A stretch of 64,000 bases of DNA from Nitrospira sp. (GTDB lineage Bacteria > Nitrospirota > Nitrospiria > Nitrospirales > Nitrospiraceae). The notes under the pieces are model-generated. The model did not search any database. It worked only from the letters and a program-made list of their open reading frames with translations, and was not told the origin of the DNA. Location: contig JANDJL010000003.1 in NCBI GenBank assembly GCA_024330965.1, positions 95,579 through 159,578 of the forward strand. Direction: 5' to 3'. Positions 1 to 64,000 of this stretch are shown in pieces. A program made the position numbers and the translations under genes. How positions within the stretch are numbered: position 1 is the stretch's first letter; each line of letters begins with the position of its first letter.

Positions 1-763
1 CAAATTGCCTTCCAAAGTTGAGCCGGTCGGCCAAATTCGTTCCGGAGAGAAAGCGTCCGGCCAGATCGGCCAGCGTCGGGTCGCGCGAAACCATGAACCG
101 GTGGATATCCACCGGAGCGACCAACCAATAGCCCCTGAGACGGAAGAAAGCCAGGACACAGTCTTCGTAAAACAGGTTCAGCAGATACTGGGCTGTGGCC
201 GGTTTGTCGGAGAGATCTTCCGCCTTCTCCAACCAGTGATAGCACTCGGCTTTCAGCCGAATTCGTTCATTGATCGTGGTTGGAGGCGGCCCCTGACGGA
301 ACCGATGGTGGGCCTTCTGAGTCAACTGCGCGCAGATTCCATTATAGTCGAACAGGATGCGGGCTTTTCTGAGCAGTGAAGGCAGGCGGAGGGAGTGGGC
401 GAGTTCCTCCTCGATCTCTTTGTGCCCGCGGTATCGAATGTCGGCCAGACGGTCTCCGACGCGAAGAATTTCATGGCTGTCGGCTTGGCCTTTCACCAAA
501 GCGATCAAGTCGATGTCGCTGTGGGGGGTGACGGCTCGACGTGCTCCAGACCCGACCAGCAGCACGCCGACCAAATCACCCCCTCGTGAGCCCTTTATAT
601 GGCGCAGGGCGACGTCTACTCCGTCCTCGAAGCCGGGCGTTTTGGGAGAGGTCGGCTGTGCCGGCTGTTCCGGAATTTCCAGCAGCTCGGCGTTGAGTTC
701 CTCGCGAGTCGGTGAGCCAGATGCCTGGCTCGCATCCGTCATCGGATCAGTCGATGATTTCAT
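1..763 (-). CDS. nucleotidyltransferase-domain protein (3' end cut by window edge)
   Basis: Absent from the supplied ORF track because no stop lies inside the window. Manual reverse-strand translation from the ATG at 763-761 gives MKSSTDPMTD...GSRGGDLVGVLLVGSGARRAVTPHSDIDLIALVKG. This is the G-S...D-x-D signature of Pol-beta-type/minimal nucleotidyltransferases, followed by a helical C-terminal part. Plus-strand ORFs 5-379 and 357-809 are antisense shadows. Confidence 0.6.
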   Translation of the reverse strand, partial: MKSSTDPMTDASQASGSPTREELNAELLEIPEQPAQPTSPKTPGFEDGVDVALRHIKGSRGGDLVGVLLVGSGARRAVTPHSDIDLIALVKGQADSHEILRVGDRLADIRYRGHKEIEEELAHSLRLPSLLRKARILFDYNGICAQLTQKAHHRFRQGPPPTTINERIRLKAECYHWLEKAEDLSDKPATAQYLLNLFYEDCVLAFFRLRGYWLVAPVDIHRFMVSRDPTLADLAGRFLSGTNLADRLNFGRQF

Positions 764-878
764 CGGGGTCGCACAATTCTTTTACAGTCAATTCCGGGAA
801 TTGCGTTGACGACCTGCACACGTTCTCATTCTATGGAGGGTCAGAACAAGTGTCAACGTGTGGGAACGCGAGGGAACG

Positions 879-1982
<1,104 letters not shown>

Positions 1983-2008
1983 GCCGGACCTGCTAGACTG
2001 GCGCGTTT

Positions 2009-3307
2009 ATGGCATCGGCATCGGGGATGAAAACGGATCGCTTGCTCTTGAATCGGGGGGCCGTTCTGCTCGGCGCTCGACCGGAAGAAGTCGTGCCGCT
2101 GGCCTGGGCGTTCGCCTATTTTTTCTGCCTTCTGTGCGGCTATTCGATCCTCCGCCCGGTCCGTGACGAAATGGCCATTGAGGGAGGGATCACGAATCTC
2201 CCCTGGCTGATGAGTGCTACGTTCGTCACGATGGCGGTTGCGACGCCGCTGTTCGGCTGGCTGTCCGCCCGCTGTTCCCGCTATCGGCTGCTTCTGACGA
2301 TCTACGTGTTTTTCATAGCCAATCTGGTGATTTTTTATGTCTCGATGTCGAGCCATTGGTATGCGGAATGGGTAGCCCGCGGGTTTTTTGTCTGGCTCTC
2401 GGTCTTCAATCTGTTCGTCGTCTCGGTCTTTTGGAGTTTCATGGACGATTTGTTTACGCCGGAACAGGGAGCCAGATTGTTCGGCGTCATCGCCGCAGGC
2501 GGAAGCAGCGGCGCGTTGCTCGGTCCACTGCTGACGACTGGGTTGACTTTTTTCGTGTCGGTGCCGGTGCTGATGTTGGTCTCGTCCGGCTTTCTGGTGC
2601 TGTGTCTGGGCTGTATCGATCGGCTGGAACGATGGGGTTCCGGACGCACGGCCCATCATCGACCTTCTCCTGGCGATCCGCTCGAGGGTGGGGTCTTGGC
2701 GGGCATCCGTCTCACCTTGTCTTCGCCCTATCTCCTCGGTATTTGCGGTTACATCGGGCTGCTGACTATGACGGCCACGTTTCTCTACTTCGAGCAGACC
2801 AGGCTGGTGTCGGACTATCTGGATCAGCCGGAGGCCAGGACGAGACTTTTTTCCGCGATTGATTTCACGACCAATCTGTTGACGTGGATGACCCAGCTTT
2901 TCCTCACCAACCGGGTCGTCGGCCGATGGGGGCTGGTGGCTGGTCTCATGTGTCTTCCGGCCATCAGCGCTGCGGGATTTCTGGGGATCGCTCTCTGGCC
3001 GACGCTTGCCGTCTATGTCGCCTTTTCAGTTCTGCGAAGGGTGAGCGAATATGCCCTCTCCAAACCGTCGCGCGAAGTGTTGTTTACCGCGCTCAGCCGA
3101 GAAGAAAAGTACAAGGCCAAAAATTTCATCGACACAGCCGTTTCACGAGGGGGCGATGCATTCACCGCATGGCTGGTTACCGCTTTGAAATCGCTCGGGG
3201 TCACGACGATCCAAATTGCTTGGACCTTGGTGCCGGTGATGGTCTTCTGGATGTGGCTTGCGTCGGTGTTGGCCAAGCGCAAGGAGAGGATGAAAGAGAG
3301 GACATAG
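2009..3307 (+). CDS. MFS-type membrane transporter, related to ATP:ADP-antiporter-like (Npt/TLC-like) carriers
   Basis: The 432-aa ORF has about 11-12 hydrophobic spans. The N-terminal motif FFCLLCGYSILRPVRDEM resembles the Y-x-ILR-x-x-(K/R)D motif of TLC/AAA-family carriers. Substrate is unknown. Confidence 0.6.
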   Translation: MASASGMKTDRLLLNRGAVLLGARPEEVVPLAWAFAYFFCLLCGYSILRPVRDEMAIEGGITNLPWLMSATFVTMAVATPLFGWLSARCSRYRLLLTIYVFFIANLVIFYVSMSSHWYAEWVARGFFVWLSVFNLFVVSVFWSFMDDLFTPEQGARLFGVIAAGGSSGALLGPLLTTGLTFFVSVPVLMLVSSGFLVLCLGCIDRLERWGSGRTAHHRPSPGDPLEGGVLAGIRLTLSSPYLLGICGYIGLLTMTATFLYFEQTRLVSDYLDQPEARTRLFSAIDFTTNLLTWMTQLFLTNRVVGRWGLVAGLMCLPAISAAGFLGIALWPTLAVYVAFSVLRRVSEYALSKPSREVLFTALSREEKYKAKNFIDTAVSRGGDAFTAWLVTALKSLGVTTIQIAWTLVPVMVFWMWLASVLAKRKERMKERT

Positions 3308-3716
3308 ACACGTATCCATCGGTCAGGATGCTCAGGGCCGTTTGCCATGCTCGAATCCGGTGAGATGAGGAGTCTCACGCGACGACGAGTCGAATCAAGA
3401 CGAATCCCAACGTAATGATGGGCACGCCCGCCATCTACGGCAGGCGCATTTCCATGATCGGTTTCTCCGTCCGCCACGCCACCGCGGCATCGCGCAAGCC
3501 GGACAAGACTTGTTTGTGATTGTGTATTGGTCCGATAGGTTCGAAGGTGATCCGCTCGTGAAAAACGAGCCGCTCTGTTTTTCGATGATCAGACGGCGCC
3601 ACGTCTGCGCCTGTGTCATCCTCACACCAGCCAGGTCACGATCCCATCGTTTGCACAGTGTTCGGCCGAGCGTTCAGGAGTGTCGTCAAACCCCGCTTGT
3701 GGAGTTACGTATTTCG

Positions 3717-3736
3717 CGAAACATCCCGAAACATCC
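3717..3736. repeat. perfect 10-bp tandem direct repeat CGAAACATCC x2 in the leader of the 3814-7066 cassette
   Basis: Read directly: cgaaacatcc (3717-3726) and cgaaacatcc (3727-3736), about 80 nt upstream of the ATG at 3814. Confidence 0.9.
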
Positions 3737-3813
3737 GATGTGGCAAAACTCCCATTGCTTCCTATCGGCATACGTGTTAAGACGGATGCATCTCGCCAAG
3801 GAAGTGGGAGGCA

Positions 3814-4128
3814 ATGACGCAAGACTCTCCAATCGCACGACACTTCGGCGCCAGCGTTACGCTGAAGCGAGCAGAAAGTTCGGACCGGCAACTTTTCCTT
3901 GTGAAATACGATCTATCCGATCAGACGATCCCCGGCCGGGTGAAAGCCATGGGGGGGAAAATCGTTTTGAGTGCGTCCGGTTGGATGTTGGCGGAGCTGC
4001 CTTTTTTGCTGGCGATGAGCCTTGAAAAGACGCCGGGATTTCATTTCGTCAGGGGAGTGTCGATTGACCAACGCCGGCTGGAGCTGTTCCGGCGCGCGGT
4101 CGAGGGAGCAAAATTCGATCGAAGATAA
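3814..4128 (+). CDS. hypothetical protein, first gene of uncharacterised cassette
   Basis: The 104-aa ORF has a GGGAGG SD at 3803-3808. Its alternating beta/alpha pattern (LFLVKYDL...GRVKAMGGKIV...LAELP...PGFHFVRG) is only loosely reminiscent of small alpha/beta propeptide-like (I9-like) folds. No family was recognised. Confidence 0.55.
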   Translation: MTQDSPIARHFGASVTLKRAESSDRQLFLVKYDLSDQTIPGRVKAMGGKIVLSASGWMLAELPFLLAMSLEKTPGFHFVRGVSIDQRRLELFRRAVEGAKFDRR

Positions 4129-4152
4129 AACCGACCGAAAAAGGAGGTGCGT

Positions 4153-4674
4153 ATGCCCAGTGTAGGTCAGGAGTTACTGGATACTCCGTTTCCGGAGATG
4201 GTCACTAAATTGGCTCTCGGTATTGCCGCGGGACAAACGGCGTTGGACGAAGCATCGGTGGCGACGGCGAAACTGTTGGCCGAGACGACCGTACCGATCG
4301 TGCTGAATGTCACCCAGACCATCGCCGCCGATGGGACCGTCAGTTTCTCACAGTCGCCTCCCGTGGATGTGTCGTTGCTGCAGATCGGTTTGTTGCCGAC
4401 GTTCTATCAGTTCACCGAAGCGACGATCGAACTCACCATGGATATTAAGACCACCACAAGCCGTGAAACCAACGTGAAGATTGCGGCGCAGGCCAAGGTG
4501 GGCTTTGCGGTCTGGAGCGCTTCGGTGAAGACGGACGTGGCGCATAACCGCAAGTACGGCAAAGAAGTGAGGGGTACGGCTCGTCTGTTCACGAGGCTCG
4601 CTCCAGTGCCGCCTCCTCCGCGCATCGCGCCTGAAGTGACCGTGGTTGATAGTCGTCAAGGTGGAGGCGTGTAA
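4153..4674 (+). CDS. hypothetical protein, paralogue A of tandem pair
   Basis: The ORF-track start is a GTG at 4147. The ATG at 4153 sits 5-6 nt after an AAGGAGG SD (4141-4147). Shares GQEL..TP....L...A.GQ..LD, VSLL..GL.PTFY.F.EAT.E.TMD.K, PVP.PP and C-terminal GGG[VI] with the next ORF. Confidence 0.7.
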   Translation: MPSVGQELLDTPFPEMVTKLALGIAAGQTALDEASVATAKLLAETTVPIVLNVTQTIAADGTVSFSQSPPVDVSLLQIGLLPTFYQFTEATIELTMDIKTTTSRETNVKIAAQAKVGFAVWSASVKTDVAHNRKYGKEVRGTARLFTRLAPVPPPPRIAPEVTVVDSRQGGGV

Positions 4675-5204
4675 TGGCGATTCGCCTGACGCCGCGCGAC
4701 GCGAATGGAGGGCAAGAGCTGGCGGGAACGCCGCTGGCCGACCTCATCACGCAACTGGCGGAAGCCGTCGCTGAGGGACAGGCCAAATTGGACTTGTCTT
4801 CGGCGCAGGTCGCCGCCGAGTTGGCGCGAACGAAGGTGAAATTCATCCCCGCCATTCGGCAAATCATCGAAAAAGATGGGTCCATGCGGTTCGAGCAGGC
4901 CCAGCCGATGGAGGTCAGCCTGCTCGATCTTGGTCTTCAGCCGACGTTCTATTCGTTCTCGGAGGCCACCGTGGAGGTCACCATGGATCTCAAGGTCGTC
5001 GAAGAAACCACCACGACGGGAAGCGGCCGCGCGCCGGCCAAGATGCTCTTTGCCGGCACCAGGTCCTTGCGGACCGAGCGTAAGTTGAATCGCGACGTGA
5101 AAATCTCTTCCAAAATGACGGCCAAACTGGTTCCCGTGCCGGCGCCGCCGTTGCTCGGCCCGGCGCGTGACGTCGAAGACCGGCGCGAAGGGGGAGGGAT
5201 CTAG
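4674..5204 (+). CDS. hypothetical protein, paralogue B of tandem pair
   Basis: 176-aa ORF. Its start overlaps the previous stop (TAATG at 4672-4676). It is clearly homologous to 4153-4674. Confidence 0.7.
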   Translation: MAIRLTPRDANGGQELAGTPLADLITQLAEAVAEGQAKLDLSSAQVAAELARTKVKFIPAIRQIIEKDGSMRFEQAQPMEVSLLDLGLQPTFYSFSEATVEVTMDLKVVEETTTTGSGRAPAKMLFAGTRSLRTERKLNRDVKISSKMTAKLVPVPAPPLLGPARDVEDRREGGGI

Positions 5205-5235
5205 AGGGGGCTAGCGGAGAGAATGGAGGAGGCCG

Positions 5236-5721
5236 ATGGCGGGTGAGATAACGGTCGAAGATCTACTGGGCGAATTGGGGCAGGCGATCCATGCGGCACA
5301 GTTGAGGCTGAATCGGCAGAGCCTGGAACGACCTCCTGGATCGGTGGGATTGCCCACCACCCTTTCCATCAGCGAGACCGATCTGGAAGTCAAAATTTTG
5401 TTTGAAGAAAAACAGGGAAACGCCCTGGTGAGGCCGGTCGGCCGAGCACAGGCCGATACCCCGGCGGCCGCCTTTTCCACGCTCCGCGCGAAGATCGTGG
5501 CGGTGGCGGATGAGGATGTCCGTCTGCCGCAACGTACCCCCTCCGATGTGCGCGAGGAAATTATCAAGCGCCCGGATATCGCGCGTCTTGCCAAGATCTT
5601 CGGCAGCCTCCAGGTTACGACGACGTTTGTGCCGGAGGCGGCTCGTTGGCTGGTAGACGTGGTTGAGCCGTCCGGCTCCGTGCTGCGGCGCATTCAGGTA
5701 GAAGACGGGAAGCCTCAATGA
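5236..5721 (+). CDS. hypothetical protein (helix + beta-strand module)
   Basis: 161-aa ORF with a GGAGGAGG SD just upstream. The N-terminal EDLLGELGQAIHAAQLRL helix is followed by SISETDLEVKILFEE. No family was recognised with certainty. Confidence 0.65.
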   Translation: MAGEITVEDLLGELGQAIHAAQLRLNRQSLERPPGSVGLPTTLSISETDLEVKILFEEKQGNALVRPVGRAQADTPAAAFSTLRAKIVAVADEDVRLPQRTPSDVREEIIKRPDIARLAKIFGSLQVTTTFVPEAARWLVDVVEPSGSVLRRIQVEDGKPQ

Positions 5722-6308
5722 GCACCCCCAAAACCTCCAAAACCTCCAAGAACGGTCCCACGTCGGCCGGCTCACCGTCCGGGCCGACACCCGACGACCG
5801 ACTTCAGGCCTTGATTGCCGAAAATCGGAAGCTCGGAGAAGAATTGCAAGAAGCTCAAAAACTGGCCGCGGTGCTCGAAAAGACCAATGCCCAGTCGATC
5901 GCCGCTCGCGACAAGGCGTTGAAAGAGGCGGAAGCCGTAAAGAAAACCGCTGCGGAACTGAAAGCCCAAGTTGAAGAGCTGGCTGCCTCCAACCGCAAAA
6001 TGACCGCCGAGATCGCGCGCCTCACGCGTCAGGTGGAGCGAACGCCGTTGAATCCGGTGTCGCCCGAGGAGGCGGCGGCTCTATTCGATAAGTTCATCGG
6101 CGGCATGAAACTGTCTCGCACGCTCGAGCTGCGCGATGTCCATCTCACCTTGAAGGTCGCCACGGGCAAGCTGGGTGACCAGACCGTCCTCTTATTGCCG
6201 GAGCCGGGCGCAGTCGATCCGGCGTCGCTCCATGAACTGAAGTTCAGCCTGCGCGGCATGAGTATCGCCGAAGCGCCGGACGCCGATCGCCCGGTCAAAC
6301 GCGGATGA
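5718..6308 (+). CDS. hypothetical coiled-coil protein
   Basis: 196-aa ORF with an ATGA overlap to the previous gene. It has an S/T/P/K-rich N-terminus and about 80 aa of heptad-like coiled coil (LQALIAENRKLGEELQEAQKL...). Its C-terminal module (FDKFIGGMKLSRTLELRDVHLTLKV) resembles the neighbouring small proteins. Confidence 0.65.
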   Translation: MSTPKTSKTSKNGPTSAGSPSGPTPDDRLQALIAENRKLGEELQEAQKLAAVLEKTNAQSIAARDKALKEAEAVKKTAAELKAQVEELAASNRKMTAEIARLTRQVERTPLNPVSPEEAAALFDKFIGGMKLSRTLELRDVHLTLKVATGKLGDQTVLLLPEPGAVDPASLHELKFSLRGMSIAEAPDADRPVKRG

Positions 6309-7066
6309 AGAGGGAATCCCCCGCCGAGCGGCTCAAACGGTTGAGCCAAGAGGGGAAGCTCGCCTATGAAGCCGGGCGCTACGGTGAAGCGGAGAAGCGC
6401 TGGCGCGCGGCCCTGCGATTGGTGAAACATGGTGCGCCGGGCACGGTCGTGGCTCTGCGCAATAACTTGGCCGGGCTGTTTCACGCGCAGAAAAAGTATG
6501 CCCTTGCGGCGAAGTATTTCGCCGACGCCCTTGCCGCCTGCTCTCCCGAGGAACCGGCCGCCGCTCCTTTGCGCGCCACAATCTTAAACAATCTCGGCGA
6601 ACTGTATCGTACCCAGGGAAAGAACGAGCAGGCGACCGCGTCGTTCGAGCAGGCCATTGCAATCTTGGAACGATCGACGGGCGGTCCAACGGTTCAACTC
6701 GCCCCGATGCTGAACAATCTAGCCGAGCTTCATCGGGCGGCGGGAAAACTTGAACTGGCCGAGCCGCTCTATCGACGGGCGTTGGATCTGCTGGAGGGGA
6801 CGCTCGGGCCCATGCATGCCCAGGTCGCTGTGGTTCAGAACAATCTCGGCGGGTTGTTGCTGGACGCCAATCGATTGGAAGAAGCCCAAGCAGCCTTCGA
6901 GCGCGCATTCACGATCCTGGGTCAAGCGTTGGGAGAACGGCACCCGCAAACAGCGCAGGTCATGCTTAACTGCGCCACGGTGTTGCGCCGTCGAGCCCAT
7001 TTTCTCGAATCCCGAGCCCGCGCCCTGTTGGAACAAGCGACCGCCGACCAAGTTTGCAAGCCTTGA
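6305..7066 (+). CDS. tetratricopeptide-repeat protein (TPR_12 / kinesin-light-chain-like repeats)
   Basis: 253-aa ORF with an ATGA overlap to the previous gene. It has repeated NNLA.L....GK...AE.L..RAL units (at least 5). Confidence 0.85.
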   Translation: MKRESPAERLKRLSQEGKLAYEAGRYGEAEKRWRAALRLVKHGAPGTVVALRNNLAGLFHAQKKYALAAKYFADALAACSPEEPAAAPLRATILNNLGELYRTQGKNEQATASFEQAIAILERSTGGPTVQLAPMLNNLAELHRAAGKLELAEPLYRRALDLLEGTLGPMHAQVAVVQNNLGGLLLDANRLEEAQAAFERAFTILGQALGERHPQTAQVMLNCATVLRRRAHFLESRARALLEQATADQVCKP

Positions 7067-7084
7067 CAAGTTTGCAAGCCTTGA
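7049..7084. repeat. perfect 18-bp tandem duplication CAAGTTTGCAAGCCTTGA x2
   Basis: Read directly: 7049-7066 equals 7067-7084. The first unit contains the TGA stop (7064-7066) of the TPR gene. Confidence 0.95.
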
Positions 7085-7288
7085 AAGGATAGCGGGCGAC
7101 ATCTCAGAAGACGGACCGTGGCGTCTGCTCGTCCCGTTTGGACCGGCATGAAACAGAGATGTGCGGCAGGCGTACGGGCTGCTTCCATCGGCTTTACCGG
7201 CAAAAAAATCGCATGGTATAGTCTGCCGCCGTTTACGCAGCGAGCATTCATTAATCGTCTGTCATCACGGAGGTCAAGAGAGGGATCA

Positions 7289-8653
7289 ATGCCGGAAGTT
7301 CCCGCCAAATTGTACGTCGAGAAATTGCTGAAGGAGAGTCGGGGTGACGCACGGCGGTTGGCGTTGGTGTCGGCTGCCGTCAAGGATTCGGCGCTGCGAG
7401 CGATGGCCGATGAGCTGGAAGCCGATGAAAAGGGGATTCTCGCCGCCAACGAGCGGGACGTCGACGCCCTCGGTGCGTCTTACGAGGGCGATGTTGGCAA
7501 GGACAGAATGAAAGAATTGGTCGCGCGTGTGCGCATGACGGCCGAATCCGTCAAGGAGATGGCCGGCCGGCTTCGCGTCATCGCGGACTTGCCCGATCCG
7601 GTTGGTGCTGTCACTGGGCGGTGGGAGAGGCCGGATGGACTGCAAGTCGAGCGGGTTCGCGTACCGATCGGGGTGATCGGGGTCATTTCGGAGATGAATC
7701 CGCTGATAACGGTGGAATCGATCGCACTGTGCCTCAAGTCTGGCAACCTCTGTGTTTTTTGGGGCGCTCCCGAGTGGAAGGAAACGCACCGAGTCATGGA
7801 AACGGCGTTGCGCCGCGCGGCGGAGCGGAGCGGACTCGCCGCCGGCTCGTGGATTCTGATCGACCGCCCGGACAAGGAGATGGCCCTTGAACTGATACGG
7901 TCCGGTAAAAACCTTGACGCCCTCATTGCGCGCGGGGGGATGGGCCTTCGCAAGGTCGTGATGGAACAGGCCAAGGTGCCGGTATTGTGCCATGACGGAG
8001 GATTGACGCACCTCTATGTCGATGGAGAAGTCGATCTTCCGCTGGCGCAGAACGTGGTTATTAATTCCAAAGTCCAACGGGCCGCCGCCGCCAATTCGCT
8101 CGATACGTTGTTGGTCGAGCAGATCGTCGGGCGGCAATTCTTGCCTCCGCTGATCAACCGACTGCTCGAGCAATTCAAGGTCGAGGTGCGGGGTTGTCCC
8201 AAAACCATCGCCCTGATGGGGCAGATGGCGATGACGGGTCACACAGCGATTGTTCCGGCGACGGACGCCGATTGGCGAACGCAGTTTCTGGGGCCGATCT
8301 TGGCCGTGAAAATGGTGGAGGGATTGGATGAAGCGATCGCCCACATTGCTGGCCACGGTCCTTGTCTCACGGCGGTGATCACGACGGATCGCTATGAGTC
8401 GGCGATGCGATTCACGCGCGAGGTCGACGCCGGAGCCGTGTTGGTCAACGCGTCCTCGCGGCTGCACGCAGGGGATGGTTTTGGGTTGGGTGTCGATGCC
8501 GGATTCAGTGTCGGCCGCCTGCATGCCAAGGGACCGATCGGGTTGGAGCAGTTGACTTGCGAGAAATACGTCGCCTTCGGAAGCGGCCAATTGCGAGCGC
8601 CCCATCCGGTTCCAGACACCTACTTCGACGCCATTATGTTGAAAAGGGCGTGA
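7289..8653 (+). CDS. gamma-glutamyl-phosphate reductase (ProA)-like protein with substituted catalytic motifs
   Basis: Collinear similarity to ProA throughout (VPIGVIGVI, ARGG, LYVD, NASSRLHAGDGFGLG, GRLHAKGPIGLEQLT). The ATG at 7289 follows GGAGG/GAGAGGG. The usual RP..CNA.E.LLV motif reads RAAAANSLDTLLV here, so there is no Cys. See findings. Confidence 0.8.
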   Translation: MPEVPAKLYVEKLLKESRGDARRLALVSAAVKDSALRAMADELEADEKGILAANERDVDALGASYEGDVGKDRMKELVARVRMTAESVKEMAGRLRVIADLPDPVGAVTGRWERPDGLQVERVRVPIGVIGVISEMNPLITVESIALCLKSGNLCVFWGAPEWKETHRVMETALRRAAERSGLAAGSWILIDRPDKEMALELIRSGKNLDALIARGGMGLRKVVMEQAKVPVLCHDGGLTHLYVDGEVDLPLAQNVVINSKVQRAAAANSLDTLLVEQIVGRQFLPPLINRLLEQFKVEVRGCPKTIALMGQMAMTGHTAIVPATDADWRTQFLGPILAVKMVEGLDEAIAHIAGHGPCLTAVITTDRYESAMRFTREVDAGAVLVNASSRLHAGDGFGLGVDAGFSVGRLHAKGPIGLEQLTCEKYVAFGSGQLRAPHPVPDTYFDAIMLKRA

Positions 8654-8697
8654 CGTTCATCAGACGTGATCGCATCACCGTCCGTCGAGGGAAATTC

Positions 8698-9957
8698 ATG
8701 ACGGATGTGAAGCCCGTGAAAACCGACGAGGTCCGGAAGGCGCTTGACGACCATCTTGCGCAGTGGGGGCTCAAGCGATGGGCGACGGCTCGCGAGTATC
8801 TTGCCTGGCAGCAACGACTGGTCTCACCTGAAACTCTTGAACGATTTGCCGAACAAACCGAGCGAAGACGAAGCGGCGAGTCGTGCGCCGACATCGCTTT
8901 TTACGATCTCTCGGCTCAGCCTGGCCTTTTTCCCGTCCTTCATAGCCAACGGTACGACTATTATCAGACGGTTGGACCGGCCATTGCGTTCCGCATCGGC
9001 GATGCCTTGTCCATTCTTGATTTCGGATGCGGAGTGGGGATTCTCACGACGTTCTATGCCCGTCTCTTTTCCGATCGCCACTTCGTCGGGATCGATCGTT
9101 CGGAAGCTTCGATTGCGGCTGCACGACGGAAGGCCGACGCGCTGGGTTTGAGCAATGTCCGGTTTGAGTGTCTGGATGTCGGCGCCGATCTCCATGGGCC
9201 GTCCGAAGCCTATGATCTGATCCTGTCCACCCATGCGCTGGTTCAGCATGAGCGGGACCCCGGTCTTCCGAGCGCGAGCTGGAGGACTTTTCAAAGGGTA
9301 CGGGATGCCGATCAACAGTCGATGTTCGAACGTCGCACCGGTATGGGAGCCAGGCTTGATTGGCTGACTTCAACCTTGACTCGACAAGGGCGGATGATCG
9401 CGCTCGAAAAAACCAGACAGCTCGCCAGGCGGGTGCCGTTTCAACGAGCCATGGCAGCCAGGGGATTGCATTTGATCGAGAAGCCGGAGCCGATCCGCTA
9501 CAGGATTTTTGAAGACGAGATGGATGACGGTCCCCTCTATCACGTGCGGAAAGGAGTCGAGCCTTGGCTGGAATGGGACGAGTCGCCGGAGCCTGATGAC
9601 GGTCTGCCTTTTGATCCCGCTTGTGTCAACAAGCGGTCGCGCGACCTCAGCGCCCCTCTGTACGAAAATCACCGGCCGTCGGCGCAAGCGGCGTGGGAAC
9701 GGCTGATCGACCGCCGCGTCACCAAAGAAGAGACCTACCGAGAGCCGGATGGCCGTGAGCTGCACGTTGAGCTGGGTATCGCGAACGGACTTGCCTATCT
9801 CTACTGCGCCAACACCTTCGATCAGAGACAGTTGGTCGTCTTCGAGTCGGCTCATGCGCACGCGCTCGAATCGTATTATCGGGACATTGTAGAAGGGATG
9901 TCGTCGTCCCTGCCGCCGAGAGGCCCATCGGGTACCGGAGGTGCAAACGGTGGGTGA
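8698..9957 (+). CDS. class I SAM-dependent methyltransferase with C-terminal domain of unknown function
   Basis: Motif I is ILDFGCGVGILT, with an acidic residue after beta-2 (VGIDRS). The ATG at 8698 is chosen over the longer ORF, which overlaps the previous gene. Confidence 0.75.
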   Translation: MTDVKPVKTDEVRKALDDHLAQWGLKRWATAREYLAWQQRLVSPETLERFAEQTERRRSGESCADIAFYDLSAQPGLFPVLHSQRYDYYQTVGPAIAFRIGDALSILDFGCGVGILTTFYARLFSDRHFVGIDRSEASIAAARRKADALGLSNVRFECLDVGADLHGPSEAYDLILSTHALVQHERDPGLPSASWRTFQRVRDADQQSMFERRTGMGARLDWLTSTLTRQGRMIALEKTRQLARRVPFQRAMAARGLHLIEKPEPIRYRIFEDEMDDGPLYHVRKGVEPWLEWDESPEPDDGLPFDPACVNKRSRDLSAPLYENHRPSAQAAWERLIDRRVTKEETYREPDGRELHVELGIANGLAYLYCANTFDQRQLVVFESAHAHALESYYRDIVEGMSSSLPPRGPSGTGGANGG

Positions 9958-10021
9958 GGCGCGAACCCAGAACTCTCCGCATGCGTTGGGTCCGTTCCTT
10001 CCCTTGAGATTCTCGTGGAGA

Positions 10022-12469
10022 TTATCGTGAGGCGATCGACGAGGTGATCGCCTCCTCGGTTTCTTCTTCTATGGAAGCGGACGGTTCTTGATCGAACGCC
10101 GCACGAAGGACTTCTTCGATCCGTTCGACCAGGATGAAGGTCAGCTCATCACGGACTTCCGCCGGCACGTCCTTCAGATCCTTCTCGTTCGCCTTCGGCA
10201 GAATGACGCGCATGATACCGGCGCGATGCGCCGCCAACACCTTTTCCTTGATTCCACCGACCGGCAGGACGAGGCCGCTCAAGCTGATTTCGCCCGTCAT
10301 GGCCGTGTCGCTCCGGACGGGTTTCCCGACGTAGGCTGAGGCCAGCGCCGTGACCATGGTCACACCGGCCGACGGTCCGTCTTTAGGAATGGAGCCGGAC
10401 GGGACATGGATATGGACGCCGTTGCGTTTGAAGCGTGAGATGTCGAGCCCCATACTTTCGGCATGCGACCAGAGGTAGCTCCGTGCCGCTCGAGCCGACT
10501 CCTGCATGACGTCGCCCAGTTGGCCGGTCAGCGTCAGATCATGGTTGCCTGGCAACAGGGTCGATTCGACATAGAGGACATCGCCGCCTGTAGGAGTCCA
10601 GGCCAATCCCGTCGCCACGCCGGGCGGCAGATTTTTTCGCGCTTCTTCTGGAAGGAACCGCTCGGTGCCGAGCCAATCCCTCAACGTGGCTGCTTGGATG
10701 ACGACGGGTGTCCGCTCATGACCTTCCGGCAGTTCGGCAAAAACCAACGCGATTTTTCTCGTCAGCCGACCCAACATCTGTTCAAGCTGACGTACGCCCG
10801 CCTCTCTCGTGTACCGCCCGATGATCAGGTTGAGCACCTCGTCCGACAGGACGGCCTCATGCGACTCGATACCGGCTTCCTTCAGCCGGCGAGGCCACAA
10901 ATATCGGCGGGCGATTTCTGCCTTTTCGCGCTCGCTGTAGCCCTGCAGGCGGATGACTTCCATGCGGTCCAGCAACGGCTGACTGATCGTGTCAAGCGTA
11001 TTGGCCGTCGTAATGAAAAAGACCTTCGATAAATCGAAAGGAAGATCCAGATAGTGGTCGCGGAACGTGTGGTTCTGCGCCGGGTCCAGAATTTCCAGCA
11101 GAGCGGACGCGGGATCGCCGCGGAAATCGCGCCCCAGTTTATCCACCTCGTCGAGCATCAATACGGGGTTGTTGACACCGGCTCGACGGATGGCTTGGAT
11201 GATGCGACCAGGCAGGGCTCCGACGTAGGTGCGGCGATGTCCTCGCAGTTCCGCCTCATCGTGGACGCCGCCCAAGCTGAATCGCTCAAAGGTCCGTCCC
11301 ATGGCCCGTGCGATCGACTGCCCCAAACTGGTCTTTCCGACGCCCGGGGGGCCAACCAAACAGAGGATGGGGGCCTTCGCTGCGGGGTTCAGCTTCAGAA
11401 CAGCCAGATGTTCGATAATGCGGTCTTTGACTTCCTTGATGCCGTAATGATCTTCTTCCAATACCGCTCTGACTCTTGAGAGGTCGAAACGTTCATCGGA
11501 TGCCTTGGTCCAGGGCAGTTCGAGTACGAGTTCCAAATAGGCCCGCAGGACTTGATGGTCCGGTGAGGAGGGCGGGATCTTGGCCAAGCGATTCAACTCG
11601 CGTTCGACCTCCTTGCGCACGTGATCGGGCAGGTCTGTTTCCGACACCTGCTTTTTGAGATCGGAGATCTCGCCGTCTCCGCCCTCGCTTTCCCCGAGTT
11701 CTTGCTGGATCGCCTTGAGCTGTTCGCGCAGAATATATTCCCGCTGACTCTTGGAGATTTTCTTCTGGGCATCGTTGGCGATTTTGTCGCGGAGCTGGAG
11801 AATTTGGATTTCCTTCGAGAGCGCGGCGTAAAGACCGCGGAGCAAATCGATGGCGGAGGAACATTCCAGTAGCTGTTGCTCTTCCGCGACCGTCAAATTG
11901 ATGAGCGAGGTGATGCGATAGGCCAGGGCGACCGGGTCGACTTCGTCAAGCAAGACGGCGCTGATTTCTTCGATGCCCGGAGACTGAATCAATCGTGAGA
12001 GCTCAGATACCAGTTCCTTGATTGCGCGATGAAGGGCCTGCACTTCGGTGGCCGTCGAGTCCGATGGACGTTCGAGCAAGCGCGCTCGTACCTTGAGGTA
12101 TGGGGTCTTCTGCTCTTCTTTGATCAGGGCGATGCGATCCAACCCTTGGACGAGAACGTGAAGGTTGCCTTCGGAGGACTGACCGACCTGTTTGATGATC
12201 GCTTTGGTACCGATGGTATAAAGATCGGCCAGCTCCGGCTCTTCGGTCTGGGGGTGGCGCTGGGCGACGATCGCAATGGTTTTATCCTCAGTCTTCATCG
12301 CCGCATGAATTGCCGCTACCGAGCGTTTGCGTCCAACAGTCAGCGGCATCATGACGCCGGGAAAGAGGACTGTCCGTTTGATTGGAAGTACGGGCAGAAT
12401 CGTTAAGACGTTGTTTTCCACGGGATTCATCCTTGTATCGAGGGCCGAAGGCCAGTTCGGCCTGTCCAT
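10022..12469 (-). CDS. lon: ATP-dependent Lon protease
   Basis: 815-aa ORF with a LON N-domain (LPVLPIKRTVLFPG), Walker A GPPGVGKTS and the protease site PKDGPSAGVTM. An alternative start at 12430 is possible. Confidence 0.97.
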   Translation of the reverse strand: MDRPNWPSALDTRMNPVENNVLTILPVLPIKRTVLFPGVMMPLTVGRKRSVAAIHAAMKTEDKTIAIVAQRHPQTEEPELADLYTIGTKAIIKQVGQSSEGNLHVLVQGLDRIALIKEEQKTPYLKVRARLLERPSDSTATEVQALHRAIKELVSELSRLIQSPGIEEISAVLLDEVDPVALAYRITSLINLTVAEEQQLLECSSAIDLLRGLYAALSKEIQILQLRDKIANDAQKKISKSQREYILREQLKAIQQELGESEGGDGEISDLKKQVSETDLPDHVRKEVERELNRLAKIPPSSPDHQVLRAYLELVLELPWTKASDERFDLSRVRAVLEEDHYGIKEVKDRIIEHLAVLKLNPAAKAPILCLVGPPGVGKTSLGQSIARAMGRTFERFSLGGVHDEAELRGHRRTYVGALPGRIIQAIRRAGVNNPVLMLDEVDKLGRDFRGDPASALLEILDPAQNHTFRDHYLDLPFDLSKVFFITTANTLDTISQPLLDRMEVIRLQGYSEREKAEIARRYLWPRRLKEAGIESHEAVLSDEVLNLIIGRYTREAGVRQLEQMLGRLTRKIALVFAELPEGHERTPVVIQAATLRDWLGTERFLPEEARKNLPPGVATGLAWTPTGGDVLYVESTLLPGNHDLTLTGQLGDVMQESARAARSYLWSHAESMGLDISRFKRNGVHIHVPSGSIPKDGPSAGVTMVTALASAYVGKPVRSDTAMTGEISLSGLVLPVGGIKEKVLAAHRAGIMRVILPKANEKDLKDVPAEVRDELTFILVERIEEVLRAAFDQEPSASIEEETEEAITSSIASR

Positions 12470-12554
12470 GCCATTATTTTATCAATAGTGATAGGTCCAT
12501 TGGGTGGGAAGTCAAGAGACGGGATGCCCGACAGGCAAACGGGAGACCAGGCGC

Positions 12555-12586
12555 GAAAAGGAGAAAAGGAGAAAAGGAGAAAAGGA
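12555..12586. repeat. microsatellite (GAAAAGGA)x4 followed by G6
   Basis: Read directly. It lies in the divergent intergenic region between lon (minus) and the NUDIX gene (plus). Confidence 0.95.
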
Positions 12587-12778
12587 GGGGGGACCACGCC
12601 GCTTTAGTGCAAAGCGGGTTGAATTTGTGCTATCCATCCTCCGTGGGATCTGGTGGAGAGTGCTCTGCGTGCAGGAGGATCGTTCGTTAACCGGGCCGGT
12701 CTGGCTGGCCGATCTGTCCACCACGCCTATTGGCCGGTCGTTCTCGTGGGACATGGCTTCGTTCCAACCTCTGAACTT

Positions 12779-13321
12779 ATGAACTATTGTAGTCACTGTG
12801 GTGCTCCGGTTGTCCAAAAGATTCCTCCGGGAGACAACCTGCCTCGACACGTGTGCAATCGGTGTGAGCGGATTCATTACCACAATCCTAAAATTGTGGC
12901 CGGGTGCATTCCCGAGTGGGAAGACCGAATCCTTCTATGCCGACGCGCCATTGAACCTCGGCTTGGGTTGTGGACGTTTCCGGCCGGCTTCATGGAGTTG
13001 GGGGAAAGCACTGAGGAGGCCGCGGTTCGAGAGACCAAGGAAGAGGCACAGGCGGACGTAAAGATTACCGCCCTTTACGCGGTACTCAGCCTTCCGCACA
13101 TCGGGCAGGTCTATCTGGTTTTTCGCGGGCGCATGTTGACGCCTTCTTGCAAGCCAGGGGCGGAGAGTTTGGAAGTGCGGCTTTTCCCCCCAGCCGAGGT
13201 CCCGTGGGAGCAAATCGCCTTTCCGGTCGTGCGAGAAACCCTTCGGCGCTACGTCGAGGACGCGGCGAGGGGACGATTTCAATTCCATCTTGCCAGCCTT
13301 CGAGATCGCCTTCCGCTGTAG
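12779..13321 (+). CDS. NUDIX hydrolase with N-terminal zinc ribbon
   Basis: From the ATG at 12779: MNYCSHCGAPV...CNRCERIHY (4-Cys ribbon). The NUDIX box is GFMELGESTEEAAVRETKEEA. Confidence 0.85.
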   Translation: MNYCSHCGAPVVQKIPPGDNLPRHVCNRCERIHYHNPKIVAGCIPEWEDRILLCRRAIEPRLGLWTFPAGFMELGESTEEAAVRETKEEAQADVKITALYAVLSLPHIGQVYLVFRGRMLTPSCKPGAESLEVRLFPPAEVPWEQIAFPVVRETLRRYVEDAARGRFQFHLASLRDRLPL

Positions 13322-13335
13322 GAGTACGAACGGCG

Positions 13336-13677
13336 TCAACCGAGCCGAAGGTCTCTGCCGCGGTTTGAGAGTCGCTCCAGAAGTCGATTCAGCCGCTCTT
13401 GCTGGGACGGCGTCACGGCAAGAAACTCCAAGCCGATGCCGAGGTTTCCTGTCCATCGGACCGCTGCGTTCCTGATTATGATCGGGGAAGATTCGCCGGG
13501 AGGCTGCAGGTGCAGTTCCATCTGCATGCCAGTAAATGGGCGGATGACGCTCTCGATCCGGCACCCCTGTCGAGACAGATCTTTGACCGTTCCGGTGTAG
13601 CGGAGTCTCTCCCTCTGGGCATGCACAAGGATGACGGGAATCGCGACGGGAAGGCGCTGATGCCTACGAACCATCAT
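13336..13677 (-). CDS. stand-alone PilZ-domain protein
   Basis: 113-aa ORF with RRHQRLP (RxxxR) and DLSRQG (D/NxSxxG) motifs. Confidence 0.8.
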   Translation of the reverse strand: MMVRRHQRLPVAIPVILVHAQRERLRYTGTVKDLSRQGCRIESVIRPFTGMQMELHLQPPGESSPIIIRNAAVRWTGNLGIGLEFLAVTPSQQERLNRLLERLSNRGRDLRLG

Positions 13678-13890
13678 CTGACGTACTTGAGCTCGTTTTA
13701 TGACGGTGTCGGCAGAGTCACGTTGCCGCCTGGGCAGACTTTTTTGGAGGCAGGCTAGGAGCCTGTTACGATCTTGTCAATCTCAAAACAAACGCCAAAA
13801 CGCCAAAACGACGATCTCTGTGCCGTCGGGGTGAGGAAATCGAGTGGACGGTGCGCGTGCCGGTACGGAGAGGGGATGAGCCGGCTCCGT

Positions 13891-14352
13891 TTAGCGGAGC
13901 CAGTGCCATGAACGATAGTATCGAGGGCCCCACCAGGGTCTGTAGTAATAGGGTGGACCAAAGGCCCAGGAATGGCCGAGGGAGAGCCAAAACCCCGTAT
14001 GGGACTGTAAGGTCACAAACGGGAGGGGTGGATAGATGATGGGAGCAAATTGGATAGCGGGGCGAGCGGCAACCTCTCGTTGCAAGGCTTCTGTCGCGGC
14101 CTCCTGCCGGTCTATTTGCGCCTTGAGCTGGCTGACGGCGTTTTGTTGGGCACGCAGTTGGTTTTCAAGCTGCGCGATCTTTTCGCGCTGGAGTTCGCTC
14201 AACGTATTGATGCATCGGGTCTGGACGTCCCCTGTGTAGGAGGAACATTCCCACGGAACCGAGAGGGACTCAGCGGAGGAAGATGGGCCCGGTATGAGCA
14301 ACAGTATCGCGATCCAGCTTGCCGTGAGTGCCGTGCACGGATTCTTTCTCAT
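13891..14352 (-). CDS. exported coiled-coil protein, hypothetical
   Basis: 153-aa ORF with a signal peptide (WIAILLLIPGPSSSAES), a Q/A-rich coiled coil and an aromatic-rich C-terminus (PPYYYRPWWGPRYYRSW). Confidence 0.6.
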   Translation of the reverse strand: MRKNPCTALTASWIAILLLIPGPSSSAESLSVPWECSSYTGDVQTRCINTLSELQREKIAQLENQLRAQQNAVSQLKAQIDRQEAATEALQREVAARPAIQFAPIIYPPLPFVTLQSHTGFWLSLGHSWAFGPPYYYRPWWGPRYYRSWHWLR

Positions 14353-14488
14353 GAGATTATGAGCCGTGATTGATCAATTTTTCGGTTGTATTACACCATA
14401 CCACGAGAGAGGGCTGTTGAACAGGTCGGCGGTTTGATTTTGAAGACCTTGGCCCCTACAATGCCGGCTTGCCTGGAGGGATGATGAG

Positions 14489-15217
14489 GTGAGGACTCGA
14501 CGGAGAACTCCGAAAAATCGCTCGGTAAAGGGAAATCGCGGCTATGTGACGACGCTTGACTCGGCAACCAAGCGCCGGTTTCAGCAGCGTCTCTTACAAT
14601 GGTATCGGAAACATGGTCGCGATCTGCCATGGCGCAAGACGTCGGACCCTTACCATATCCTCGTGTCCGAGGTGATGTTGCAGCAAACCCAGGTGGACCG
14701 TGTCATCCCCAAATATCATGAGTTTTTGGAGCGTTATCCGAGTTTGGAAGATCTGGCGGAAGCGCCGGTGTCAGATGTGAAAAAGACCTGGTATCCGCTG
14801 GGGTACAACATTCGGCCGGAGCGGCTGCATGGTATCGCCTGTGAAACGATTGAAAAGTACGGAGGGAAGTTGCCTTCCGATGCGGAGACCCTGCTTTCCT
14901 TCAAGGGCATCGGGCGGTATACAGCCGGTGCGATCCGCTCGTTCGCGTTCAACGAGGACGCGCCGATTCTCGACACCAACGTCGGTCGGGTGCTTCATCG
15001 GGTGTTTGTGGCCGAGGGAGATCCCAAGGCGCAGAAGTCAAAGCTGTGGGAGTTGTCTGAGGCCTTGATTCCTCGTGGCAAGGGCTATGATTTCAATCAA
15101 GCCATGATGGATTTTGGGGCGATGGTCTGCACGGCCCGCGATCCCTCTTGCCTGCTCTGCCCGATGAAGTCGTTCTGTAAGACGTATCCGTTCGGCTCCA
15201 GGACCTCCAGCGATTGA
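14489..15217 (+). CDS. mutY: A/G-specific adenine DNA glycosylase (MutY-type catalytic domain only)
   Basis: GTG start 8 nt after GGAGGG. Contains YRKHGRDLPWR, VSEVMLQQTQV, HhH-GPD (FKGIGRYTAGAI...DTNV) and a 4Cys Fe-S loop (CTARDPSCLLCPMKSFC). At 242 aa it lacks the C-terminal NUDIX-like domain of full-length MutY. Confidence 0.8.
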   Translation: MRTRRRTPKNRSVKGNRGYVTTLDSATKRRFQQRLLQWYRKHGRDLPWRKTSDPYHILVSEVMLQQTQVDRVIPKYHEFLERYPSLEDLAEAPVSDVKKTWYPLGYNIRPERLHGIACETIEKYGGKLPSDAETLLSFKGIGRYTAGAIRSFAFNEDAPILDTNVGRVLHRVFVAEGDPKAQKSKLWELSEALIPRGKGYDFNQAMMDFGAMVCTARDPSCLLCPMKSFCKTYPFGSRTSSD

Positions 15218-15226
15218 GAACCGACC

Positions 15227-15637
15227 ATGAAGATGATCGAGGTGGCGGCCGGGCTCATCCGCCGAAACGGGCGCTATTTGATCGCCCGCCGTAAGGCCGG
15301 GACTCATCTGGCTGGTTTGTGGGAATTTCCAGGGGGGAAACGGGAGGCCGGCGAGTCATTGACGGACTGTCTGCAACGGGAACTGTTTGAAGAGTTGGGG
15401 ATCCGAATCGACGTGCCGATCCCGTATCAAATTATTCGGCACGAGTATTCTGAAAGAATCGTGGAACTCCATTTTTTCCGCTGTGTCATCGAAGAAGGAG
15501 AGCCGGCGGCCATCGAATGTGAGGAGATTCGGTGGGTGCGGCCTGACGAACTGTCCGATTTTGAATTCCCTCCGGCCGACCGCCCGATCGTCAAGGCCTT
15601 GCAGCGTGACGACGAGGAAGAAAGGGATGAGCGATGA
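15227..15637 (+). CDS. mutT: 8-oxo-dGTP diphosphatase-type NUDIX hydrolase (MutT-like)
   Basis: 136-aa ORF with LWEFPGGKREAGESLTDCLQRELFEELGI, a complete NUDIX box in MutT-like context. Confidence 0.8.
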   Translation: MKMIEVAAGLIRRNGRYLIARRKAGTHLAGLWEFPGGKREAGESLTDCLQRELFEELGIRIDVPIPYQIIRHEYSERIVELHFFRCVIEEGEPAAIECEEIRWVRPDELSDFEFPPADRPIVKALQRDDEEERDER

Positions 15638-16350
15638 AGGTCGTGCTCGACATTGAAACCGTTCAAGCCCCTCGCGAGGAATGGGCTCGCCTTATGGGGA
15701 AACCGTTGCAATGTGAGGCAGACGGTGGAGCGGAACCGGCTCTCGACCTTTTTGCAGCCGGTGCTGCCCAGGAGCAAAGAAGAATAGAAGAAGAGTTGTA
15801 CGCCAAGTCGGCATTCGACGGCACCTTTAGCCGTATCGTGTGCATCGGGTTGCTAGAGTTTACGGATCAGATGGAGGCCAGGGGTGCTATGGCCTGGTAT
15901 GGTCCCAATGAGCGGGAGTTGCTCCGCCGGTTTTGGGCACGTCTGGATCAGATTCGCCCCGCGCTGTTTATCACGCATAACGGCCTGGGATTCGATTTTC
16001 CGTTCCTGAAAAAACGATCCATCATCCATCAAGTCAAGCCGACCATGGAGATCCCCTTGGCGAAGTTCAGGACGGAACCGGTCTATGACACGATGGCGAT
16101 ATGGAGCAATTGGGATGCGAGGGGCTGGATCAAACTAGATGTGTTGGCACGCGCCCTCCAGGTCGAAACCAAATCGGGCAGCGGCGAGCAGGTGGCCGAC
16201 ATGTGGGAAAAAGGCTGTGGCCAAGAACTGGCCCGGTATTGTTTGCAAGATACGTATGTCACGTATGCCTGCTATTGCCGCATGAATTTCAGGCAGCCGT
16301 TGTCGCGGGAAGTCGTGCTGCTCAACTCGGAATTGTTAGAAGTGATCTGA
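15634..16350 (+). CDS. RNase H-fold 3'-5' exonuclease (PolB-exonuclease-like, DEDDy)
   Basis: ATGA overlap with mutT. Contains VLDIET (ExoI), THNGLGFDFPFL (ExoII) and YCLQDTYVT (ExoIII). Confidence 0.7.
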   Translation: MKVVLDIETVQAPREEWARLMGKPLQCEADGGAEPALDLFAAGAAQEQRRIEEELYAKSAFDGTFSRIVCIGLLEFTDQMEARGAMAWYGPNERELLRRFWARLDQIRPALFITHNGLGFDFPFLKKRSIIHQVKPTMEIPLAKFRTEPVYDTMAIWSNWDARGWIKLDVLARALQVETKSGSGEQVADMWEKGCGQELARYCLQDTYVTYACYCRMNFRQPLSREVVLLNSELLEVI

Positions 16351-16418
16351 CGTCCACTCCCATCGAAGAAAAAAGCTCCCCCGAAGAAAAAAAAGACTCC
16401 CGACCCGTTTCCTGACTA

Positions 16419-17054
16419 TCAAGAGGAATAGGGAGTGATCACCAGGGCCAGGGTTCCGGGGATCCAATCGTTGGAATAGGCGGGGATCCGTTCGACTCGT
16501 GCTGCATGGTTCGGTTTTTTCAATGCGGAGATTCTCATCCCATTGCGGGGTGAGATCGTCACATAGATGGAATCGTGATGGCGAAAAATAATACCCGCAG
16601 CGGGTGCAGCGCCTGACCCTGCCGATGGGGACACCGTGAAACCGACCAGTTGAGTCGGTTTCGCTTGCGATAATGCGTCGGCTAGCAGGGGAGCAAGATA
16701 CTGGGCGTCCTCATCGCTGAACATTCTCATCGGCGTGGTGCCGTCTGCGGGTATGGCTGGTACGGCGGGCATGGATGGGGAAGCGGTCGCAACTTCCTCT
16801 GCCATGAATCCTTGGAGAACGGAGAACAACCAGGCTTTGTCGATGGTGGCCGGGTGGCTGGCGATAAACGAGTGGTCGATGATCGTTTGGAAATAGACTG
16901 TGCCCTTAGCACTGTGGTGGAAGAGGGACTGTGCTTGCCCACCAGGAATCGTTGAACATCCAGTTGACAATCCAGTCGACAGGATAAGAAGGACCACCAG
17001 CCTACCTGGCAAGCCTACGGCCATTTGGGAGGAGATTCTCAAAACTTTCGCCAT
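16419..17054 (-). CDS. lipoprotein, hypothetical
   Basis: 211-aa ORF with a lipobox LSTGCS after a hydrophobic stretch. The start is uncertain (17054 or 17024). Confidence 0.6.
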   Translation of the reverse strand: MAKVLRISSQMAVGLPGRLVVLLILSTGLSTGCSTIPGGQAQSLFHHSAKGTVYFQTIIDHSFIASHPATIDKAWLFSVLQGFMAEEVATASPSMPAVPAIPADGTTPMRMFSDEDAQYLAPLLADALSQAKPTQLVGFTVSPSAGSGAAPAAGIIFRHHDSIYVTISPRNGMRISALKKPNHAARVERIPAYSNDWIPGTLALVITPYSS

Positions 17055-17742
17055 AATTTCAGCTCAGCTCTTCACGAACGTGGTGGCCAAGAAATGTCAT
17101 GGGTCCCGTTGATTGCTGATTACCAAATGCCTAATCCCATTAGGATGATGCCGAGGGCAAGCCACCCGACGACACCCAGTGCAATGACCGATTCGATTGA
17201 CATCTGCATTGGTTTCTTACCCGAAGAAAGAGCTTCGTCTTTTCTGTCCATACTCCTACCGTAGCGGCTGCGATCGGCTGTCTCTTTAGCACCATGCCAG
17301 CAGAACCAAAGTCTCAGCCGAGGGTACAGCAAATGTTATGCCCTTCCCATATTTCGACAGTCCCAACCGGTGGCCACCATGTTTTCTCAGAGCTAGTTTG
17401 TGTGGACTTAGCTGAGATCCAGTTGTTGATGGGTTTAAATGGGCCCATGGGGAGGCCATGGGTGTTTCAACACCAAGGCCTTGCGTCAGTAATTGGCATC
17501 TGGCGTTATGGGAGTGTGTCAAGACTCTGACGGGCTCAGGCAAACACCAGGTGTCGTGAAAACAGGAAAACACCAGGTAAAAAAGGACGACGAGGGTGAT
17601 GAACCACTGCGACCATGCCAAAGTGAACAAAATTATCCATTCTGTGTGGCGTGGTGTACAGAATTGCACAGGGTGCTGCTCCTGGTTCGACGGAAGTAGG
17701 CAGTGGTGTGAAGAAATGGTGCCGGGGATGAGGGGGAAGGTG

Positions 17743-19077
17743 TTACTTGCCGTAGAGGGTGGCGGCTGACGCGTCGAAGATATATTTCGTGATCAACGTT
17801 CCTGGTGTAAAAGGCTCCGAGCCCTTTTCCCATACGACGGTGAGATTACCGTCCGTTCGTCCCATGCCTTGGGTGGGGGATTTGGTCGCGTCCCGTTCCA
17901 CCAGAATTTCGACCTGTTTTCCAATATACCGCCGGTTGCGCTCACGGCTGATCCCACGCTGGATTTCCACCAAGGTTGCCACACGGGCCCCTTTGGTCTG
18001 CTCGGGAACGTCGTCTCGGTATTTTCTGGCGGCGATGGTATGTTTGCGCTCGGAATATTTGAAGATGTAGGCGGACTCAAATTGAACCTGTTCCATTACC
18101 CGTTGGGTCTCCCAAAAATCGTCATCCGACTCCGAACAGAACCCGCAAATGATATCGGTGGTGAGGGTCACATTTGGGATGGTGGATCGAATCCGGTCGA
18201 CGAGTGCTAGATAGTCGGCGGATGAATAGGTGCGTCCCATCAGTTCCAGGATCCGGTCGCTGCCTGATTGCAGGGGGAGGTGGATGTGTTTGCAGATCTT
18301 CGGGTGGGTCGCAATGGCCTGAAGCAGCGCTGGAGGAAAGTCCTTGGGATGGGGAGAGGTGAACCGAACTCGATGGATGCCGGGCGTATCGGCCACGGCA
18401 CTGATCAAGCGGGCGAAGTCCCAGTCTCCATACCGATACGAATTGACATTTTGACCCAACAGGGTGATTTGGGTGAAGCCGCGGGCCGCGACGTCACGAG
18501 CCTCGGTCAGGACGGATTCGGGGGGCCGTGACCGTTCCCGTCCTCTGGTGTAGGGGACGACGCAGAACGAGCAGAAATTATCACACCCTCGCATGACGGT
18601 AATCCACGCATTGACCCCTTGATCCCGGTCGGGAAGAATTCCTTCGTAGGTTTCATACTCAGAAAGATCGAGTGCAAAGCCCCTTTGAGCGAACCCTTGT
18701 TCTTGTGCGGCGAGGGCATGTGCGAGCAGGGTGGGGAGTCGCCGATAGCCGTCGGGGCCGACCAAAATGTCGATGAGCGGTTCCTGTTCGGCCAATTCGC
18801 CTTTGAGGTTTTGTGCCATACAGCCCAACACGCCGATCACGAGGGGGCGCTGTTTTTTCCACTCCGTGAGTTCTGCCAACTGAGCGTAAATTTTCTGGTG
18901 GGCATTCTCGCGGATGGCACAGGTATTGAGGAGGAGCACGTCGGCCCGCTCGCGATCCTGGGTAAAGGAGAAGCCCTCGCCCTTCAAGAGGGCGCGGACC
19001 AACTCACTGTCCGACTCATTCATCTGGCAGCCGAACGTCTCAATGTGAACCAACGGGGAAGGTGAAGAATTGATCAT
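17743..19077 (-). CDS. miaB: tRNA-2-methylthio-N6-dimethylallyladenosine synthase
   Basis: Contains VHIETFGCQMNESDSE, the radical-SAM motif CDNFCSFCVVPYTRG and a C-terminal TRAM region. The ATG at 19077 (MINSSPS) lies 2 nt after the mtaB stop. Confidence 0.9.
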   Translation of the reverse strand: MINSSPSPLVHIETFGCQMNESDSELVRALLKGEGFSFTQDRERADVLLLNTCAIRENAHQKIYAQLAELTEWKKQRPLVIGVLGCMAQNLKGELAEQEPLIDILVGPDGYRRLPTLLAHALAAQEQGFAQRGFALDLSEYETYEGILPDRDQGVNAWITVMRGCDNFCSFCVVPYTRGRERSRPPESVLTEARDVAARGFTQITLLGQNVNSYRYGDWDFARLISAVADTPGIHRVRFTSPHPKDFPPALLQAIATHPKICKHIHLPLQSGSDRILELMGRTYSSADYLALVDRIRSTIPNVTLTTDIICGFCSESDDDFWETQRVMEQVQFESAYIFKYSERKHTIAARKYRDDVPEQTKGARVATLVEIQRGISRERNRRYIGKQVEILVERDATKSPTQGMGRTDGNLTVVWEKGSEPFTPGTLITKYIFDASAATLYGK

Positions 19078-19079
19078 GG

Positions 19080-20477
19080 TTAACAAGAGATCACCGGCAT
19101 CGCCGCTGGTTGGTGATGAGGAATGTAGCCGATAGCCCACCGTTCTGTTGCCGCAGTGATGGTCACCGGTTTAATTTGATTGTGCAGGTCGTCAGCGGCC
19201 GCCACCGCGACCCTGGTAAAATTTGGTGTGGTGCCATGGCGAAGTCCTTCCTGTGCACCTGTTTCAAACAGAACGGAGACGGTGGTTCCAATCTGCCGAT
19301 GATGGAAAGCCAGTTGCTTTGCCTGCCCGATCTCCCGGAGGATCTCGACCCGCTTGCCGATGGCCGAAGATGGTACCGTCCGTTTCATACGGACGGCGGC
19401 GGTTCCCGGTCTCGGCGAATAAGGAAAGACATGGAAATAGGAAAAAGGCAGGTCCGTCGCGACAGAGACGGTGTTGCGGAAGGCGGTTTCGGTTTCTCCG
19501 GGAAACCCCACCATCAAGTCGGTCCCCAGCCCGAGTTGAGGGATTTTGGCGACGGCCCGCTGGATCAAATCAACATAGGCCTTGACCGTGTGACGGCGGT
19601 TCATGGCTTTGAGGATGCCATCGTCTCCGCTCTGCAAGGGAATATGGAGTGAGGGGCAAAATTTCGAGGAACCGGCCAAAAGATCCAGGAGCTCGTCGCC
19701 GACGGTCGTGGGTTCGATCGATGAAATACGGATGCGATCGATGCCGTTGACTTGTTCGAGGCGGCGGAGGAGGCTGCAAAGATCATGGCCCTCATGGACG
19801 TATCGCCCGATATTCACCCCGGTCAACACGATTTCCCGATAACCGCGCTCGGCCAGGCCGGTTGCCTCTTCCAGGATGTCCTCGAGTCTTCTGCTCCGCT
19901 CGTGCCCTCGCGAAAACGGAATGATGCAAAAGCTGCACATGGCGTTACAGCCGTCCTGGATCTTGAGGGGCGCTCTGGTTGAATCCGGCTCGCCGAAGTA
20001 AGGGAGATCGAAGTCTTGGCGCGATAGCGTCTTGGTATGGAGAATTTCGGGCGAACGGCGTTTCTCCAACTCATCGGCCGGGGGCAGATACGACGGCAGA
20101 TCCAGTTTGAATTGGTTGCCGACGACCAAGTCGATGCCGGCCTCGCGTGTGAGCCGCTCCAAGCCTATTTGAGCGTAACAGCCGGTCACGGCGATGAACG
20201 CATGGGGGGAGTGTTTGAGGGTTTTGCGGATCAGATACCGCGACGTGCGTTCGGCGTCTTCCGTCACAGCACAGGTGTTGAGCACGAGCAGGTCGGTCGG
20301 CCGACCGAATTCAACCAACTCAAACCCTTTCCGGCGAAGGCCTTCCCCCAGCACGGCGGACTCCGCGTGGTTCAATCGGCACCCCAACGTATGAAGCGAT
20401 GCCCGGCGGCTTACCATAAGAGGGGCATTATAGAGATGGCGCTCCCGTTCCAGCAAGCGTTTGGCAAGCACATCCAT
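19080..20477 (-). CDS. mtaB: radical-SAM methylthiotransferase, MtaB type (ms2t6A)
   Basis: Contains LHTLGCRLNHAES and CNAMCSFCIIPFSRGHERS. Start is 20477 (MDVLAK) or 20417 (MVSRRA). Confidence 0.8.
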   Translation of the reverse strand: MDVLAKRLLERERHLYNAPLMVSRRASLHTLGCRLNHAESAVLGEGLRRKGFELVEFGRPTDLLVLNTCAVTEDAERTSRYLIRKTLKHSPHAFIAVTGCYAQIGLERLTREAGIDLVVGNQFKLDLPSYLPPADELEKRRSPEILHTKTLSRQDFDLPYFGEPDSTRAPLKIQDGCNAMCSFCIIPFSRGHERSRRLEDILEEATGLAERGYREIVLTGVNIGRYVHEGHDLCSLLRRLEQVNGIDRIRISSIEPTTVGDELLDLLAGSSKFCPSLHIPLQSGDDGILKAMNRRHTVKAYVDLIQRAVAKIPQLGLGTDLMVGFPGETETAFRNTVSVATDLPFSYFHVFPYSPRPGTAAVRMKRTVPSSAIGKRVEILREIGQAKQLAFHHRQIGTTVSVLFETGAQEGLRHGTTPNFTRVAVAAADDLHNQIKPVTITAATERWAIGYIPHHQPAAMPVISC

Positions 20478-20607
20478 CGCTCTGTTTTGCGGGTTATTCG
20501 ATCCTTTGCACGCACAGTACCTACGTGGTAGGATGCGCCGCCCACAGAATCCCGGCTGCCCATTCGGGCTGAGAAAGTGAGCTGAAGAGAACACTGGGGG
20601 GATCACG

Positions 20608-21030
20608 ATGGCCTATCGGCTGCTTTCCACTCTCGTCTTTTCCACCGTGCTGGCCTGGTCCACCGTGTTAGCCTGGGTCTCGTCGCCGACATGGGCCCAT
20701 GATCAGCTTCCCGTCGAACCAGATGTGAGCACCCGCCTGGATGAGCTCTATGACCATGAGGCCCGGCTCTTTATTGCGCTCTATTCTCTGGCCGGGGACG
20801 GTCGGATCGATTATGTGACGGCCAGATTGGTACGGGAATATGCCCGCAGCGCCTACGGGAATCCCGTCTACCAAACGGAGGCTCAGCCCATCTTTTATTG
20901 GTGGAATCACACGATGTGGAATGATCCTGAGCAGGATGGAGTCAACGGCAACGAAAGGGTCTATCAAGAGAATACGGACTTCGATAGTTCACGGTATAAA
21001 CCCTGTCTGTTCAACGGACAGCCCTGCTGA
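20608..21030 (+). CDS. exported hypothetical protein
   Basis: 140-aa ORF. The signal peptide carries a duplicated STVLAW unit and an AHD cleavage-like site. Confidence 0.55.
   Translation: MAYRLLSTLVFSTVLAWSTVLAWVSSPTWAHDQLPVEPDVSTRLDELYDHEARLFIALYSLAGDGRIDYVTARLVREYARSAYGNPVYQTEAQPIFYWWNHTMWNDPEQDGVNGNERVYQENTDFDSSRYKPCLFNGQPC
20641..20676 (+). repeat. 18-bp tandem duplication inside the signal-peptide coding region
   Basis: tccaccgtgctggcctgg is followed by tccaccgtgttagcctgg. The two differences convert CTG to TTA, both Leu. Confidence 0.9.
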
Positions 21031-21145
21031 CCTGGTTTTCCCCTCTCGTCCTTCGCCTCGTGCGTTTCACGATTCTGCTGAAAAAGTGATGCCGGCGCAT
21101 GATAAGCTGCTTCCGCGCATGAGCTTTTGATGTGAGCGTCGCCGC

Positions 21146-22411
21146 GTGATCGATCCGCCGTCCCCCTCCAGATTCTTCATGAATCGGCGTCTCGCCGTGA
21201 TGTTGCCATTGGGCTTCGCGTCCGGCTTGCCCCTGGCGCTGACTGCCGGCACGTTACAGGCCTGGCTGACGGTAGAGGGCGTCGATCTCAAAACGATCGG
21301 CATGTTTACGCTGGTCGGTCTTCCCTATACGCTCAAATTCCTTTGGGCTCCGCTGATGGATCGCATTGTCCCTCCATGGCTGGGACGGCGTCGCGGATGG
21401 ATGGTGTTGACGCAATCCTGTGTTGCGGTCGGGTTGGCCTCGATGGCGGCGACCGGTCCGCGCGATCATCCGGAAACGTTGGCGATCGTGGCGTTGTCGG
21501 TGGCATTTTTCTCGGCCTCGTTGGACATCGTCTTCGACGCCTACCGTACGGAAACGCTTCATCCCCATGAACGGGGGTTGGGCGCGGCGATCTGGGTCAA
21601 CGGGTACCGGATAGCTCTGTTGGTCGCCGGCGCCGGCGCCTTGATGCTGGCCGACTTTGTCGGCTGGCAGGCGACCTATCTTGTCATGGCGGCCATCATG
21701 GCGGCGGGGCTTGCCGCGATCGTGGTGAGCCCGGAACCGATTCGGCTCGCCGATCCTCCCCGGAGCCTCGCCGAAGCCGTGGGCGCCCCCGTCAGAGAAT
21801 TTTTCTCCAGGCCCCATGCGGTAGGATTCTTGGCCGTGGTCATGTTGTATAAGCTCGGCGACGCCTTTGCCTCTTCCCTCCAGACCGCGTTTCTTATCGG
21901 AGGGGTCGGGTTCTCGTCCGGGGAAGTCGGCACGGTGAAAGGGGTCGGGATCTTCGCCACGCTTGCCGGGGCGTTGCTCGGAGGGGCGATGATGACGAGG
22001 ATGAGCCTCGTTTCCTCACTCTTGATCTTTGGCCTGTTGCAAGCGGTGTCAAATCTAGGGTTTGCCATCGTGGCCGTAATGGAGAAAAGCGCCGCCGTTC
22101 TAACAGCGGCGATCGTGATCGAAAACGTGACGGGTGGAATGGGAACGGCAGCCTTTGTGGCGTTGGTGATGTCACTGTGTGACCCACGCTACACGGCGAC
22201 CCAGTTCGCGCTGCTGTCGTCTCTTGAGGCGTTGGGGCGAGTCTTCGCTGGCCGGCCGTCCGCCGGTCTCGTAGAAACGGTCGGATGGGTAGAGTTCTTT
22301 GTCCTAACCTTTGTGGTGGCATTGCCGGGTCTCTTGGCAGTCTGGTCTCTCAGACGTCATCTTGAGCCGGAGGAAAGGAACGACACTCCGGGCCTGCCTC
22401 ACGCTGTATGA
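21146..22411 (+). CDS. ampG: muropeptide MFS permease AmpG
   Basis: LPLGFASGLPLALT...LQAWL...VGLPYTLKFLWAPLMDR is characteristic of AmpG. The start could be the ATG at 21179. Confidence 0.85.
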   Translation: MIDPPSPSRFFMNRRLAVMLPLGFASGLPLALTAGTLQAWLTVEGVDLKTIGMFTLVGLPYTLKFLWAPLMDRIVPPWLGRRRGWMVLTQSCVAVGLASMAATGPRDHPETLAIVALSVAFFSASLDIVFDAYRTETLHPHERGLGAAIWVNGYRIALLVAGAGALMLADFVGWQATYLVMAAIMAAGLAAIVVSPEPIRLADPPRSLAEAVGAPVREFFSRPHAVGFLAVVMLYKLGDAFASSLQTAFLIGGVGFSSGEVGTVKGVGIFATLAGALLGGAMMTRMSLVSSLLIFGLLQAVSNLGFAIVAVMEKSAAVLTAAIVIENVTGGMGTAAFVALVMSLCDPRYTATQFALLSSLEALGRVFAGRPSAGLVETVGWVEFFVLTFVVALPGLLAVWSLRRHLEPEERNDTPGLPHAV

Positions 22412-22501
22412 TTCCAAATCCGAGTCGGGCGGAGGTCTGACTTAGCCGGATAGCGAAGATAAATAAATGTACAAAAGGGTTGGAGAATTTCAGAGCACGA
22501 G

Positions 22502-22882
22502 ATGAGTCTTACCCGCTTAGCCTTCCTGGTGGTAATCCTTGCCGGAGCGGTCTGGTTGGCATGGTCGAATCCGACGATGGATGACTACATTCGGTTCGTC
22601 GAGTTGGAAATCCATCGAGCGCTCGATCGATTGGATGAACGCACTTCTGCACGGGGTCAACGGTTCGTGCACGAGGTCATTCGCACGCAGAGCCGGCAAC
22701 TCGTGGACGGCGTCATTCGACCCGCGACGATTCGGAAAAATTGGGGGCTTTTGAGTTGGTATGAAACCCTGGTAGCCAGGACCAAGGTGGTCGTGCTCGG
22801 AGTCGCTGGCCGGTTTATCCCGATCAGCGGAATGGAGGAGGCGACAAAAAAAGTCGAACGGCTGCTGCAAGAAAGGTCCTGA
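22502..22882 (+). CDS. small membrane-anchored protein (DUF4359-like)
   Basis: 126-aa ORF with an N-terminal TM helix followed by NPTMDDYIRFV...RKNWGLLSWYET. The family call is from memory. Confidence 0.5.
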   Translation: MSLTRLAFLVVILAGAVWLAWSNPTMDDYIRFVELEIHRALDRLDERTSARGQRFVHEVIRTQSRQLVDGVIRPATIRKNWGLLSWYETLVARTKVVVLGVAGRFIPISGMEEATKKVERLLQERS

Positions 22883-22906
22883 TTTGTCCCGCCCATCTAG
22901 CGCTTC

Positions 22907-22915
22907 TGTGGATAA
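22907..22915 (-). promoter_or_regulatory. DnaA-box consensus TTATCCACA (perfect)
   Basis: The plus strand reads tgtggataa, whose reverse complement is TTATCCACA. Confidence 0.5.
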
Positions 22916-22960
22916 TAGGCTCCAATCAGGGGTACAATGGCCTCTAAACAACAGGGTCGA

Positions 22961-22969
22961 CTATCCACA
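22961..22969 (+). promoter_or_regulatory. DnaA-box-like CTATCCACA (8/9)
   Basis: Read directly. Together with 22906-22914 it forms the 9-bp inverted repeat CTGTGGATA...TATCCACAG. Confidence 0.4.
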
Positions 22970-22995
22970 GCTTCCCCCCAAATTTCACAGGAGAA

Positions 22996-23011
22996 CCACT
23001 ATATTTAGTGT
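22996..23011. promoter_or_regulatory. NrdR box 1 (CCACTATATTTAGTGT)
   Basis: It has CACTA / TAGTG palindromic arms around an AT core, resembling the NrdR operator consensus acaCwAtATaTwGtgt. It lies upstream of nrdJ. Confidence 0.6.
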
Positions 23012-23039
23012 TGACAAAAAAAGTTGGTAGCTATATGTA
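23011..23039 (+). promoter_or_regulatory. sigma70-like promoter of nrdJ (TTGACA-17 nt-TATGTA)
   Basis: The -35 TTGACA is at 23011-23016 and the -10 TATGTA at 23034-23039. Both overlap the two NrdR boxes. Confidence 0.5.
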
Positions 23040-23043
23040 GTCT
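23028..23043. promoter_or_regulatory. NrdR box 2 (TAGCTATATGTAGTCT)
   Basis: Same CTATAT core, offset 32 bp from box 1 (about 3 helical turns). This matches the usual tandem NrdR arrangement. Confidence 0.5.
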
Positions 23044-23239
23044 CTCCACGGTTGAGAGCCGTAATAAAAATAAAAAGACAGAAGTGACAAAGATCAAAGA
23101 TGACAAGCTGGCAATCTTTTCCCTCCGTGTCGTGTGGCGGTGAACCCATGGGGTACACAACAAAGGGTAAAGGGTAATTGACCAGTGACAAGTTGTGGTT
23201 GAGTGTGCAGGTGTTTCTGTCTCTACAAGGAGGAATCCC

Positions 23240-26200
23240 GTGAGGATTGAACGAAGATTCACCCATCGCGGTCGAAGTCCCTATGACGGGATCACATTCG
23301 TCAAACGGTCGTCCGAGATTCGCGAGCCGGACGGGTCAGTCGTATTCAAGCTGGACAACATCGACGTACCCGAGCAGTGGTCTCAATTGGCCGTTGATAT
23401 CTTGGCGCAGAAGTATTTTAGAAAAGCCGGTGTTCCCCAGCGAGATGAACAGGGACAGATCCTCAAGGGGCCGGACGGGAGGCCCCTGCTGGGGGGAGAA
23501 CGTGATGCCCGGCAGGTTTTCGAACGGATGGCTGGATGTTGGACGCACTGGGGAAAATCGTACGGCTATTTCACGACGCCGGAGGATGCCGACGCCTTCC
23601 ACGACGAGTTGTGTTACATGCTGGCGCGGCAGATGGCTGCTCCGAATTCCCCGCAGTGGTTCAACACGGGCCTCCATTATGCCTATGGATTGTCGGGGCC
23701 GGCGCAGGGGCACTATTACGTCGATCCTGCCACCCGCGAGGTCGTCAAGGCGACGAACGCGTTCGAACATCCCCAGCCCCATGCCTGTTTCATCCAGTCG
23801 ATCGAGGACGATCTGGTCAACGAAAACGGCATCATGGATCTCTGGGTTCGCGAAGCCAGATTATTCAAGTACGGCTCCGGGACCGGTACTAACTTCTCCA
23901 AACTGCGAGGCGAGGGGGAGGGATTGTCCGGGGGAGGAAAATCGTCCGGCTTAATGTCGTTTCTCAAGATCGGCGATCGGGCCGCCGGCGCGATTAAATC
24001 GGGTGGAACAACCAGGCGTGCCGCCAAGATGGTATGCCTGGATCTTGACCATCCTGATATAGAAGAGTTTATCGAGTGGAAAGTCATTGAAGAACAGAAG
24101 GTCGCGGCGATGGTGACCGGGTCGAAAATTTGCGCGCAACGCCTGAACGGTGTGCTGAAGGCCTGCCACATCGTCGATGGCCAAGGGGTCTTGAAGCTGG
24201 ATCTCGATCCCAAGACGAATTCAGTCTTGCGAGAAGCCCTGGCGCTGGCGCGAAGAGACATGGTGCCGGAGGCCTATATCCAGCGAATGTTTTCCTATGC
24301 GCAGCAGGGGTTCACCCACTTCGTCTTTCACGAATACGACACCAACTGGGACGGCAAGGCCTATCAAACCGTGTCGGGGCAGAATTCAAACAATAGCGTG
24401 AGAATACCTAACGAGTTTTTCGCCGCGCTCGACGCCGACGGCGAGTGGCATCTCACACGCCGGATCGACGGCAAGGTTTGCAAAACCCTCAAGGCCCGCG
24501 ACTTGTGGGATCGGATCGCCTGGGCCGCATGGACATGTGCGGATCCCGGAACCCAGTACGACACGACGATCAACGAATGGCATACGTGCCCGGAAGATGG
24601 CCGCATCAATGCGTCGAATCCCTGTTCGGAATACATGTTTTTGGACGATACGGCCTGTAATTTGGCATCGCTCAACCTGGCGGCCTTTTATACCGCCGAC
24701 GGTCGATTTGAGTTGGAAAATTTCCGGCACGCCGTGCGACTGTGGACGATCGTGTTGGAAATCAGCGTCTTGATGGCGTCGTTTCCCAGCCGGTCTATTG
24801 CCGAGAAGAGCTATCGGTTCAGAACGCTCGGTTTGGGGTATGCCAATTTGGGGACGGTGTTGATGCGTCAAGGGATTCCCTATGATTCGCCCAAAGCCCG
24901 CGCGATCTGCGGCGCCCTCAGCGCCATCATGACCGGTGAGGCCTACAGTACGTCGGCGGAAATGGCCGCCGAATTGGGACCGTTCCCGGGCTACGCGAAA
25001 AACCGTGATCACATGCTGCGGGTGATCCGCAATCACCGCCGGGCGGCCTACAATGCGCCGCGCGAGGAATATGAGGGACTGACAATCAAACCAACGGGGA
25101 TTCAGCCGGAGCATTGCCCGCCCGATCTGCTGATTGCCGCCAGGCGGGCGTGGGATCGAGCGCTTGAGCTGGGGACAGCTTACGGATATCGCAATGCGCA
25201 GGTGACGGTCATCGCGCCGACTGGGACGATCGGGTTGGTGATGGATTGCGATACCACCGGAATCGAGCCGGACTTTGCCCTGGTGAAGTTTAAGAAATTG
25301 GCCGGCGGCGGATACTTTAAGATCATCAATCAGAGCTTGCCCCTCGCATTGTCGACACTGGGATACACGGACGGACAAGTCCAGGACATCGTGCGCTACT
25401 GTGTCGGCGCGCAAACCCTCAAACAGGCGCCGTTCATCAACCATGAATCGTTGCGGTCGAAGGGGTTCGACGATGAGGCACTGGCCCGTCTTGAAAGCAG
25501 CCTGGCCCAGGCGTTTGATATCCAGTTCGCCTTTAACAAGTTCGTGTTGGGAGAGTCCTTTTGCACGGAGAAATTGGGTTTCAGCGAAAGCCAATTGAAC
25601 ACCCCCTCTTTCAACATGCTCAAATCGCTCGGCTTCACGCAGGAGGAAATCGCCGCCGCCAATGATTTTTGCTGCGGTACGATGACGGTGGAGGGGGCGC
25701 CGCATTTGAAGGCCGAGCACCTTCCGGTCTTCGACTGCGCCAATCGCTGTGGTCGAATCGGGCGCCGCGCTATCGCCGTTGACGCCCACATCCGTATGAT
25801 GGCTGCGGCCCAGCCGTTCATCAGCGGTGCAATCAGCAAAACGATCAATATGCCGCATGACGCCACGGTCGAAGACGTCAAGAACGCCTATCGGCTGGCC
25901 TGGGAAAGCATGGTGAAGGCGGTGGCGATTTATCGAGACGGGTCGAAACTGAGCCAGCCGTTAAGCGCCTCGACCGATAGTGGAAAAACGGCAGAGGCGG
26001 CTGGTGCAGTGGAGGCGGTCGCGGAGAAGGTGACCGAGCGCGTGCTGGTCCGATACCTTGCCAAGCGGCGGCCGTTGCCGAGCCGGCGGAACGGCTATAC
26101 GCAGAAGGCGATCATCGGCGGTCACAAATTGTATCTCCGAACCGGCGAATATGAGGATGGGACCATCGGAGAAATCTTCCTCGATATGCACAAGGAAGGG

Positions 26201-26767
26201 GCGGCGTTCCGAAGCCTCATGAATTGTTTTGCCATCGCCATTTCTCTCGGCTTACAACACGGCGTACCGCTCGAAGAATTTGTCGAAGCGTTCGTCTTTA
26301 CCAGGTTCGAGCCCAACGGACCGGTCAAGTTGAACGACCGTATCAAAATGTCGACCTCGATCATCGACTACATTTTCCGAGAGTTGGCGATCACGTATTT
26401 GGACCGCTATGACCTGGCGCAGGTCAAGGAAGAAGACCTGCGGATGGATTCGATGAAAAAGGACGATGGAGATCCCGAGTGCGTGGAAGAGGAGGCGGAC
26501 CTCAAAGCCTTGTCCACATCCGCGGTCATCACCGAGCACCTGCCTGTTCGTCGGAACGGCGGAAAAAGCAGGAATCGCGAAAATGGGCGTAATGTCGCCA
26601 GACAGGTTGAGATCAGACGGGAGACCCTCACCTTGACGGAGGTGCAGAGCGCCAAGGTGAAGGGATATGAGGGAGACCCCTGCCCCGAGTGCAAACAGTT
26701 CACGATGGTGCGCAACGGCACGTGCCTGAAATGCGTCAGTTGCGGCGCCACGAGTGGGTGCTCATGA
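23240..26767 (+). CDS. nrdJ: adenosylcobalamin-dependent ribonucleotide reductase (class II, long form)
   Basis: GTG at 23240 follows an AAGGAGG SD (23227-23233). [11 protein letters not shown]...FVKRSSEI is the class II N-terminal domain. Also contains [21 protein letters not shown], the [10 protein letters not shown] region and a C-terminal Cys ribbon CPECKQ...CLKCVSCG. Confidence 0.95.
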
Positions 26768-26933
26768 GTCGTTCATTTCTGGCTATGGCTGGTGAGTTCC
26801 GGAAAGAACGTGGTTCATACGCGTGATGGCTGGAAGTGAGCTGATCGGTTTCCGGAAAGATTGAAAAGGCGGAGCATCTGGATTAAGGAATAGAGGGGCG
26901 GTTGCGGAGAAACAAGAAAAAGGAGCAGGGAAT

Positions 26934-27344
26934 ATGCCAACCACCACGCAGTTTGTCGTCAGTAGCCTCAGTAAGCCCGGTGTGCTGGCCAAAGTGGCGT
27001 CGGTCTTGGGTGAGGCCGGGGTCAATATCAAGGCGTTTTCCGCGCCGGAGGTCACGGGCAGGGGTAAACTTCGGCTGCTGGTTGCCGACGTTGAAGGGGC
27101 GCGGGCCGCGCTCAAGGCGGCGAAGATCCGGTTTACCGAGGAGACGGCACTGTTGCTCAGTCTCGAGAATAAACCGGGTGCGCTCAAAGAAGTGGCCGAT
27201 TTGTTGAACAAGCATCGTATCAACATTAAATGCGGTTACTGTACGCCGTCCAGGGAGGGGAAACGAGCCATTGTCGTGCTGACGGTTTCCAATACGAACA
27301 AGGCGTTGACGGTCCTTCGCAATCAATCCCTTGATGAGTTTTGA
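26934..27344 (+). CDS. tandem ACT-domain protein
   Basis: 136-aa ORF with two ACT-like units (SKPGVLAKVASVLGEAGVNI and NKPGALKEVADLLNKHRINI). Confidence 0.8.
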   Translation: MPTTTQFVVSSLSKPGVLAKVASVLGEAGVNIKAFSAPEVTGRGKLRLLVADVEGARAALKAAKIRFTEETALLLSLENKPGALKEVADLLNKHRINIKCGYCTPSREGKRAIVVLTVSNTNKALTVLRNQSLDEF

Positions 27345-27347
27345 CCC

Positions 27348-28028
27348 ATGCGGCCTCAGCCGCTTGCGCGAATTGCCTCCGGATTGGCCGCCGCGGTTGC
27401 TCTCTGCGGCGTTCTCGCCCTTCAAAGTTGCCGATCTTCCCCTGCTCAGGTTGATCGCCCTCCGGGCTACCCGATCGGGTTTATCCAACGGGGTGTCGCC
27501 TCGTGGTACGGGCCTGGCTTTCATGGGAACAAGACCGCCAATGGTGAGCAGTACAACATGTATCAGCTGACCGCTGCCCATCGGACGTTGCCCTTGGGCT
27601 CCATCGCCGTCGTCCGTTCCTTGACGTCCGGCCGTCAGGTGACCGTGCGGATCAATGACCGAGGCCCTTTTGTGAAAGGACGGGTGTTGGATCTCTCTTT
27701 GGCCGGAGCAAAAGCCATCGGTATGACGGGAAAGGGGACCGATGAGGTCGAATTACGAGTCATCGGCTATGTTCCCAAGGCGGGAGGGATGGGAGTACTC
27801 AGGGTGCAAATTGGTTCTTTTGCCGATCCTCGCAATGCCAGAGCGCTTCTGGCTCAGGTTGGGCCGGAGTTTCCCGACGGGTTGATCAGAGAAGTTGATT
27901 TGCCGGAGGGGCCTCGCTACCGGGTCCAGGTCGGGCACTTTAGGACGGAATCTGAAGCTCAAGCCGCCTCTGCACGTCTCGACCGTAAGTTGAATGTCGA
28001 ATCGTTCGTCGTGCGAGACGATGGATAG
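27348..28028 (+). CDS. rlpA: septal-ring lytic transglycosylase RlpA (DPBB + SPOR)
   Basis: Contains the lipobox LALQSC, GVASWYGPGFHGNKTANGE...AAHRTLPLGS...VRINDRGPF and a C-terminal SPOR-like domain (RVQIGSFADPRNA...YRVQVGHF). Confidence 0.9.
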   Translation: MRPQPLARIASGLAAAVALCGVLALQSCRSSPAQVDRPPGYPIGFIQRGVASWYGPGFHGNKTANGEQYNMYQLTAAHRTLPLGSIAVVRSLTSGRQVTVRINDRGPFVKGRVLDLSLAGAKAIGMTGKGTDEVELRVIGYVPKAGGMGVLRVQIGSFADPRNARALLAQVGPEFPDGLIREVDLPEGPRYRVQVGHFRTESEAQAASARLDRKLNVESFVVRDDG

Positions 28029-28287
28029 AAGGAAAGACACAGTCAAATGGCGGCCGTTTGGGCCAGAGTGCCATGACACAATCGCTCGTAAGTACTTGAT
28101 TTAATTCGATATTTTTATGAATTGCTTGCCTCCACCTCTCCCCTATGGTAGATGTATCGGTGTCGGAGAACATTGGAAATCTGTAGGAGACTCCTCAAAA
28201 TGGTGATACAACTCGCTCATCGTGACAACGCACGCCTGACTGTCCGACTGTCCGCTTCGATAGAACATCCTTAAGCAACGACCACAA

Positions 28288-31694
<3,407 letters not shown>

Positions 31695-31837
31695 TCAAAC
31701 CGCTGGGTCTCGACTCGCTTTGACTTTCACGATGTCGGTCACTATTCTAGTCCTTTCTCCGGGAGGCTGCCCAAGATTGGCCGAGGGGGCGGTTGTATCG
31801 AGTCCCGAGGGGCGAGGGTCGTCAGAAGGGGGAAGTT

Positions 31838-32518
31838 ATGGAGAAAGCTGTGGCGACGGTCAATCGGAAAGCAGGGAAGGCACAGAAAGCGGGCAAGGCG
31901 CTGCGACATTCGCTGACCGGCCTACTGGCTGTGTGCGGCCTGCTGCTTGGCGGCTGTGTTGTACTGGAAGAAAAATACGAGGCGGAAAAGGCGAGGAGCT
32001 TGAACTTTCAGAGGTTACTGGCCCAAGAAGAGCGGCGGGCCTCAGAACTAGAGAGTGAGGTCAAACGGACCAAACGGGAATTGATGGAATTCGAGGCCCG
32101 CAATCGCGAATTGCTTGCGCAAATCCAGGCGATCCGTGAACAAATGACGCGCCTTCAGGAAGAAGCGGAATCCGTGAAGGAAGCGGCGCTCCTTGAGCGG
32201 AAGGCCATGGAGGAGATGCGCAAGCTCGGTGGCCAAGCCGCGACCAAGGCCAAGAAAGTAGAACCCCAGGCCGACATGCCACGTGCAGAGGACAGAGCGC
32301 AAAAGAATCCACCAAAGGCAACGAAGAGCGTGGAAGTATCTCCGCATCCTCCCGTGGCGGCCAAACCGGGCACCATCATCCATATCGTCAAACCAGGGGA
32401 GACGTTGTTTCGCATTAGTCGCCGCTACGGAGTCGAGGCAGAGAAATTAAAAGAACTCAACAAGCTGACCGACGATATCATCGAAGTGGGCCAACAGTTG
32501 GTGATCGCGATCGAGTAA
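31838..32518 (+). CDS. membrane-anchored coiled-coil LysM protein
   Basis: The ATG at 31838 follows GAAGGGGGA. It has a TM segment (LLAVCGLLLGGCVVL), a coiled coil and a C-terminal LysM domain (HIVKPGETLFRISRRYGV...LNKL). Confidence 0.8.
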   Translation: MEKAVATVNRKAGKAQKAGKALRHSLTGLLAVCGLLLGGCVVLEEKYEAEKARSLNFQRLLAQEERRASELESEVKRTKRELMEFEARNRELLAQIQAIREQMTRLQEEAESVKEAALLERKAMEEMRKLGGQAATKAKKVEPQADMPRAEDRAQKNPPKATKSVEVSPHPPVAAKPGTIIHIVKPGETLFRISRRYGVEAEKLKELNKLTDDIIEVGQQLVIAIE

Positions 32519-32530
32519 TGGACCAAAGAG

Positions 32531-34027
32531 ATGGGATCGCCACGCTATTCGCTCAGCTTCGAAGAATTTCGCTCCTACACCAAGGAGGGGAACCTCATTC
32601 CCTTGTATCGGGAGATTTTGGCGGATCATGACACGCCAGTGTCTGCCTTTGCCAAGATCGACCATGGTCCGTCGGCTTATTTGCTGGAAAGCATTCAAGG
32701 GGGAGAGAAGTGGGCTCGGTATTCCTTCCTGGGCAGCGGTGCAGGCACTGTGCTTGTCGAAGATCGGGGAGATCTTCTCGTCAAAGAGGGCAGACGCACC
32801 AAACGGATTTCCGGCCGCGGCGCTCCCTTCGATCGATTGCAAGAATTCATGGAGGCCTATCGGCCTGTCGTGGTTTCCGGCCTGCCTCGCTTCGCCGGTG
32901 GTATCGTCGGCTACATTGGCTACGATACGGTGAAGACGTTCGAGGTGCTTCCGTCCCGGCCGAAGGAGCGCTTTGACGTGCCGGATTTTGCGCTGTTGGT
33001 GACCGAAACGTTGCTCATTTTCGATAACGTCTCGCAGAAGATCAAAGTTGTCGCCAATGCGCATGTCAAGAGTTCGTCTGATCGCGACGTCCGTTCCGCG
33101 TATCGGACCGCGATCGGCAGCATCGAAAAGATGATCGCCCGCTTGCGCCGGCCTCTTCGTCCATCGCCGCCGACCCGCCGTCGCTCTCCCCTTCGCTTTA
33201 CCCCCAACATGAGCAAGGCGGACTTCGAAAAGATGGTTGAGACGGCGAAGGAGTACATCAAGGCCGGCGACATTTTTCAGTGTGTGTTGTCTCAACGATG
33301 GGAAACCACTCTCCACGCGCCGCCGTTCGAACTCTATCGAGCGCTGCGAGTCGTCAATCCCTCGCCCTACATGTATTATCTGCGTGTTGCCGGGGTTGAG
33401 CTGATCGGGTCCTCTCCGGAGATTTTAGTCCGTTGCGAAGATGGTCTTCTTTCGGTACGTCCGATCGCGGGAACCAGACGTCGAGGGGCGACGCCGGAGG
33501 AGGATGCTCAACTGGAGCGCCGTCTCCTGGCCGACGCCAAGGAGCGGGCGGAGCACATCATGCTCGTCGATCTGGGGCGGAACGACGTGGGACGGGTGGC
33601 CGAACCGGGCTCCGTGCACGTGGAGTCGCTGATGACGGTCGAACGATACTCGCACGTCATGCACATCGTTTCAAATGTGACGGGTCGCTTGGCTCGATCG
33701 AAAACCGTCTATGACGTCCTGAAGGCCTGTTTTCCGGCGGGGACTGTCTCCGGCGCGCCGAAAATCAGGGCCATGGAAATTATCGAGGAACTGGAGCCGA
33801 CGAAACGGGGCCCCTATGCGGGGGCTGTGGGCTACATCAGTTTTTCGGGCAATATGGACATGTGCATCAACATTCGGACGGTGGTGGTGTTCCGCCGTCG
33901 AGCGTTCATTCAGGCCGGGGCCGGCATCGTCGCCGATTCGAGCCCCGAACATGAGTATGAAGAGACCTGTAATAAAGCCAGAGCCATGATGCAGGCCATC
34001 GAATTGGCCGAACAGGGGTTAGAATAG
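32531..34027 (+). CDS. trpE: anthranilate synthase component I
   Basis: 498-aa ORF containing LLESIQGGEKWARYSF, GAPKIRAMEIIEELE and GAVGYISFSGNMDMCI. Confidence 0.97.
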   Translation: MGSPRYSLSFEEFRSYTKEGNLIPLYREILADHDTPVSAFAKIDHGPSAYLLESIQGGEKWARYSFLGSGAGTVLVEDRGDLLVKEGRRTKRISGRGAPFDRLQEFMEAYRPVVVSGLPRFAGGIVGYIGYDTVKTFEVLPSRPKERFDVPDFALLVTETLLIFDNVSQKIKVVANAHVKSSSDRDVRSAYRTAIGSIEKMIARLRRPLRPSPPTRRRSPLRFTPNMSKADFEKMVETAKEYIKAGDIFQCVLSQRWETTLHAPPFELYRALRVVNPSPYMYYLRVAGVELIGSSPEILVRCEDGLLSVRPIAGTRRRGATPEEDAQLERRLLADAKERAEHIMLVDLGRNDVGRVAEPGSVHVESLMTVERYSHVMHIVSNVTGRLARSKTVYDVLKACFPAGTVSGAPKIRAMEIIEELEPTKRGPYAGAVGYISFSGNMDMCINIRTVVVFRRRAFIQAGAGIVADSSPEHEYEETCNKARAMMQAIELAEQGLE

Positions 34028-34160
34028 GAGCTGCAAGCGAACGAACGAGGCGGTATCTGGCCCTGTGGTGTATGACAGCGGGTGGAGGACGGTGGTTGGT
34101 CACACACGAGGCTTCCACGTGGTCTTTTTCTAATCAGCCGGTGAGTGGTTTTTTGGCGTT

Positions 34161-34724
<564 letters not shown>

Positions 34725-34746
34725 CCGTTCCTGCCGATTCATCGTC

Positions 34747-35769
34747 ATGATCAGAGACGCCATCGCCAAACTGGCCGACCGCAATAATCTGTCTGCGCTG
34801 GAAGCCGAAACGGTCATGGCCGAAATTATGGACGGGGCGGCGACGCCTGCGCAGATTGCGGCCTATCTCATGGGGCTCAGGCAAAAGGGAGAAACGGTCG
34901 AGGAAATCGTCGGGTCGGTCAAAGCCATGCGTTCGCGCTCCGTTCGGATCAGAGTCGGCGCCAAGATCGTTGTCGATACCTGCGGGACGGGGGGAGATGG
35001 GGCGCACACCTTTAATATTTCAACCGCTGCCGCGCTGGTGGCTGCAGGAGCGGGCGTCACCGTGGCCAAGCACGGGAACCGGTCGGTGTCGTCTCGATGT
35101 GGGAGCGCCGATGTGTTGGCCGAGCTGGGGGTCAAGATTGATGTGGAACCGGATCGTGTGGCTGAGTGCATCGATGAGGTGGGAGTGGGCTTTCTGTTCG
35201 CGCCGCTCTATCACGATGCCATGAAACATTGCGCTGGGCCGAGACGTGACTTGGGTATCAGGACGATCTTGAATCTGCTAGGGCCCTTGGCGAATCCGGC
35301 AGGTGCGACCCATCAGGTGGTGGGTGTCTATGATGCTAAGTGGACCGATGTCCTTGGGCGTGTCTTGCTGGACCTTGGCACCCAACATTGCCTGGTTATC
35401 CATGGAATGGATGGGTTGGACGAGATTACGTTGGCGGATCGCACCAAAGTGTCCGAAGGCAAAGCCGGAGTGGTGTCGAGCAGCTTTATTGCTCCGGAAG
35501 AGTTCGGCCTGCGGCGCGTACAGCGAAAGGAGTTCGCTGGAGGATCGCCGGCCGACAATGCCCGTATCTTGAGGGACATTTTTGCTGGCCGCAAGGGGCC
35601 GCCTCGGGACATCGTATGTCTGAATGCTGCGGCGGCCCTGGTAGTCGGGGGCAAGGCGAAGACATTGCCAGATGGTTTTCGACTGGCCCAACAGACCATC
35701 GACTCGGGGGCTGCCGCCGACCGACTGGACCGACTCATCGCCTATACGAACAAATCACGGCGGATATGA
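34747..35769 (+). CDS. trpD: anthranilate phosphoribosyltransferase
   Basis: Contains DTCGTGGDGAHTFNIST and KHGNRSVSSRCGSADVLE. Confidence 0.96.
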   Translation: MIRDAIAKLADRNNLSALEAETVMAEIMDGAATPAQIAAYLMGLRQKGETVEEIVGSVKAMRSRSVRIRVGAKIVVDTCGTGGDGAHTFNISTAAALVAAGAGVTVAKHGNRSVSSRCGSADVLAELGVKIDVEPDRVAECIDEVGVGFLFAPLYHDAMKHCAGPRRDLGIRTILNLLGPLANPAGATHQVVGVYDAKWTDVLGRVLLDLGTQHCLVIHGMDGLDEITLADRTKVSEGKAGVVSSSFIAPEEFGLRRVQRKEFAGGSPADNARILRDIFAGRKGPPRDIVCLNAAAALVVGGKAKTLPDGFRLAQQTIDSGAAADRLDRLIAYTNKSRRI

Positions 35770-36593
35770 TACTTGATCGCATCCTGGAGCACAAGAAAGC
35801 GGAACTGCGACATAAACAAAGCCGGTCGTATTTGGCCACCCTCAAGGCCATGATCCGGGATGCACCGGCTCCACTGGGGTTTGCCGTGGCGCTTGATGCG
35901 ATGAGGACCCCACAAGCTCCGGCATTGATCGCCGAAGTCAAGAAGGCATCGCCAAGCCTGGGGTTGTTACGCGAGGAATTTGCCGAGCGGTTCGATCATG
36001 TGGGCATCGCGAAGGCCTACTGCGACCATGGTGCCTCGGCGGTCTCGGTGTTGACGGACAGAGATTTCTTTCAAGGCGATCTCTGCTATCTAAAAGACAT
36101 CAAACAGGCCGTGCCCCTTCCCGTGCTCGACAAGGAATTCATGATTGGCGACATTCAGTTCTACGAGGCACGGGCCTACGGAGCCGACGCCGTGCTTTTG
36201 ATCGTCGCGGCGCTGGAGCGCCGTCAATTGATCGACTTTCATGCCCTGGCCTCCGAACTGGCCCTGGACACGTTGTTCGAGACCCACCACGAACGGGAGC
36301 TGGACCTGGTGCTGGAATGGATTCCGGATGCCAGATTGATCGGCATCAACAACCGCGACCTCAAGACCTTCACGACTGATCTGGAAGTGACCTTCCGGTT
36401 GGCCAAGCGGATCCCGGCCGACAAACTTATTGTGAGTGAAAGCGGGATCCACTCCCGCCGCGATGTGCTGCGGTTGGTCGAAGCCGGTGTGCATGCCATG
36501 CTGGTCGGCGAGTCGCTGATCCGAGCGGAACGGACCGGTGAGAAGGTGCGAGAACTGCTCGGAATCGGGGCCAGTGGAGTGACGAGGCAATAG
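35766..36593 (+). CDS. trpC: indole-3-glycerol-phosphate synthase
   Basis: The ATG at 35766 overlaps the trpD stop (ATGA). Contains MILDRILEHKKAE, LIAEVKKASPS and IGINNRDLKTF. The longer track ORF from 35340 overlaps trpD in another frame. Confidence 0.95.
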   Translation: MILDRILEHKKAELRHKQSRSYLATLKAMIRDAPAPLGFAVALDAMRTPQAPALIAEVKKASPSLGLLREEFAERFDHVGIAKAYCDHGASAVSVLTDRDFFQGDLCYLKDIKQAVPLPVLDKEFMIGDIQFYEARAYGADAVLLIVAALERRQLIDFHALASELALDTLFETHHERELDLVLEWIPDARLIGINNRDLKTFTTDLEVTFRLAKRIPADKLIVSESGIHSRRDVLRLVEAGVHAMLVGESLIRAERTGEKVRELLGIGASGVTRQ

Positions 36594-36608
36594 GGATGGG
36601 AGCCACGG

Positions 36609-37235
36609 ATGGTCAAGGTGAAAATCTGCGGGATCACCGACAGTGAAGATGCACAGGTGGCGGTGGAGGCCGGCGCCGATGCCTTGGGTTTCGTGATGTA
36701 TCAAAAAAGCCCCCGGTACGTGAGACCGGACACAGCGCGGGCTATAGTCGCGACCCTTCCGCCATTCGTCGTGCCGATCGGCGTGTTTGTCAATGAGGAA
36801 CCGGACCTGGTCAGGCATCTGATGGACAAATGTGGATTTGCCTTGGTCCAACTGCATGGAGACGAGAGTGCTTCCTACTGCGAAACGCTCGGTCGGCCGG
36901 TCATCAAAGCGGTTCGCTTGAAGGACCGAAGCTCGTTGCCGGTGGTGGCGGAATACTACGGGCGTGCGGGGGTGCGCGGGTTTGTGATCGACGCATTTTC
37001 CGAGCAGGCCTACGGCGGAACCGGTCAGACCGTTGATTGGATCCTGGCGGCGGAGATTGCTCGAACGGTGCCGGTCGTGCTGGCTGGAGGATTGAGGCCC
37101 GACAATGTGGCTGATGCCGTTCGATCGGTGCGCCCTTACGGAGTTGACGTGAGCAGCGGCGTGGAAGCACGGCCGGGGAAGAAGGATCCGGCGAAAGTCA
37201 AATCGTTCGTTCAAGCGGTGAAACTTGTGCCGTAA
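36609..37235 (+). CDS. trpF: phosphoribosylanthranilate isomerase
   Basis: Contains VKICGIT, ADALGFV, VQLHGDES and LAGGL. Confidence 0.93.
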   Translation: MVKVKICGITDSEDAQVAVEAGADALGFVMYQKSPRYVRPDTARAIVATLPPFVVPIGVFVNEEPDLVRHLMDKCGFALVQLHGDESASYCETLGRPVIKAVRLKDRSSLPVVAEYYGRAGVRGFVIDAFSEQAYGGTGQTVDWILAAEIARTVPVVLAGGLRPDNVADAVRSVRPYGVDVSSGVEARPGKKDPAKVKSFVQAVKLVP

Positions 37236-37302
37236 CGTTCAGAAGTTCTATACTGCGCCGCGATCCGCGCCGCCGTCGGCGCATCCTGCGGGAGACTAGA
37301 GC

Positions 37303-38511
37303 ATGAAGAAGTCGATGACCGCCCCCTTGCCTGACCGTCGCGGCCGGTTTGGGCCCTACGGAGGACGCTACGTGCCTGAAACCCTGATGCCGGCGTTGCT
37401 CGAACTGGAGGCCCAGTACGCGAAGGCCCAAAAAGACCGCCGATTTCAGAACGAACTTGCCTATTATCTCAAACACTACGTCGGGCGTCCCACGAGCCTC
37501 TACCGTGCCGACCGATTGAGCGCCAAATTAGGCGGGGCCAGGATTTATCTCAAACGGGAGGACCTTTGCCACACGGGGGCCCATAAGATCAACAATGCGA
37601 TCGGTCAGGTGCTGTTGGCCAGGCGGATGAAGAAGTCGCGGATTATTGCCGAGACCGGTGCGGGGCAACACGGGGTGGCGACCGCCACGGCGGCCGCGAT
37701 GTTCGGGCTCCAGTGCGAGATTTACATGGGCACGGAGGATATGCAGCGGCAGGCGCTCAACGTCTTCCGGATGAGGCTGCTGGGAGCCACTGTGACCGGC
37801 GTGGACACAGGCAGCCGCACCTTGAAAGACGCCATCAGCGAGGCCATGCGCGATTGGACGACGAATGTACGCACGACGCACTATGTGCTCGGTTCGGTGC
37901 TCGGCGCCCATCCCTATCCCATGATGATCCGGGATTTTCAGTCCGTGATCGGCCGCGAGGCGCGCAAACAGATTAGGGCGGCGGAAGGCAAAATGCCGGA
38001 TTACCTCGTGGCCTGTGTGGGGGGAGGGAGCAACTCCATCGGTCTTTTCTATCCCTTTTTAGGAGACAAGAAGGTCAAGATGGTTGGCGTGGAAGCGGGG
38101 GGGGCCGGCATTGTGAGCGGCAAGCATGCGGCGCGCTTCGCAGGCGGAAAACCGGGGGTGTTGCAGGGCACGATGACCTATCTGCTCCAGGACGACGATG
38201 GACAGATCAACCTGACCCACTCCGTCTCCGCCGGGTTGGACTATGCCGCCGTCGGGCCCGAACACAGTTTCTATCACGATCAAGGGCGGATCGAGTACGT
38301 CTATGCGACGGATGAAGAAGCGCTGGAGGCGTTTGACTTACTTGCGCGAGAAGAAGGCATCATGCCGGCTCTGGAAAGCGCCCATGCCGTGGCGCACGTT
38401 GTCAAACTCGCGCCGAAGATGAAAAAGTCGGAAATTATCCTTGTGAACCTCTCGGGACGCGGCGATAAGGATGTGCACCAGATCGCGCGCATGCGCGGCG
38501 TGGCGCTGTAA
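37303..38511 (+). CDS. trpB: tryptophan synthase beta chain
   Basis: Contains [24 protein letters not shown] (PLP Lys) and GGGSNSIG. Confidence 0.98.
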
Positions 38512-38537
38512 GTTGCCGCCATTCGTGGAGGAGACGG

Positions 38538-39452
38538 ATGAAACGTCAGATGGGAAGGCTGTCATATGGAACCGGTCACGCCGGCAAGGGCGCCTCGGCT
38601 GTCGCCAGTCAGTCGCCACTGGCGCCGAACAGGCTCGATGCCACATTTGAGCGGCTGAAAGCCAATGGCGAGAAAGCCTTGATCGTGTACCTCATGGCAG
38701 GCGATCCCAGCCTCGAAGACACGAAGCGACTGGTTTTGGCGCTGGAGGAAGCTGGGGCTGACATCATCGAATTGGGCGTGCCGTTTTCAGATCCGATCGC
38801 CGATGGGCCGGTGATTCAGCGGGCAGCGCAGCGGGCGCTCGCCAACGGCGTATCATTGCGCTCGATTTTAGCAACGGTGAAGTTGCTTCGCTTGCGCACG
38901 AAGATCCCCCTCGTCCTCATGCTGTATTACAACTCCATTTGTGCCATGGGATATGAGTCCTTCTGCCAAGCGGCGAAAGACGCGGGCGTCGATGGAGTGA
39001 TTGTGCCGGACATGCCGCCGGATGAAGCTGGGCCGCTCAAGGGACCGGCGAAAGCGGCCGGACTCAGGCTGATTTTCCTGTTGGCTCCGACCAGCACGGC
39101 CGGCCGTCGAACGTTCGTCGCGCGGCAGTCGCACGGATTCGTCTACTATGTCTCGCTCACGGGAATTACCGGCTCGAAACTGACCGACATCGCCGACGTT
39201 GGCGAGAATGTGAAAAAAATCAGGAGGGTGGCCGACGCACCGATCGCGGTGGGATTCGGTGTGGCGACGCCGGAGGATGCCGCCAGGGTATCGCGTTATG
39301 CCGATGGGGTGATTGTCGGATCGGCGGTGGTCCGGCGGATCGAGGCGTGCCGACAGGATCCCCGTATGGTAGAAGAGGTGGCGGATTTTGTCCGGTCGCT
39401 CAAGACGGCCCTGATACAGAAGCAGCAGCCAGCGCCGGAGCAGCCTGCGTAA
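38538..39452 (+). CDS. trpA: tryptophan synthase alpha chain (about 30-aa N-terminal extension if the ATG at 38538 is used)
   Basis: A strong GGAGGAG SD precedes 38538. Contains YLMAGDP, IELGVPFSDPIADGPVIQ and YYVSLTGITG. Confidence 0.93.
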   Translation: MKRQMGRLSYGTGHAGKGASAVASQSPLAPNRLDATFERLKANGEKALIVYLMAGDPSLEDTKRLVLALEEAGADIIELGVPFSDPIADGPVIQRAAQRALANGVSLRSILATVKLLRLRTKIPLVLMLYYNSICAMGYESFCQAAKDAGVDGVIVPDMPPDEAGPLKGPAKAAGLRLIFLLAPTSTAGRRTFVARQSHGFVYYVSLTGITGSKLTDIADVGENVKKIRRVADAPIAVGFGVATPEDAARVSRYADGVIVGSAVVRRIEACRQDPRMVEEVADFVRSLKTALIQKQQPAPEQPA

Positions 39453-39818
39453 GCGGGCTCGTGTGAGAGACGAGGGAGCCGGAGCGTTTTGTCCACAGCC
39501 TGCATCGCGAGCCTGTATCGCCTAGCCAGCGTGCGTCTGTATTCTGGTTGTTTTACGTTCTGTCCGTGTTCTGTCCGATGGACAGGCACAGACAGTGAGC
39601 CAGCACGTCCTTAAAGAAGATGCCATCTTGTTTGGGAGGGTGAGTGGCCATCTGGGTACTGGTCGGTTGCGTGCAGGAAGGGAAATCTGCTTGTGCAGGT
39701 CGCACGCAGACAGGCGACCGAGCCTCAGAGGGGTAGTGAACGTTCATCTAATTATTTCAATGGGAGGGTCTCCTATTCTCTGCGGACAGAGGCCCTCTTC
39801 ATCTTTTTAGGAGAGGCG

Positions 39819-40543
39819 ATGACTATCAATCGGATACTCCGCTGTGTCTTGGGTGTCTTAGGGTTGTGCATGATGGGCTTTCCATTACAGGTATCAGCCG
39901 TCACGATTGATCTGGATGCCGTCAAAACCGGTCTTTATACGTCACAGATGGGACCTGGGCTACCCCAAGCTACACCACTGGAATCACGTTCGCCAACGGG
40001 CCGGAGGCACGAGGCCTCGTGGCTTTCGATGTGAGTGGCCTTCCGGACGGTCCAATCAGTTCCGCCACGCTCTCCCTGCAGAATCCCTATTCCGTCAACG
40101 AGGTGGGCGGAGATCTGGAGGTGCGGCTTTATGGGCTCCCCGGCATGAGCTGGTCCAACCATACCGGTAATACCTTGCTCAACCGATCCAATTTCAACTT
40201 CATCGGTAGCAGTCTCTCGTCGTTCTGGGGAACAGCCTCCGTGGCTCCGGTCTCATGGCCTGGCTCCACCGTCAGCTTCGATCTACCTGCCGATGCGCTT
40301 ACCGCTCTGCGTCAGGCGGCGGATGGTACTGGTCCCTATAGCGGAGACTTTTTTGCTTTTGGACTGAGGATCGTCAAGGCTGATGCCGAAGAACCGAAGC
40401 CCTTACAGTATGTATTCGGCGGCACTTCTGCTGGAGGAACCACGGTCCGGCTTACTGTTGACGTGGTGCCGATCCCGGCGGCGGTCTATCTGTTTGGCGC
40501 CGGGCTGGTGGGCCTCGCGGGCCTCGCCCGGCGGCGGAGCTAG
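39819..40543 (+). pseudogene. PEP-CTERM-anchored exported protein, interrupted by a frameshift near 39938-39950
   Basis: An AGGAGAGG SD precedes the ATG at 39819. The signal peptide MTINRILRCVLGVLGLCMMGFPLQVSA is in frame 0. The body and the C-terminal PEP-CTERM motif (VVPIPAAVYLFGAGLVGLAGLARRRS) are in another frame, open from 39911. The two frames overlap at 39911-40034. Confidence 0.7.
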
Positions 40544-40622
40544 AGCGGCATGGAACTTCCACGCTTGAAGCACCGTTGCTCCAAGACAAGACAGGAAGGT
40601 CTCAAACATGAGCAGGCGATCG

Positions 40623-40718
40623 CCAGATCCTTGACGATGTCTTTGAGGTTCGGCCGGAAAAACATGTCGCTCTTCGACCGGTCGGAGATGAAAAAGGAAA
40701 AGGTACCGGGAGTCTTTT
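40623..40718. repeat. composite repeat copy A (Y' + X')
   Basis: 40623-40680 matches 42220-42277 with 4 mismatches in 58 nt by my count. 40674-40718 matches 42041-42079 (shared core AAGGTACCGGGAGTCTTTT plus TCGACCG). The order of the two parts is permuted relative to copy B. Confidence 0.85.
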
Positions 40719-40880
40719 CCGGACCCAGACCGCTACGAGCGGGAAGTACAGACCCTGGCCGATTTGACGGGTTGGGCTATCGGCGATATTCGCCAAGCTA
40801 CGAATATCGCCACCCTGCCGGACGGCGACGAGAAGACGTAGTATCAGCGATTGTGGAGCCGCTGAGCGGGACGGGAGCGG

Positions 40881-41867
40881 CTAGGTGCGGACTGACAACA
40901 TCCACGAAGTCTGCGCGAACGACTGATAGGCCAGGAAGATTGCGCTACCCGTCCGGACCGTGCCATCGGAAGGCTGTGTGCCTTGTCCATCGACCTGCCT
41001 GTGCAGTTCTTTTTGGAACTCCTCACGCACCCGATCGAGCAGGTTCGGCAGATGCCGCCTGAGCTTGTGTGGTTCGACGTTTGAATCCTTCAGCGCATCT
41101 AAGATCTGATCGACGACCTGATCGATCAACGACGCGGGTGACTTGTCCTGTGAAACGGGCGCCGCGGGACGCAGGTCCGTCGTATCGCCGGTTGCGACAG
41201 AATCAGCCGCAGGCTGGGTGGGCGCCAGGGTACCGGAAGGCGGAGGCGGGATCGCCGCAACCGCCGAAGGCGCAGCGCCTGGGATGGCCGCGCGAACAGC
41301 CGTCGCATTGGGCTCTTCCGTGGGCAACGTAGCCTGGCCGGTCGCCTCGGTGGCAATTTGCGCCGCAAGCATCGTAACGGATCGTTCCACCTCGACGCTG
41401 AGATCGAGGCTTGAGAGCGTCGAGAAGTTGCTGAACTGGTCTGCCAGCTTCGCCGTCTTGGCCACCGCAGCCTCGTCCTGCCCGTTGAAGAGTTTTCTGA
41501 AGATGTTCAGGACTTTCTTGAAGAGTTTCGACAGTTCGCGGGCTTCCTGCTCGCTGAGATCGCCTTCGACTGTCACGTCCAGCTTCCGCCGCGACGAGTA
41601 CTCGGTCTGCTGGCTGGCCACTTCCACGGACGTGCCGCCCTGCCAGGCTGCGCCGTGATACGTCACTGTCCGGAAGTCTTCCGCGAAATTGGTGCTCAAC
41701 GTCACTTTGTCCCCCTCGGCCGTCGTCACACTCACTCGGCCCGAGAGATCATTGGATACGGAAACACCGCTGATTCGTGTATCCAGCCGCTGGATCCCGG
41801 CGTTTCCCGTGGATGGAAGATGAAAAAACCGGGAGGGATCAACTTGGCTCACAGACTGGGCCGGCAT
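40881..41867 (-). CDS. hypothetical protein with central Pro/Ala-rich linker
   Basis: 328-aa ORF with no family recognised and no obvious signal peptide. Its central stretch is AAIPGAAPSAVAAIPPPPSGTLAPTQPAAD. It lies between the repeat copies. Confidence 0.55.
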   Translation of the reverse strand: MPAQSVSQVDPSRFFHLPSTGNAGIQRLDTRISGVSVSNDLSGRVSVTTAEGDKVTLSTNFAEDFRTVTYHGAAWQGGTSVEVASQQTEYSSRRKLDVTVEGDLSEQEARELSKLFKKVLNIFRKLFNGQDEAAVAKTAKLADQFSNFSTLSSLDLSVEVERSVTMLAAQIATEATGQATLPTEEPNATAVRAAIPGAAPSAVAAIPPPPSGTLAPTQPAADSVATGDTTDLRPAAPVSQDKSPASLIDQVVDQILDALKDSNVEPHKLRRHLPNLLDRVREEFQKELHRQVDGQGTQPSDGTVRTGSAIFLAYQSFAQTSWMLSVRT

Positions 41868-42040
41868 GGGGACCTCTTCGCACGCTGGGTTGTAGGAACC
41901 AGTTCCTAGTGGCCCCTATCGGCATAGAACCGGCTGAACTTGAGGAGGCTTATACTCTATAACATGGGCGGCGGTGTTTCTTTCTACCATATCCCGAACA
42001 GCCAAGAAGATTCTCTGAATAGGGGTACCCTTTACGTTGA

Positions 42041-42079
42041 TCGACCGTCGTGCGAGAAAAAAGGTACCGGGAGTCTTTT
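42041..42079. repeat. repeat copy B, part X
   Basis: tcgaccgtcgtgcgagaaaaaaggtaccgggagtctttt is similar to 40674-40718. Confidence 0.8.
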
Positions 42080-42175
42080 GGGCGGTTCTGTGCCGAGGGG
42101 TGGGGACATGCCGGTACAGGGGCATCGCGATCACCCGCGATCGCACGGGTGGTGTGAGGGACGGGCGGGGATACC

Positions 42176-42778
42176 TTACGATTTTGGCTGGGGCGGCATG
42201 TACGCAATCATCTCCACCGCCAGGTCCTTGGCGATGTCTTTGAGGTTCGGCCGGAAAAACATGTAGCTCTTCGATCGTTCATGCCGGGCCTTCCAGACCG
42301 TGGCGCCGTTGGTCGCATCGACGAGGCGGAGGCTCAAACCCACGCGGCCTACGTTGTCGCCTTCTTTGCGGACGTATTCCCAGGCATTGACCCGCACGAC
42401 AAGGAAAGCATCGACGTTGAGCGCCTTACCGAGCGCGATGGCCGACTCCTTGTCCGACTGGCCGGTCATCTCCAGGCGAGAAAAATAAAACACCAGGGAG
42501 TCGAAGGCGTCTTTCGAGCTTTGAAACACGTCCGTGACGCTTTCTGGCGAGACGACCCGTTCGATGTGGCCGGCCTTTCTCAAGGCGAAAGCCAGGACTT
42601 CTTGAATGTCCTCCCGCGCGCCGTCATATTGACTCGACATCGGGGGGAGAACGGCGATGCTTTGGGGCCTGAAGATTTTGGCTCCGGGGCCTTCCCACAT
42701 TTCTTGAAGACCTCCGCAGCCGGCTGAGAGAAGCAAGATGGCACAGATGGTAAAGAGTCTTGCTGTGTTCGTTCTCAT
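42176..42778 (-). CDS. lipoprotein (LpoB/DUF799-like alpha/beta lipoprotein)
   Basis: 200-aa ORF with lipobox LLLSAGCGG. Contains IAVLPP...LGKALNVDAFLVVRVNAW. The fold and family assignment is tentative. Confidence 0.65.
   Translation of the reverse strand: MRTNTARLFTICAILLLSAGCGGLQEMWEGPGAKIFRPQSIAVLPPMSSQYDGAREDIQEVLAFALRKAGHIERVVSPESVTDVFQSSKDAFDSLVFYFSRLEMTGQSDKESAIALGKALNVDAFLVVRVNAWEYVRKEGDNVGRVGLSLRLVDATNGATVWKARHERSKSYMFFRPNLKDIAKDLAVEMIAYMPPQPKS
42220..42277. repeat. repeat copy B, part Y (inside the 3' end of the lipoprotein gene)
   Basis: On the minus strand it encodes ERSKSYMFFRPNLKDIAKDLA. Copy A encodes DRSKSDMFFRPNLKDIVKDLA. Confidence 0.85.
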
Positions 42779-42805
42779 GGGTGCGTGTCAGTATATCATG
42801 TCAGG

Positions 42806-43969
42806 TCAAAACGTGGCGGAGATCGAGGCGGACACAAGCGCCCCTTGTTCGCGGAAGTCATAGCCCCCCGCTGCGTCGGCGCGCAAGAAGAAGATGCGGA
42901 TGCCCAATCCAGCCGTCGGGATGAACGGTGTGTTTGCGTCTTCCAAATTCTTGAAGGTCCCGATCCGTAACGAGAGAAATTCGGTCAGAAAGGTCTGCTC
43001 CGCGCCCAGACTCAAGATCCGGCTCTTGACGCCGGGCAATAGCGTCTTGTTAGCGGTGAGATCGATGTCTGCTGTCAAGGTCAACGTGGACCAGGGGTTC
43101 AGTGCCATGCCGCCGCGGACCTGCGGGTCCAGTTTTATTTTGCCTCCACCCGCGTCGTCGAAAGTGGGAGAGTTGATGTCCTTCGCGACAATGCCGAATC
43201 GAATCCAGGAGGACGGTTTGTATAATGCGCCTAGATCGATGCCGTAGGTCGTTGAGATCGTCGGCTTGCCGAAACGATTGCTGATGGTGACACCGTCACC
43301 CCCTCGAAGATCAACGAAACCTGCATAGGAGGCGCCTTGGATGACTTTCGCCGTGACGCCGACGGCGAAGGTCTTGTCCGAAAAGGCATAGCCGTAAGAA
43401 AACGCCAGTTGCCTCGCTTCAAGGCCGCGCAGGGCCAGGCGGCCTCTCAAGGTCACCGGATCGACGGGTTGACTGATGTAACCACCGCCGGTGGCGACGT
43501 CGGACACATTGACGCCGATGGCGTGTCGTCCCACATGGCCCTTGAGGTAGAAGCCGGCCGAGCCGGCGATCGACAGGGTCGAGCCTGGTTGATTAAGCCG
43601 CTCGGCGATGTCGCGCGCCTTGGCCGCTGCGGCTGGGTCCGTGGAGGAGAAATCCTCCAAATCGCGGATGGCGTCGCCGAATCCCTTGCGATCGATGGCG
43701 AGTCCGAAGCCTTGTGCGCGAATATCGACGGTCTGCGTCATGGCCAAGCCGGCCGGGTTCCAATAGCCGGCGAGGGCGTCCGTCGTCACCGCCACGCCGG
43801 TGCCGCCCATACCGGTCGCCCGCGGCCCGACAAAGACGAATTCTGCCGCCCAGGTTTCCGCCGCCGGTCTCGGCACCGATATGGAAAGCAACAGGGCTGC
43901 GAGGGATCCGATGATGGCCCGCCCGATTGATCCGCTTGATCTCATCTGGCTGACGATCTGCCCTGTCAT
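42806..43969 (-). CDS. outer-membrane beta-barrel protein (TraF_2/PorV/FadL-like)
   Basis: 387-aa ORF with a signal peptide. Contains GPRATGMGGTGVAVTTDALAGYWNPAGLA, typical of this barrel family, alternating beta-strand periodicity and a terminal Phe (SISATF). Confidence 0.7.
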   Translation of the reverse strand: MTGQIVSQMRSSGSIGRAIIGSLAALLLSISVPRPAAETWAAEFVFVGPRATGMGGTGVAVTTDALAGYWNPAGLAMTQTVDIRAQGFGLAIDRKGFGDAIRDLEDFSSTDPAAAAKARDIAERLNQPGSTLSIAGSAGFYLKGHVGRHAIGVNVSDVATGGGYISQPVDPVTLRGRLALRGLEARQLAFSYGYAFSDKTFAVGVTAKVIQGASYAGFVDLRGGDGVTISNRFGKPTISTTYGIDLGALYKPSSWIRFGIVAKDINSPTFDDAGGGKIKLDPQVRGGMALNPWSTLTLTADIDLTANKTLLPGVKSRILSLGAEQTFLTEFLSLRIGTFKNLEDANTPFIPTAGLGIRIFFLRADAAGGYDFREQGALVSASISATF

Positions 43970-43983
43970 GGTCGCTCCGAATG

Positions 43984-44646
43984 TCAGACGATCATCCCGT
44001 CCTGCATGTGAATGATGCGGTCGGCCTGAGCCGAGAGTTTGTCGTTGTGGGTCACGATGACGAACGTGGTGCCTCCGGCTTTGTTCAGGTCTCGCATCAG
44101 GTGAAACAAGGCATCACCTGTATGGGAGTCGAGGTTGCCGGTCGGTTCGTCGGCCAAGACCAGATCCGGTTTCTGCATCAACGCCCGCGCGATGGCGACA
44201 CGTTGCTGCTCACCGCCGGAGAGTTCCCCTGGTTTGTGGTGCAGCCGATGGCCTAACCCCACCGTCTCGAGCAGCGCCTTGGCTTCGGCTTTGACGGAGG
44301 CGGCGTCGCGCCGTTGGACGAGGGCTGGCATGCAGGCGTTTTCCAGAGCGGTGAATTCCGGCAAGAGGTGATGAAATTGAAACACGAAGCCGATCCGCTT
44401 GTTGCGAAAGTCGGCCTGTTCGGTCTCGGTCATTTGAAACAGATCGCGACCGTCGAATGTGACGGTGCCGCGGCTCGGTTTGTCGAGCGTGCCGATGATG
44501 TGGAGCAACGTGCTCTTGCCGGCTCCCGATGCGCCGACGATTGCGATCAACTCGCCGCGTTGGATTTCCAGATTGATTCCTTTGAGCACCGACACTTCGT
44601 AGGTTCCCATGGAGAACGATTTGTAAAGATCGATGACCTTGATCAT
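43984..44646 (-). CDS. lolD: lipoprotein-releasing ABC transporter ATP-binding protein
   Basis: From [11 protein letters not shown]: Walker [10 protein letters not shown], signature [15 protein letters not shown] and Walker [17 protein letters not shown] overlap with the permease gene. Confidence 0.9.
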
Positions 44647-45920
44647 TCGTACCGCAAAGCCGAGACTGGCTCGAGCTTGGCCGCCTGGTTGGCCGGATGA
44701 ACCGTCGCGGCGAAGCTGATGAGGAGGGCTGACCCCGCGACGAGCAACACGTCCTCGGCCAGCACGTGCACGGGAATTGTCGAAATGTAATACACGGTCG
44801 GATCGAACGTCCAAAACGTTTGGATCAACCACAAAAAAGTATAACCCAGCGGGATGCCGATGGTCGTGCCGGCCAGTCCGATGATCAGGCCATTCAACAT
44901 GAAAATGCGTCTGATGCTGTGCCTGGTCGCGCCCATCGCCTTAAGGATTGCAATCTCTTTCTGCTTTTCCGTGACGATCATGGTCAGCGTGCTGACGATG
45001 TTGAAGGAGGCCACGATCGTAATCAGCACCAGCAACAAAAACATCATCGTCTTTTCCAGTTTCAAGGCCGAGAAGAGATTGCGGTTCATCTGCATCCAAT
45101 CCCGCGCGCCGTGGCTGAACCCCAGCTCTCGCTCGATGGCGCGGGCGATTTCATCGGCGCGGAAGACGTCCGCTACCTTGACTTCGATGCCGGAGACGGT
45201 GTCGCCCATATTGAAGAACTTTTGCGCCTCGCCCAGCTCGATGTACGCGAGCGAGGAGTCGTACTCGTACATGCCGGACTGAAACAGTCCCACGACCGCG
45301 AACGTGCGGATCTTGGGCACCATCCCCATGGCGCTGACTGGGCCGACCGGCGATACGACGTTCAAGGTATCTCCGGGAAAGACGCCGAGTCGCATCGCGA
45401 GTTCCTTGCCGAGGATGATACCGGGCCGCTCGGCCACGACCGGCTCGCCAAGCGGGTCGCCGGGCGGCGGTTGCCGGATTTTGACCGGCGCGAGCAGGTC
45501 GGTCAGTTGTCCGACCGACATATTGTTAGCCAATTCGGTGACGCGCGCTTCGCGCCTTGGATCGATCCCCCTCAGAACGATGCCTTGCACGGCTGATTGC
45601 GAGGTGAGCAGGACCTGACGGAGCACGAACGGCGTCGCCGCGACGACCTCCGGCACCGACTCGATGCGTTCGACGAGGGGATCGTACTCGCTCAAGTTGT
45701 CCTTCATGCGTTCCTGCACGATGACGTGGGCCGTGGTGCCTAAGATCTTGGCCTGGATGTCTTCTTTGAATCCCGTCATGATGCCGACAGTACCGATCAG
45801 CGCCGCCACGCCCAACGTGATGCCCGCGATGGAGACGAAGGTGTTCAGTGAAATCGTCCGATTGCGCCGTTTGGCGCGCAGGTAGCGCAGGCCGATGACG
45901 ATTTCGTAGGGCAGGCTCAC
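44643..45920 (-). CDS. lolE: LolC/LolE-family lipoprotein-releasing permease (single copy)
   Basis: 425-aa ORF with a MacB-like periplasmic domain between TM1 and TM2 and a C-terminal FtsX domain. Starts MSLPYEIVIGLRYLRAKRRN. Confidence 0.88.
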   Translation of the reverse strand: MSLPYEIVIGLRYLRAKRRNRTISLNTFVSIAGITLGVAALIGTVGIMTGFKEDIQAKILGTTAHVIVQERMKDNLSEYDPLVERIESVPEVVAATPFVLRQVLLTSQSAVQGIVLRGIDPRREARVTELANNMSVGQLTDLLAPVKIRQPPPGDPLGEPVVAERPGIILGKELAMRLGVFPGDTLNVVSPVGPVSAMGMVPKIRTFAVVGLFQSGMYEYDSSLAYIELGEAQKFFNMGDTVSGIEVKVADVFRADEIARAIERELGFSHGARDWMQMNRNLFSALKLEKTMMFLLLVLITIVASFNIVSTLTMIVTEKQKEIAILKAMGATRHSIRRIFMLNGLIIGLAGTTIGIPLGYTFLWLIQTFWTFDPTVYYISTIPVHVLAEDVLLVAGSALLISFAATVHPANQAAKLEPVSALRYE

Positions 45921-47404
45921 GACGGCTTCTCCGGCCTCAGTTGAGGAAACAGCACGACGTCTCGAATGGAAGGCTGGTCGGTAAAGAGCATGATGAGGCG
46001 ATCGATGCCGATGCCTTCTCCGGCGGTCGGCGGCATGCCAAACTCCAAAGCCCGGAGAAAGTCTTCATCGACGAGGTGGGCTTCTTCGTCGCCGGCGCGG
46101 CGTTGCGCGGCCTGCTGCTCGAACCGCTCCCGCTGATCCAGAGGATCGTTCAGCTCGGAAAACGCGTTGGCGATTTCACGCCCGGCGATGTAAAGCTCGA
46201 ATCGGTCGGTGAGGGATGGATCGGTGTCCTTGCGCCGAGCCAGGGGAGAAATCTCGATCGGATAATCGGTGATGAACGTGGGTTGTTGCAGATTCGGCTC
46301 GACGGTCTCTTCAAAGATGTCATTGACGATTTTGAACAACGGGGCCTCAGAATCGACCGGCACCTTGAGCCGCCGGGCCAGGGCCAGCATTTCATCCCGC
46401 TGCCGGAGGACGGATGGATCAAGGCCGTTCACTTCGCACAGGGCTTGATGGTATGACCATCGCCTCCAAGGAGGCGTCAAGTCGATGGCTGTGCCTTGAT
46501 AGGCGATGACGGTCGTGCCAAGGATCTGTCGGGCGATGGAGGAAAGCATCTCTTCGGTCAGCACGATCAGGTCCTGATAATCCGCGTAGGCGACGTAAAA
46601 CTCCAACATGGTGAATTCGGGGTTGTGAATCGTGGAGATTCCTTCGTTACGGAAGTTGCGGTTGATCTCGAAGACGCGAGGGAATCCCCCGACGATCAGA
46701 CGCTTCAAGTACAGCTCCGGCGCAATCCGTAAATAGAGATCGATGCCGAGGGCGTTGTGATGTGTGACGAACGGTTTGGCCGCCGCGCCTCCCGGAATCG
46801 GATGCATCATCGGGGTTTCGACCTCGAGAAATCCTCGTTCGGTGAGAAACGAGCGAATGGCGGCGATCAAGCGGCTCCTGGTCACGAAAACCTGGTGGAT
46901 GTGGGGATTGGCGATCAGATCCACATACCGCTGGCGGTAACGGATTTCCACGTCCGTCAAACCGTGCCATTTTTCGGGAAGCGGGCGAAGCGCCTTGCTG
47001 AGAAACGCCAATTGGTGGACTTCGACCGTAAACTCGTTGGTCTTTGTACGAAACAATACCCCGGAGATGCCGATCCAATCTCCCAAGTCGAGTTGTTCGG
47101 TGATCAGGGAGGCTTGCTCCGTGAGCAGGTCTTTTTTGAGGTAGATTTGAATGCGGTCGGCTCCATCCTGCAGCACGGCGAACCCGGCCTTGCCAAATCG
47201 ACGGAGGGCTACGATTCGCCCCGCGATCGTACAGGAGATCCGTTCTTGTTCGAGAACCTCCTTGGACTTTTCGCCATGTAATTTGATGAGTTGGCCGGCC
47301 CGGTCTTTGACCTCGAAACGGCCGCCGTAGGGCGAGACTCCGACCCGGCGGAGGTGTTCGAGTTTTTTGATTCGTTGCTGCCGTTGTTCGTGTAACTCGT
47401 CCAT
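45917..47404 (-). CDS. lysS: lysine--tRNA ligase (class II)
   Basis: 495-aa ORF with an OB anticodon-binding domain and class II motifs (FRNEGIS, GIGIDRLIM). Confidence 0.97.
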   Translation of the reverse strand: MDELHEQRQQRIKKLEHLRRVGVSPYGGRFEVKDRAGQLIKLHGEKSKEVLEQERISCTIAGRIVALRRFGKAGFAVLQDGADRIQIYLKKDLLTEQASLITEQLDLGDWIGISGVLFRTKTNEFTVEVHQLAFLSKALRPLPEKWHGLTDVEIRYRQRYVDLIANPHIHQVFVTRSRLIAAIRSFLTERGFLEVETPMMHPIPGGAAAKPFVTHHNALGIDLYLRIAPELYLKRLIVGGFPRVFEINRNFRNEGISTIHNPEFTMLEFYVAYADYQDLIVLTEEMLSSIARQILGTTVIAYQGTAIDLTPPWRRWSYHQALCEVNGLDPSVLRQRDEMLALARRLKVPVDSEAPLFKIVNDIFEETVEPNLQQPTFITDYPIEISPLARRKDTDPSLTDRFELYIAGREIANAFSELNDPLDQRERFEQQAAQRRAGDEEAHLVDEDFLRALEFGMPPTAGEGIGIDRLIMLFTDQPSIRDVVLFPQLRPEKPS

Positions 47405-47505
47405 CGTTGTGTACGATCTTCCTGCTCGGTTTCTCTGGAGTCCCGATGCGCCGTTTCCGCTCCGCCGGGATGACCGATGGGATCAATGCCGCGGCGATTG
47501 GTGAT

Positions 47506-48655
47506 TTATGGGTTGTCGTCCGATTTGCCGACGATGGGCACCGGCTCGCTTCCTTTTGCAAGTCGCTTCTTCAAATACGCTTCAATGAAGCCGTCGAGAT
47601 CGCCGTCCATGACGGAAGACACGTCGCCGGTTTCGTGGCCGGTCCGATGGTCCTTGACCATCTGGTAGGGCTGGAACACGTACGAGCGGATCTGGCTGCC
47701 CCATGCGATGTCTTTCTTTTCGCCGACGATCGCGTTGAATTCCGCTTCTTTTTTCTGGCGCTCCAACTCGAACAAACGGGCCTTCAAAATCCTCATGGCG
47801 CCCTGTCTGTTCTGGAGCTGGGACCGTTCATTCTGGCATTGCACCACGATGCCGGTCGGCAGGTGCGTGATGCGGATCGCCGTCTCGACCTTGTTGACGT
47901 TTTGCCCTCCGGCGCCTCCTGAGCGAAAGGTGTCGATTCGCAAATCCTTTTCCTCAATCGCGATCTCGATGTCCTCGCTGAGTTCCGGGTAGACGAACAC
48001 CGAGGCGAACGACGTGTGGCGGCGTTTGTTGGCGTCGAAGGGGGAGATACGAACCAGGCGATGCACACCGGCCTCCGCCTTCAAATAGCCGTAGGCATAA
48101 GGACCGATGATCGAAAGGGTCGCGCTTTTGATGCCGGCTTCCTCGCCAGGTAAAAGATCCAACGTCTCCACCTTGAACCGTTTGGCTTCCGCCCACCGCA
48201 CGTACATGCGCAGCAGCATTTGGGCCCAATCCTGCGATTCCGTGCCTCCCGCCCCTGGATGAATCTCCAACAGGGCGTTGTTGGGGTCAAGCTCGCCGGA
48301 CAGCAGCATCTCCAGCCGCAGCGTCGCCACGCGAGACTCTAACCGATTGAGTTCTGCGAGCAGTTCCTGCTCCAAACTCGCATCCCCGCTTTCCGTTGCT
48401 AATTCCAGCAGGGCGTTGACGTCTCCCAGCTTGGTCTCGATGTCGTGCCAGGTATGGAGTTCTTGCTCGATCATGGCCTTCTTCCGGCTGGCGGCGGCTG
48501 CGCCGCGGGCGTCGCTCCAGAAGGTCGGCTGGCTCATCCTGGCTTCCAGCTCGTGCAAGTCGGCGGTCATGCGAGCGAGGTCAAAGATGCCCCCGTAATT
48601 CGGAGATTTGCTCTCCGATGGCGCGGACTCGTGTTCGAACCTCATCGAATAGCAT
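47506..48655 (-). CDS. prfB: peptide chain release factor 2, expressed via programmed +1 frameshift
   Basis: ORF0 (48655-48584) encodes [24 protein letters not shown] and ends in an in-frame TGA (48583-48581). The +1 frame from GAC (48582) continues [13 protein letters not shown]... to 47506. Contains the SPF and GGQ motifs ([14 protein letters not shown]). Confidence 0.95.
48580..48595 (-). promoter_or_regulatory. RF2 autoregulatory +1 frameshift site CGG GGG CAT CTT TGA C
   Basis: An internal SD-like GGGGG lies 3 nt before the slippery CTT followed by TGA C. This is nearly identical to the E. coli prfB site AGG GGG TAT CTT TGA C. Confidence 0.9.
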
Positions 48656-48679
48656 AAAATGATCCTTCCCTGTTCTCTG

Positions 48680-50302
48680 TTATGCCGGCTCGATGACGGA
48701 GGTCGTTGGGGCGGGTTCCTCTGTCCGGAAGAAGCCGTACAGCCACAAAATTGCGCAGATTATAACACAGCCGTAGGCAAAGACATCCCCGTAATAACTG
48801 TAAAACGTTCTTGATTGGCTGATGGGAATGGTCGCCCGCAACGCCTGCTCTGTGAAGAGAGGAGTGTGATCCAGGATGCGGCCGAATGGGTCGATGAAGC
48901 CGGAGATCCCCGTATTGGCGGAACGGGCAAAAGCCAGGCGATTTTCAATTGAGCGAAAGACGACCATGGAAAAATGTTGCGCGGGTGCCGATGACGGTCC
49001 GAACCACCCGTCATTGGTGATGTTAACCAGGAACTCGGCTCCCTTGACCGAGAATTGTCTCACCAAGTCCGGAAAGATGACCTCGTAACAAATCACGGTT
49101 CCGAATTTAACCGGTCGCGGGCTCGACGGCGCGCCGGCGGTCAGGGACTTGGGGCTGAATGAGAAGAGGGTTGCACCCGGCCCCGGTTCAAAGTCTCCGA
49201 TGCCTTCAACGAGCTTGTCGAGAAAAAACAAGACGGAGGATTTCAGCGGAATGTATTCTCCGAAGGGGACCAAATGGTGTTTGTCATAACGTCCCAAGAC
49301 AGCGCCGTCCGAGCCCAACAGATAGGCACTGTTCAAGAGATAGGGTCTGCGATCGGGATAAAACCGCAAGGCCGGACTGCCGAGAAGAATCGGTGCTTGA
49401 GCCCGAGATGCCCATTCGATGACCTGCACCTGGTAATCCGGTTCCCGCTCCAGAATGAACGGCGTGGCCGCTTCCGGCCAGACGATCAGGTCGGTGCCTG
49501 TTCCTAAGCGGGCGGTGAGCCGGTCGAACCGCCGCATTGTTTCTTCGCGATAATCGGCGTCCCATTTGACCGCTTGATCGATGTTGGGTTGCACCACTCC
49601 GACGGTGATGGAGAGGGACGATTCCTTGGGCTGCTCCCTCGTTAGCATAGAGGTGGAATAGAGCCACGACGCAACCAGACAGGCCGCTGCGATCGAGAGC
49701 AATTCCCACGGCAACTTGGCCGGGTGAAATCCGCGGAAAAACGGCATCAGCCAGAGGGTCAGCTCGGCCACGGCGACGTTGACCAAGACGATCAAAAAAG
49801 ACACTCCATAGACCCCGGTGCGATCCGCGATTTGGATGAGGTCGAGCATTTGATATTGCGAATAGCCCAACAGACACCAGGGGAGTCCCGAGAGGGCGTA
49901 GGTGCGGAGCAGTTCCAGTGTGACCCAGAAGCAAGGAGCGAAGATGATTCCGTATCGAGGAATCAGCTCTCGGAGCCACACTACGGAAAAGCTGTACAGC
50001 GCGACGTACAATCCAAGATAGGCCGTCAGCAACAGGAGAATGGCATAGCTGATGAGCAACGGTACCTTGCCGTAGATGGTCATGGCCGTGACGACCCATG
50101 CCATGATGCCGGTGAAGCCGATGGCACCGCCGAGCCATCCGACCCAAAACGCCCGTTGTCGCGAACATTGATCGAGGGCGATGTGCAGGGGGACGAGGGC
50201 GATCCACGCCAGGAGCCCGAGGTCGAATTTGGGAAAGCACAGCGGCAACAACACGCCGCTCGCGCAGGCGAGGAAGATCTGGCGCGAACGAGCCTGGTTC
50301 AT
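48680..50302 (-). CDS. lnt: apolipoprotein N-acyltransferase
   Basis: 540-aa ORF with an N-terminal polytopic membrane domain and a CN-hydrolase domain (VVQPNI...WPE...VICYE). Confidence 0.93.
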
Positions 50303-50424
50303 TTGAATGGTACGATAACGAAAGCCCCTGTCACTTGCAAGGGAACCGCACGAGAGGCAAAAGAATTTTCCGTGAGTTTTTCCGGCCTCCGCGGTACGGT
50401 ACCCGTGCGGATACGGTGCTTGTG

Positions 50425-50742
50425 ATGGAACGGCGTCGACATCGGCGGGTGCGGGTTGGTCTCGCAGGCTTGTTGCGGGTCAACTCCCATGAAGTCAACG
50501 GTCGGACCATCGATCTTTCGCTTGGCGGCGCCAAGATCGAAAGCGCATTACCCGTCGATCCCGGCAAGTATGTGACGGTCACACTGATGATCCCGGGTGC
50601 GGCTCCCATCGTGATCGAGCAGGCGGAGATTCGTTGGGTTCGCGATCGGATGTTCGGTGTCCGGTTTCTTGAGATCCGGCAAGGCCAGCGGGACGATCTC
50701 GAACGGATGATCGATGAATATCTCGACGCCGATGAATCCTAA
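50425..50742 (+). CDS. stand-alone PilZ-domain protein
   Basis: From MERRRHRRVRV (RxxxR). Contains DLSLGG (DxSxxG). Confidence 0.75.
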   Translation: MERRRHRRVRVGLAGLLRVNSHEVNGRTIDLSLGGAKIESALPVDPGKYVTVTLMIPGAAPIVIEQAEIRWVRDRMFGVRFLEIRQGQRDDLERMIDEYLDADES

Positions 50743-50901
50743 ACGGTTCCGTTCGGTCCCATCTCGGACGAGATGCTTGAAGAAACCCATGTCATGTTCC
50801 TGCGGAGGATGATGGTCCACTCTTCTCGAAAACGCGGTCCGTTGAATCCCGTCCCATTCCAATCTGTTTTCACCGGAGGTGAGAACAGATACAATGGAGT
50901 C

Positions 50902-51987
50902 ATGCCGTCTTCGATGATGTTCTCCCAACGTGGGTGGGGCTCGCAGGTCATGTCGATCCTGGGACTGTTGCTGGCCGGATTGATGGCGAGCGTGTCGCCG
51001 GTTTCCGCTCAATCGTCACAACCTGCATCACAGCCTGAGTCGGACCGTGGCGCCTGGCGTTCGGCGGCGCCGATGCCAGCCAAACGGACGGAGGTGGCGG
51101 TTGCGGCGCTAGGCGAAAAGATCTACGTGGTCGGCGGGTTTGAAAAGCCGAGCCTCGGCAACGTGATGAGTCTGTCGATCACGTCGTCGGTCGAGGTCTA
51201 TGATCCGGTCATCGACCGATGGACCTCCACAGCTCCCTTGCCCGTCGGGCTGCACCACGTCGGCATCGGTGTGGCGGGCGGGCGCTTGTACGTCATCGGC
51301 GGCTATGCCCGATCCGGCATCAATATCTGGAGCCCGGTGGCAACGGTCTATGCCTATGATCCGGTGACCGATCGGTGGACCGAGCGGGCTCCAATGCCGA
51401 CCGCTCGCGGTGCTCTTGCCGTCGCGGAGTACGGAGGGAAACTCTACGCCATCGGCGGGTTTGATCGGAAGGCCAACGTTGCGCAGGTTGAAGTTTACGA
51501 TCCTACGCTTGACAGATGGGAGACTCGATCGCCGCTGCCGACCCCGCGCGATCATCTGGCGACTGCGACAGTCGATGGAAAAATTTACGCAATAGGCGGG
51601 CGAGTCAACGGCGATTATGGGCACAATCTGGCGGCGGTCGAAATGTACGATCCCGCAGTCGATCGCTGGACCAGAGTGGCGGACCTTCCGACGGCACGCA
51701 GCGGCATCACCGCTTCGGTACTCAATGGGATGATCTACGTGTTCGGCGGAGAAGGGTCGTCCGGAACATTTCGCCAGAATGAAGCGTATGATCCAAGGCG
51801 TAATTCCTGGCGGCCGATGGCGCCGATGCCGACCGCCCGTCACGGACTGGGATCGGCGGCGGTCGAGGGGCGCATCTACGTCATCGGCGGCGGGCCCACG
51901 CCTGGAGGCTCGTTCAGCGATGTGAACGACGTGTTTATCCCATCGTCAGACGCTGGCTCGAAACCTGCCGATCCGAAATCTGATTGA
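50902..51987 (+). CDS. secreted Kelch-repeat beta-propeller protein
   Basis: Six repeats of the type G.IYV.GG...........VE.YDP..D.W....P.P..R. Signal peptide is MSILGLLLAGLMASVSPVSA. The start is uncertain (50773, 50902 or 50950). Confidence 0.85.
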   Translation: MPSSMMFSQRGWGSQVMSILGLLLAGLMASVSPVSAQSSQPASQPESDRGAWRSAAPMPAKRTEVAVAALGEKIYVVGGFEKPSLGNVMSLSITSSVEVYDPVIDRWTSTAPLPVGLHHVGIGVAGGRLYVIGGYARSGINIWSPVATVYAYDPVTDRWTERAPMPTARGALAVAEYGGKLYAIGGFDRKANVAQVEVYDPTLDRWETRSPLPTPRDHLATATVDGKIYAIGGRVNGDYGHNLAAVEMYDPAVDRWTRVADLPTARSGITASVLNGMIYVFGGEGSSGTFRQNEAYDPRRNSWRPMAPMPTARHGLGSAAVEGRIYVIGGGPTPGGSFSDVNDVFIPSSDAGSKPADPKSD

Positions 51988-52493
51988 ACGTTCCCTCGGT
52001 TTCTCCCGGCATTGAGCCCTGCAGGCCCGTCGTCCAGGTGAGTCACGTATCGGCTCCGGTGCGGTATCGTCTTGCTGATACCTTCGAAAAGTGAGGTCGC
52101 TTGACTCTCTCACACATGAGGTCTATGGTATTTCCGTGGGAGGAGTGAACGCCCCGAGGGAATGTGGATCATGAGGGGGTCGAGCGCCGAGGATGGTGTG
52201 CAGGCCCGGCTTGGACCGGGAAGCCTAAAGTCCTCCCAAGATCTCCGTCGTACCTAATCGTCCTCGGTTAGGTGCGTGCTCCTCCCACCCAAAAATGCCG
52301 GCCAGCGTTCCCGCGCCGAAGCTGCTCGCCTCTTTTGTTCTCCGCGAATCGAGACATATTCCTGCCTTGAAGAAAAAGAGGAAGGACGTTTGTCTCGACC
52401 GAGCGCTGGTCCTCCAGCAAGGGGTGCGGTTGTCTTGAGTCGGCCAAGGATTTTGTGATACCAACGGGCCCGCATCATATCTGGTGAGGTTGA

Positions 52494-54605
52494 ATGACGA
52501 CGAAAAGAGAATCTGTAGCGGTGACTCGGCTGATCCCTGCCGTTGCTCAGTCAGCTCCCGATCCTGCCGCTCGAAGGAAACCCTCATCGAATCCGGTCGA
52601 ACGGGTGACCGCCGTCGAAATGGGCGCGCGTCAGCGGGAAATTTCCGTGTCGGAATTCTTTACAAAGAACCGGCACCTGCTCGGTTTCGACAATCCGCGC
52701 AAGGCCTTGTTGACCTGCGTGAAGGAAGCAGTCGATAACGCACTCGATGCCTGTGAGGAGGCCGGCATCCTCCCCGATGTGACGGTGCGGTTGGAAGTGG
52801 TGCCGATTGATGGAGTCACTGCGCCGGCCACTCAGGCGACACGGTTTCGTCTGACGGTGACGGACAACGGGCCTGGTATCGTGCGCCAACAGATTCCTCG
52901 CATTTTCGCCAAGCTATTGTACGGCTCGAAATTTCATCGGTTGCGCATGAGCCGAGGGCAGCAAGGCATCGGGATTTCCGCCGCCGGCATGTATGCTCAA
53001 TTGACGACCGGGAAGCCGGTGAGGATCATTTCGCGTACCGGCCCTCGTGCCGCCGCCCATTTTTTCGAAGTGCAAATCGACACTAAGAAGAACGAGCCGT
53101 TGGTGCATGAAAGCAAGCAGATCGATTGGGATCAGCCGCAGGGGACTCAGGTCACGTTGGAAGTCGAAGGCCGCTATCAAAAGGGCCGGGCGTCGGTGGA
53201 TGAGTGGCTGGAGCAAACGTCCATCGCCAATCCCCATGCCAGACTGATTTATCACACGCCGGAAGGCGAGACGAAGGAATACGTCAGAGCCTATCACGAA
53301 ATGCCGCCTTCGCCGCGGGAGATCAAGCCGCATCCCTATGGCATCGAGTTCGGCATGTTCCTGAAGATGTTGCAGGACACGAAGAGCCATACGGTGGCGG
53401 GCTTTTTGGCGAGTGACTTTTGCCGAATCTCGCCGTCGTTGGCCGACGAGATGTGCAAAGCGGCCAAGGTCACGCCAGCAATGAAGCCGCGGGACTTGAA
53501 AGGCTCCGCCGCGGAAACGTTGTATCGGACGATTCAACACACGAAGATTATGGCCCCGCCGACTAACTGCCTGTCACCGATCGGCGAAAAGGCAATCCTC
53601 TCCGGCCTCTACAAACAGATCAAGGGCGAGTTCTATACGGCGGTGACGAGACCGCCGGCCGTCTATCGCGGCAATCCGTTTGTGATCGAAGCAGGGCTCG
53701 CCTATGGCCGGCGGTCCGACGAACAGAACAAGCCAGAGAAACCGATCGCTCCAAAAGCCGAAGGAGAACATGAGGAAGACGACGTAGAGCTGGCGCGGGT
53801 GATCCGCTACGCCAATCGCGTGCCGCTCCTCTATCAACAATCGGCCTGCGCGACCTTCAAGGCTGTGCTCGGTCTTTCTTGGAAGAACTACGGAGTGGCG
53901 CAGTCGCGCGGCGCCTTGCCGGCCGGTCCGATGGTGATCTTCGTCCACATGGCGTCGGTGTGGGTGCCGTTTACCAGCGAATCGAAAGAAGCGATCGCCG
54001 ACTATGACGAAATCCACAAGGAAATCACCTTGGCGTTACGAGAGTGTGGGAGGCGGTTGGGACTGTACCTGCGCCGCCGCGAACGGGCCGCAAGCGAGTA
54101 TCGACGCCGGAACATTTTCGAATTGTACATTGAGGAAGTCGTCGAGGCGTGCAATCGCCTGAAGGGCGGCAAAGTGCCGAAAGAGAAACTCAAGAAACAG
54201 TTGCAGCACATCGCTCTGTCTCGCACCGGCGGCACCAAGACCGACGAGGTGCTGGGGAAAACCGGAGGAGGGCCGGAAGGGCTGCCCCATTCCATTATCG
54301 TTACGGAATCTGGCGTGGAAAGCGAAGTCAGCGTCGCTTCCGAGTCGGGACCGGAGCAAGCGAGTGAGGCATCTGAAACAAGGGCGGGGCATCGTGACGA
54401 AGCCGCCGGTGGCGGGTCGCCGTCTGAATCCAAGTCCGGCGGGTCGAAACACCTCAACAGAGGACAGTCGCCCGGAAAGCCAACTGCGAAGGGAAGCCGG
54501 ACGGGGCTCTTTGGCGGCTGGACGGACGGGAAGGACAAGGCCGATCAAGCGTTGTCCTGGTCGGCTAAACGGGCGGCTCATGCGCGCCGAGGGACGACAG
54601 CATGA
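52494..54605 (+). CDS. top6B: DNA topoisomerase VI subunit B (GHKL ATPase + transducer) with a long low-complexity C-terminal tail
   Basis: GGTGAGG SD. Contains SVSEFFTKNRHLLGFDNP, the N-box EAVDNALDACEE, G1 TVTDNGPGI, G2 SRGQQGIGISAA and the transducer region RYANRVPLLY. The tail is 54225-54602. Confidence 0.92.
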   Translation: MTTKRESVAVTRLIPAVAQSAPDPAARRKPSSNPVERVTAVEMGARQREISVSEFFTKNRHLLGFDNPRKALLTCVKEAVDNALDACEEAGILPDVTVRLEVVPIDGVTAPATQATRFRLTVTDNGPGIVRQQIPRIFAKLLYGSKFHRLRMSRGQQGIGISAAGMYAQLTTGKPVRIISRTGPRAAAHFFEVQIDTKKNEPLVHESKQIDWDQPQGTQVTLEVEGRYQKGRASVDEWLEQTSIANPHARLIYHTPEGETKEYVRAYHEMPPSPREIKPHPYGIEFGMFLKMLQDTKSHTVAGFLASDFCRISPSLADEMCKAAKVTPAMKPRDLKGSAAETLYRTIQHTKIMAPPTNCLSPIGEKAILSGLYKQIKGEFYTAVTRPPAVYRGNPFVIEAGLAYGRRSDEQNKPEKPIAPKAEGEHEEDDVELARVIRYANRVPLLYQQSACATFKAVLGLSWKNYGVAQSRGALPAGPMVIFVHMASVWVPFTSESKEAIADYDEIHKEITLALRECGRRLGLYLRRRERAASEYRRRNIFELYIEEVVEACNRLKGGKVPKEKLKKQLQHIALSRTGGTKTDEVLGKTGGGPEGLPHSIIVTESGVESEVSVASESGPEQASEASETRAGHRDEAAGGGSPSESKSGGSKHLNRGQSPGKPTAKGSRTGLFGGWTDGKDKADQALSWSAKRAAHARRGTTA

Positions 54606-55705
54606 CCACGAAGGCGAAGAAACCCACCCCCGTCGAAAAGAAACTGGTCGGCCTGGCCGACCTCGTGATCCAAGCGGCCGAGCGGTCGAAAGATCCGACG
54701 CTCCAGATTCCGATCCGCGCCCTTTCCAATGTCTCGTTCAATGAGCGGAAGGGGATGATCGAGATGGGCGAGAAGAAACAGGCCCGCTCGTTCTTCAACG
54801 TCGGGATGGCCAAGAAGTTCATGCAGACGATGTTGGTGGCGGACGCCCTGGCGGAGCTACAGCGGGCCGAGCTGACGACGTCGCTTCGCGAAATTTACTA
54901 TCGAACCAAACATACGATCAAAGACTCTCATGAGAACACGTTCGACACACAGGACGAGTCCGATCCGATCATCGAAGATTTGGAGGTTTCCCTCGCAGCG
55001 CTTCGGGAAGAACTCCATGTCCGCGCGGAGAATGCCGGGAGCATTGTCGGACCGGTCGTCTTCGGTGACGACGGTGACCGCGTGGACTGCTCGAAACTGG
55101 GCAAGGGCGGCTATTCCGTTCCTTCGATCGTGGAGCCGGAGTATCTGGAGATCCGTCGATGCACGGCGGATTTCGTGCTGTTGGTCGAGAAGGGAACACA
55201 GTGGAACCGGCTGTCGGAGGACAAGTTCTGGCGACGATACAACTGCATCCTGCTCACTGGCAATGGCCAACCGCCGCGCGGCGTGCGCCGATTGGCGCGA
55301 CGGCTGCATGAGGAATGGAGACTTCCGATTTACGTGTTGGTGGACAACGATCCGTGGGGTTACTACATTTATTCCGTGGTTAAACAGGGGTCGATCAATT
55401 TGGCGTTCGAGAGTCAGCGGATGGCGATTCCCAAGGCGAAGTTTATCGGTCTTTCAAGCGCTGACCCTGAACGGTATGGCCTGCCGCGCAACGTTGGTAT
55501 CAAGCTCAACGATAAGGACATGGCACGGGCGAAGGAACTGATGAATTATCAATGGTTCAAAAAGCCGGCCTGGCAGGCGGAGATTAAACGGATGTTGACA
55601 AGCGGATTGAAGTACGAACTTGATGCCTTGGCGAACAAAGACTTCCAGTACCTGACCAAACAGTACCTGCCGCGAAAATTGCGAGAACGAGATTGGCTTG
55701 ATTAA
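54602..55705 (+). CDS. top6A: DNA topoisomerase VI subunit A (Spo11-type)
   Basis: ATGA overlap with top6B. Contains the catalytic-Tyr context SLREIYYRTK and Toprim motifs VLLVEKG and VDNDPWGYYI. Confidence 0.92.
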   Translation: MTTKAKKPTPVEKKLVGLADLVIQAAERSKDPTLQIPIRALSNVSFNERKGMIEMGEKKQARSFFNVGMAKKFMQTMLVADALAELQRAELTTSLREIYYRTKHTIKDSHENTFDTQDESDPIIEDLEVSLAALREELHVRAENAGSIVGPVVFGDDGDRVDCSKLGKGGYSVPSIVEPEYLEIRRCTADFVLLVEKGTQWNRLSEDKFWRRYNCILLTGNGQPPRGVRRLARRLHEEWRLPIYVLVDNDPWGYYIYSVVKQGSINLAFESQRMAIPKAKFIGLSSADPERYGLPRNVGIKLNDKDMARAKELMNYQWFKKPAWQAEIKRMLTSGLKYELDALANKDFQYLTKQYLPRKLRERDWLD

Positions 55706-55741
55706 CCCTCGCTCCTGTCACCTCGACGCGCCCTATCGGCT

Positions 55742-57301
55742 ATGAGAATCCTGCCGGCTTGGAATTCGCCGCTTCGCGATTGGCAGCGCCGTGCGTGTGA
55801 GACTGTTCGAACTCATCAGAAGACCGACTTTTTGGCCACGGCGACGCCCGCTGCGGGGAAAACACGGTTCGCGCTGCGCGTGGCCCACGAGTTTTTGAAA
55901 ACCGGACGAGCGCTTCGCTTGCTGGTGGTGTGCCCCACCAGCCACCTGCGCAGACAATGGGCTGATGCCGCGGGGGCAGTCGGGTTGCAGCTCGATCCGG
56001 CCCTGACCAACGAGCGGGCATGGGAGGCTTCGGACTATCACGGCGCTGCGGTGACCTATCAACACGTGTGCTCTTCGCCGGAAACGGTGCGGCGCGGCTG
56101 TCTTGCCAAACCGACGTTAGTGATTTTGGATGAGCTGCACCATGCCGGGGATGGGAAACAGTGGGGCAGGGCGCTCAAAACGGCGCTTGAGCCGGCGGTG
56201 TTTCGCCTGATCTTGTCCGGTACGCCTTTTCGCTCCGACAACGATGCCATTCCCTTTGTCCGGTACGTGCAAGGCGAAAGCCAGCCGGACTTTTCCTATG
56301 GATACAGTGAGGCACTGTGCGACGGCGTCTGCCGGCCGATCCTGTTTCCCAGTTACGAGGGCGAATTGACCTGGGTGTCAAAAGGCCGCGAGCATACGGC
56401 TACGTTCGAAGACGGTTTGCCGATCGACCGTCGGCGGGAACGGTTGAAAACAGCGTTGCTGCAAGAGTCATGGCTCGGTTCGGTGATCGCGGATGCGCAT
56501 GAGCAACTTGTTCGCGTGCGGCGGGAAGAGCAGCCCGACGCCGGAGGGCTCATTGTCACCATGGATCAAGACCATGCTCGCTGGGTGACTGATCTGGTCG
56601 GCCGTGTCACGGGAGGCAGGGCCGCGGTGGCCGTCTCGGACGACCCGCAAGCATCCGGCGTTATCGACACGTTTGCTGGCGATAGGAGGCAACAGTGGTT
56701 GGTGGCCGTCAACATGGTCAGTGAGGGAGTGGACATTCCTCGTTTGCGCGTCGGGGTTTATGGCACCAACGTCTTGACAGAGATGTATTTCAGGCAGGTG
56801 GTCGGACGTTTCGTGCGCATGCAGGACCATGTGCCGAAGCCACAGCGGGCGTGGCTGTATCTGCCTAAAGATCCGATCTTGGCCCATTATGCCTGGCGGA
56901 TTAAAGAGGAGCGCGATCACGTGCTGGAAGACATCCCATTGGCGGGACAACGGGATCTCTTTGGCCGTGTCACCGTTTCGACGAATGAATACCGGCCGTT
57001 GATGGCCGTGGCTCGCATGGATAAGGTAATTGGAGAAGAAGACGTTGAGCGATCCAGCCGCTCGGCGATTGCGGTGGCGCAGCCGGTCGCGCTGCACGAA
57101 CTCAAGCAAGAGCTGCGGGATCTCCACCGGCTGCTTGTTGCTGCGGTCGCGAGACTGAGTGGCGTGGATCACCGGCGCCTCAACGCAGAGTTGATCGCAC
57201 GGACCGGGAGCCGTATCGATCAGGCGACCGTCGAGCAGCTCCGCAAACGGATTCGACTCCTCGAACAGTGGCGAGACCATGGATATGATGGGAAGCGATA
57301 A
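55742..57301 (+). CDS. superfamily-2 helicase (ResIII/DEAH + Helicase_C)
   Basis: Contains LRDWQ (Q-like), Walker A TPAAGKT, motif II ILDELHH, motif III SGTPFRSD, motif V SEGVDIP and motif VI QVVGRFVR. The C-terminal ~120 aa could not be assigned. Confidence 0.85.
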   Translation: MRILPAWNSPLRDWQRRACETVRTHQKTDFLATATPAAGKTRFALRVAHEFLKTGRALRLLVVCPTSHLRRQWADAAGAVGLQLDPALTNERAWEASDYHGAAVTYQHVCSSPETVRRGCLAKPTLVILDELHHAGDGKQWGRALKTALEPAVFRLILSGTPFRSDNDAIPFVRYVQGESQPDFSYGYSEALCDGVCRPILFPSYEGELTWVSKGREHTATFEDGLPIDRRRERLKTALLQESWLGSVIADAHEQLVRVRREEQPDAGGLIVTMDQDHARWVTDLVGRVTGGRAAVAVSDDPQASGVIDTFAGDRRQQWLVAVNMVSEGVDIPRLRVGVYGTNVLTEMYFRQVVGRFVRMQDHVPKPQRAWLYLPKDPILAHYAWRIKEERDHVLEDIPLAGQRDLFGRVTVSTNEYRPLMAVARMDKVIGEEDVERSSRSAIAVAQPVALHELKQELRDLHRLLVAAVARLSGVDHRRLNAELIARTGSRIDQATVEQLRKRIRLLEQWRDHGYDGKR

Positions 57302-57407
57302 GGCACGATTCTCACCTCCTCCCGGCTGGTGTAGGCCGGCCGGCGTCCTGTGTCACGGTGCGAACATTTGCCGAAAAGTCATGAGCAAAGGCTTTTTGTG
57401 AAGGTGA

Positions 57408-57433
57408 GACGAGGGCGGAACACCGCCCTCGTC
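57408..57433. terminator. perfect 11-bp stem / 4-nt loop hairpin between convergent genes
   Basis: GACGAGGGCGG-AACA-CCGCCCTCGTC. There is no clear U-tract on either strand, so its terminator function is tentative. Confidence 0.5.
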
Positions 57434-57480
57434 AATCTTGAGGGGAATCAACGAGCACGTGACGGAAGCCCATGTGCCGG

Positions 57481-58950
57481 CTATTCGTCGTCCTCGGTGT
57501 CCTTGTCGTCGTCATGATCGAGATCAGTGGATGGTCCACGATCGCGAGTTCGTTGATGGGCGGCCGGTCGCACGTAGTCGCCGAGGTCGCTTGCGGAGAC
57601 CCTGTAGGCGTGCAGCACGCCGGGCAGCGGTTTGTAGCTGCCGTCGGTCGGAAGATCAAATATGTTATTGATCACGCCGTCTGCGGCGTCAGCCGTCGTG
57701 AAACAGCCGGTCGTGTGACCGAGCGGACATTGGATGGAACTTGCGTAGGGATCGGCATCACTGACTCGAACATACACGTCGAACTGTTGGCCGCTAGCGT
57801 TCTGCGTCACACTGTAGTCATTGTCTGTCCCGACGACCAAGACATAACTTCCGTCTTTGAGGCGAGGACCGATGGCCAACCCTTCCCACTTTTCGGGGAC
57901 CTTGTGGCCAAGCTCCGGCAGGGTGTCAGTGGTGAGGTCCAGGAACGGAACCGGCTGTTTTGTGACTTTTCCGGATGGGCAGGCTGAAACGGGGAAAGGA
58001 GGAGCAGGAGGACTATAATCCGTCGCACCGGTCAGATCGATGCGGAACAGTTTCTTGTTGGGCGGCGAAAGTGTGGCGCCGACGCCGATGCCTCGGTTGT
58101 TCCGTTCAAGGACGAGGAACTCATGGTCGTTGAGGGCTAACAAGCCCGATACGCCTCGGCCTTGGCTGGATCCTTCCAGTTGATAGGCGTACTGTGCGAC
58201 TGCGGTTCCGGTGGCCGTGCTGAACTTCACGAGGCGAAGGCACAGGCCATTGCTTCCTCCTTCATCTAACATGGCACTTTGCAACATAGCGTAGACATAG
58301 GCCCCCTCTGGACTGATGGCCAGTGCTTCAAATCCTCGGTTTGCTCGTTTCCCGGCCGTGTTGCCGGTGTCGCTGGCGAAGTTGGGCATTCCGGCTGCGT
58401 TGCGGGGAATGAGATTGGTTGGGACGGCGAACGAGCGGACCCGGCGACCCTTGCGGTCGAACTCATAGAGGGAGGGGCCATATTCATCTGATACGTAGAA
58501 ATGGCCGGTCCGGGGATCGACGACGAACCCTTCCGGATCAAAGGCGTTACCCAATACGTTTGGAGGATTGGGCGCTAAGCCGTTCAACGGGTTTCCAAAC
58601 TCGTCTGTGAAGAGGATGGTTTTGAGAATTTTGAACCCGCTGATCGTGCCAGTTTTCTTGTCAACCTTTAAGCGGAACTGCTGGACCCGGGTTTGATAAT
58701 CGAGTGAACCACCACCGGGACCTCGGTCGGAGAGGCCGTACCATTGGTTGCGTTTCGCGTCATAGTAGAGGTCCGAGAAATACCCAAGCCTGCCGTTATT
58801 GGCGTCGCTGCCGCCGCTTCGATCCAGCATCGCGCCATCTAATGCCAGGCCGTTGACGAACTCCGGCGCCGCCGATGTGCCGGACACTATTGCGGCACTG
58901 AGCAGACCCGCTGTCATTCCTATCACCATCATCCGTCGCCACACGTTCAT
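57481..58950 (-). CDS. secreted 'esterase-like activity of phytase' family protein
   Basis: The ATG at 58950 follows GGAGGGTAGG. It has a signal peptide (MNVWRRMMVIGMTAGLLSAAIVSGTSAAP), GYFSDLYYD...WYGLSDRGPGGG typical of the phytase-like esterase family, and an acidic tail DDDKDTEDDE. Confidence 0.8.
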   Translation of the reverse strand: MNVWRRMMVIGMTAGLLSAAIVSGTSAAPEFVNGLALDGAMLDRSGGSDANNGRLGYFSDLYYDAKRNQWYGLSDRGPGGGSLDYQTRVQQFRLKVDKKTGTISGFKILKTILFTDEFGNPLNGLAPNPPNVLGNAFDPEGFVVDPRTGHFYVSDEYGPSLYEFDRKGRRVRSFAVPTNLIPRNAAGMPNFASDTGNTAGKRANRGFEALAISPEGAYVYAMLQSAMLDEGGSNGLCLRLVKFSTATGTAVAQYAYQLEGSSQGRGVSGLLALNDHEFLVLERNNRGIGVGATLSPPNKKLFRIDLTGATDYSPPAPPFPVSACPSGKVTKQPVPFLDLTTDTLPELGHKVPEKWEGLAIGPRLKDGSYVLVVGTDNDYSVTQNASGQQFDVYVRVSDADPYASSIQCPLGHTTGCFTTADAADGVINNIFDLPTDGSYKPLPGVLHAYRVSASDLGDYVRPAAHQRTRDRGPSTDLDHDDDKDTEDDE

Positions 58951-59181
58951 CCTACCCTCCAATCGTTGAGAAAGAGTGAGACATCGTCTGCAAAGCTCCC
59001 CAGGTGGCATCTCTGTCGCCTCCCTAAGCATCGGGAGGAAAGGTCCGCGAGAACGAAAGAGAGAAACACCTCACCTCACCGTAAACAGCGGCCGTTACTG
59101 TTGCGTCAGCAAAGAATGAAAGGGCGATTACAAGAACGGGACATTGAGACAGGGGGGCCAAGACAGCCGGCGTAACAAGTC

Positions 59182-59493
59182 TCAGTCTTGACTACGGCTC
59201 ATTGCGGCTTTCTTCTCTCGCAGGTATTTGTCGAACACGAACGGGCCGAAGGGAAGGACAGAGGCAAGGAAGGCCTGGAGGCAAAACCTCTTATCCCATT
59301 GATACATTGTGCGGAGTTTGGCGAGCCTTGCAACATAGAGCAGGAACAGCACCCCATGGATTGATCCGACGATTCTCACGGCAAGCGGCATCCCCATCAG
59401 ATACTTCATCGGCATGGCAACAAACAACAGGATGAGAAACGATGTTCCCTCGGCGAAGGCGATGAGTCTAAAGGAGTGAAGGGGATTCATCAT
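59182..59493 (-). CDS. DUF3817-family small membrane protein
   Basis: 103-aa ORF containing FRLIAFAEGTSFLILLFVAMPMKY...HG.LF..Y. Confidence 0.7.
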   Translation of the reverse strand: MMNPLHSFRLIAFAEGTSFLILLFVAMPMKYLMGMPLAVRIVGSIHGVLFLLYVARLAKLRTMYQWDKRFCLQAFLASVLPFGPFVFDKYLREKKAAMSRSQD

Positions 59494-59749
59494 GGACCGG
59501 CCGTGTTTGTGTGGTGTTCGTCAGAACAAAACGGGCGGTATTGTTGCGGACCAGTACAGGGGCTGTCAATCCAGGGGCACGAGACAACCAGGGGCACGAG
59601 ACGGGGGCATGAGCCATTGGTGCCTGGGTAGAGGGGATGAAGGGGCTCATTCCGATCTCCTTGCGACATCCTTGTCGCTTGCAGCGGCTTTTAAGCGGGT
59701 GCTAAGATTTCGATGTTCCGTCGAGTCGATGACCTGTTGAGGATGAACG

Positions 59750-60016
59750 ATGCCCAACGTCACCTTGCTTGTCTCATCCAGTTGCGGTGCCTGCCCATCT
59801 GCCAAGAGTTTGTGGAAACAGTTGCGCACGAAATACAGTTTTTCTTACCGTGAAGTCGATATTGCGACCAAAGATGGGCAGGAGTTAGCGGAACGGCACG
59901 CGGTTCGGGCGGTTCCTGCCACCATCCTCGATGGCCGATTGACGTTCATCGGCGTGCCGAGCCGAGAAAGTGCGGAAAAGGCTCTTCAGTTGAAACTGAA
60001 GCAACGGGAAGGGTGA
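59750..60016 (+). CDS. thioredoxin-fold (glutaredoxin-like) protein
   Basis: 88-aa ORF with a CGAC redox motif near the N-terminus and a cis-Pro context AVPATI. Confidence 0.75.
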   Translation: MPNVTLLVSSSCGACPSAKSLWKQLRTKYSFSYREVDIATKDGQELAERHAVRAVPATILDGRLTFIGVPSRESAEKALQLKLKQREG

Positions 60017-60021
60017 TCCCC

Positions 60022-60177
60022 ATGGACGAGGACGACATTGAACTACCGGTGCTTCCGCACCTTGATAAGGGACCACCCCCTGATTGTCCGATCTGTGGTG
60101 ATCCCATGTCTTTTGTTGATGGCGACTGGGCCTGCGTCGACTGTAACGGTGAACTGCTGGGACCTGAGACCGGCTGA
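60022..60177 (+). CDS. small zinc-ribbon protein (51 aa, below the ORF-track cutoff)
   Basis: Manual translation gives MDEDDIELPVLPHLDKGPPPDCPICGDPMSFVDGDWACVDCNGELLGPETG, with CPxC...CxxC. It starts 5 nt after the previous stop. Confidence 0.45.
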   Translation: MDEDDIELPVLPHLDKGPPPDCPICGDPMSFVDGDWACVDCNGELLGPETG

Positions 60178-60276
60178 CCATTCGCCGTTTGCCGACCGTC
60201 GAACAGACAAGCGGACAAGTTGAGCTTGTCGTGCCGCCAGGTGCCTCATGCCCCTTGACGATCTGCGACACTTCCC

Positions 60277-63200
60277 ATGCTGAAGGTCGTCACCGGTCGA
60301 TTCCATCCCACCCTTGAATCATCGCTGGTTGATCGGGTCAGGCGGCTCAAGGCCGAAGATCCCTTGGTCCCGCTCGCGATCATTGCTCCCTCCAATCACC
60401 TGGCCGACCGTCTTCGGACCCTCTTCGCCGTCGAACATCGGCTGTCGCTGCTCAATCTGCACGTCTTGACCTTTCATCAGCTTGCCCTCCGCCTGGCCGA
60501 TGAATGGAAGGCCGAGCATGTGTTGCCACGCGTCGTTGACGAACTGTTTTTTGAACAGGTGATTCGTTTTCTGGTTTGCCACAGGCTCTCGCGGCATGAG
60601 CCGTTTCGGCGGCTCGGGCGCGCGGCTGGGACCTGGGGCGCGCTCTGGGCGACGATCCGCGATTTGAAAGACGCACTCGTCGATCCCGACCATATGATGC
60701 GGGGATTGTGCGAAGGCTGCTTCGAAGAGGAGGACCGTGAATGGCTGGAAGCGCTCGCGGCGCTCTTCGCGGCCGTCAGGGAGTCCGGTCGAACGTTGGG
60801 GGTCGGAACGCAAAACGATCTCGCCGAGCACCTCGTTTCTTATGTGCCGGCATCATCGTTTCTCCGGCTGTTCAAAGAAGTGTTCTATTATGGATTCTAT
60901 GATCTGACGCAGGTCCAACTCTCGTTCTTCGAGGCTGTGAGCCGCGCGAAGGACACGACCCTGTTTTTTCCGTTGGAAGGTGATCCGGCCTATGACTTTG
61001 CACGGCGCTTCTTCGATCGCTGCATCAGGCCGTTAGCGGCGACGATTGACTCCGGCTCGGCATCCGACGGGGATTCCTCCGCTCACATCAATCATGCGGT
61101 GTGCCTTGCTATCCGGAACGTGATCGGTCCGCAAGAAGAATTGGCTGCGGCTTGCCGGACGATCCTTGAGCTGGTCGAAACCAACGGTTATCGGTTCGAC
61201 GAGATCGGCGTCGTGGCCCGCACCCTCGATCCCTATGGTCCGCATCTTCAGTCGGTCTTTGATCGACATCGAGTGCCGTTTCGCACGACGGCGTCTCGGT
61301 CGTTGATAGAAGAGCCGGTGTGCAAAGTCATCGTGCAGCTTCTCTCGTTGCCGTTGAACGAGTGGTATGCGCCGTCGGTGCTCGATGTCGTGACGTCCCC
61401 CCTTTATGCAAGCGATCTATTCGATGGCCGCTCGCCAGCTTATAGACCGGAGCAATGGAAACTCGCGGTGCAGGCCCTATGCATCACCCGCGGAACGGAG
61501 GAATGGAAGCGGCTGGATCTGATCAATCGAGAGGGTATGGTACTCGGCGGCGAAGAAAGCCCGCTCGATTCTTTGGCGATTGTGCCGGAAACGTTGGTGT
61601 TGCTCCGACAGGTCGTTGCCGAATTGGTGGATGACTGTTCTACGTTGCCGTCCAAGGGAACCATCGGTCAGTTAGTGGAGGCCTGTCGAACTTTGGTTGA
61701 TCGGCGCATTCGTTGGTTGAATGTGGAAGCGAACCCGAATGATCCGAACGTTGCTCGTCCGACCATGATAGGGACCGCACTCGATCGAATCTGGATCACC
61801 CTTCTGGAATTGGAGCCGCTCAATGAAGAGCTGACGTGGGCCGAGTTCGTCGATGTGCTGACGCGCGCCATCGAAAAGACCAGGGTGCCGGTCGTTTCCT
61901 CTTGTGGCGCTGGAGTGATGGTGTCTGATGTCATGGCCGCTCGTGGGGTGCCGTTCACGGCATTGTTCCTTCTGGGATTGAACGATCAAATCTTCCCCCG
62001 CTCCATTCGAGAGGACGGATTTCTGCGGGACCGTCATCGTCGTGTGCTGGATGCCACGTTGGGATTCAAGATCGATGAAAAACTGGCGGCCTATGAGGAA
62101 GAGCGGTTGCTGTTTCACCTGTCATGCCGGTCGGTAAGGCAAAGGCTTTATCTCTCGTATCAACGGGCTGATGAGTCGGGCCGCCTGTTGGCGGCATCGC
62201 CGTATCTTGACGAGGTCGCCCGGCTGTTTGGGGTTGAAGCGTGCGAGGTGGATGTGGTGCCGCGCCGTTTGACGGATCGATTGCGCAGGCGTCCGGCGGA
62301 ACACACCTTTATCGCGCCGGCCGAGCTCATTCAATGGTTGGCTCTGGGCGGCAAGGACCCGACCGACTTGATCAAGGCGCTGGGTCGTGATGGAGAAATG
62401 TTTCGGCACGCGGCTGAGGCCCTTGGCCGGATTGAGGTGGATGGACACGATCTGAGCGAGTTTGACGGACTGACCGGCAATCTTGAACTCCATTGGCGAC
62501 GCCTGCTCGATCAAGGAATGGCTCCGACTCCGCTCGAACGGTATGCCCGCTGTCCCTTCCAGTATTTCGCGGCCGATGTGCTGCGGCTGGAAACGGTCCG
62601 TGTGGTGATCGAACCGGGACCGGACGCCGCTCTCGTCGGGAGCCTCTGCCACGCCGCGCTGCGGTACTGTTACGAACGACTCGTGCAAGCCGGATGGCCT
62701 GTTGAACGGGTCAAGGAAGATGAACTGAAACAGGTGATTGTTTCGTCCGTCGAACAGGCTGCAGAGATGCTGGAGAACCGGCAAGGTGTGGGACCCTATC
62801 TCCTCTGGGAAATGGCGAAGGAGTCGGTCTATCAGCTTGTGCGCGAGGCGGTGGTCTCGGATGAAGAGGAACAAGCCGAGCAACCGTACAGTCCCATTGC
62901 GTTCGAGGTGGAGGGAGAAGGGGTCGTCCTTGGCATACTCGATGGGGAGCCACTGAAGGTACGAGGCCGGATCGATCGATTGGACCGGCATCGGGTATCA
63001 GGTGACCTGCGCATTATCGATTACAAGGTGAAGCTCGGTTCGAGCATGAAACCGGAGGACCGGAATCTCGTGCAATCGGCGGTCCGTGGTTTTCGGCTGC
63101 AACCGCCGCTCTACAGTTGTTTCTCTTTCCCGGAACAACCCGCGCCGAGCCTCGTGCAGTTCCTTTTTCTTGCCCCGCAGTGGTCTCCCAGAATCAGCCG

Positions 63201-63444
63201 CTCGATCTTCGAGACGTCTGTGTGGCCGTCCGATGTCGGCCGTCTGATTCGGAAGACGGTGAGCGAACTGGTTCGAGGGATCCGGGATGGAAGGTTTTTT
63301 ATTCTGCCGGACGGTTATTGCGACGGCTGTCTCTACCGGACTGTTTGCCGGCGGGAACATGGTCCCACGTGGTGGAGGGCCTATCATGCGGATGAATCGA
63401 AATCGCTGAAGGCGATACGGAAACAGAAAACGAACCATGAGTGA
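60277..63444 (+). CDS. addB: AddB-type helicase-nuclease subunit (PD-(D/E)XK nuclease with Fe-S cysteines)
   Basis: 1055-aa ORF with a degenerate N-terminal helicase-like domain. The C-terminal nuclease has GRIDRLD...RIIDYKV, and the Cys set is RCPFQYF...CDGCLYRTVC. Confidence 0.85.
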   Translation: MLKVVTGRFHPTLESSLVDRVRRLKAEDPLVPLAIIAPSNHLADRLRTLFAVEHRLSLLNLHVLTFHQLALRLADEWKAEHVLPRVVDELFFEQVIRFLVCHRLSRHEPFRRLGRAAGTWGALWATIRDLKDALVDPDHMMRGLCEGCFEEEDREWLEALAALFAAVRESGRTLGVGTQNDLAEHLVSYVPASSFLRLFKEVFYYGFYDLTQVQLSFFEAVSRAKDTTLFFPLEGDPAYDFARRFFDRCIRPLAATIDSGSASDGDSSAHINHAVCLAIRNVIGPQEELAAACRTILELVETNGYRFDEIGVVARTLDPYGPHLQSVFDRHRVPFRTTASRSLIEEPVCKVIVQLLSLPLNEWYAPSVLDVVTSPLYASDLFDGRSPAYRPEQWKLAVQALCITRGTEEWKRLDLINREGMVLGGEESPLDSLAIVPETLVLLRQVVAELVDDCSTLPSKGTIGQLVEACRTLVDRRIRWLNVEANPNDPNVARPTMIGTALDRIWITLLELEPLNEELTWAEFVDVLTRAIEKTRVPVVSSCGAGVMVSDVMAARGVPFTALFLLGLNDQIFPRSIREDGFLRDRHRRVLDATLGFKIDEKLAAYEEERLLFHLSCRSVRQRLYLSYQRADESGRLLAASPYLDEVARLFGVEACEVDVVPRRLTDRLRRRPAEHTFIAPAELIQWLALGGKDPTDLIKALGRDGEMFRHAAEALGRIEVDGHDLSEFDGLTGNLELHWRRLLDQGMAPTPLERYARCPFQYFAADVLRLETVRVVIEPGPDAALVGSLCHAALRYCYERLVQAGWPVERVKEDELKQVIVSSVEQAAEMLENRQGVGPYLLWEMAKESVYQLVREAVVSDEEEQAEQPYSPIAFEVEGEGVVLGILDGEPLKVRGRIDRLDRHRVSGDLRIIDYKVKLGSSMKPEDRNLVQSAVRGFRLQPPLYSCFSFPEQPAPSLVQFLFLAPQWSPRISRSIFETSVWPSDVGRLIRKTVSELVRGIRDGRFFILPDGYCDGCLYRTVCRREHGPTWWRAYHADESKSLKAIRKQKTNHE

Positions 63445-64000
63445 CCGTCCCCCGCTACCGGATCGCGCCGCCCGCGAGGCGGCGGAAACGACCTTTGATC
63501 GGAACGTCGTTGTCATCGCCGGAGCGGGAACCGGCAAGACGACCTTGCTTGTGAATCGGCTGGTGCATCTGCTTGTCAAGCAACCGGAGCCGATTCCGAT
63601 CATGAACATCGTGGCCTTGACGTTCACCAACAAGGCCGCGACCGAGATGAAAGTACGGTTGCGCGAGCGCTTGACGGTTCTTGCCCAGCCACATCGGGCC
63701 TCGGTGCGATCGAGCGACGGAGGATCCCTGTCATACGGAGAGATTGAAGCCCGCTACGGTCTCGCTCCTGAGGCCGTCGCCACGTTGGCTCGGGCGGCCC
63801 TTGTCGATCTGGAAAAAGCGCAAATCGGCACGCTCCACAGTTTCGCGGCTCATCTGTTGCGACTCCATGCGCTGGAGAGCGGAGTCGATCCCGAGTTTCA
63901 AGAAGACGACGGCTTGCGATTCGACGAACACTTCACCGCTTCATGGGATCTCTGGTTGGATCGGGAGCTGAGTCCTTCTGGATCTCATCATGGGCTGTGG
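63437..64000 (+). CDS. addA: UvrD/AddA-type helicase, N-terminal part (runs off the window)
   Basis: Manual translation from the ATG at 63437 (8-nt overlap with addB) gives MSDRPPLPD...VVIAGAGTGKTTLLVNR...ALTFTNKAATEM...IGTLHSFA, i.e. UvrD motifs I, Ia and II region. Confidence 0.85.
   Translation, partial: MSDRPPLPDRAAREAAETTFDRNVVVIAGAGTGKTTLLVNRLVHLLVKQPEPIPIMNIVALTFTNKAATEMKVRLRERLTVLAQPHRASVRSSDGGSLSYGEIEARYGLAPEAVATLARAALVDLEKAQIGTLHSFAAHLLRLHALESGVDPEFQEDDGLRFDEHFTASWDLWLDRELSPSGSHHGLW

Follow-up and report, generated by a model that had tools for sequence, protein, structure and literature searches.

A translationally coupled cassette of partly paralogous small proteins from Nitrospira, with genes in at least nine bacterial phyla

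The window analyzed here is a 64,000-nucleotide (nt) stretch of a Nitrospira sp. contig (GenBank JANDJL010000003.1) in which the initial annotation had singled out six same-strand open reading frames (ORFs) as a coupled cassette of uncharacterized small proteins. All six were recovered at their original coordinates and are listed here together with a promoter-like block that precedes them.

3755-3783, plus strand: promoter-like block, TTGCTT-17 nt-TAAGAC with TGn in front, about 30-60 nt 5' of g1
3814-4128, plus strand: g1, ORF of 104 amino acids (aa), first gene of the core
4153-4674, plus strand: g2, ORF of 173 aa
4674-5204, plus strand: g3, ORF of 176 aa
5236-5721, plus strand: g4, ORF of 161 aa
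5718-6308, plus strand: g5, ORF of 196 aa
6305-7066, plus strand: g6, ORF of 253 aa, all-TPR accessory

The described stop/start overlaps of 1 or 4 nt are present at TAATG (4672-4676, g2/g3) and at two ATGA sites (5718-5721, g4/g5; 6305-6308, g5/g6), the last of which couples g6 translationally to g5. The good Shine-Dalgarno (SD) sequences attributed to the first, second, and fourth genes are GGGAGG (g1), AAGGAGG (g2), and GGAGGAGG (g4), and g3 has an SD of its own, GGTGGAGG, located within the 3' end of g2. An alternative GTG start for g2 occurs at position 4147. When compared with two orthologous Nitrospira loci, all six genes are under purifying selection (dN/dS of 0.03 to 0.25 overall and of 0.03 to 0.10 for g2-g4), and each cassette protein has numerous orthologs, together indicating that the ORFs are real genes and not chance occurrences.

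The roughly 500 nt ahead of the block had been described as having no convincing coding potential, and positions 3308-3813 indeed contain no intact gene. A 55-codon remnant of a THAP4-like heme-binding gene, which is intact in a related Nitrospira, lies on the minus strand at 3435-3602. When five Nitrospira loci are aligned, the block at 3755-3783 stands out as the best-conserved part of the sequence upstream of g1; because a generic sigma-70 scan did not call this block, it is treated here as a putative cassette promoter. On the other side, the cassette is followed by an unrelated gene, as first reported. It encodes an aldehyde dehydrogenase family member and reads as proA-like when judged from its sequence, and its adjacency to the cassette is not kept outside Nitrospira. 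A Lon gene is situated 3 kb from the cassette within the window, and an all-against-all ORF clustering of the loci did not show it as a recurring neighbor.

The cassette, or genes belonging to it, is found in at least nine bacterial phyla. In all, 35 complete loci retain the order g1-g2-g3-g4-g5 (g1-g23-g23-g4-g5); they belong to Nitrospirota, Acidobacteriota, Cyanobacteria, Actinomycetota, Desulfobacterota, and Pseudomonadota (hosts: Nitrospira, Acidobacteriota, Coleofasciculus, Limnothrix, Gaiellaceae, Desulfonatronovibrio, and Sphaerotilus, the last carrying it on a megaplasmid). A Gemmatimonadota locus (Gemmatimonadales) has g2 and g1 swapped, and single cassette genes were named in Chloroflexota and Verrucomicrobiota. 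Exceptions to the order are confined to one distinct variant cassette and one ORF-calling artifact. The coupled unit thus also exists outside this genome, and stop/start overlaps are seen in other phyla as well.

The genes surrounding the cassette are variable and of housekeeping type, and across 107 loci no neighbor family recurs beside it. This does not support the loose resemblance to conflict systems noted in the initial annotation, since the neighborhoods are not conflict islands; the accompanying remark that the cassette lacks an NTPase, protease, or nuclease extends to its surroundings, where none is conserved. On a Bryobacterales contig, the cassette proteins are 73-84% identical to those of the Nitrospira cassette (g3, 84%; g4, 82%; g5, 73%). 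The five core genes and the optional g6 are best read as a self-contained unit that is horizontally mobile and has been passed between phyla in one piece.

The unit had been described as comprising six genes capped by a TPR protein, but its core consists of the five genes g1-g5. The identification of g6 as a kinesin-light-chain-type TPR protein is sound, as multiple TPR_12 and TPR_10 repeats exceed the gathering score (Pfam TPR_12, E = 2.8e-39, 133.6 bits against a cut-off of 30.1, in 4 stretches; TPR_10, 87.9 bits). The gene is nevertheless lineage specific: it occurs in only 15 loci, all from Nitrospira or Acidobacteriota, and is missing from the cassettes of Cyanobacteria, Actinomycetota, Desulfobacterota, Gemmatimonadota, and Sphaerotilus, indicating that it is an accessory rather than the defining cap.

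At the opposite end of the cassette, g1 has orthologs at the same position in 58 loci and is the last gene in a variant cassette. Its alignment contains three near-invariant residues (G12, A13, and D85), and its dN/dS is 0.13-0.24. Searches of Pfam, NCBIfam, PADLOC, PHROGs, and PDB sequences returned no match to g1, and hhalign detected no relation to g2-g5.

Four of the small proteins had been proposed to share a simple module, an N-terminal amphipathic helix followed by an alternating beta-like strand. The module, whose strands are long and alternate hydrophobic and charged residues, is clear for g2 and g3, is moderately supported at profile level in g4 (N-terminal half) and g5 (C-terminal part), and does not extend to g1. 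The most conserved gene of the cassette is g2 (66-79% identity across phyla; dN/dS, 0.03-0.05), and its product runs from an N-terminal amphipathic helix through a PTFYQF motif, strongly alternating strands, and an Ala-rich amphipathic hairpin to a Pro-rich C-terminal tail after VPVPP, with no transmembrane segment detected. Neither transmembrane segments nor signal peptides were found in the cassette proteins. The g2 and g3 products are clear paralogs of each other (41% identity, E = 9e-43; hhalign E = 6e-52). In the AlphaFold2 (AF2) monomer model of g3, a helix at residues 21-52 precedes the strands (pLDDT, 68.7), and Foldseek found no PDB fold match for it. None of the 116 homologs of g3 contains a Pfam domain, and the A1 profile matches 989 50%-identity clusters at E ≤ 1e-3.

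In its N-terminal half, g4 appears to carry a reduced version of the g2/g3 module (hhalign g2-g4, E = 7e-6, probability 84%; g3-g4, E = 5e-4), and the g4 hidden Markov model (HMM) matches g2/g3-type proteins elsewhere (E = 4e-5). Two helices and three strands make up a compact domain in the C-terminal part of g4 (approximately residues 100-157), which is modeled with a pLDDT above 90 within an overall value of 74.6; no PDB fold matched the g4 model with E < 0.09. Like that of g3, this model is of medium confidence and has the helix-then-strand layout. In g5, a coiled coil of about 85 aa (about residues 26-110) with a conserved ENRRLA motif follows a low-complexity N terminus rich in S, T, P, and K, in agreement with the original description, and precedes the C-terminal helix-plus-strands module, which aligns with g4 across the strands (hhalign E = 3.6e-4). 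Pfam and NCBIfam matches to g5 are of the coiled-coil type only, and the length of g5-type coiled-coil subunits varies from 172 to 579 aa. With hhalign probabilities of only 32-84%, the links of g4 and g5 to the module are moderate, not strong. A basic C-terminal tail is present on g5 only in cassettes with the TPR gene, a correlation that comes from two phyla whose cassettes are mutually closest and that may therefore reflect mere shared ancestry.

Wider relatives have as many as four g2/g3 paralogs in tandem, followed by g4-like and g5-like genes (L096 and L100), a pattern typical of hetero-oligomeric assemblies. The loops of some relatives contain OmpA, PASTA, Big_2, or Laminin_G inserts, an observation that fits poorly with a complex confined to the cytoplasm.

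The inability of the initial annotation to place the first five products in any family is borne out: no curated family or solved structure matches them, and profile searches for a characterized family yielded no protein of this cassette above any Pfam threshold, apart from the TPR repeats of g6. The resemblance that it had suggested to Trypco2 (PF19631) stands in part. Trypco2 is the most recurrent Pfam match among g4 orthologs (5 of 41; best E = 0.026) and is also found in 3 of 114 distant g2/g3 relatives (best E = 8.2e-4), in both cases below threshold; the six proteins encoded here do not reach the Pfam threshold and have no match to the Trypco2 model at E ≤ 1, nor do isolated modules or minimal relatives at E ≤ 10. 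The most frequent Pfam match in the distant g2/g3 relatives is DUF2589, likewise below threshold (8 of 114; best E = 3.3e-4), as in P0199, where 16.2 bits against a cut-off of 23 come from the N-terminal helix. A g2 ortholog from "Ca. Nitrospira inopinata", in the same 90%-identity cluster, is named "DUF2589 domain-containing protein" in UniRef. The DUF2589 model has no match at E ≤ 10 to g2 and g3 of the window or to their close orthologs, nor is there one for P0509, L104 g2, or L107 g2, and neither model matches the minimal family members or the "Ca. N. inopinata" ortholog. The small proteins of this cassette reach no Pfam, NCBIfam, or PADLOC threshold, so the link to these families depends on sub-threshold matches in distant relatives, according to which the g2/g3/g4/g5 module probably belongs to a large uncharacterized superfamily distantly related to DUF2589 and Trypco2.

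Trypco2, or Pepco (Trypco2/Trypco1), is the protease-activated pore former of Avs and VMAP defense systems (Kaur et al. 2020, eLife; Evans et al. 2025) and would be the only member of this probable superfamily to have been studied. It self-assembles via its strands into a 9- to 10-mer beta-barrel with amphipathic helices at the base (bioRxiv 10.1101/2025.11.14.688446); the barrel is resistant to SDS and heat, and the protein is toxic after C-terminal cleavage (Evans et al. 2025, bioRxiv 10.1101/2025.11.14.688446).

Our leading interpretation, offered tentatively, is that the five-gene core and the TPR accessory build a single hetero-oligomeric Pepco-like assembly. Translational coupling would supply g2, g3, g4, and g5 in fixed ratios, and these subunits would co-assemble via their strands into a ring or barrel-like complex from which the g5 coiled coil and the g4 C-terminal domain project. 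As a guess, g1 would join as a small partner in its own right, possibly serving as an assembly factor or cap, and the TPR protein, where present, may dock on the extra C-terminal tail of g5. Given how strongly the sequences are constrained, the housekeeping neighborhoods, and the lack of a linked protease or sensor, a constitutive, membrane-associated or structural role seems likelier than that of an abortive-infection toxin.

An anti-phage or conflict module is an unlikely alternative in which g2-g5 would be latent Pepco-like pore toxins whose tails are clipped after LVPVP by an unlinked host or phage protease, with the TPR protein, where present, as the sensor. The sub-threshold Trypco2 matches and the fit of the helix, strands, and Pro/charged tail to the description of Pepco are consistent with this idea, as are the patchy distribution with block transfer between phyla, exemplified by the Bryobacterales contig, and the sensor role of TPR proteins in conflict systems (Kaur et al. 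2020). Nevertheless, none of the 107 loci encodes a protease, an NTPase, or any other sensor within the cassette or next to it, the surroundings are housekeeping genes instead of defense islands, and most cassettes have no TPR gene. Moreover, PADLOC-DB v2 models do not match g1-g4 (g5 yields only coiled-coil noise, E ≥ 0.001, and g6 a generic TPR model, E = 8e-6), and a cross-phylum identity of 66-79% with a dN/dS of 0.03 is unusual in arms-race genes.

It is likewise improbable that the proteins form a soluble scaffold or a cytoskeleton-like polymer of the cytoplasm that plays no part at the membrane and in which subunits stack by beta-sheet augmentation into filaments or lattices that are bundled by the g5 coiled coil and stabilized by the TPR protein, a logic analogous to that of BtubAB and its kinesin-light-chain-like TPR partner. 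The absence of transmembrane segments and signal peptides would suit such a polymer, as would the combination of several paralogous subunits with a coiled-coil subunit of very variable length and the extreme conservation typical of structural polymers. More anecdotally, many hosts are filamentous (Coleofasciculus, Limnothrix, Sphaerotilus, and Anaerolineae), and a Volactin-family gene is directly upstream in Solibacterales. Known cytoskeletal families show no similarity to the cassette proteins, however, and the OmpA, PASTA, and Big_2 inserts of the relatives are usually non-cytoplasmic domains. Very improbable, and largely refuted, is a domesticated phage-derived structure, such as a particle that is built from tube-like subunits and freed when the cell lyses. 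In its favor are a weak Phage_tube_2 match in one distant relative (E = 0.002), one BFVD structure that matches the g3 model (E = 1.2e-3), and the Ig-like loop inserts of relatives, which are of a kind that occurs in phage structural proteins. Yet there was no match to the cassette in 50,697 phage records, none to g1-g4 in PHROG, and no IMG/VR locus with the core or superfamily profile; capsid, sheath, baseplate, terminase, and lysis genes are absent nearby, and Foldseek returned no tail-tube match.

A bolder and fairly unlikely form of the hetero-oligomeric reading is that the cassette encodes an unrecognized, widespread machine, a beta-barrel or ring of four paralogous Pepco-fold subunits with no dedicated protease. 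Such a machine could be, for example, a regulated channel of the cytoplasmic membrane, a stress valve, or a new structural organelle, and the defense toxin Pepco would then be its stripped-down, weaponized offshoot.

Among described systems, the core of NTP-dependent conflict systems (Kaur et al. 2020) has no counterpart here, as no NTPase, vWA, peptidase, or nuclease domain is encoded in or next to the cassette. The TPR protein of the FxSxx-COOH system (NF040586) is, like g6, of the kinesin-light-chain type with TPR_12/TPR_10 repeats, but g6 has no fused NTPase or effector domain and scores 62.8 bits against a cut-off of 300, reflecting generic repeat similarity only. The DUF2589 genes of Archaeoglobus fulgidus are reported to lie as short genes in tandem (AF0414-AF0417; PMC3949148), resembling the tandem g2/g3 paralogs; the partners g1, g4, and g5 fall outside the DUF2589 definition, and DUF2589 has no known function, such that this link adds no mechanism. 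Compared with Pepco by description only, the cassette appears similar in encoding small non-enzymatic proteins whose N-terminal amphipathic helix is followed by strands of alternating hydrophobic and charged residues and by a C-terminal tail rich in Pro and charge, a layout seen in g2 and g3 (tails after VPVP) and reduced in g4. Unlike Pepco, the cassette has no adjacent trypsin-like or caspase-like protease and no STAND or MoxR sensor, and the defining co-occurrence of Trypco2 with a peptidase neighbor is missing, there being no peptidase domain in g1-g6 and none conserved nearby across the 107 loci. It further differs from Pepco in its housekeeping contexts and very strong sequence conservation. 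At about 175 aa, g2 and g3 exceed the 117 aa of Pepco by about 50% and have an extra beta-meander, and whereas Pepco is one homo-oligomerizing protein, the cassette encodes four different paralogous subunits together with g1.

Genes g1 to g5 form a compact cassette whose order is kept across many phyla, and the TPR gene that follows them in the window, g6, is an optional addition. Six same-strand ORFs stand exactly where the initial annotation had placed them, and two elements lie upstream:

3435-3602, minus strand, 55-codon remnant of a THAP4-like heme-binding (nitrobindin-type) beta-barrel gene
3755-3783, promoter-like block (TTGCTT-17 nt-TAAGAC with a TGn extension), the best-conserved upstream element in five Nitrospira
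3814-4128, g1
4153-4674, g2
4674-5204, g3
5236-5721, g4
5718-6308, g5
6305-7066, g6, the TPR gene

The reported stop/start overlaps are present (TAATG at 4672-4676, ATGA at 5718-5721 and 6305-6308). The SD sequences described for g1, g2 and g4 are strong, but g3, for which none had been credited, also has one, GGTGGAGG, within the 3' end of g2. Purifying selection, left as a check, is evident in comparisons with two orthologous Nitrospira loci: dN/dS is 0.03-0.05 for g2, 0.05-0.07 for g3, 0.07-0.10 for g4 and 0.13-0.25 for g1, g5 and g6, and with values of 0.03-0.25 throughout, all six are therefore genuine genes under selection. Identical g1-g5 sequences are on record from Nitrospira sp. MAGs, and the genome of Ca. 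Nitrospira inopinata contains close cassette orthologs, CUQ66989-CUQ66991 among them, all labelled "hypothetical protein."

The approximately 500 nt upstream, described as lacking convincing coding potential, contain no intact gene but do contain the THAP4-like remnant. In a related Nitrospira, this gene is intact at the same position (about 188-221 aa; minus strand, 4332-4997 in locus L007), and by this comparison most of it is lost from the window genome. A generic promoter/terminator scan, whose signals were no higher than shuffled expectation, did not call the block at 3755-3783, so its role as a putative cassette promoter is an inference. An Rfam search of 3200-7300 returned no RNA family.

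A set of 107 loci was assembled from homolog look-ups for g2, g3 and g4 together with a genome scan and a metagenome scan, and their gene order was read by ORF mapping with iterated profiles. The order g1, g2/g3-type, g2/g3-type, g4, g5 occurs in 35 complete loci and in every partial locus, the sole departures being a single distinct variant cassette and one artefact of ORF calling. Co-occurrence thus extends well outside this genome, but the proposed six-gene unit reduces to a core of five, with g6 present in 15 loci, all from Nitrospira or Acidobacteriota. Full cassettes occur in the following:

Nitrospira
Acidobacteriota (Bryobacterales, Solibacterales and others)
cyanobacteria (Coleofasciculus, Limnothrix)
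Gaiellaceae
the isolate Desulfonatronovibrio hydrogenovorans
Gemmatimonadales, with g2 and g1 swapped
a 303-kb plasmid of Sphaerotilus sulfidivorans D-507, locus EWH46_RS19845-19865

Single-gene matches extend the range to Chloroflexota (Anaerolineae, Dehalococcoidales) and Verrucomicrobiota. The Coleofasciculus context comes from MAGs only, and C. chthonoplastes is known by source record name only. Coupled translation, as proposed for the window, is also seen in other phyla, where the g2/g3, g3/g4 and g4/g5 stop/start overlaps recur. Across phyla, orthologs are 66-79% (g2), 49-70% (g3), 30-51% (g4), 28-49% (g5) and 32-45% (g1) identical to their counterparts in the window. The proteins of a 6.3-kb Bryobacterales MAG contig (L011) are 73-84% identical to those of the Nitrospira cassette, far nearer to it than are other Acidobacteriota, which indicates either recent transfer of the block between phyla or a mis-binned contig.

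All-against-all clustering of the flanking ORFs of the 107 loci detected no additional conserved neighbour, and the only large extra cluster consisted of antisense shadow ORFs of g2/g3. The flanks are ordinary and different everywhere (ribosomal proteins and glmM, psbEFLJ, Mla, PutA and ValRS, ilvD). In two Solibacterales loci (L005, 7939-8931; L006, 7617-8609), a Volactin-family (actin-like) gene immediately precedes g1 on the same strand and itself follows an Amidase_2 gene, an arrangement not seen in other lineages. Genes of proline metabolism or osmotic adaptation directly adjoin the cassette in several unrelated lineages (window 7118-8653, an aldehyde-dehydrogenase-family, proA-like gene; L104 3208-6213; L105 4456-5391; L003 11764-12810; L001 4553-5518), and the source samples of many loci are saline, alkaline or arid. 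A link to proline or osmotic stress was considered and rejected: proA-like, PutA or ProDH genes flank the cassette in three lineages, with one MscS and one OpuAC besides, and a BLAST census found the association not systematic.

Variant cassettes rearrange the same components. A four-gene variant (L058, L060, L062-L064, L068, L070 and L071; e.g., L071 5493-6446) has no separate g5 downstream of g4, and its g4, of about 315 aa, keeps the N-terminal module while the usual C-domain is replaced, as judged by eye, by a PASTA-like segment and helix-hairpin-helix repeats. In a rearranged variant from brine and marine metagenomes (L084-L095), two g2/g3-type genes come first, the third gene encodes a minimal g2/g3-type protein of 130 aa that also aligns to g4, and a long coiled-coil g5 (436-579 aa) is followed by g1 in last place. 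In one Acidobacteria MAG (L013, 7052-8665), the 537-aa g5 ortholog carries Flg_new_2 (InlB B-repeat) domains after the usual module. In distant clusters (L096, L100), as many as four paralogs stand in tandem ahead of g4-like and g5-like genes, and one cluster has a TPR gene upstream. The larger same-strand cluster of L096 (2093-10142) combines a TPR-like gene with four tandem g2/g3-type paralogs, one of which (P0255) has an OmpA domain inserted in a loop, and then a g4-like gene and a g5-like gene with PASTA. This layout suggests that a plan of several paralogs, g4 and g5, with or without TPR, predates the core family.

The helix-plus-strand module that had been proposed to unite four of the small products is supported at profile level, moderately for g4 and g5, in g2, g3, the N-terminal half of g4 and the C-terminal region of g5; g1 is unrelated to the others. 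Products g2 and g3 are 41% identical (E 9e-43). In profile-profile comparison, the N-terminal half of g4 matches g2 (E 7e-6, probability 84%) and g3 (E 5e-4), with the helix, the "SEAxxEV" strand and the last strand coinciding; the strand part of the g5 C-terminal region matches g4 (E 3.6e-4), and the g4 profile matches g2/g3-type proteins of the distant clusters (E 4e-5). The AF2 model of g3 (pLDDT 68.7) has a 32-residue helix followed by strands, with low-confidence loops between the long strands, and that of g4 (pLDDT 74.6) shows the module at medium confidence and a C-terminal domain of two helices and three strands at high confidence. In g2 an Ala-rich amphipathic hairpin with strands of about 10 residues is conserved; g3 has a basic loop at that position. 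Many g2/g3 orthologs from different phyla end in (R/Q)(E/Q)GGG plus a hydrophobic residue (window 4660-4674 and 5190-5204), independently of the presence of a TPR gene. In the g5 ortholog alignment, proteins from TPR-bearing cassettes have an extra C-terminal tail with a basic ending (KRG, RPR, RK, RGK; window 6260-6308) that is absent from cassettes without TPR; this tail may be a TPR docking peptide or may reflect shared ancestry alone.

Placement in known families, another check left by the initial annotation, gave little. Searches of Pfam, NCBIfam, PADLOC and PHROGs returned no match for g1-g4 and only coiled-coil-type matches for g5; g6 is, as annotated, a TPR protein, with TPR_12/TPR_10 repeats throughout and nothing else in the curated libraries. 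No transmembrane segment was detected in any of g1-g6. Profile searches of PDB sequences with g2/g3, g4, g1 and superfamily alignments gave nothing credible, and Foldseek comparison of the g3 and g4 models with the PDB gave no match below E 0.09. There, the weak resemblance of the g4 C-domain to dsRBD and gp25 did not reach significance, and a peptidase-inhibitor-I9-like ferredoxin fold for g1, suggested by a residue pattern seen by eye, is supported by no tool. The only borderline structural match to the g3 model is BFVD A0A516MP19 (178 aa; unnamed, from an uncultured virus; Foldseek E 1.2e-3, probability 1.0, TM 0.41, 19% identity); no viral homologs were found at the sequence level. A phage-derived structure is essentially excluded, with no PHROG match for g1-g4 and nothing in phage records or IMG/VR.

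The g2/g3 profile recovers 989 clusters (50% identity) at E<=1e-3 among 1.84 billion representatives, only 33 of them at E<=1e-30. Their common core consists of an N-terminal helix (AxAIAxAQxxLD), LELGFxPTFYQF, a strand (ExxIEVK), a variable S/T-rich loop and a last strand ending TKLVPVPPP; some relatives have whole domains inserted in loops (OmpA, Laminin_G_3, Big_2, PASTA, HhH). Among 114 distant relatives, the sole recurrent non-insert Pfam families are DUF2589 (8/114, best E 3.3e-4) and Trypco2 (3/114, best E 8.2e-4), and Trypco2 is the top recurrent family among g4 orthologs (5/41, best E 0.026). The N. inopinata g2 ortholog is named "DUF2589 domain-containing protein" in UniRef. When a protein database was searched with the superfamily profile, close g2 orthologs were the only matches, and none of them formed a bridge to a Pfam-annotated protein. 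The Trypco2-like resemblance noted earlier has sub-threshold backing in g4 orthologs and distant relatives, but Pfam gave no Trypco2 or DUF2589 match for the window proteins, close g2 orthologs, minimal 130-aa relatives or isolated g4 and g5 modules. Because every match falls below Pfam cut-offs and the window proteins have none, we read the link as distant kinship within a superfamily, short of membership. For the unstudied DUF2589, the one literature trace of note is a run of short tandem genes in Archaeoglobus fulgidus (PMC3949148). Trypco2 and Trypco1 owe their definition to their co-occurrence with trypsin-like peptidases in conflict systems (PMC7159879). Trypco2 was characterized in 2025 as the 117-aa Pepco, which assembles into 9-10-mer beta-barrels that resist SDS and have amphipathic helices at the base, and which becomes a pore-forming toxin once an adjacent protease removes its Pro- and charge-rich C-terminal tail (bioRxiv 10.1101/2025.11.14.688446).

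The simplest reading, to which we give somewhat less than an even chance, is a hetero-oligomer, because the subunits share a module, are translationally coupled and are conserved as a block, with no enzyme or other partner. Four subunits with a common oligomerizing helix-plus-strands module, made by coupled translation, would join by strand pairing into one complex, ring- or barrel-like by analogy with Pepco, from which the g5 coiled coil and the g4 C-domain would project as appendages. The g1 product would be a separate small factor and g6 a clade-specific adaptor, with the basic g5 tail as its candidate docking site, although the co-occurrence of tail and TPR is confounded by shared ancestry. 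The earlier interpretation is therefore largely right, after three corrections: the core has five genes, TPR is optional and g1 is no paralog.

A defence role, in which a latent pore toxin would be released by an unlinked protease with TPR as sensor, agrees with the Pepco analogy and with the patchy, transferable distribution; the lack of a linked protease or sensor, the absence of PADLOC matches, the housekeeping contexts and the extreme sequence conservation make it unlikely. The sequence data fit a soluble scaffold or cytoskeletal polymer just as well, but no known polymer gives a positive match, and we give this reading a similarly low probability.

The literature searched holds no description of the cassette as a system, in keeping with the claim that it is undescribed, and its genes are all annotated "hypothetical." Its interest lies in its wide distribution, small size and strong sequence constraint, and in its presence in cultured strains: it spans about 2.5 kb, is self-contained and occurs in S. 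sulfidivorans D-507 and D. hydrogenovorans, so function and structure are directly testable. The hosts are ecologically weighty, including comammox-related Nitrospira, soil Acidobacteriota, mat-forming cyanobacteria, soda-lake sulfate reducers and Sphaerotilus. The cassette subunits lie on the outer fringe of a superfamily in which a single member has been characterized, and that recently. If the hetero-oligomeric reading is true, a fold so far known only from the single-gene suicide toxin Pepco and an unstudied DUF would also underlie a multi-subunit complex. After VPVP, the tails of g2 and g3 are 26% proline and 17-30% charged, as counted from the sequences, and in this they resemble the Pepco C-terminal tail.

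What the first reader, a model, noticed from the sequence alone, without database searches (positions are those of the whole stretch)
52494..57301. Bacterial type IIB topoisomerase (Topo VI B+A) operon with an adjacent SF2 helicase - possible helicase-topoisomerase module
Seen:
- top6B has intact GHKL motifs: EAVDNALDA, DNGPGI and GQQGIGISAA.
- top6B overlaps top6A by ATGA (54602-54605).
- top6A has the catalytic Tyr context REIYYR and Toprim motifs VEKG and DNDPWG.
- 36 nt later, on the same strand, comes a 519-aa ResIII/DEAH helicase with all core motifs (AAGKT, DELH, SGTP, QVVGRFVR) and an unassigned C-terminal ~120 aa.
- A perfect 11-bp hairpin follows the helicase gene.

Established: Topo VI is the hallmark type IIB enzyme of Archaea and plants and occurs only sporadically in Bacteria, which normally rely on gyrase and Topo IV.

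Inference: this looks like a horizontally acquired, apparently functional Topo VI. Its tight linkage to a helicase suggests a coupled DNA-unwinding/strand-passage machine, comparable in logic to reverse gyrase or RecQ-Topo III pairs. It could serve replication or segregation, or act against or for mobile DNA. I am not aware of a described Topo VI-helicase system.
Basis: partly seen in the sequence, partly recalled or inferred. Interest (0 to 1): 0.72.

Follow-up and report, generated by a model that had tools for sequence, protein, structure and literature searches.

The report
Nitrospira Topo VI operon, unrelated helicase neighbour
This is the already documented, intact archaeal-type topoisomerase VI of Nitrospira, and comparison with other genomes shows the helicase gene beside it is a lineage-specific neighbour rather than part of a conserved helicase-topoisomerase machine.

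Summary
top6B (52494-54605) and top6A (54602-55705) overlap by ATGA. Both score above NCBIfam equivalog cut-offs and keep every catalytic motif. A 519-aa SF2 helicase (55742-57301) follows 36 nt later, and the 11-bp hairpin is at 57408-57433.

The window is core chromosome of a Nitrospira closest to Ca. N. inopinata, whose complete genome has the same arrangement. Topo VI in Nitrospiraceae is published (Allen & Maxwell 2024, PMC11302465). That paper lists N. moscoviensis as having gyrase but no Topo IV, so the enzyme is most likely the cell's decatenase.

The helicase-topoisomerase module idea is not supported:
- The helicase belongs to a large uncharacterised SF2 family (1,346 50%-identity clusters at E<1e-30), mostly in Actinomycetota.
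- None of 66 non-Nitrospirota loci has Topo VI within 10 kb.
- Within Nitrospiraceae the adjacency is limited to one subclade, with gaps of 34-236 nt.
- It is interrupted by an aldo-keto reductase gene in N. moscoviensis.
- It is absent in a complete genome nested in that subclade, in the sister clade and in the nearest outgroup.
- Other Nitrospiraceae have top6BA without the helicase.

Co-transcription in this genome is plausible but untested. Low interest; already known.

The parts
52494..54605 (+). top6B, DNA topoisomerase VI subunit B (703 aa). Contains the GHKL ATPase, the H2TH region and the transducer, followed by a ~120-aa low-complexity G/S/A/E-rich C-terminal tail (residues ~583-703).
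   Evidence: NF003218: 663 bits against a cut-off of 274. TIGR01052: 520 bits against a cut-off of 381. Pfam Topo-VIb_trans 2.7e-56 and HATPase_c 1.7e-10. It aligns over residues 38-539 to M. mazei Top6B 2q2e_B (486 bits). The E/N of EAVDNALDA, DNGPGI, GQQGIGIS and the transducer Lys (SESKEAIAD) are all conserved.
54602..55705 (+). top6A, DNA topoisomerase VI subunit A (367 aa). Contains the 5Y-CAP/TP6A_N domain with the catalytic Tyr, an all-beta domain and the Toprim domain. It overlaps top6B by ATGA.
   Evidence: NF003333: 581 bits against a cut-off of 465. Pfam TOP6A-Spo11_Toprim 8e-61, TP6A_N 5.8e-17 and Topo_VI_alpha 2.3e-8. It aligns to S. shibatae 2zbk_A (274 bits) and M. mazei 2q2e_A (180 bits). 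REIYYR matches RDLYYR/RELYY, VEKG matches VEKD/IETG, and DNDPWG matches DADPYG/DGDPWS.
55742..57301 (+). SF2 (RadD/XPB-like, ResIII-type) helicase, 519 aa. Two RecA-like lobes (residues ~10-395) are followed by a disordered linker, a beta-hairpin and a family-specific three-helix bundle (~451-513). It is a neighbour of the Topo VI operon, not a demonstrated part of it.
   Evidence: ResIII 4e-12, DEAD 2e-8. Motifs I, II, III and VI are present. AF2 model pLDDT is 85.7. The best fold matches are E. coli RadD at E 3e-14 and TM about 0.48, then RapA, UvsW, XPB, HsdR and Snf2. The family has 1,346 50%-identity clusters at E<1e-30. Linkage to Topo VI is limited to one Nitrospira subclade.
57408..57433 (.). 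Perfect 11-bp inverted repeat with a 4-nt loop, lying between the convergent helicase (+) and phytase-like (-) genes. It is a possible factor-independent or bidirectional transcription stop, or an mRNA-stabilising hairpin.
   Evidence: The sequence was read directly. No T-run follows it on either strand, and it was not called by the terminator scan.

Best explanation
Topo VI:
- top6B-top6A is the chromosomal, vertically inherited Topo VI of Nitrospiraceae.
- By homology it should form an A2B2 type IIB topoisomerase. It would capture a T-segment through ATP-driven dimerisation of the GHKL domains of Top6B and pass it through a double-strand break. The Top6A Tyr (in REIYYR) makes that break together with the Mg2+-binding Toprim E/DxD.
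- Nitrospira is reported to have gyrase but no ParC/ParE. The enzyme therefore most likely acts as the cell's main decatenase and relaxase of positive supercoils, in place of Topo IV.

Helicase:
- The gene downstream encodes a member of a large, uncharacterised RadD/XPB-like SF2 family. This family is found mostly in Actinomycetota and often carries an N-terminal HNH nuclease in other lineages.
- It is probably a DNA repair or replication-restart translocase that works independently of Topo VI.
- It came to lie downstream of top6A through a rearrangement in one Nitrospira subclade. In this genome it is probably read through from the top6BA promoter.

What is shown and what is inferred:
- Shown: gene identities, intact motifs, and the phylogenetic distribution of the linkage.
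- Inferred: the decatenase role (from the literature and homology), the helicase's repair role (from fold similarity and HNH fusions), and co-transcription (from the 36-nt gap).
For: Identity and integrity:
- Topo VI identities are above the curated cut-offs and the catalytic residues are intact.

Chromosomal, conserved context:
- The window is core chromosome: Lon, class II RNR, LigA, TrpE, LolCD-like ABC transporter, LysS, PrfB, Lnt. GC is uniform at 0.58-0.60.
- Top6A is 90-98% identical across the Nitrospira loci where the helicase is only 73-87%; the 120 best Top6A database hits are 76-100% identical. This indicates strong purifying selection on Topo VI.
- Allen & Maxwell 2024 list Nitrospiraceae (N. 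moscoviensis) among 17 Topo VI-bearing bacterial families. All have gyrase, and Topo IV is lacking outside Terrabacteria and Pseudomonadota. They propose that Topo VI compensates for missing Topo IV.
- The same gene order is present in the complete Ca. N. inopinata genome.

Helicase family distribution:
- 4,150 50%-identity clusters at E<=1e-3.
- 595 relatives found in GTDB species genomes. The best 80 include 66 non-Nitrospirota loci, none with top6A or top6B within 10 kb.
- 72 of the 150 nearest representatives carry an HNH domain.
- The contexts elsewhere are ordinary chromosomal ones.

Linkage is lineage-specific and labile:
- N. moscoviensis has an aldo-keto reductase gene between top6A and the helicase.
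- In AP038806.1 the helicase lies next to glycogen/trehalose genes.
- The sister clade (L003, L012-L014, L017) and the outgroup L092 are unlinked.
- L084, L085 and L087-L089 have top6BA without the helicase.
Against: - In 10 of the 12 helicase loci of one Nitrospira subclade (counting this window) the helicase directly follows top6A on the same strand. Gaps are as short as 34-58 nt in seven of them. No terminator-like site lies in the junction here. Co-expression, and hence some functional association in that subclade, cannot be excluded.
- I could not run a Topo VI-centred survey of other bacterial phyla (Planctomycetota, Myxococcota, Bdellovibrionota, Alphaproteobacteria). A recurrent association with a different or more distant helicase there is untested.
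- I did not show within one assembly that a genome with an unlinked helicase also carries Topo VI. That is inferred from both genes being found across Nitrospiraceae.
- The absence of parC/parE rests on the paper's N. moscoviensis result, not on this genome.
Confidence: 0.85

Rival explanations
1. Lineage-specific functional module. In the N. inopinata / N. moscoviensis-type subclade the SF2 helicase has been recruited as an accessory factor of Topo VI. It would be co-transcribed with top6BA and act with it at replication forks or termination, for example by exposing or translocating DNA for strand passage. This would be analogous in logic to RecQ-Topo III or reverse gyrase.
For: - The helicase is on the same strand as top6A, with a 36-nt gap and no terminator-like site between them.
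- The adjacency is retained in 10 of the 12 helicase loci of that subclade, counting this window, including Ca. N. inopinata.
- Allen & Maxwell speculate that bacterial Topo VI might use alternative accessory proteins.
Against: - The linkage is not conserved outside the subclade and is broken twice within it.
- The helicase family thrives in phyla where the sampled loci have no Topo VI nearby.
- Topo VI occurs in sister Nitrospiraceae without the helicase as a neighbour.
- Junction gaps reach 165-236 nt in three loci, which leaves room for an independent promoter.
- The helicase evolves much faster than Top6A (73-87% against 90-98% identity), with no sign of coupled constraint.
- The literature searches found no report of such a system.
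Confidence: 0.08
2. Mobile-element or defence cargo. The top6BA-helicase cluster would be a recently acquired island acting for or against mobile DNA, with the helicase related to restriction or Dnd/Pbe-type defence motors.
For: - The helicase gives partial hits to PADLOC PbeA (3.8e-19), type I REase models, TIGR04095 dnd_restrict_1 (1.3e-15, N-terminal half only) and PHROG 16 DNA helicase (6e-27).
- Many family members carry an HNH nuclease.
Against: - All those hits cover only the generic SF2 core and are far below the family cut-offs (57 bits against a cut-off of 600 for TIGR04095).
- No integrase, transposase, tRNA-flanked island or GC shift occurs near the locus.
- Top6A and Top6B give no meaningful PADLOC hits.
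- The locus is syntenic and highly conserved across Nitrospira.
- The family's contexts in other phyla are housekeeping.
- Plasmid-borne Top6A relatives were found only on haloarchaeal megaplasmids.
Confidence: 0.02
3. Degenerate or repurposed Topo VI. The A/B pair would no longer be a topoisomerase and would instead act as a Spo11-like break-maker or MksG-like nuclease, with the helicase processing the ends.
For: - Toprim/Topo VI-A-like folds have been repurposed elsewhere. An example is MksG, which appeared in the literature hits.
- Top6B has an unusual ~120-aa low-complexity tail.
Against: - Both subunits are full length and score above equivalog cut-offs.
- All ATPase, transducer-Lys, catalytic Tyr and Toprim residues are conserved, and the alignments to solved Topo VI are continuous.
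- The translationally coupled B-A arrangement is typical of Topo VI.
- The subunits are extremely conserved across Nitrospira.
Confidence: 0.03

Closest known systems
Bacterial/archaeal DNA topoisomerase VI (Top6A/Top6B). Solved structures: S. shibatae 2zbk, M. mazei 2q2e. Bacterial distribution described by Allen & Maxwell 2024 (PMC11302465).
   Same: - Two-gene B-then-A operon with translational coupling.
- The full domain set: GHKL, H2TH, transducer, 5Y-CAP and Toprim.
- All catalytic residues are present.
- Nitrospiraceae is explicitly listed as a Topo VI-bearing family that lacks Topo IV.
   Different: - Top6B carries a ~120-aa low-complexity C-terminal tail. This tail did not align to the C-terminal part of the M. 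mazei chain (the alignment ends at residue 539).
- Otherwise nothing distinguishes it from published bacterial Topo VI.
E. coli RadD (YejH) and XPB/Rad25-type SF2 DNA repair ATPases
   Same: - RadD gives the best fold matches to the helicase model (6jde, 8h5z, 7r7j; E 3e-14 to 1e-11; TM about 0.48).
- Archaeal XPBII gives the best PDB sequence hit (8e-6).
- The ResIII-type RecA1 lobe and motifs I, II, III and VI are shared.
   Different: - Only ~18% identity, limited to the motor core.
- The protein starts directly at the motor, so there is no XPB damage-recognition N-domain.
- There is no CxxC zinc-finger pattern like RadD's.
- The C-terminal three-helix bundle has no structural match.
Helicase-topoisomerase partnerships (reverse gyrase fusion; RecQ-Topo III; Sgs1-Top3-Rmi1)
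   Same: An SF2 motor is encoded next to a topoisomerase and is possibly co-transcribed with it in this genome.
   Different: - Those systems pair a helicase with a type IA topoisomerase. They are defined by fusion, or by conserved co-occurrence and physical interaction.
- Here the topoisomerase is type IIB, the genes are separate, and the linkage is neither conserved nor required by either family.
Mycobacterial SftH (SF2 + DUF1998) and Dnd/Pbe restriction helicases
   Same: All are SF2 DNA motors, and SftH is likewise common in Actinomycetota.
   Different: - There is no DUF1998 or tetracysteine module.
- Hits to PbeA and TIGR04095 cover the motor core only and are far below the cut-offs.

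Membership tests
Topo VI subunit A (Top6A/Spo11 superfamily, topoisomerase branch) | 5Y-CAP (TP6A_N) domain with the catalytic tyrosine | tested here: met
   TP6A_N 5.8e-17. REIYYR at residue 96 aligns with RDLYYR of S. shibatae and RELYY of M. mazei.
Topo VI subunit A (Top6A/Spo11 superfamily, topoisomerase branch) | Toprim domain with the conserved Glu and the DxD metal-binding motif | tested here: met
   TOP6A-Spo11_Toprim 8e-61 over the full profile. VEKG (195) and DNDPWG (248) align with VEKD/IETG and DADPYG/DGDPWS.
Topo VI subunit A (Top6A/Spo11 superfamily, topoisomerase branch) | Score above a curated equivalog cut-off, and pairing with a bona fide Top6B (which distinguishes it from Spo11 and Mini-A) | tested here: met
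   NF003333: 581 bits against a cut-off of 465, aligned end to end. top6B lies immediately upstream and overlaps by ATGA.
Topo VI subunit B | GHKL/Bergerat ATPase fold with the catalytic Glu, the Mg-binding Asn, and the G1 and G2 boxes | tested here: met
   HATPase_c 1.7e-10. KEAVDNALDACEEAGILPD is identical to the M. mazei sequence. DNGPGI and GQQGIGISAA are conserved.
Topo VI subunit B | Transducer domain with the switch lysine that contacts the ATP gamma-phosphate | tested here: met
   Topo-VIb_trans 2.7e-56. FTSESKEAIAD aligns with FTSESKDAIAD (M. mazei) and YKSAGKESIAE (S. shibatae).
Topo VI subunit B | H2TH module between the GHKL and transducer domains | tested here: inconclusive
   The region (about residues 230-350) aligns continuously with M. 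mazei Top6B. No dedicated H2TH model was run, and the only Pfam hit there is a sub-threshold NFACT_N match.
Topo VI holoenzyme | A2B2 assembly and ATP-dependent duplex strand passage (decatenation and relaxation) | not testable with these tools
   This needs biochemistry. It is inferred from homology only.
Topo VIII / plasmid-borne type IIB enzymes | B and A modules fused in one polypeptide, encoded on free or integrated plasmids | tested here: not met
   The genes are separate and lie in core chromosomal context. Plasmid relatives of Top6A were found only in haloarchaea.
SF2 helicase superfamily | Two RecA-like lobes with motifs I (Walker A), II (DExH), III and VI | tested here: met
   ATPAAGKT, DELH, SGT and QVVGRFVR are present. 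ResIII 4e-12, with Helicase_C only weak at 0.005. The AF2 model shows two alpha/beta lobes and matches SF2 structures at E down to 3e-14.
XPB/Rad25 | N-terminal damage-recognition domain plus the RED and thumb motifs | tested here: not met
   The motor starts at residue ~10, which leaves no room for an N-terminal domain. The sequence match to XPBII covers the core only (8e-6).
RadD | Zinc-finger insertion and a C-terminal SSB-interacting domain; clear orthology | tested here: not met
   18% identity and TM about 0.48 over the motor only. The sequence has no CxxC pairs. The C-terminal bundle has no fold match.
SftH | C-terminal DUF1998 tetracysteine domain | tested here: not met
   There is no DUF1998 hit in Pfam. 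The definition is taken from PMC3424565.
Helicase-topoisomerase functional module | Fusion, or evolutionarily conserved gene linkage or co-occurrence of the two partners | tested here: not met
   0 of 66 non-Nitrospirota helicase loci have Topo VI within 10 kb. The linkage is confined to one Nitrospira subclade and is broken within it. Topo VI loci without the helicase exist.
Helicase-topoisomerase functional module | Physical interaction or mutual stimulation of the two activities | not testable with these tools

The most novel reading that the evidence does not exclude
In the Nitrospira subclade that includes Ca. N. inopinata and this genome, the RadD/XPB-like helicase may have been captured into the top6BA operon and become a lineage-specific accessory factor of bacterial Topo VI. 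It might load or target the decatenase at forks or termination regions. That would be the first helicase partner described for a type IIB topoisomerase.
Probability: 0.07. Interest if true: 0.6.

Novelty: already known. Interest (0 to 1): 0.18.

Why it matters
As it stands the finding matters little. Topo VI in Nitrospiraceae is published, along with its likely role as a substitute for the missing Topo IV. The identical gene arrangement is already present in annotated complete genomes.

A real helicase partnership would be of interest to the topoisomerase field, which is still asking what bacterial Topo VI does and whether it uses accessory proteins. The comparative evidence argues against such a partnership.

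Two modest points are useful:
- The helicase belongs to a very large, conserved and apparently unstudied SF2 family. It is a core chromosomal gene in many Actinomycetota and is often fused to an HNH nuclease. It may deserve characterisation in its own right.
- Public annotation names Top6A 'DNA topoisomerase IV subunit A'. This can corrupt automated Topo IV inventories.

Tried and rejected
- **Reaching non-Nitrospira homologues with the word-indexed protein search.** Both the helicase and Top6A queries returned 120 hits that are all Nitrospira-like (76-100% identical; every source name given is Nitrospira, Nitrospiraceae or Nitrospirota). The exhaustive representative search and the GTDB genome scan were needed instead.
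- **Topo VI-centred survey of other bacterial phyla.** This was not achievable.
- **Conserved neighbours of the helicase outside Nitrospira.** Crude ORF clustering found nothing in more than 8 of 70 loci. A DUF3039-like small protein, a sigma-70 factor, NAPRT and nicotinamidase recur in some Actinomycetota. This gave no functional lead.
- **Defence-system membership.** PADLOC, TIGR04095 and PHROGs gave core-only, sub-threshold matches, so this was rejected.
- **SftH identity.** Rejected, because there is no DUF1998 domain.
- **C-terminal ~120 aa of the helicase.** Modelled alone, it gives a confident three-helix bundle (pLDDT 89.7) with no significant PDB fold match (best E about 1).
- **Rfam scan of the whole window.** No hits, so there is no riboswitch or leader in the 506-nt region upstream of top6B.
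- **Promoter and terminator scans.** Only weak consensus matches were found, and the terminator count was no higher than in shuffled sequence.
- **Literature searches for a Topo VI-helicase system.** Nothing relevant was found.
- **Same-assembly proof.** I could not show within a single assembly that a genome with an unlinked helicase also carries Topo VI.

Full report
**Observation.** The three ORFs exist exactly as described: top6B 52494-54605 (703 aa), top6A 54602-55705 (367 aa) and an SF2 helicase 55742-57301 (519 aa), all on the + strand. In Top6B these are EAVDNALDA (78), DNGPGI (124) and GQQGIGISAA (155). In Top6A they are REIYYR (96), VEKG (195) and DNDPWG (248). In the helicase they are ATPAAGKT (33-41), DELH (130), SGT (159) and QVVGRFVR (352). 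The ATGA overlap and the 36-nt gap are real. The perfect 11-bp hairpin lies at 57408-57433. It sits 107 nt after the helicase stop and only 47 nt from the end of a convergent phytase-like gene. No T-run follows it, and the terminator scan did not call it. It therefore cannot be assigned specifically to the helicase.

**Identity of the genes.** Top6B scores 663 bits on NF003218 (cut-off 274) and 2.7e-56 on the Topo VI-B transducer model. Top6A scores 581 bits on NF003333 (cut-off 465), with full-length Toprim (8e-61) and TP6A_N (5.8e-17) matches. Alignment to solved structures shows that the catalytic residues are conserved:
- the Tyr context, the Toprim Glu and the DxD motif in Top6A;
- the GHKL Glu/Asn, the G1/G2 boxes and the transducer switch Lys in Top6B.

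Both subunits therefore look fully functional. The helicase has a ResIII-type RecA1 lobe (4e-12) and a weak Helicase_C match (0.005). Its AF2 model (pLDDT 85.7) matches E. coli RadD best (E 3e-14, TM about 0.48, 18% identity). The next matches are RapA, UvsW, XPB, HsdR and Snf2 motors. The best PDB sequence hit is archaeal XPBII at 8e-6. It is a generic RadD/XPB-like SF2 motor and not a member of any named family.

**Organism and context.** The helicase and Top6A are 100% identical to proteins of a Nitrospira sp. MAG. Top6A is 98% identical to that of Ca. Nitrospira inopinata. The window is ordinary core chromosome: Lon, class II ribonucleotide reductase, LigA, TrpE, a LolCD-like transporter, LysS, PrfB and Lnt. 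GC is uniform and there are no mobile-element genes near the locus. The complete Ca. N. inopinata genome (LN885086.1) has the same order: PrfB-Lnt-PilZ-Kelch-top6B-top6A-(37 nt)-helicase-phytase(-)-DUF3817-...-thioredoxin-AddB. The arrangement is thus already present in annotated public genomes.

**What is already known.** Allen & Maxwell 2024 (PMC11302465) surveyed Topo VI across life. They list Nitrospiraceae (N. moscoviensis) among 17 Topo VI-bearing bacterial families and infer at least two archaea-to-bacteria transfers. They report that all these bacteria have gyrase, and that those outside Terrabacteria and Pseudomonadota lack Topo IV. They argue that Topo VI compensates as a specialised decatenase. 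The paper does not mention a helicase. My literature searches found no described Topo VI-helicase system.

**Testing the module hypothesis from the helicase side.** An exhaustive HMMER search shows the helicase belongs to a very large family. There are 4,150 50%-identity clusters at E<=1e-3 and 1,346 at E<1e-30, typically 40-50% identical over residues 1-400. A scan of GTDB species genomes found 595 relatives. The 80 best comprise 14 Nitrospirota loci and 66 from other phyla. Those 66 are mostly Actinomycetota (Solirubrobacterales, Acidimicrobiales, Streptosporangium, Gordonia, Rhodococcus, Micromonospora and others). They also include Anaerolineaceae, Eremiobacterota, Spirochaetaceae and others. 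tblastn with the window's Top6A and Top6B found them within 10 kb of the helicase only in Nitrospira loci whose helicase is at least 73% identical. None of the 66 non-Nitrospirota loci has them. Neither do the five Nitrospiraceae loci at 67-70% identity: L003, L012, L013, L014 and L017.

A helicase tree gives three results:
- The adjacency is confined to one Nitrospira subclade, with junction gaps of 34-236 nt.
- It is broken inside that subclade twice. N. moscoviensis has an aldo-keto reductase gene inserted between top6A and the helicase (1,339 nt apart). In the complete genome AP038806.1 the helicase lies among glycogen/trehalose genes.
- The nearest outgroup helicase (P0121, 56% identity) is also unlinked.

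**Testing it from the Topo VI side.** Nitrospiraceae Top6A orthologues at ~90% identity (L084, L087-L089 and L085) sit in top6B-top6A operons. These are followed by unrelated genes: a 137-aa protein and PilZ in one case, and a 368-aa protein of unknown function in the other. No helicase is present. In L085 the downstream thioredoxin-AddB-AddA block is retained. Topo VI and the AddAB-like genes are therefore the older synteny, and the helicase is a later arrival in one lineage. Top6A is far more conserved across the compared Nitrospira loci (90-98%) than the helicase (73-87%). This fits an essential topoisomerase next to a less constrained neighbour, not a co-evolving pair.

**What the helicase probably is.** About half of the nearest family representatives (72 of 150) carry an N-terminal HNH endonuclease fused to the same motor. 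The Nitrospira and actinobacterial forms lack it. Contexts elsewhere are housekeeping. Examples are PBP1 and MgsA/RarA in an Anaerolineaceae MAG, and a DUF3039-like protein, a sigma-70 factor and NAD salvage genes in Actinomycetota. Matches to defence models (PbeA, TIGR04095, type I REase) cover only the motor core and are far below the cut-offs. The unassigned C-terminal region is family-wide. It comprises a disordered linker, a beta-hairpin and a three-helix bundle, which models confidently but has no structural match. The most reasonable inference is a chromosomal DNA repair or replication-restart translocase with an unknown precise role.

**Mechanism and verdict.**
- Shown: an intact, conserved, chromosomal Topo VI operon, and a neighbouring SF2 helicase whose linkage to it is lineage-specific and labile.
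- Inferred: Topo VI works as the A2B2 ATP-dependent strand-passage enzyme and substitutes for the missing Topo IV in decatenation and relaxation of positive supercoils. This rests on homology and PMC11302465.
- Inferred: the helicase is read through from the top6BA promoter in this genome (36-nt gap, no terminator) but acts independently.

A subclade-restricted functional recruitment cannot be excluded, and I put it at about 7%.

**Limits.**
- I could not survey Topo VI loci in other bacterial phyla.
- I could not demonstrate both genes unlinked within one assembly.
- I could not inventory parC/parE in this genome.
- I could not test co-transcription or complex formation.

Noticed in passing
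window 54240-54605 (Top6B residues ~583-703): Top6B ends in a ~120-aa low-complexity tail rich in G, S, A and E. The alignment to archaeal Top6B does not reach it (it ends at residue 539 against M. mazei). Top6B length varies among Nitrospira: 635 aa in N. inopinata, 681 in N. moscoviensis, and 697-717 in other lineages. The tail is therefore variable and probably disordered, and its role is unknown.
   Followed up: partly
window 52494-55705: The two subunits have discordant nearest solved relatives. Top6B is much closer to M. mazei (486 bits) than to S. shibatae (282 bits). Top6A is closer to S. shibatae (274 bits) than to M. mazei (180 bits). This could reflect different evolutionary histories or rates for A and B.
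   Followed up: no
window 54602-55705; database names: NCBI annotation, and the NCBIfam NF003333 description, name this Top6A 'DNA topoisomerase IV subunit A'. This is a misnomer. It could make automated surveys wrongly score Nitrospira as having Topo IV (ParC).
   Followed up: partly
window 59750-64000; L001 11128-17608; L085 12286-17107; L091 12469-13104: A thioredoxin-like gene followed by AddB-like (PD-(D/E)XK, 1055 aa) and AddA-like (UvrD + PD-(D/E)XK) genes lies a few kb downstream of top6BA. This holds in all Nitrospira lineages examined, including those that lack the helicase neighbour. This synteny is older than the helicase adjacency.
   Followed up: partly
helicase family: P0122, P0123, P0139, P0160, P0170, P0174, P0181; L018 9779-11707: About half (72 of 150) of the closest 50%-identity representatives of this helicase family carry an N-terminal HNH endonuclease domain. 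The family is large, conserved across Actinomycetota and other phyla, and appears uncharacterised. Its C-terminal three-helix bundle has no PDB fold match.
   Followed up: partly
L061 9500-9823, and L068, L069, L076, L077, L079, L081 (just upstream of the helicase): In seven actinobacterial loci a ~107-aa protein sits directly upstream of the helicase orthologue on the same strand. It carries a CGKVWVPGRDPEKFPVCPTC motif and looks like the actinobacterial signature protein DUF3039. I assigned that identity from memory and the protein was not scanned. A principal sigma factor, NAPRT and nicotinamidase genes recur nearby.
   Followed up: no
window 51988-52493: The intergenic region upstream of top6B is unusually long at 506 nt. 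A comparable ~550-nt gap occurs in N. inopinata. There is no Rfam hit and only a weak sigma-70-like match at 52101-52129. The true start of top6B may be downstream of 52494, because the first ~37 residues have no counterpart in archaeal Top6B.
   Followed up: partly
window 23195-26767: The class II (B12-dependent) ribonucleotide reductase ORF is 1190 aa long. The barrel domain matches in two separate stretches, and there is a C-terminal TSCPD domain. I did not check whether an insertion, such as an intein, splits the barrel.
   Followed up: no
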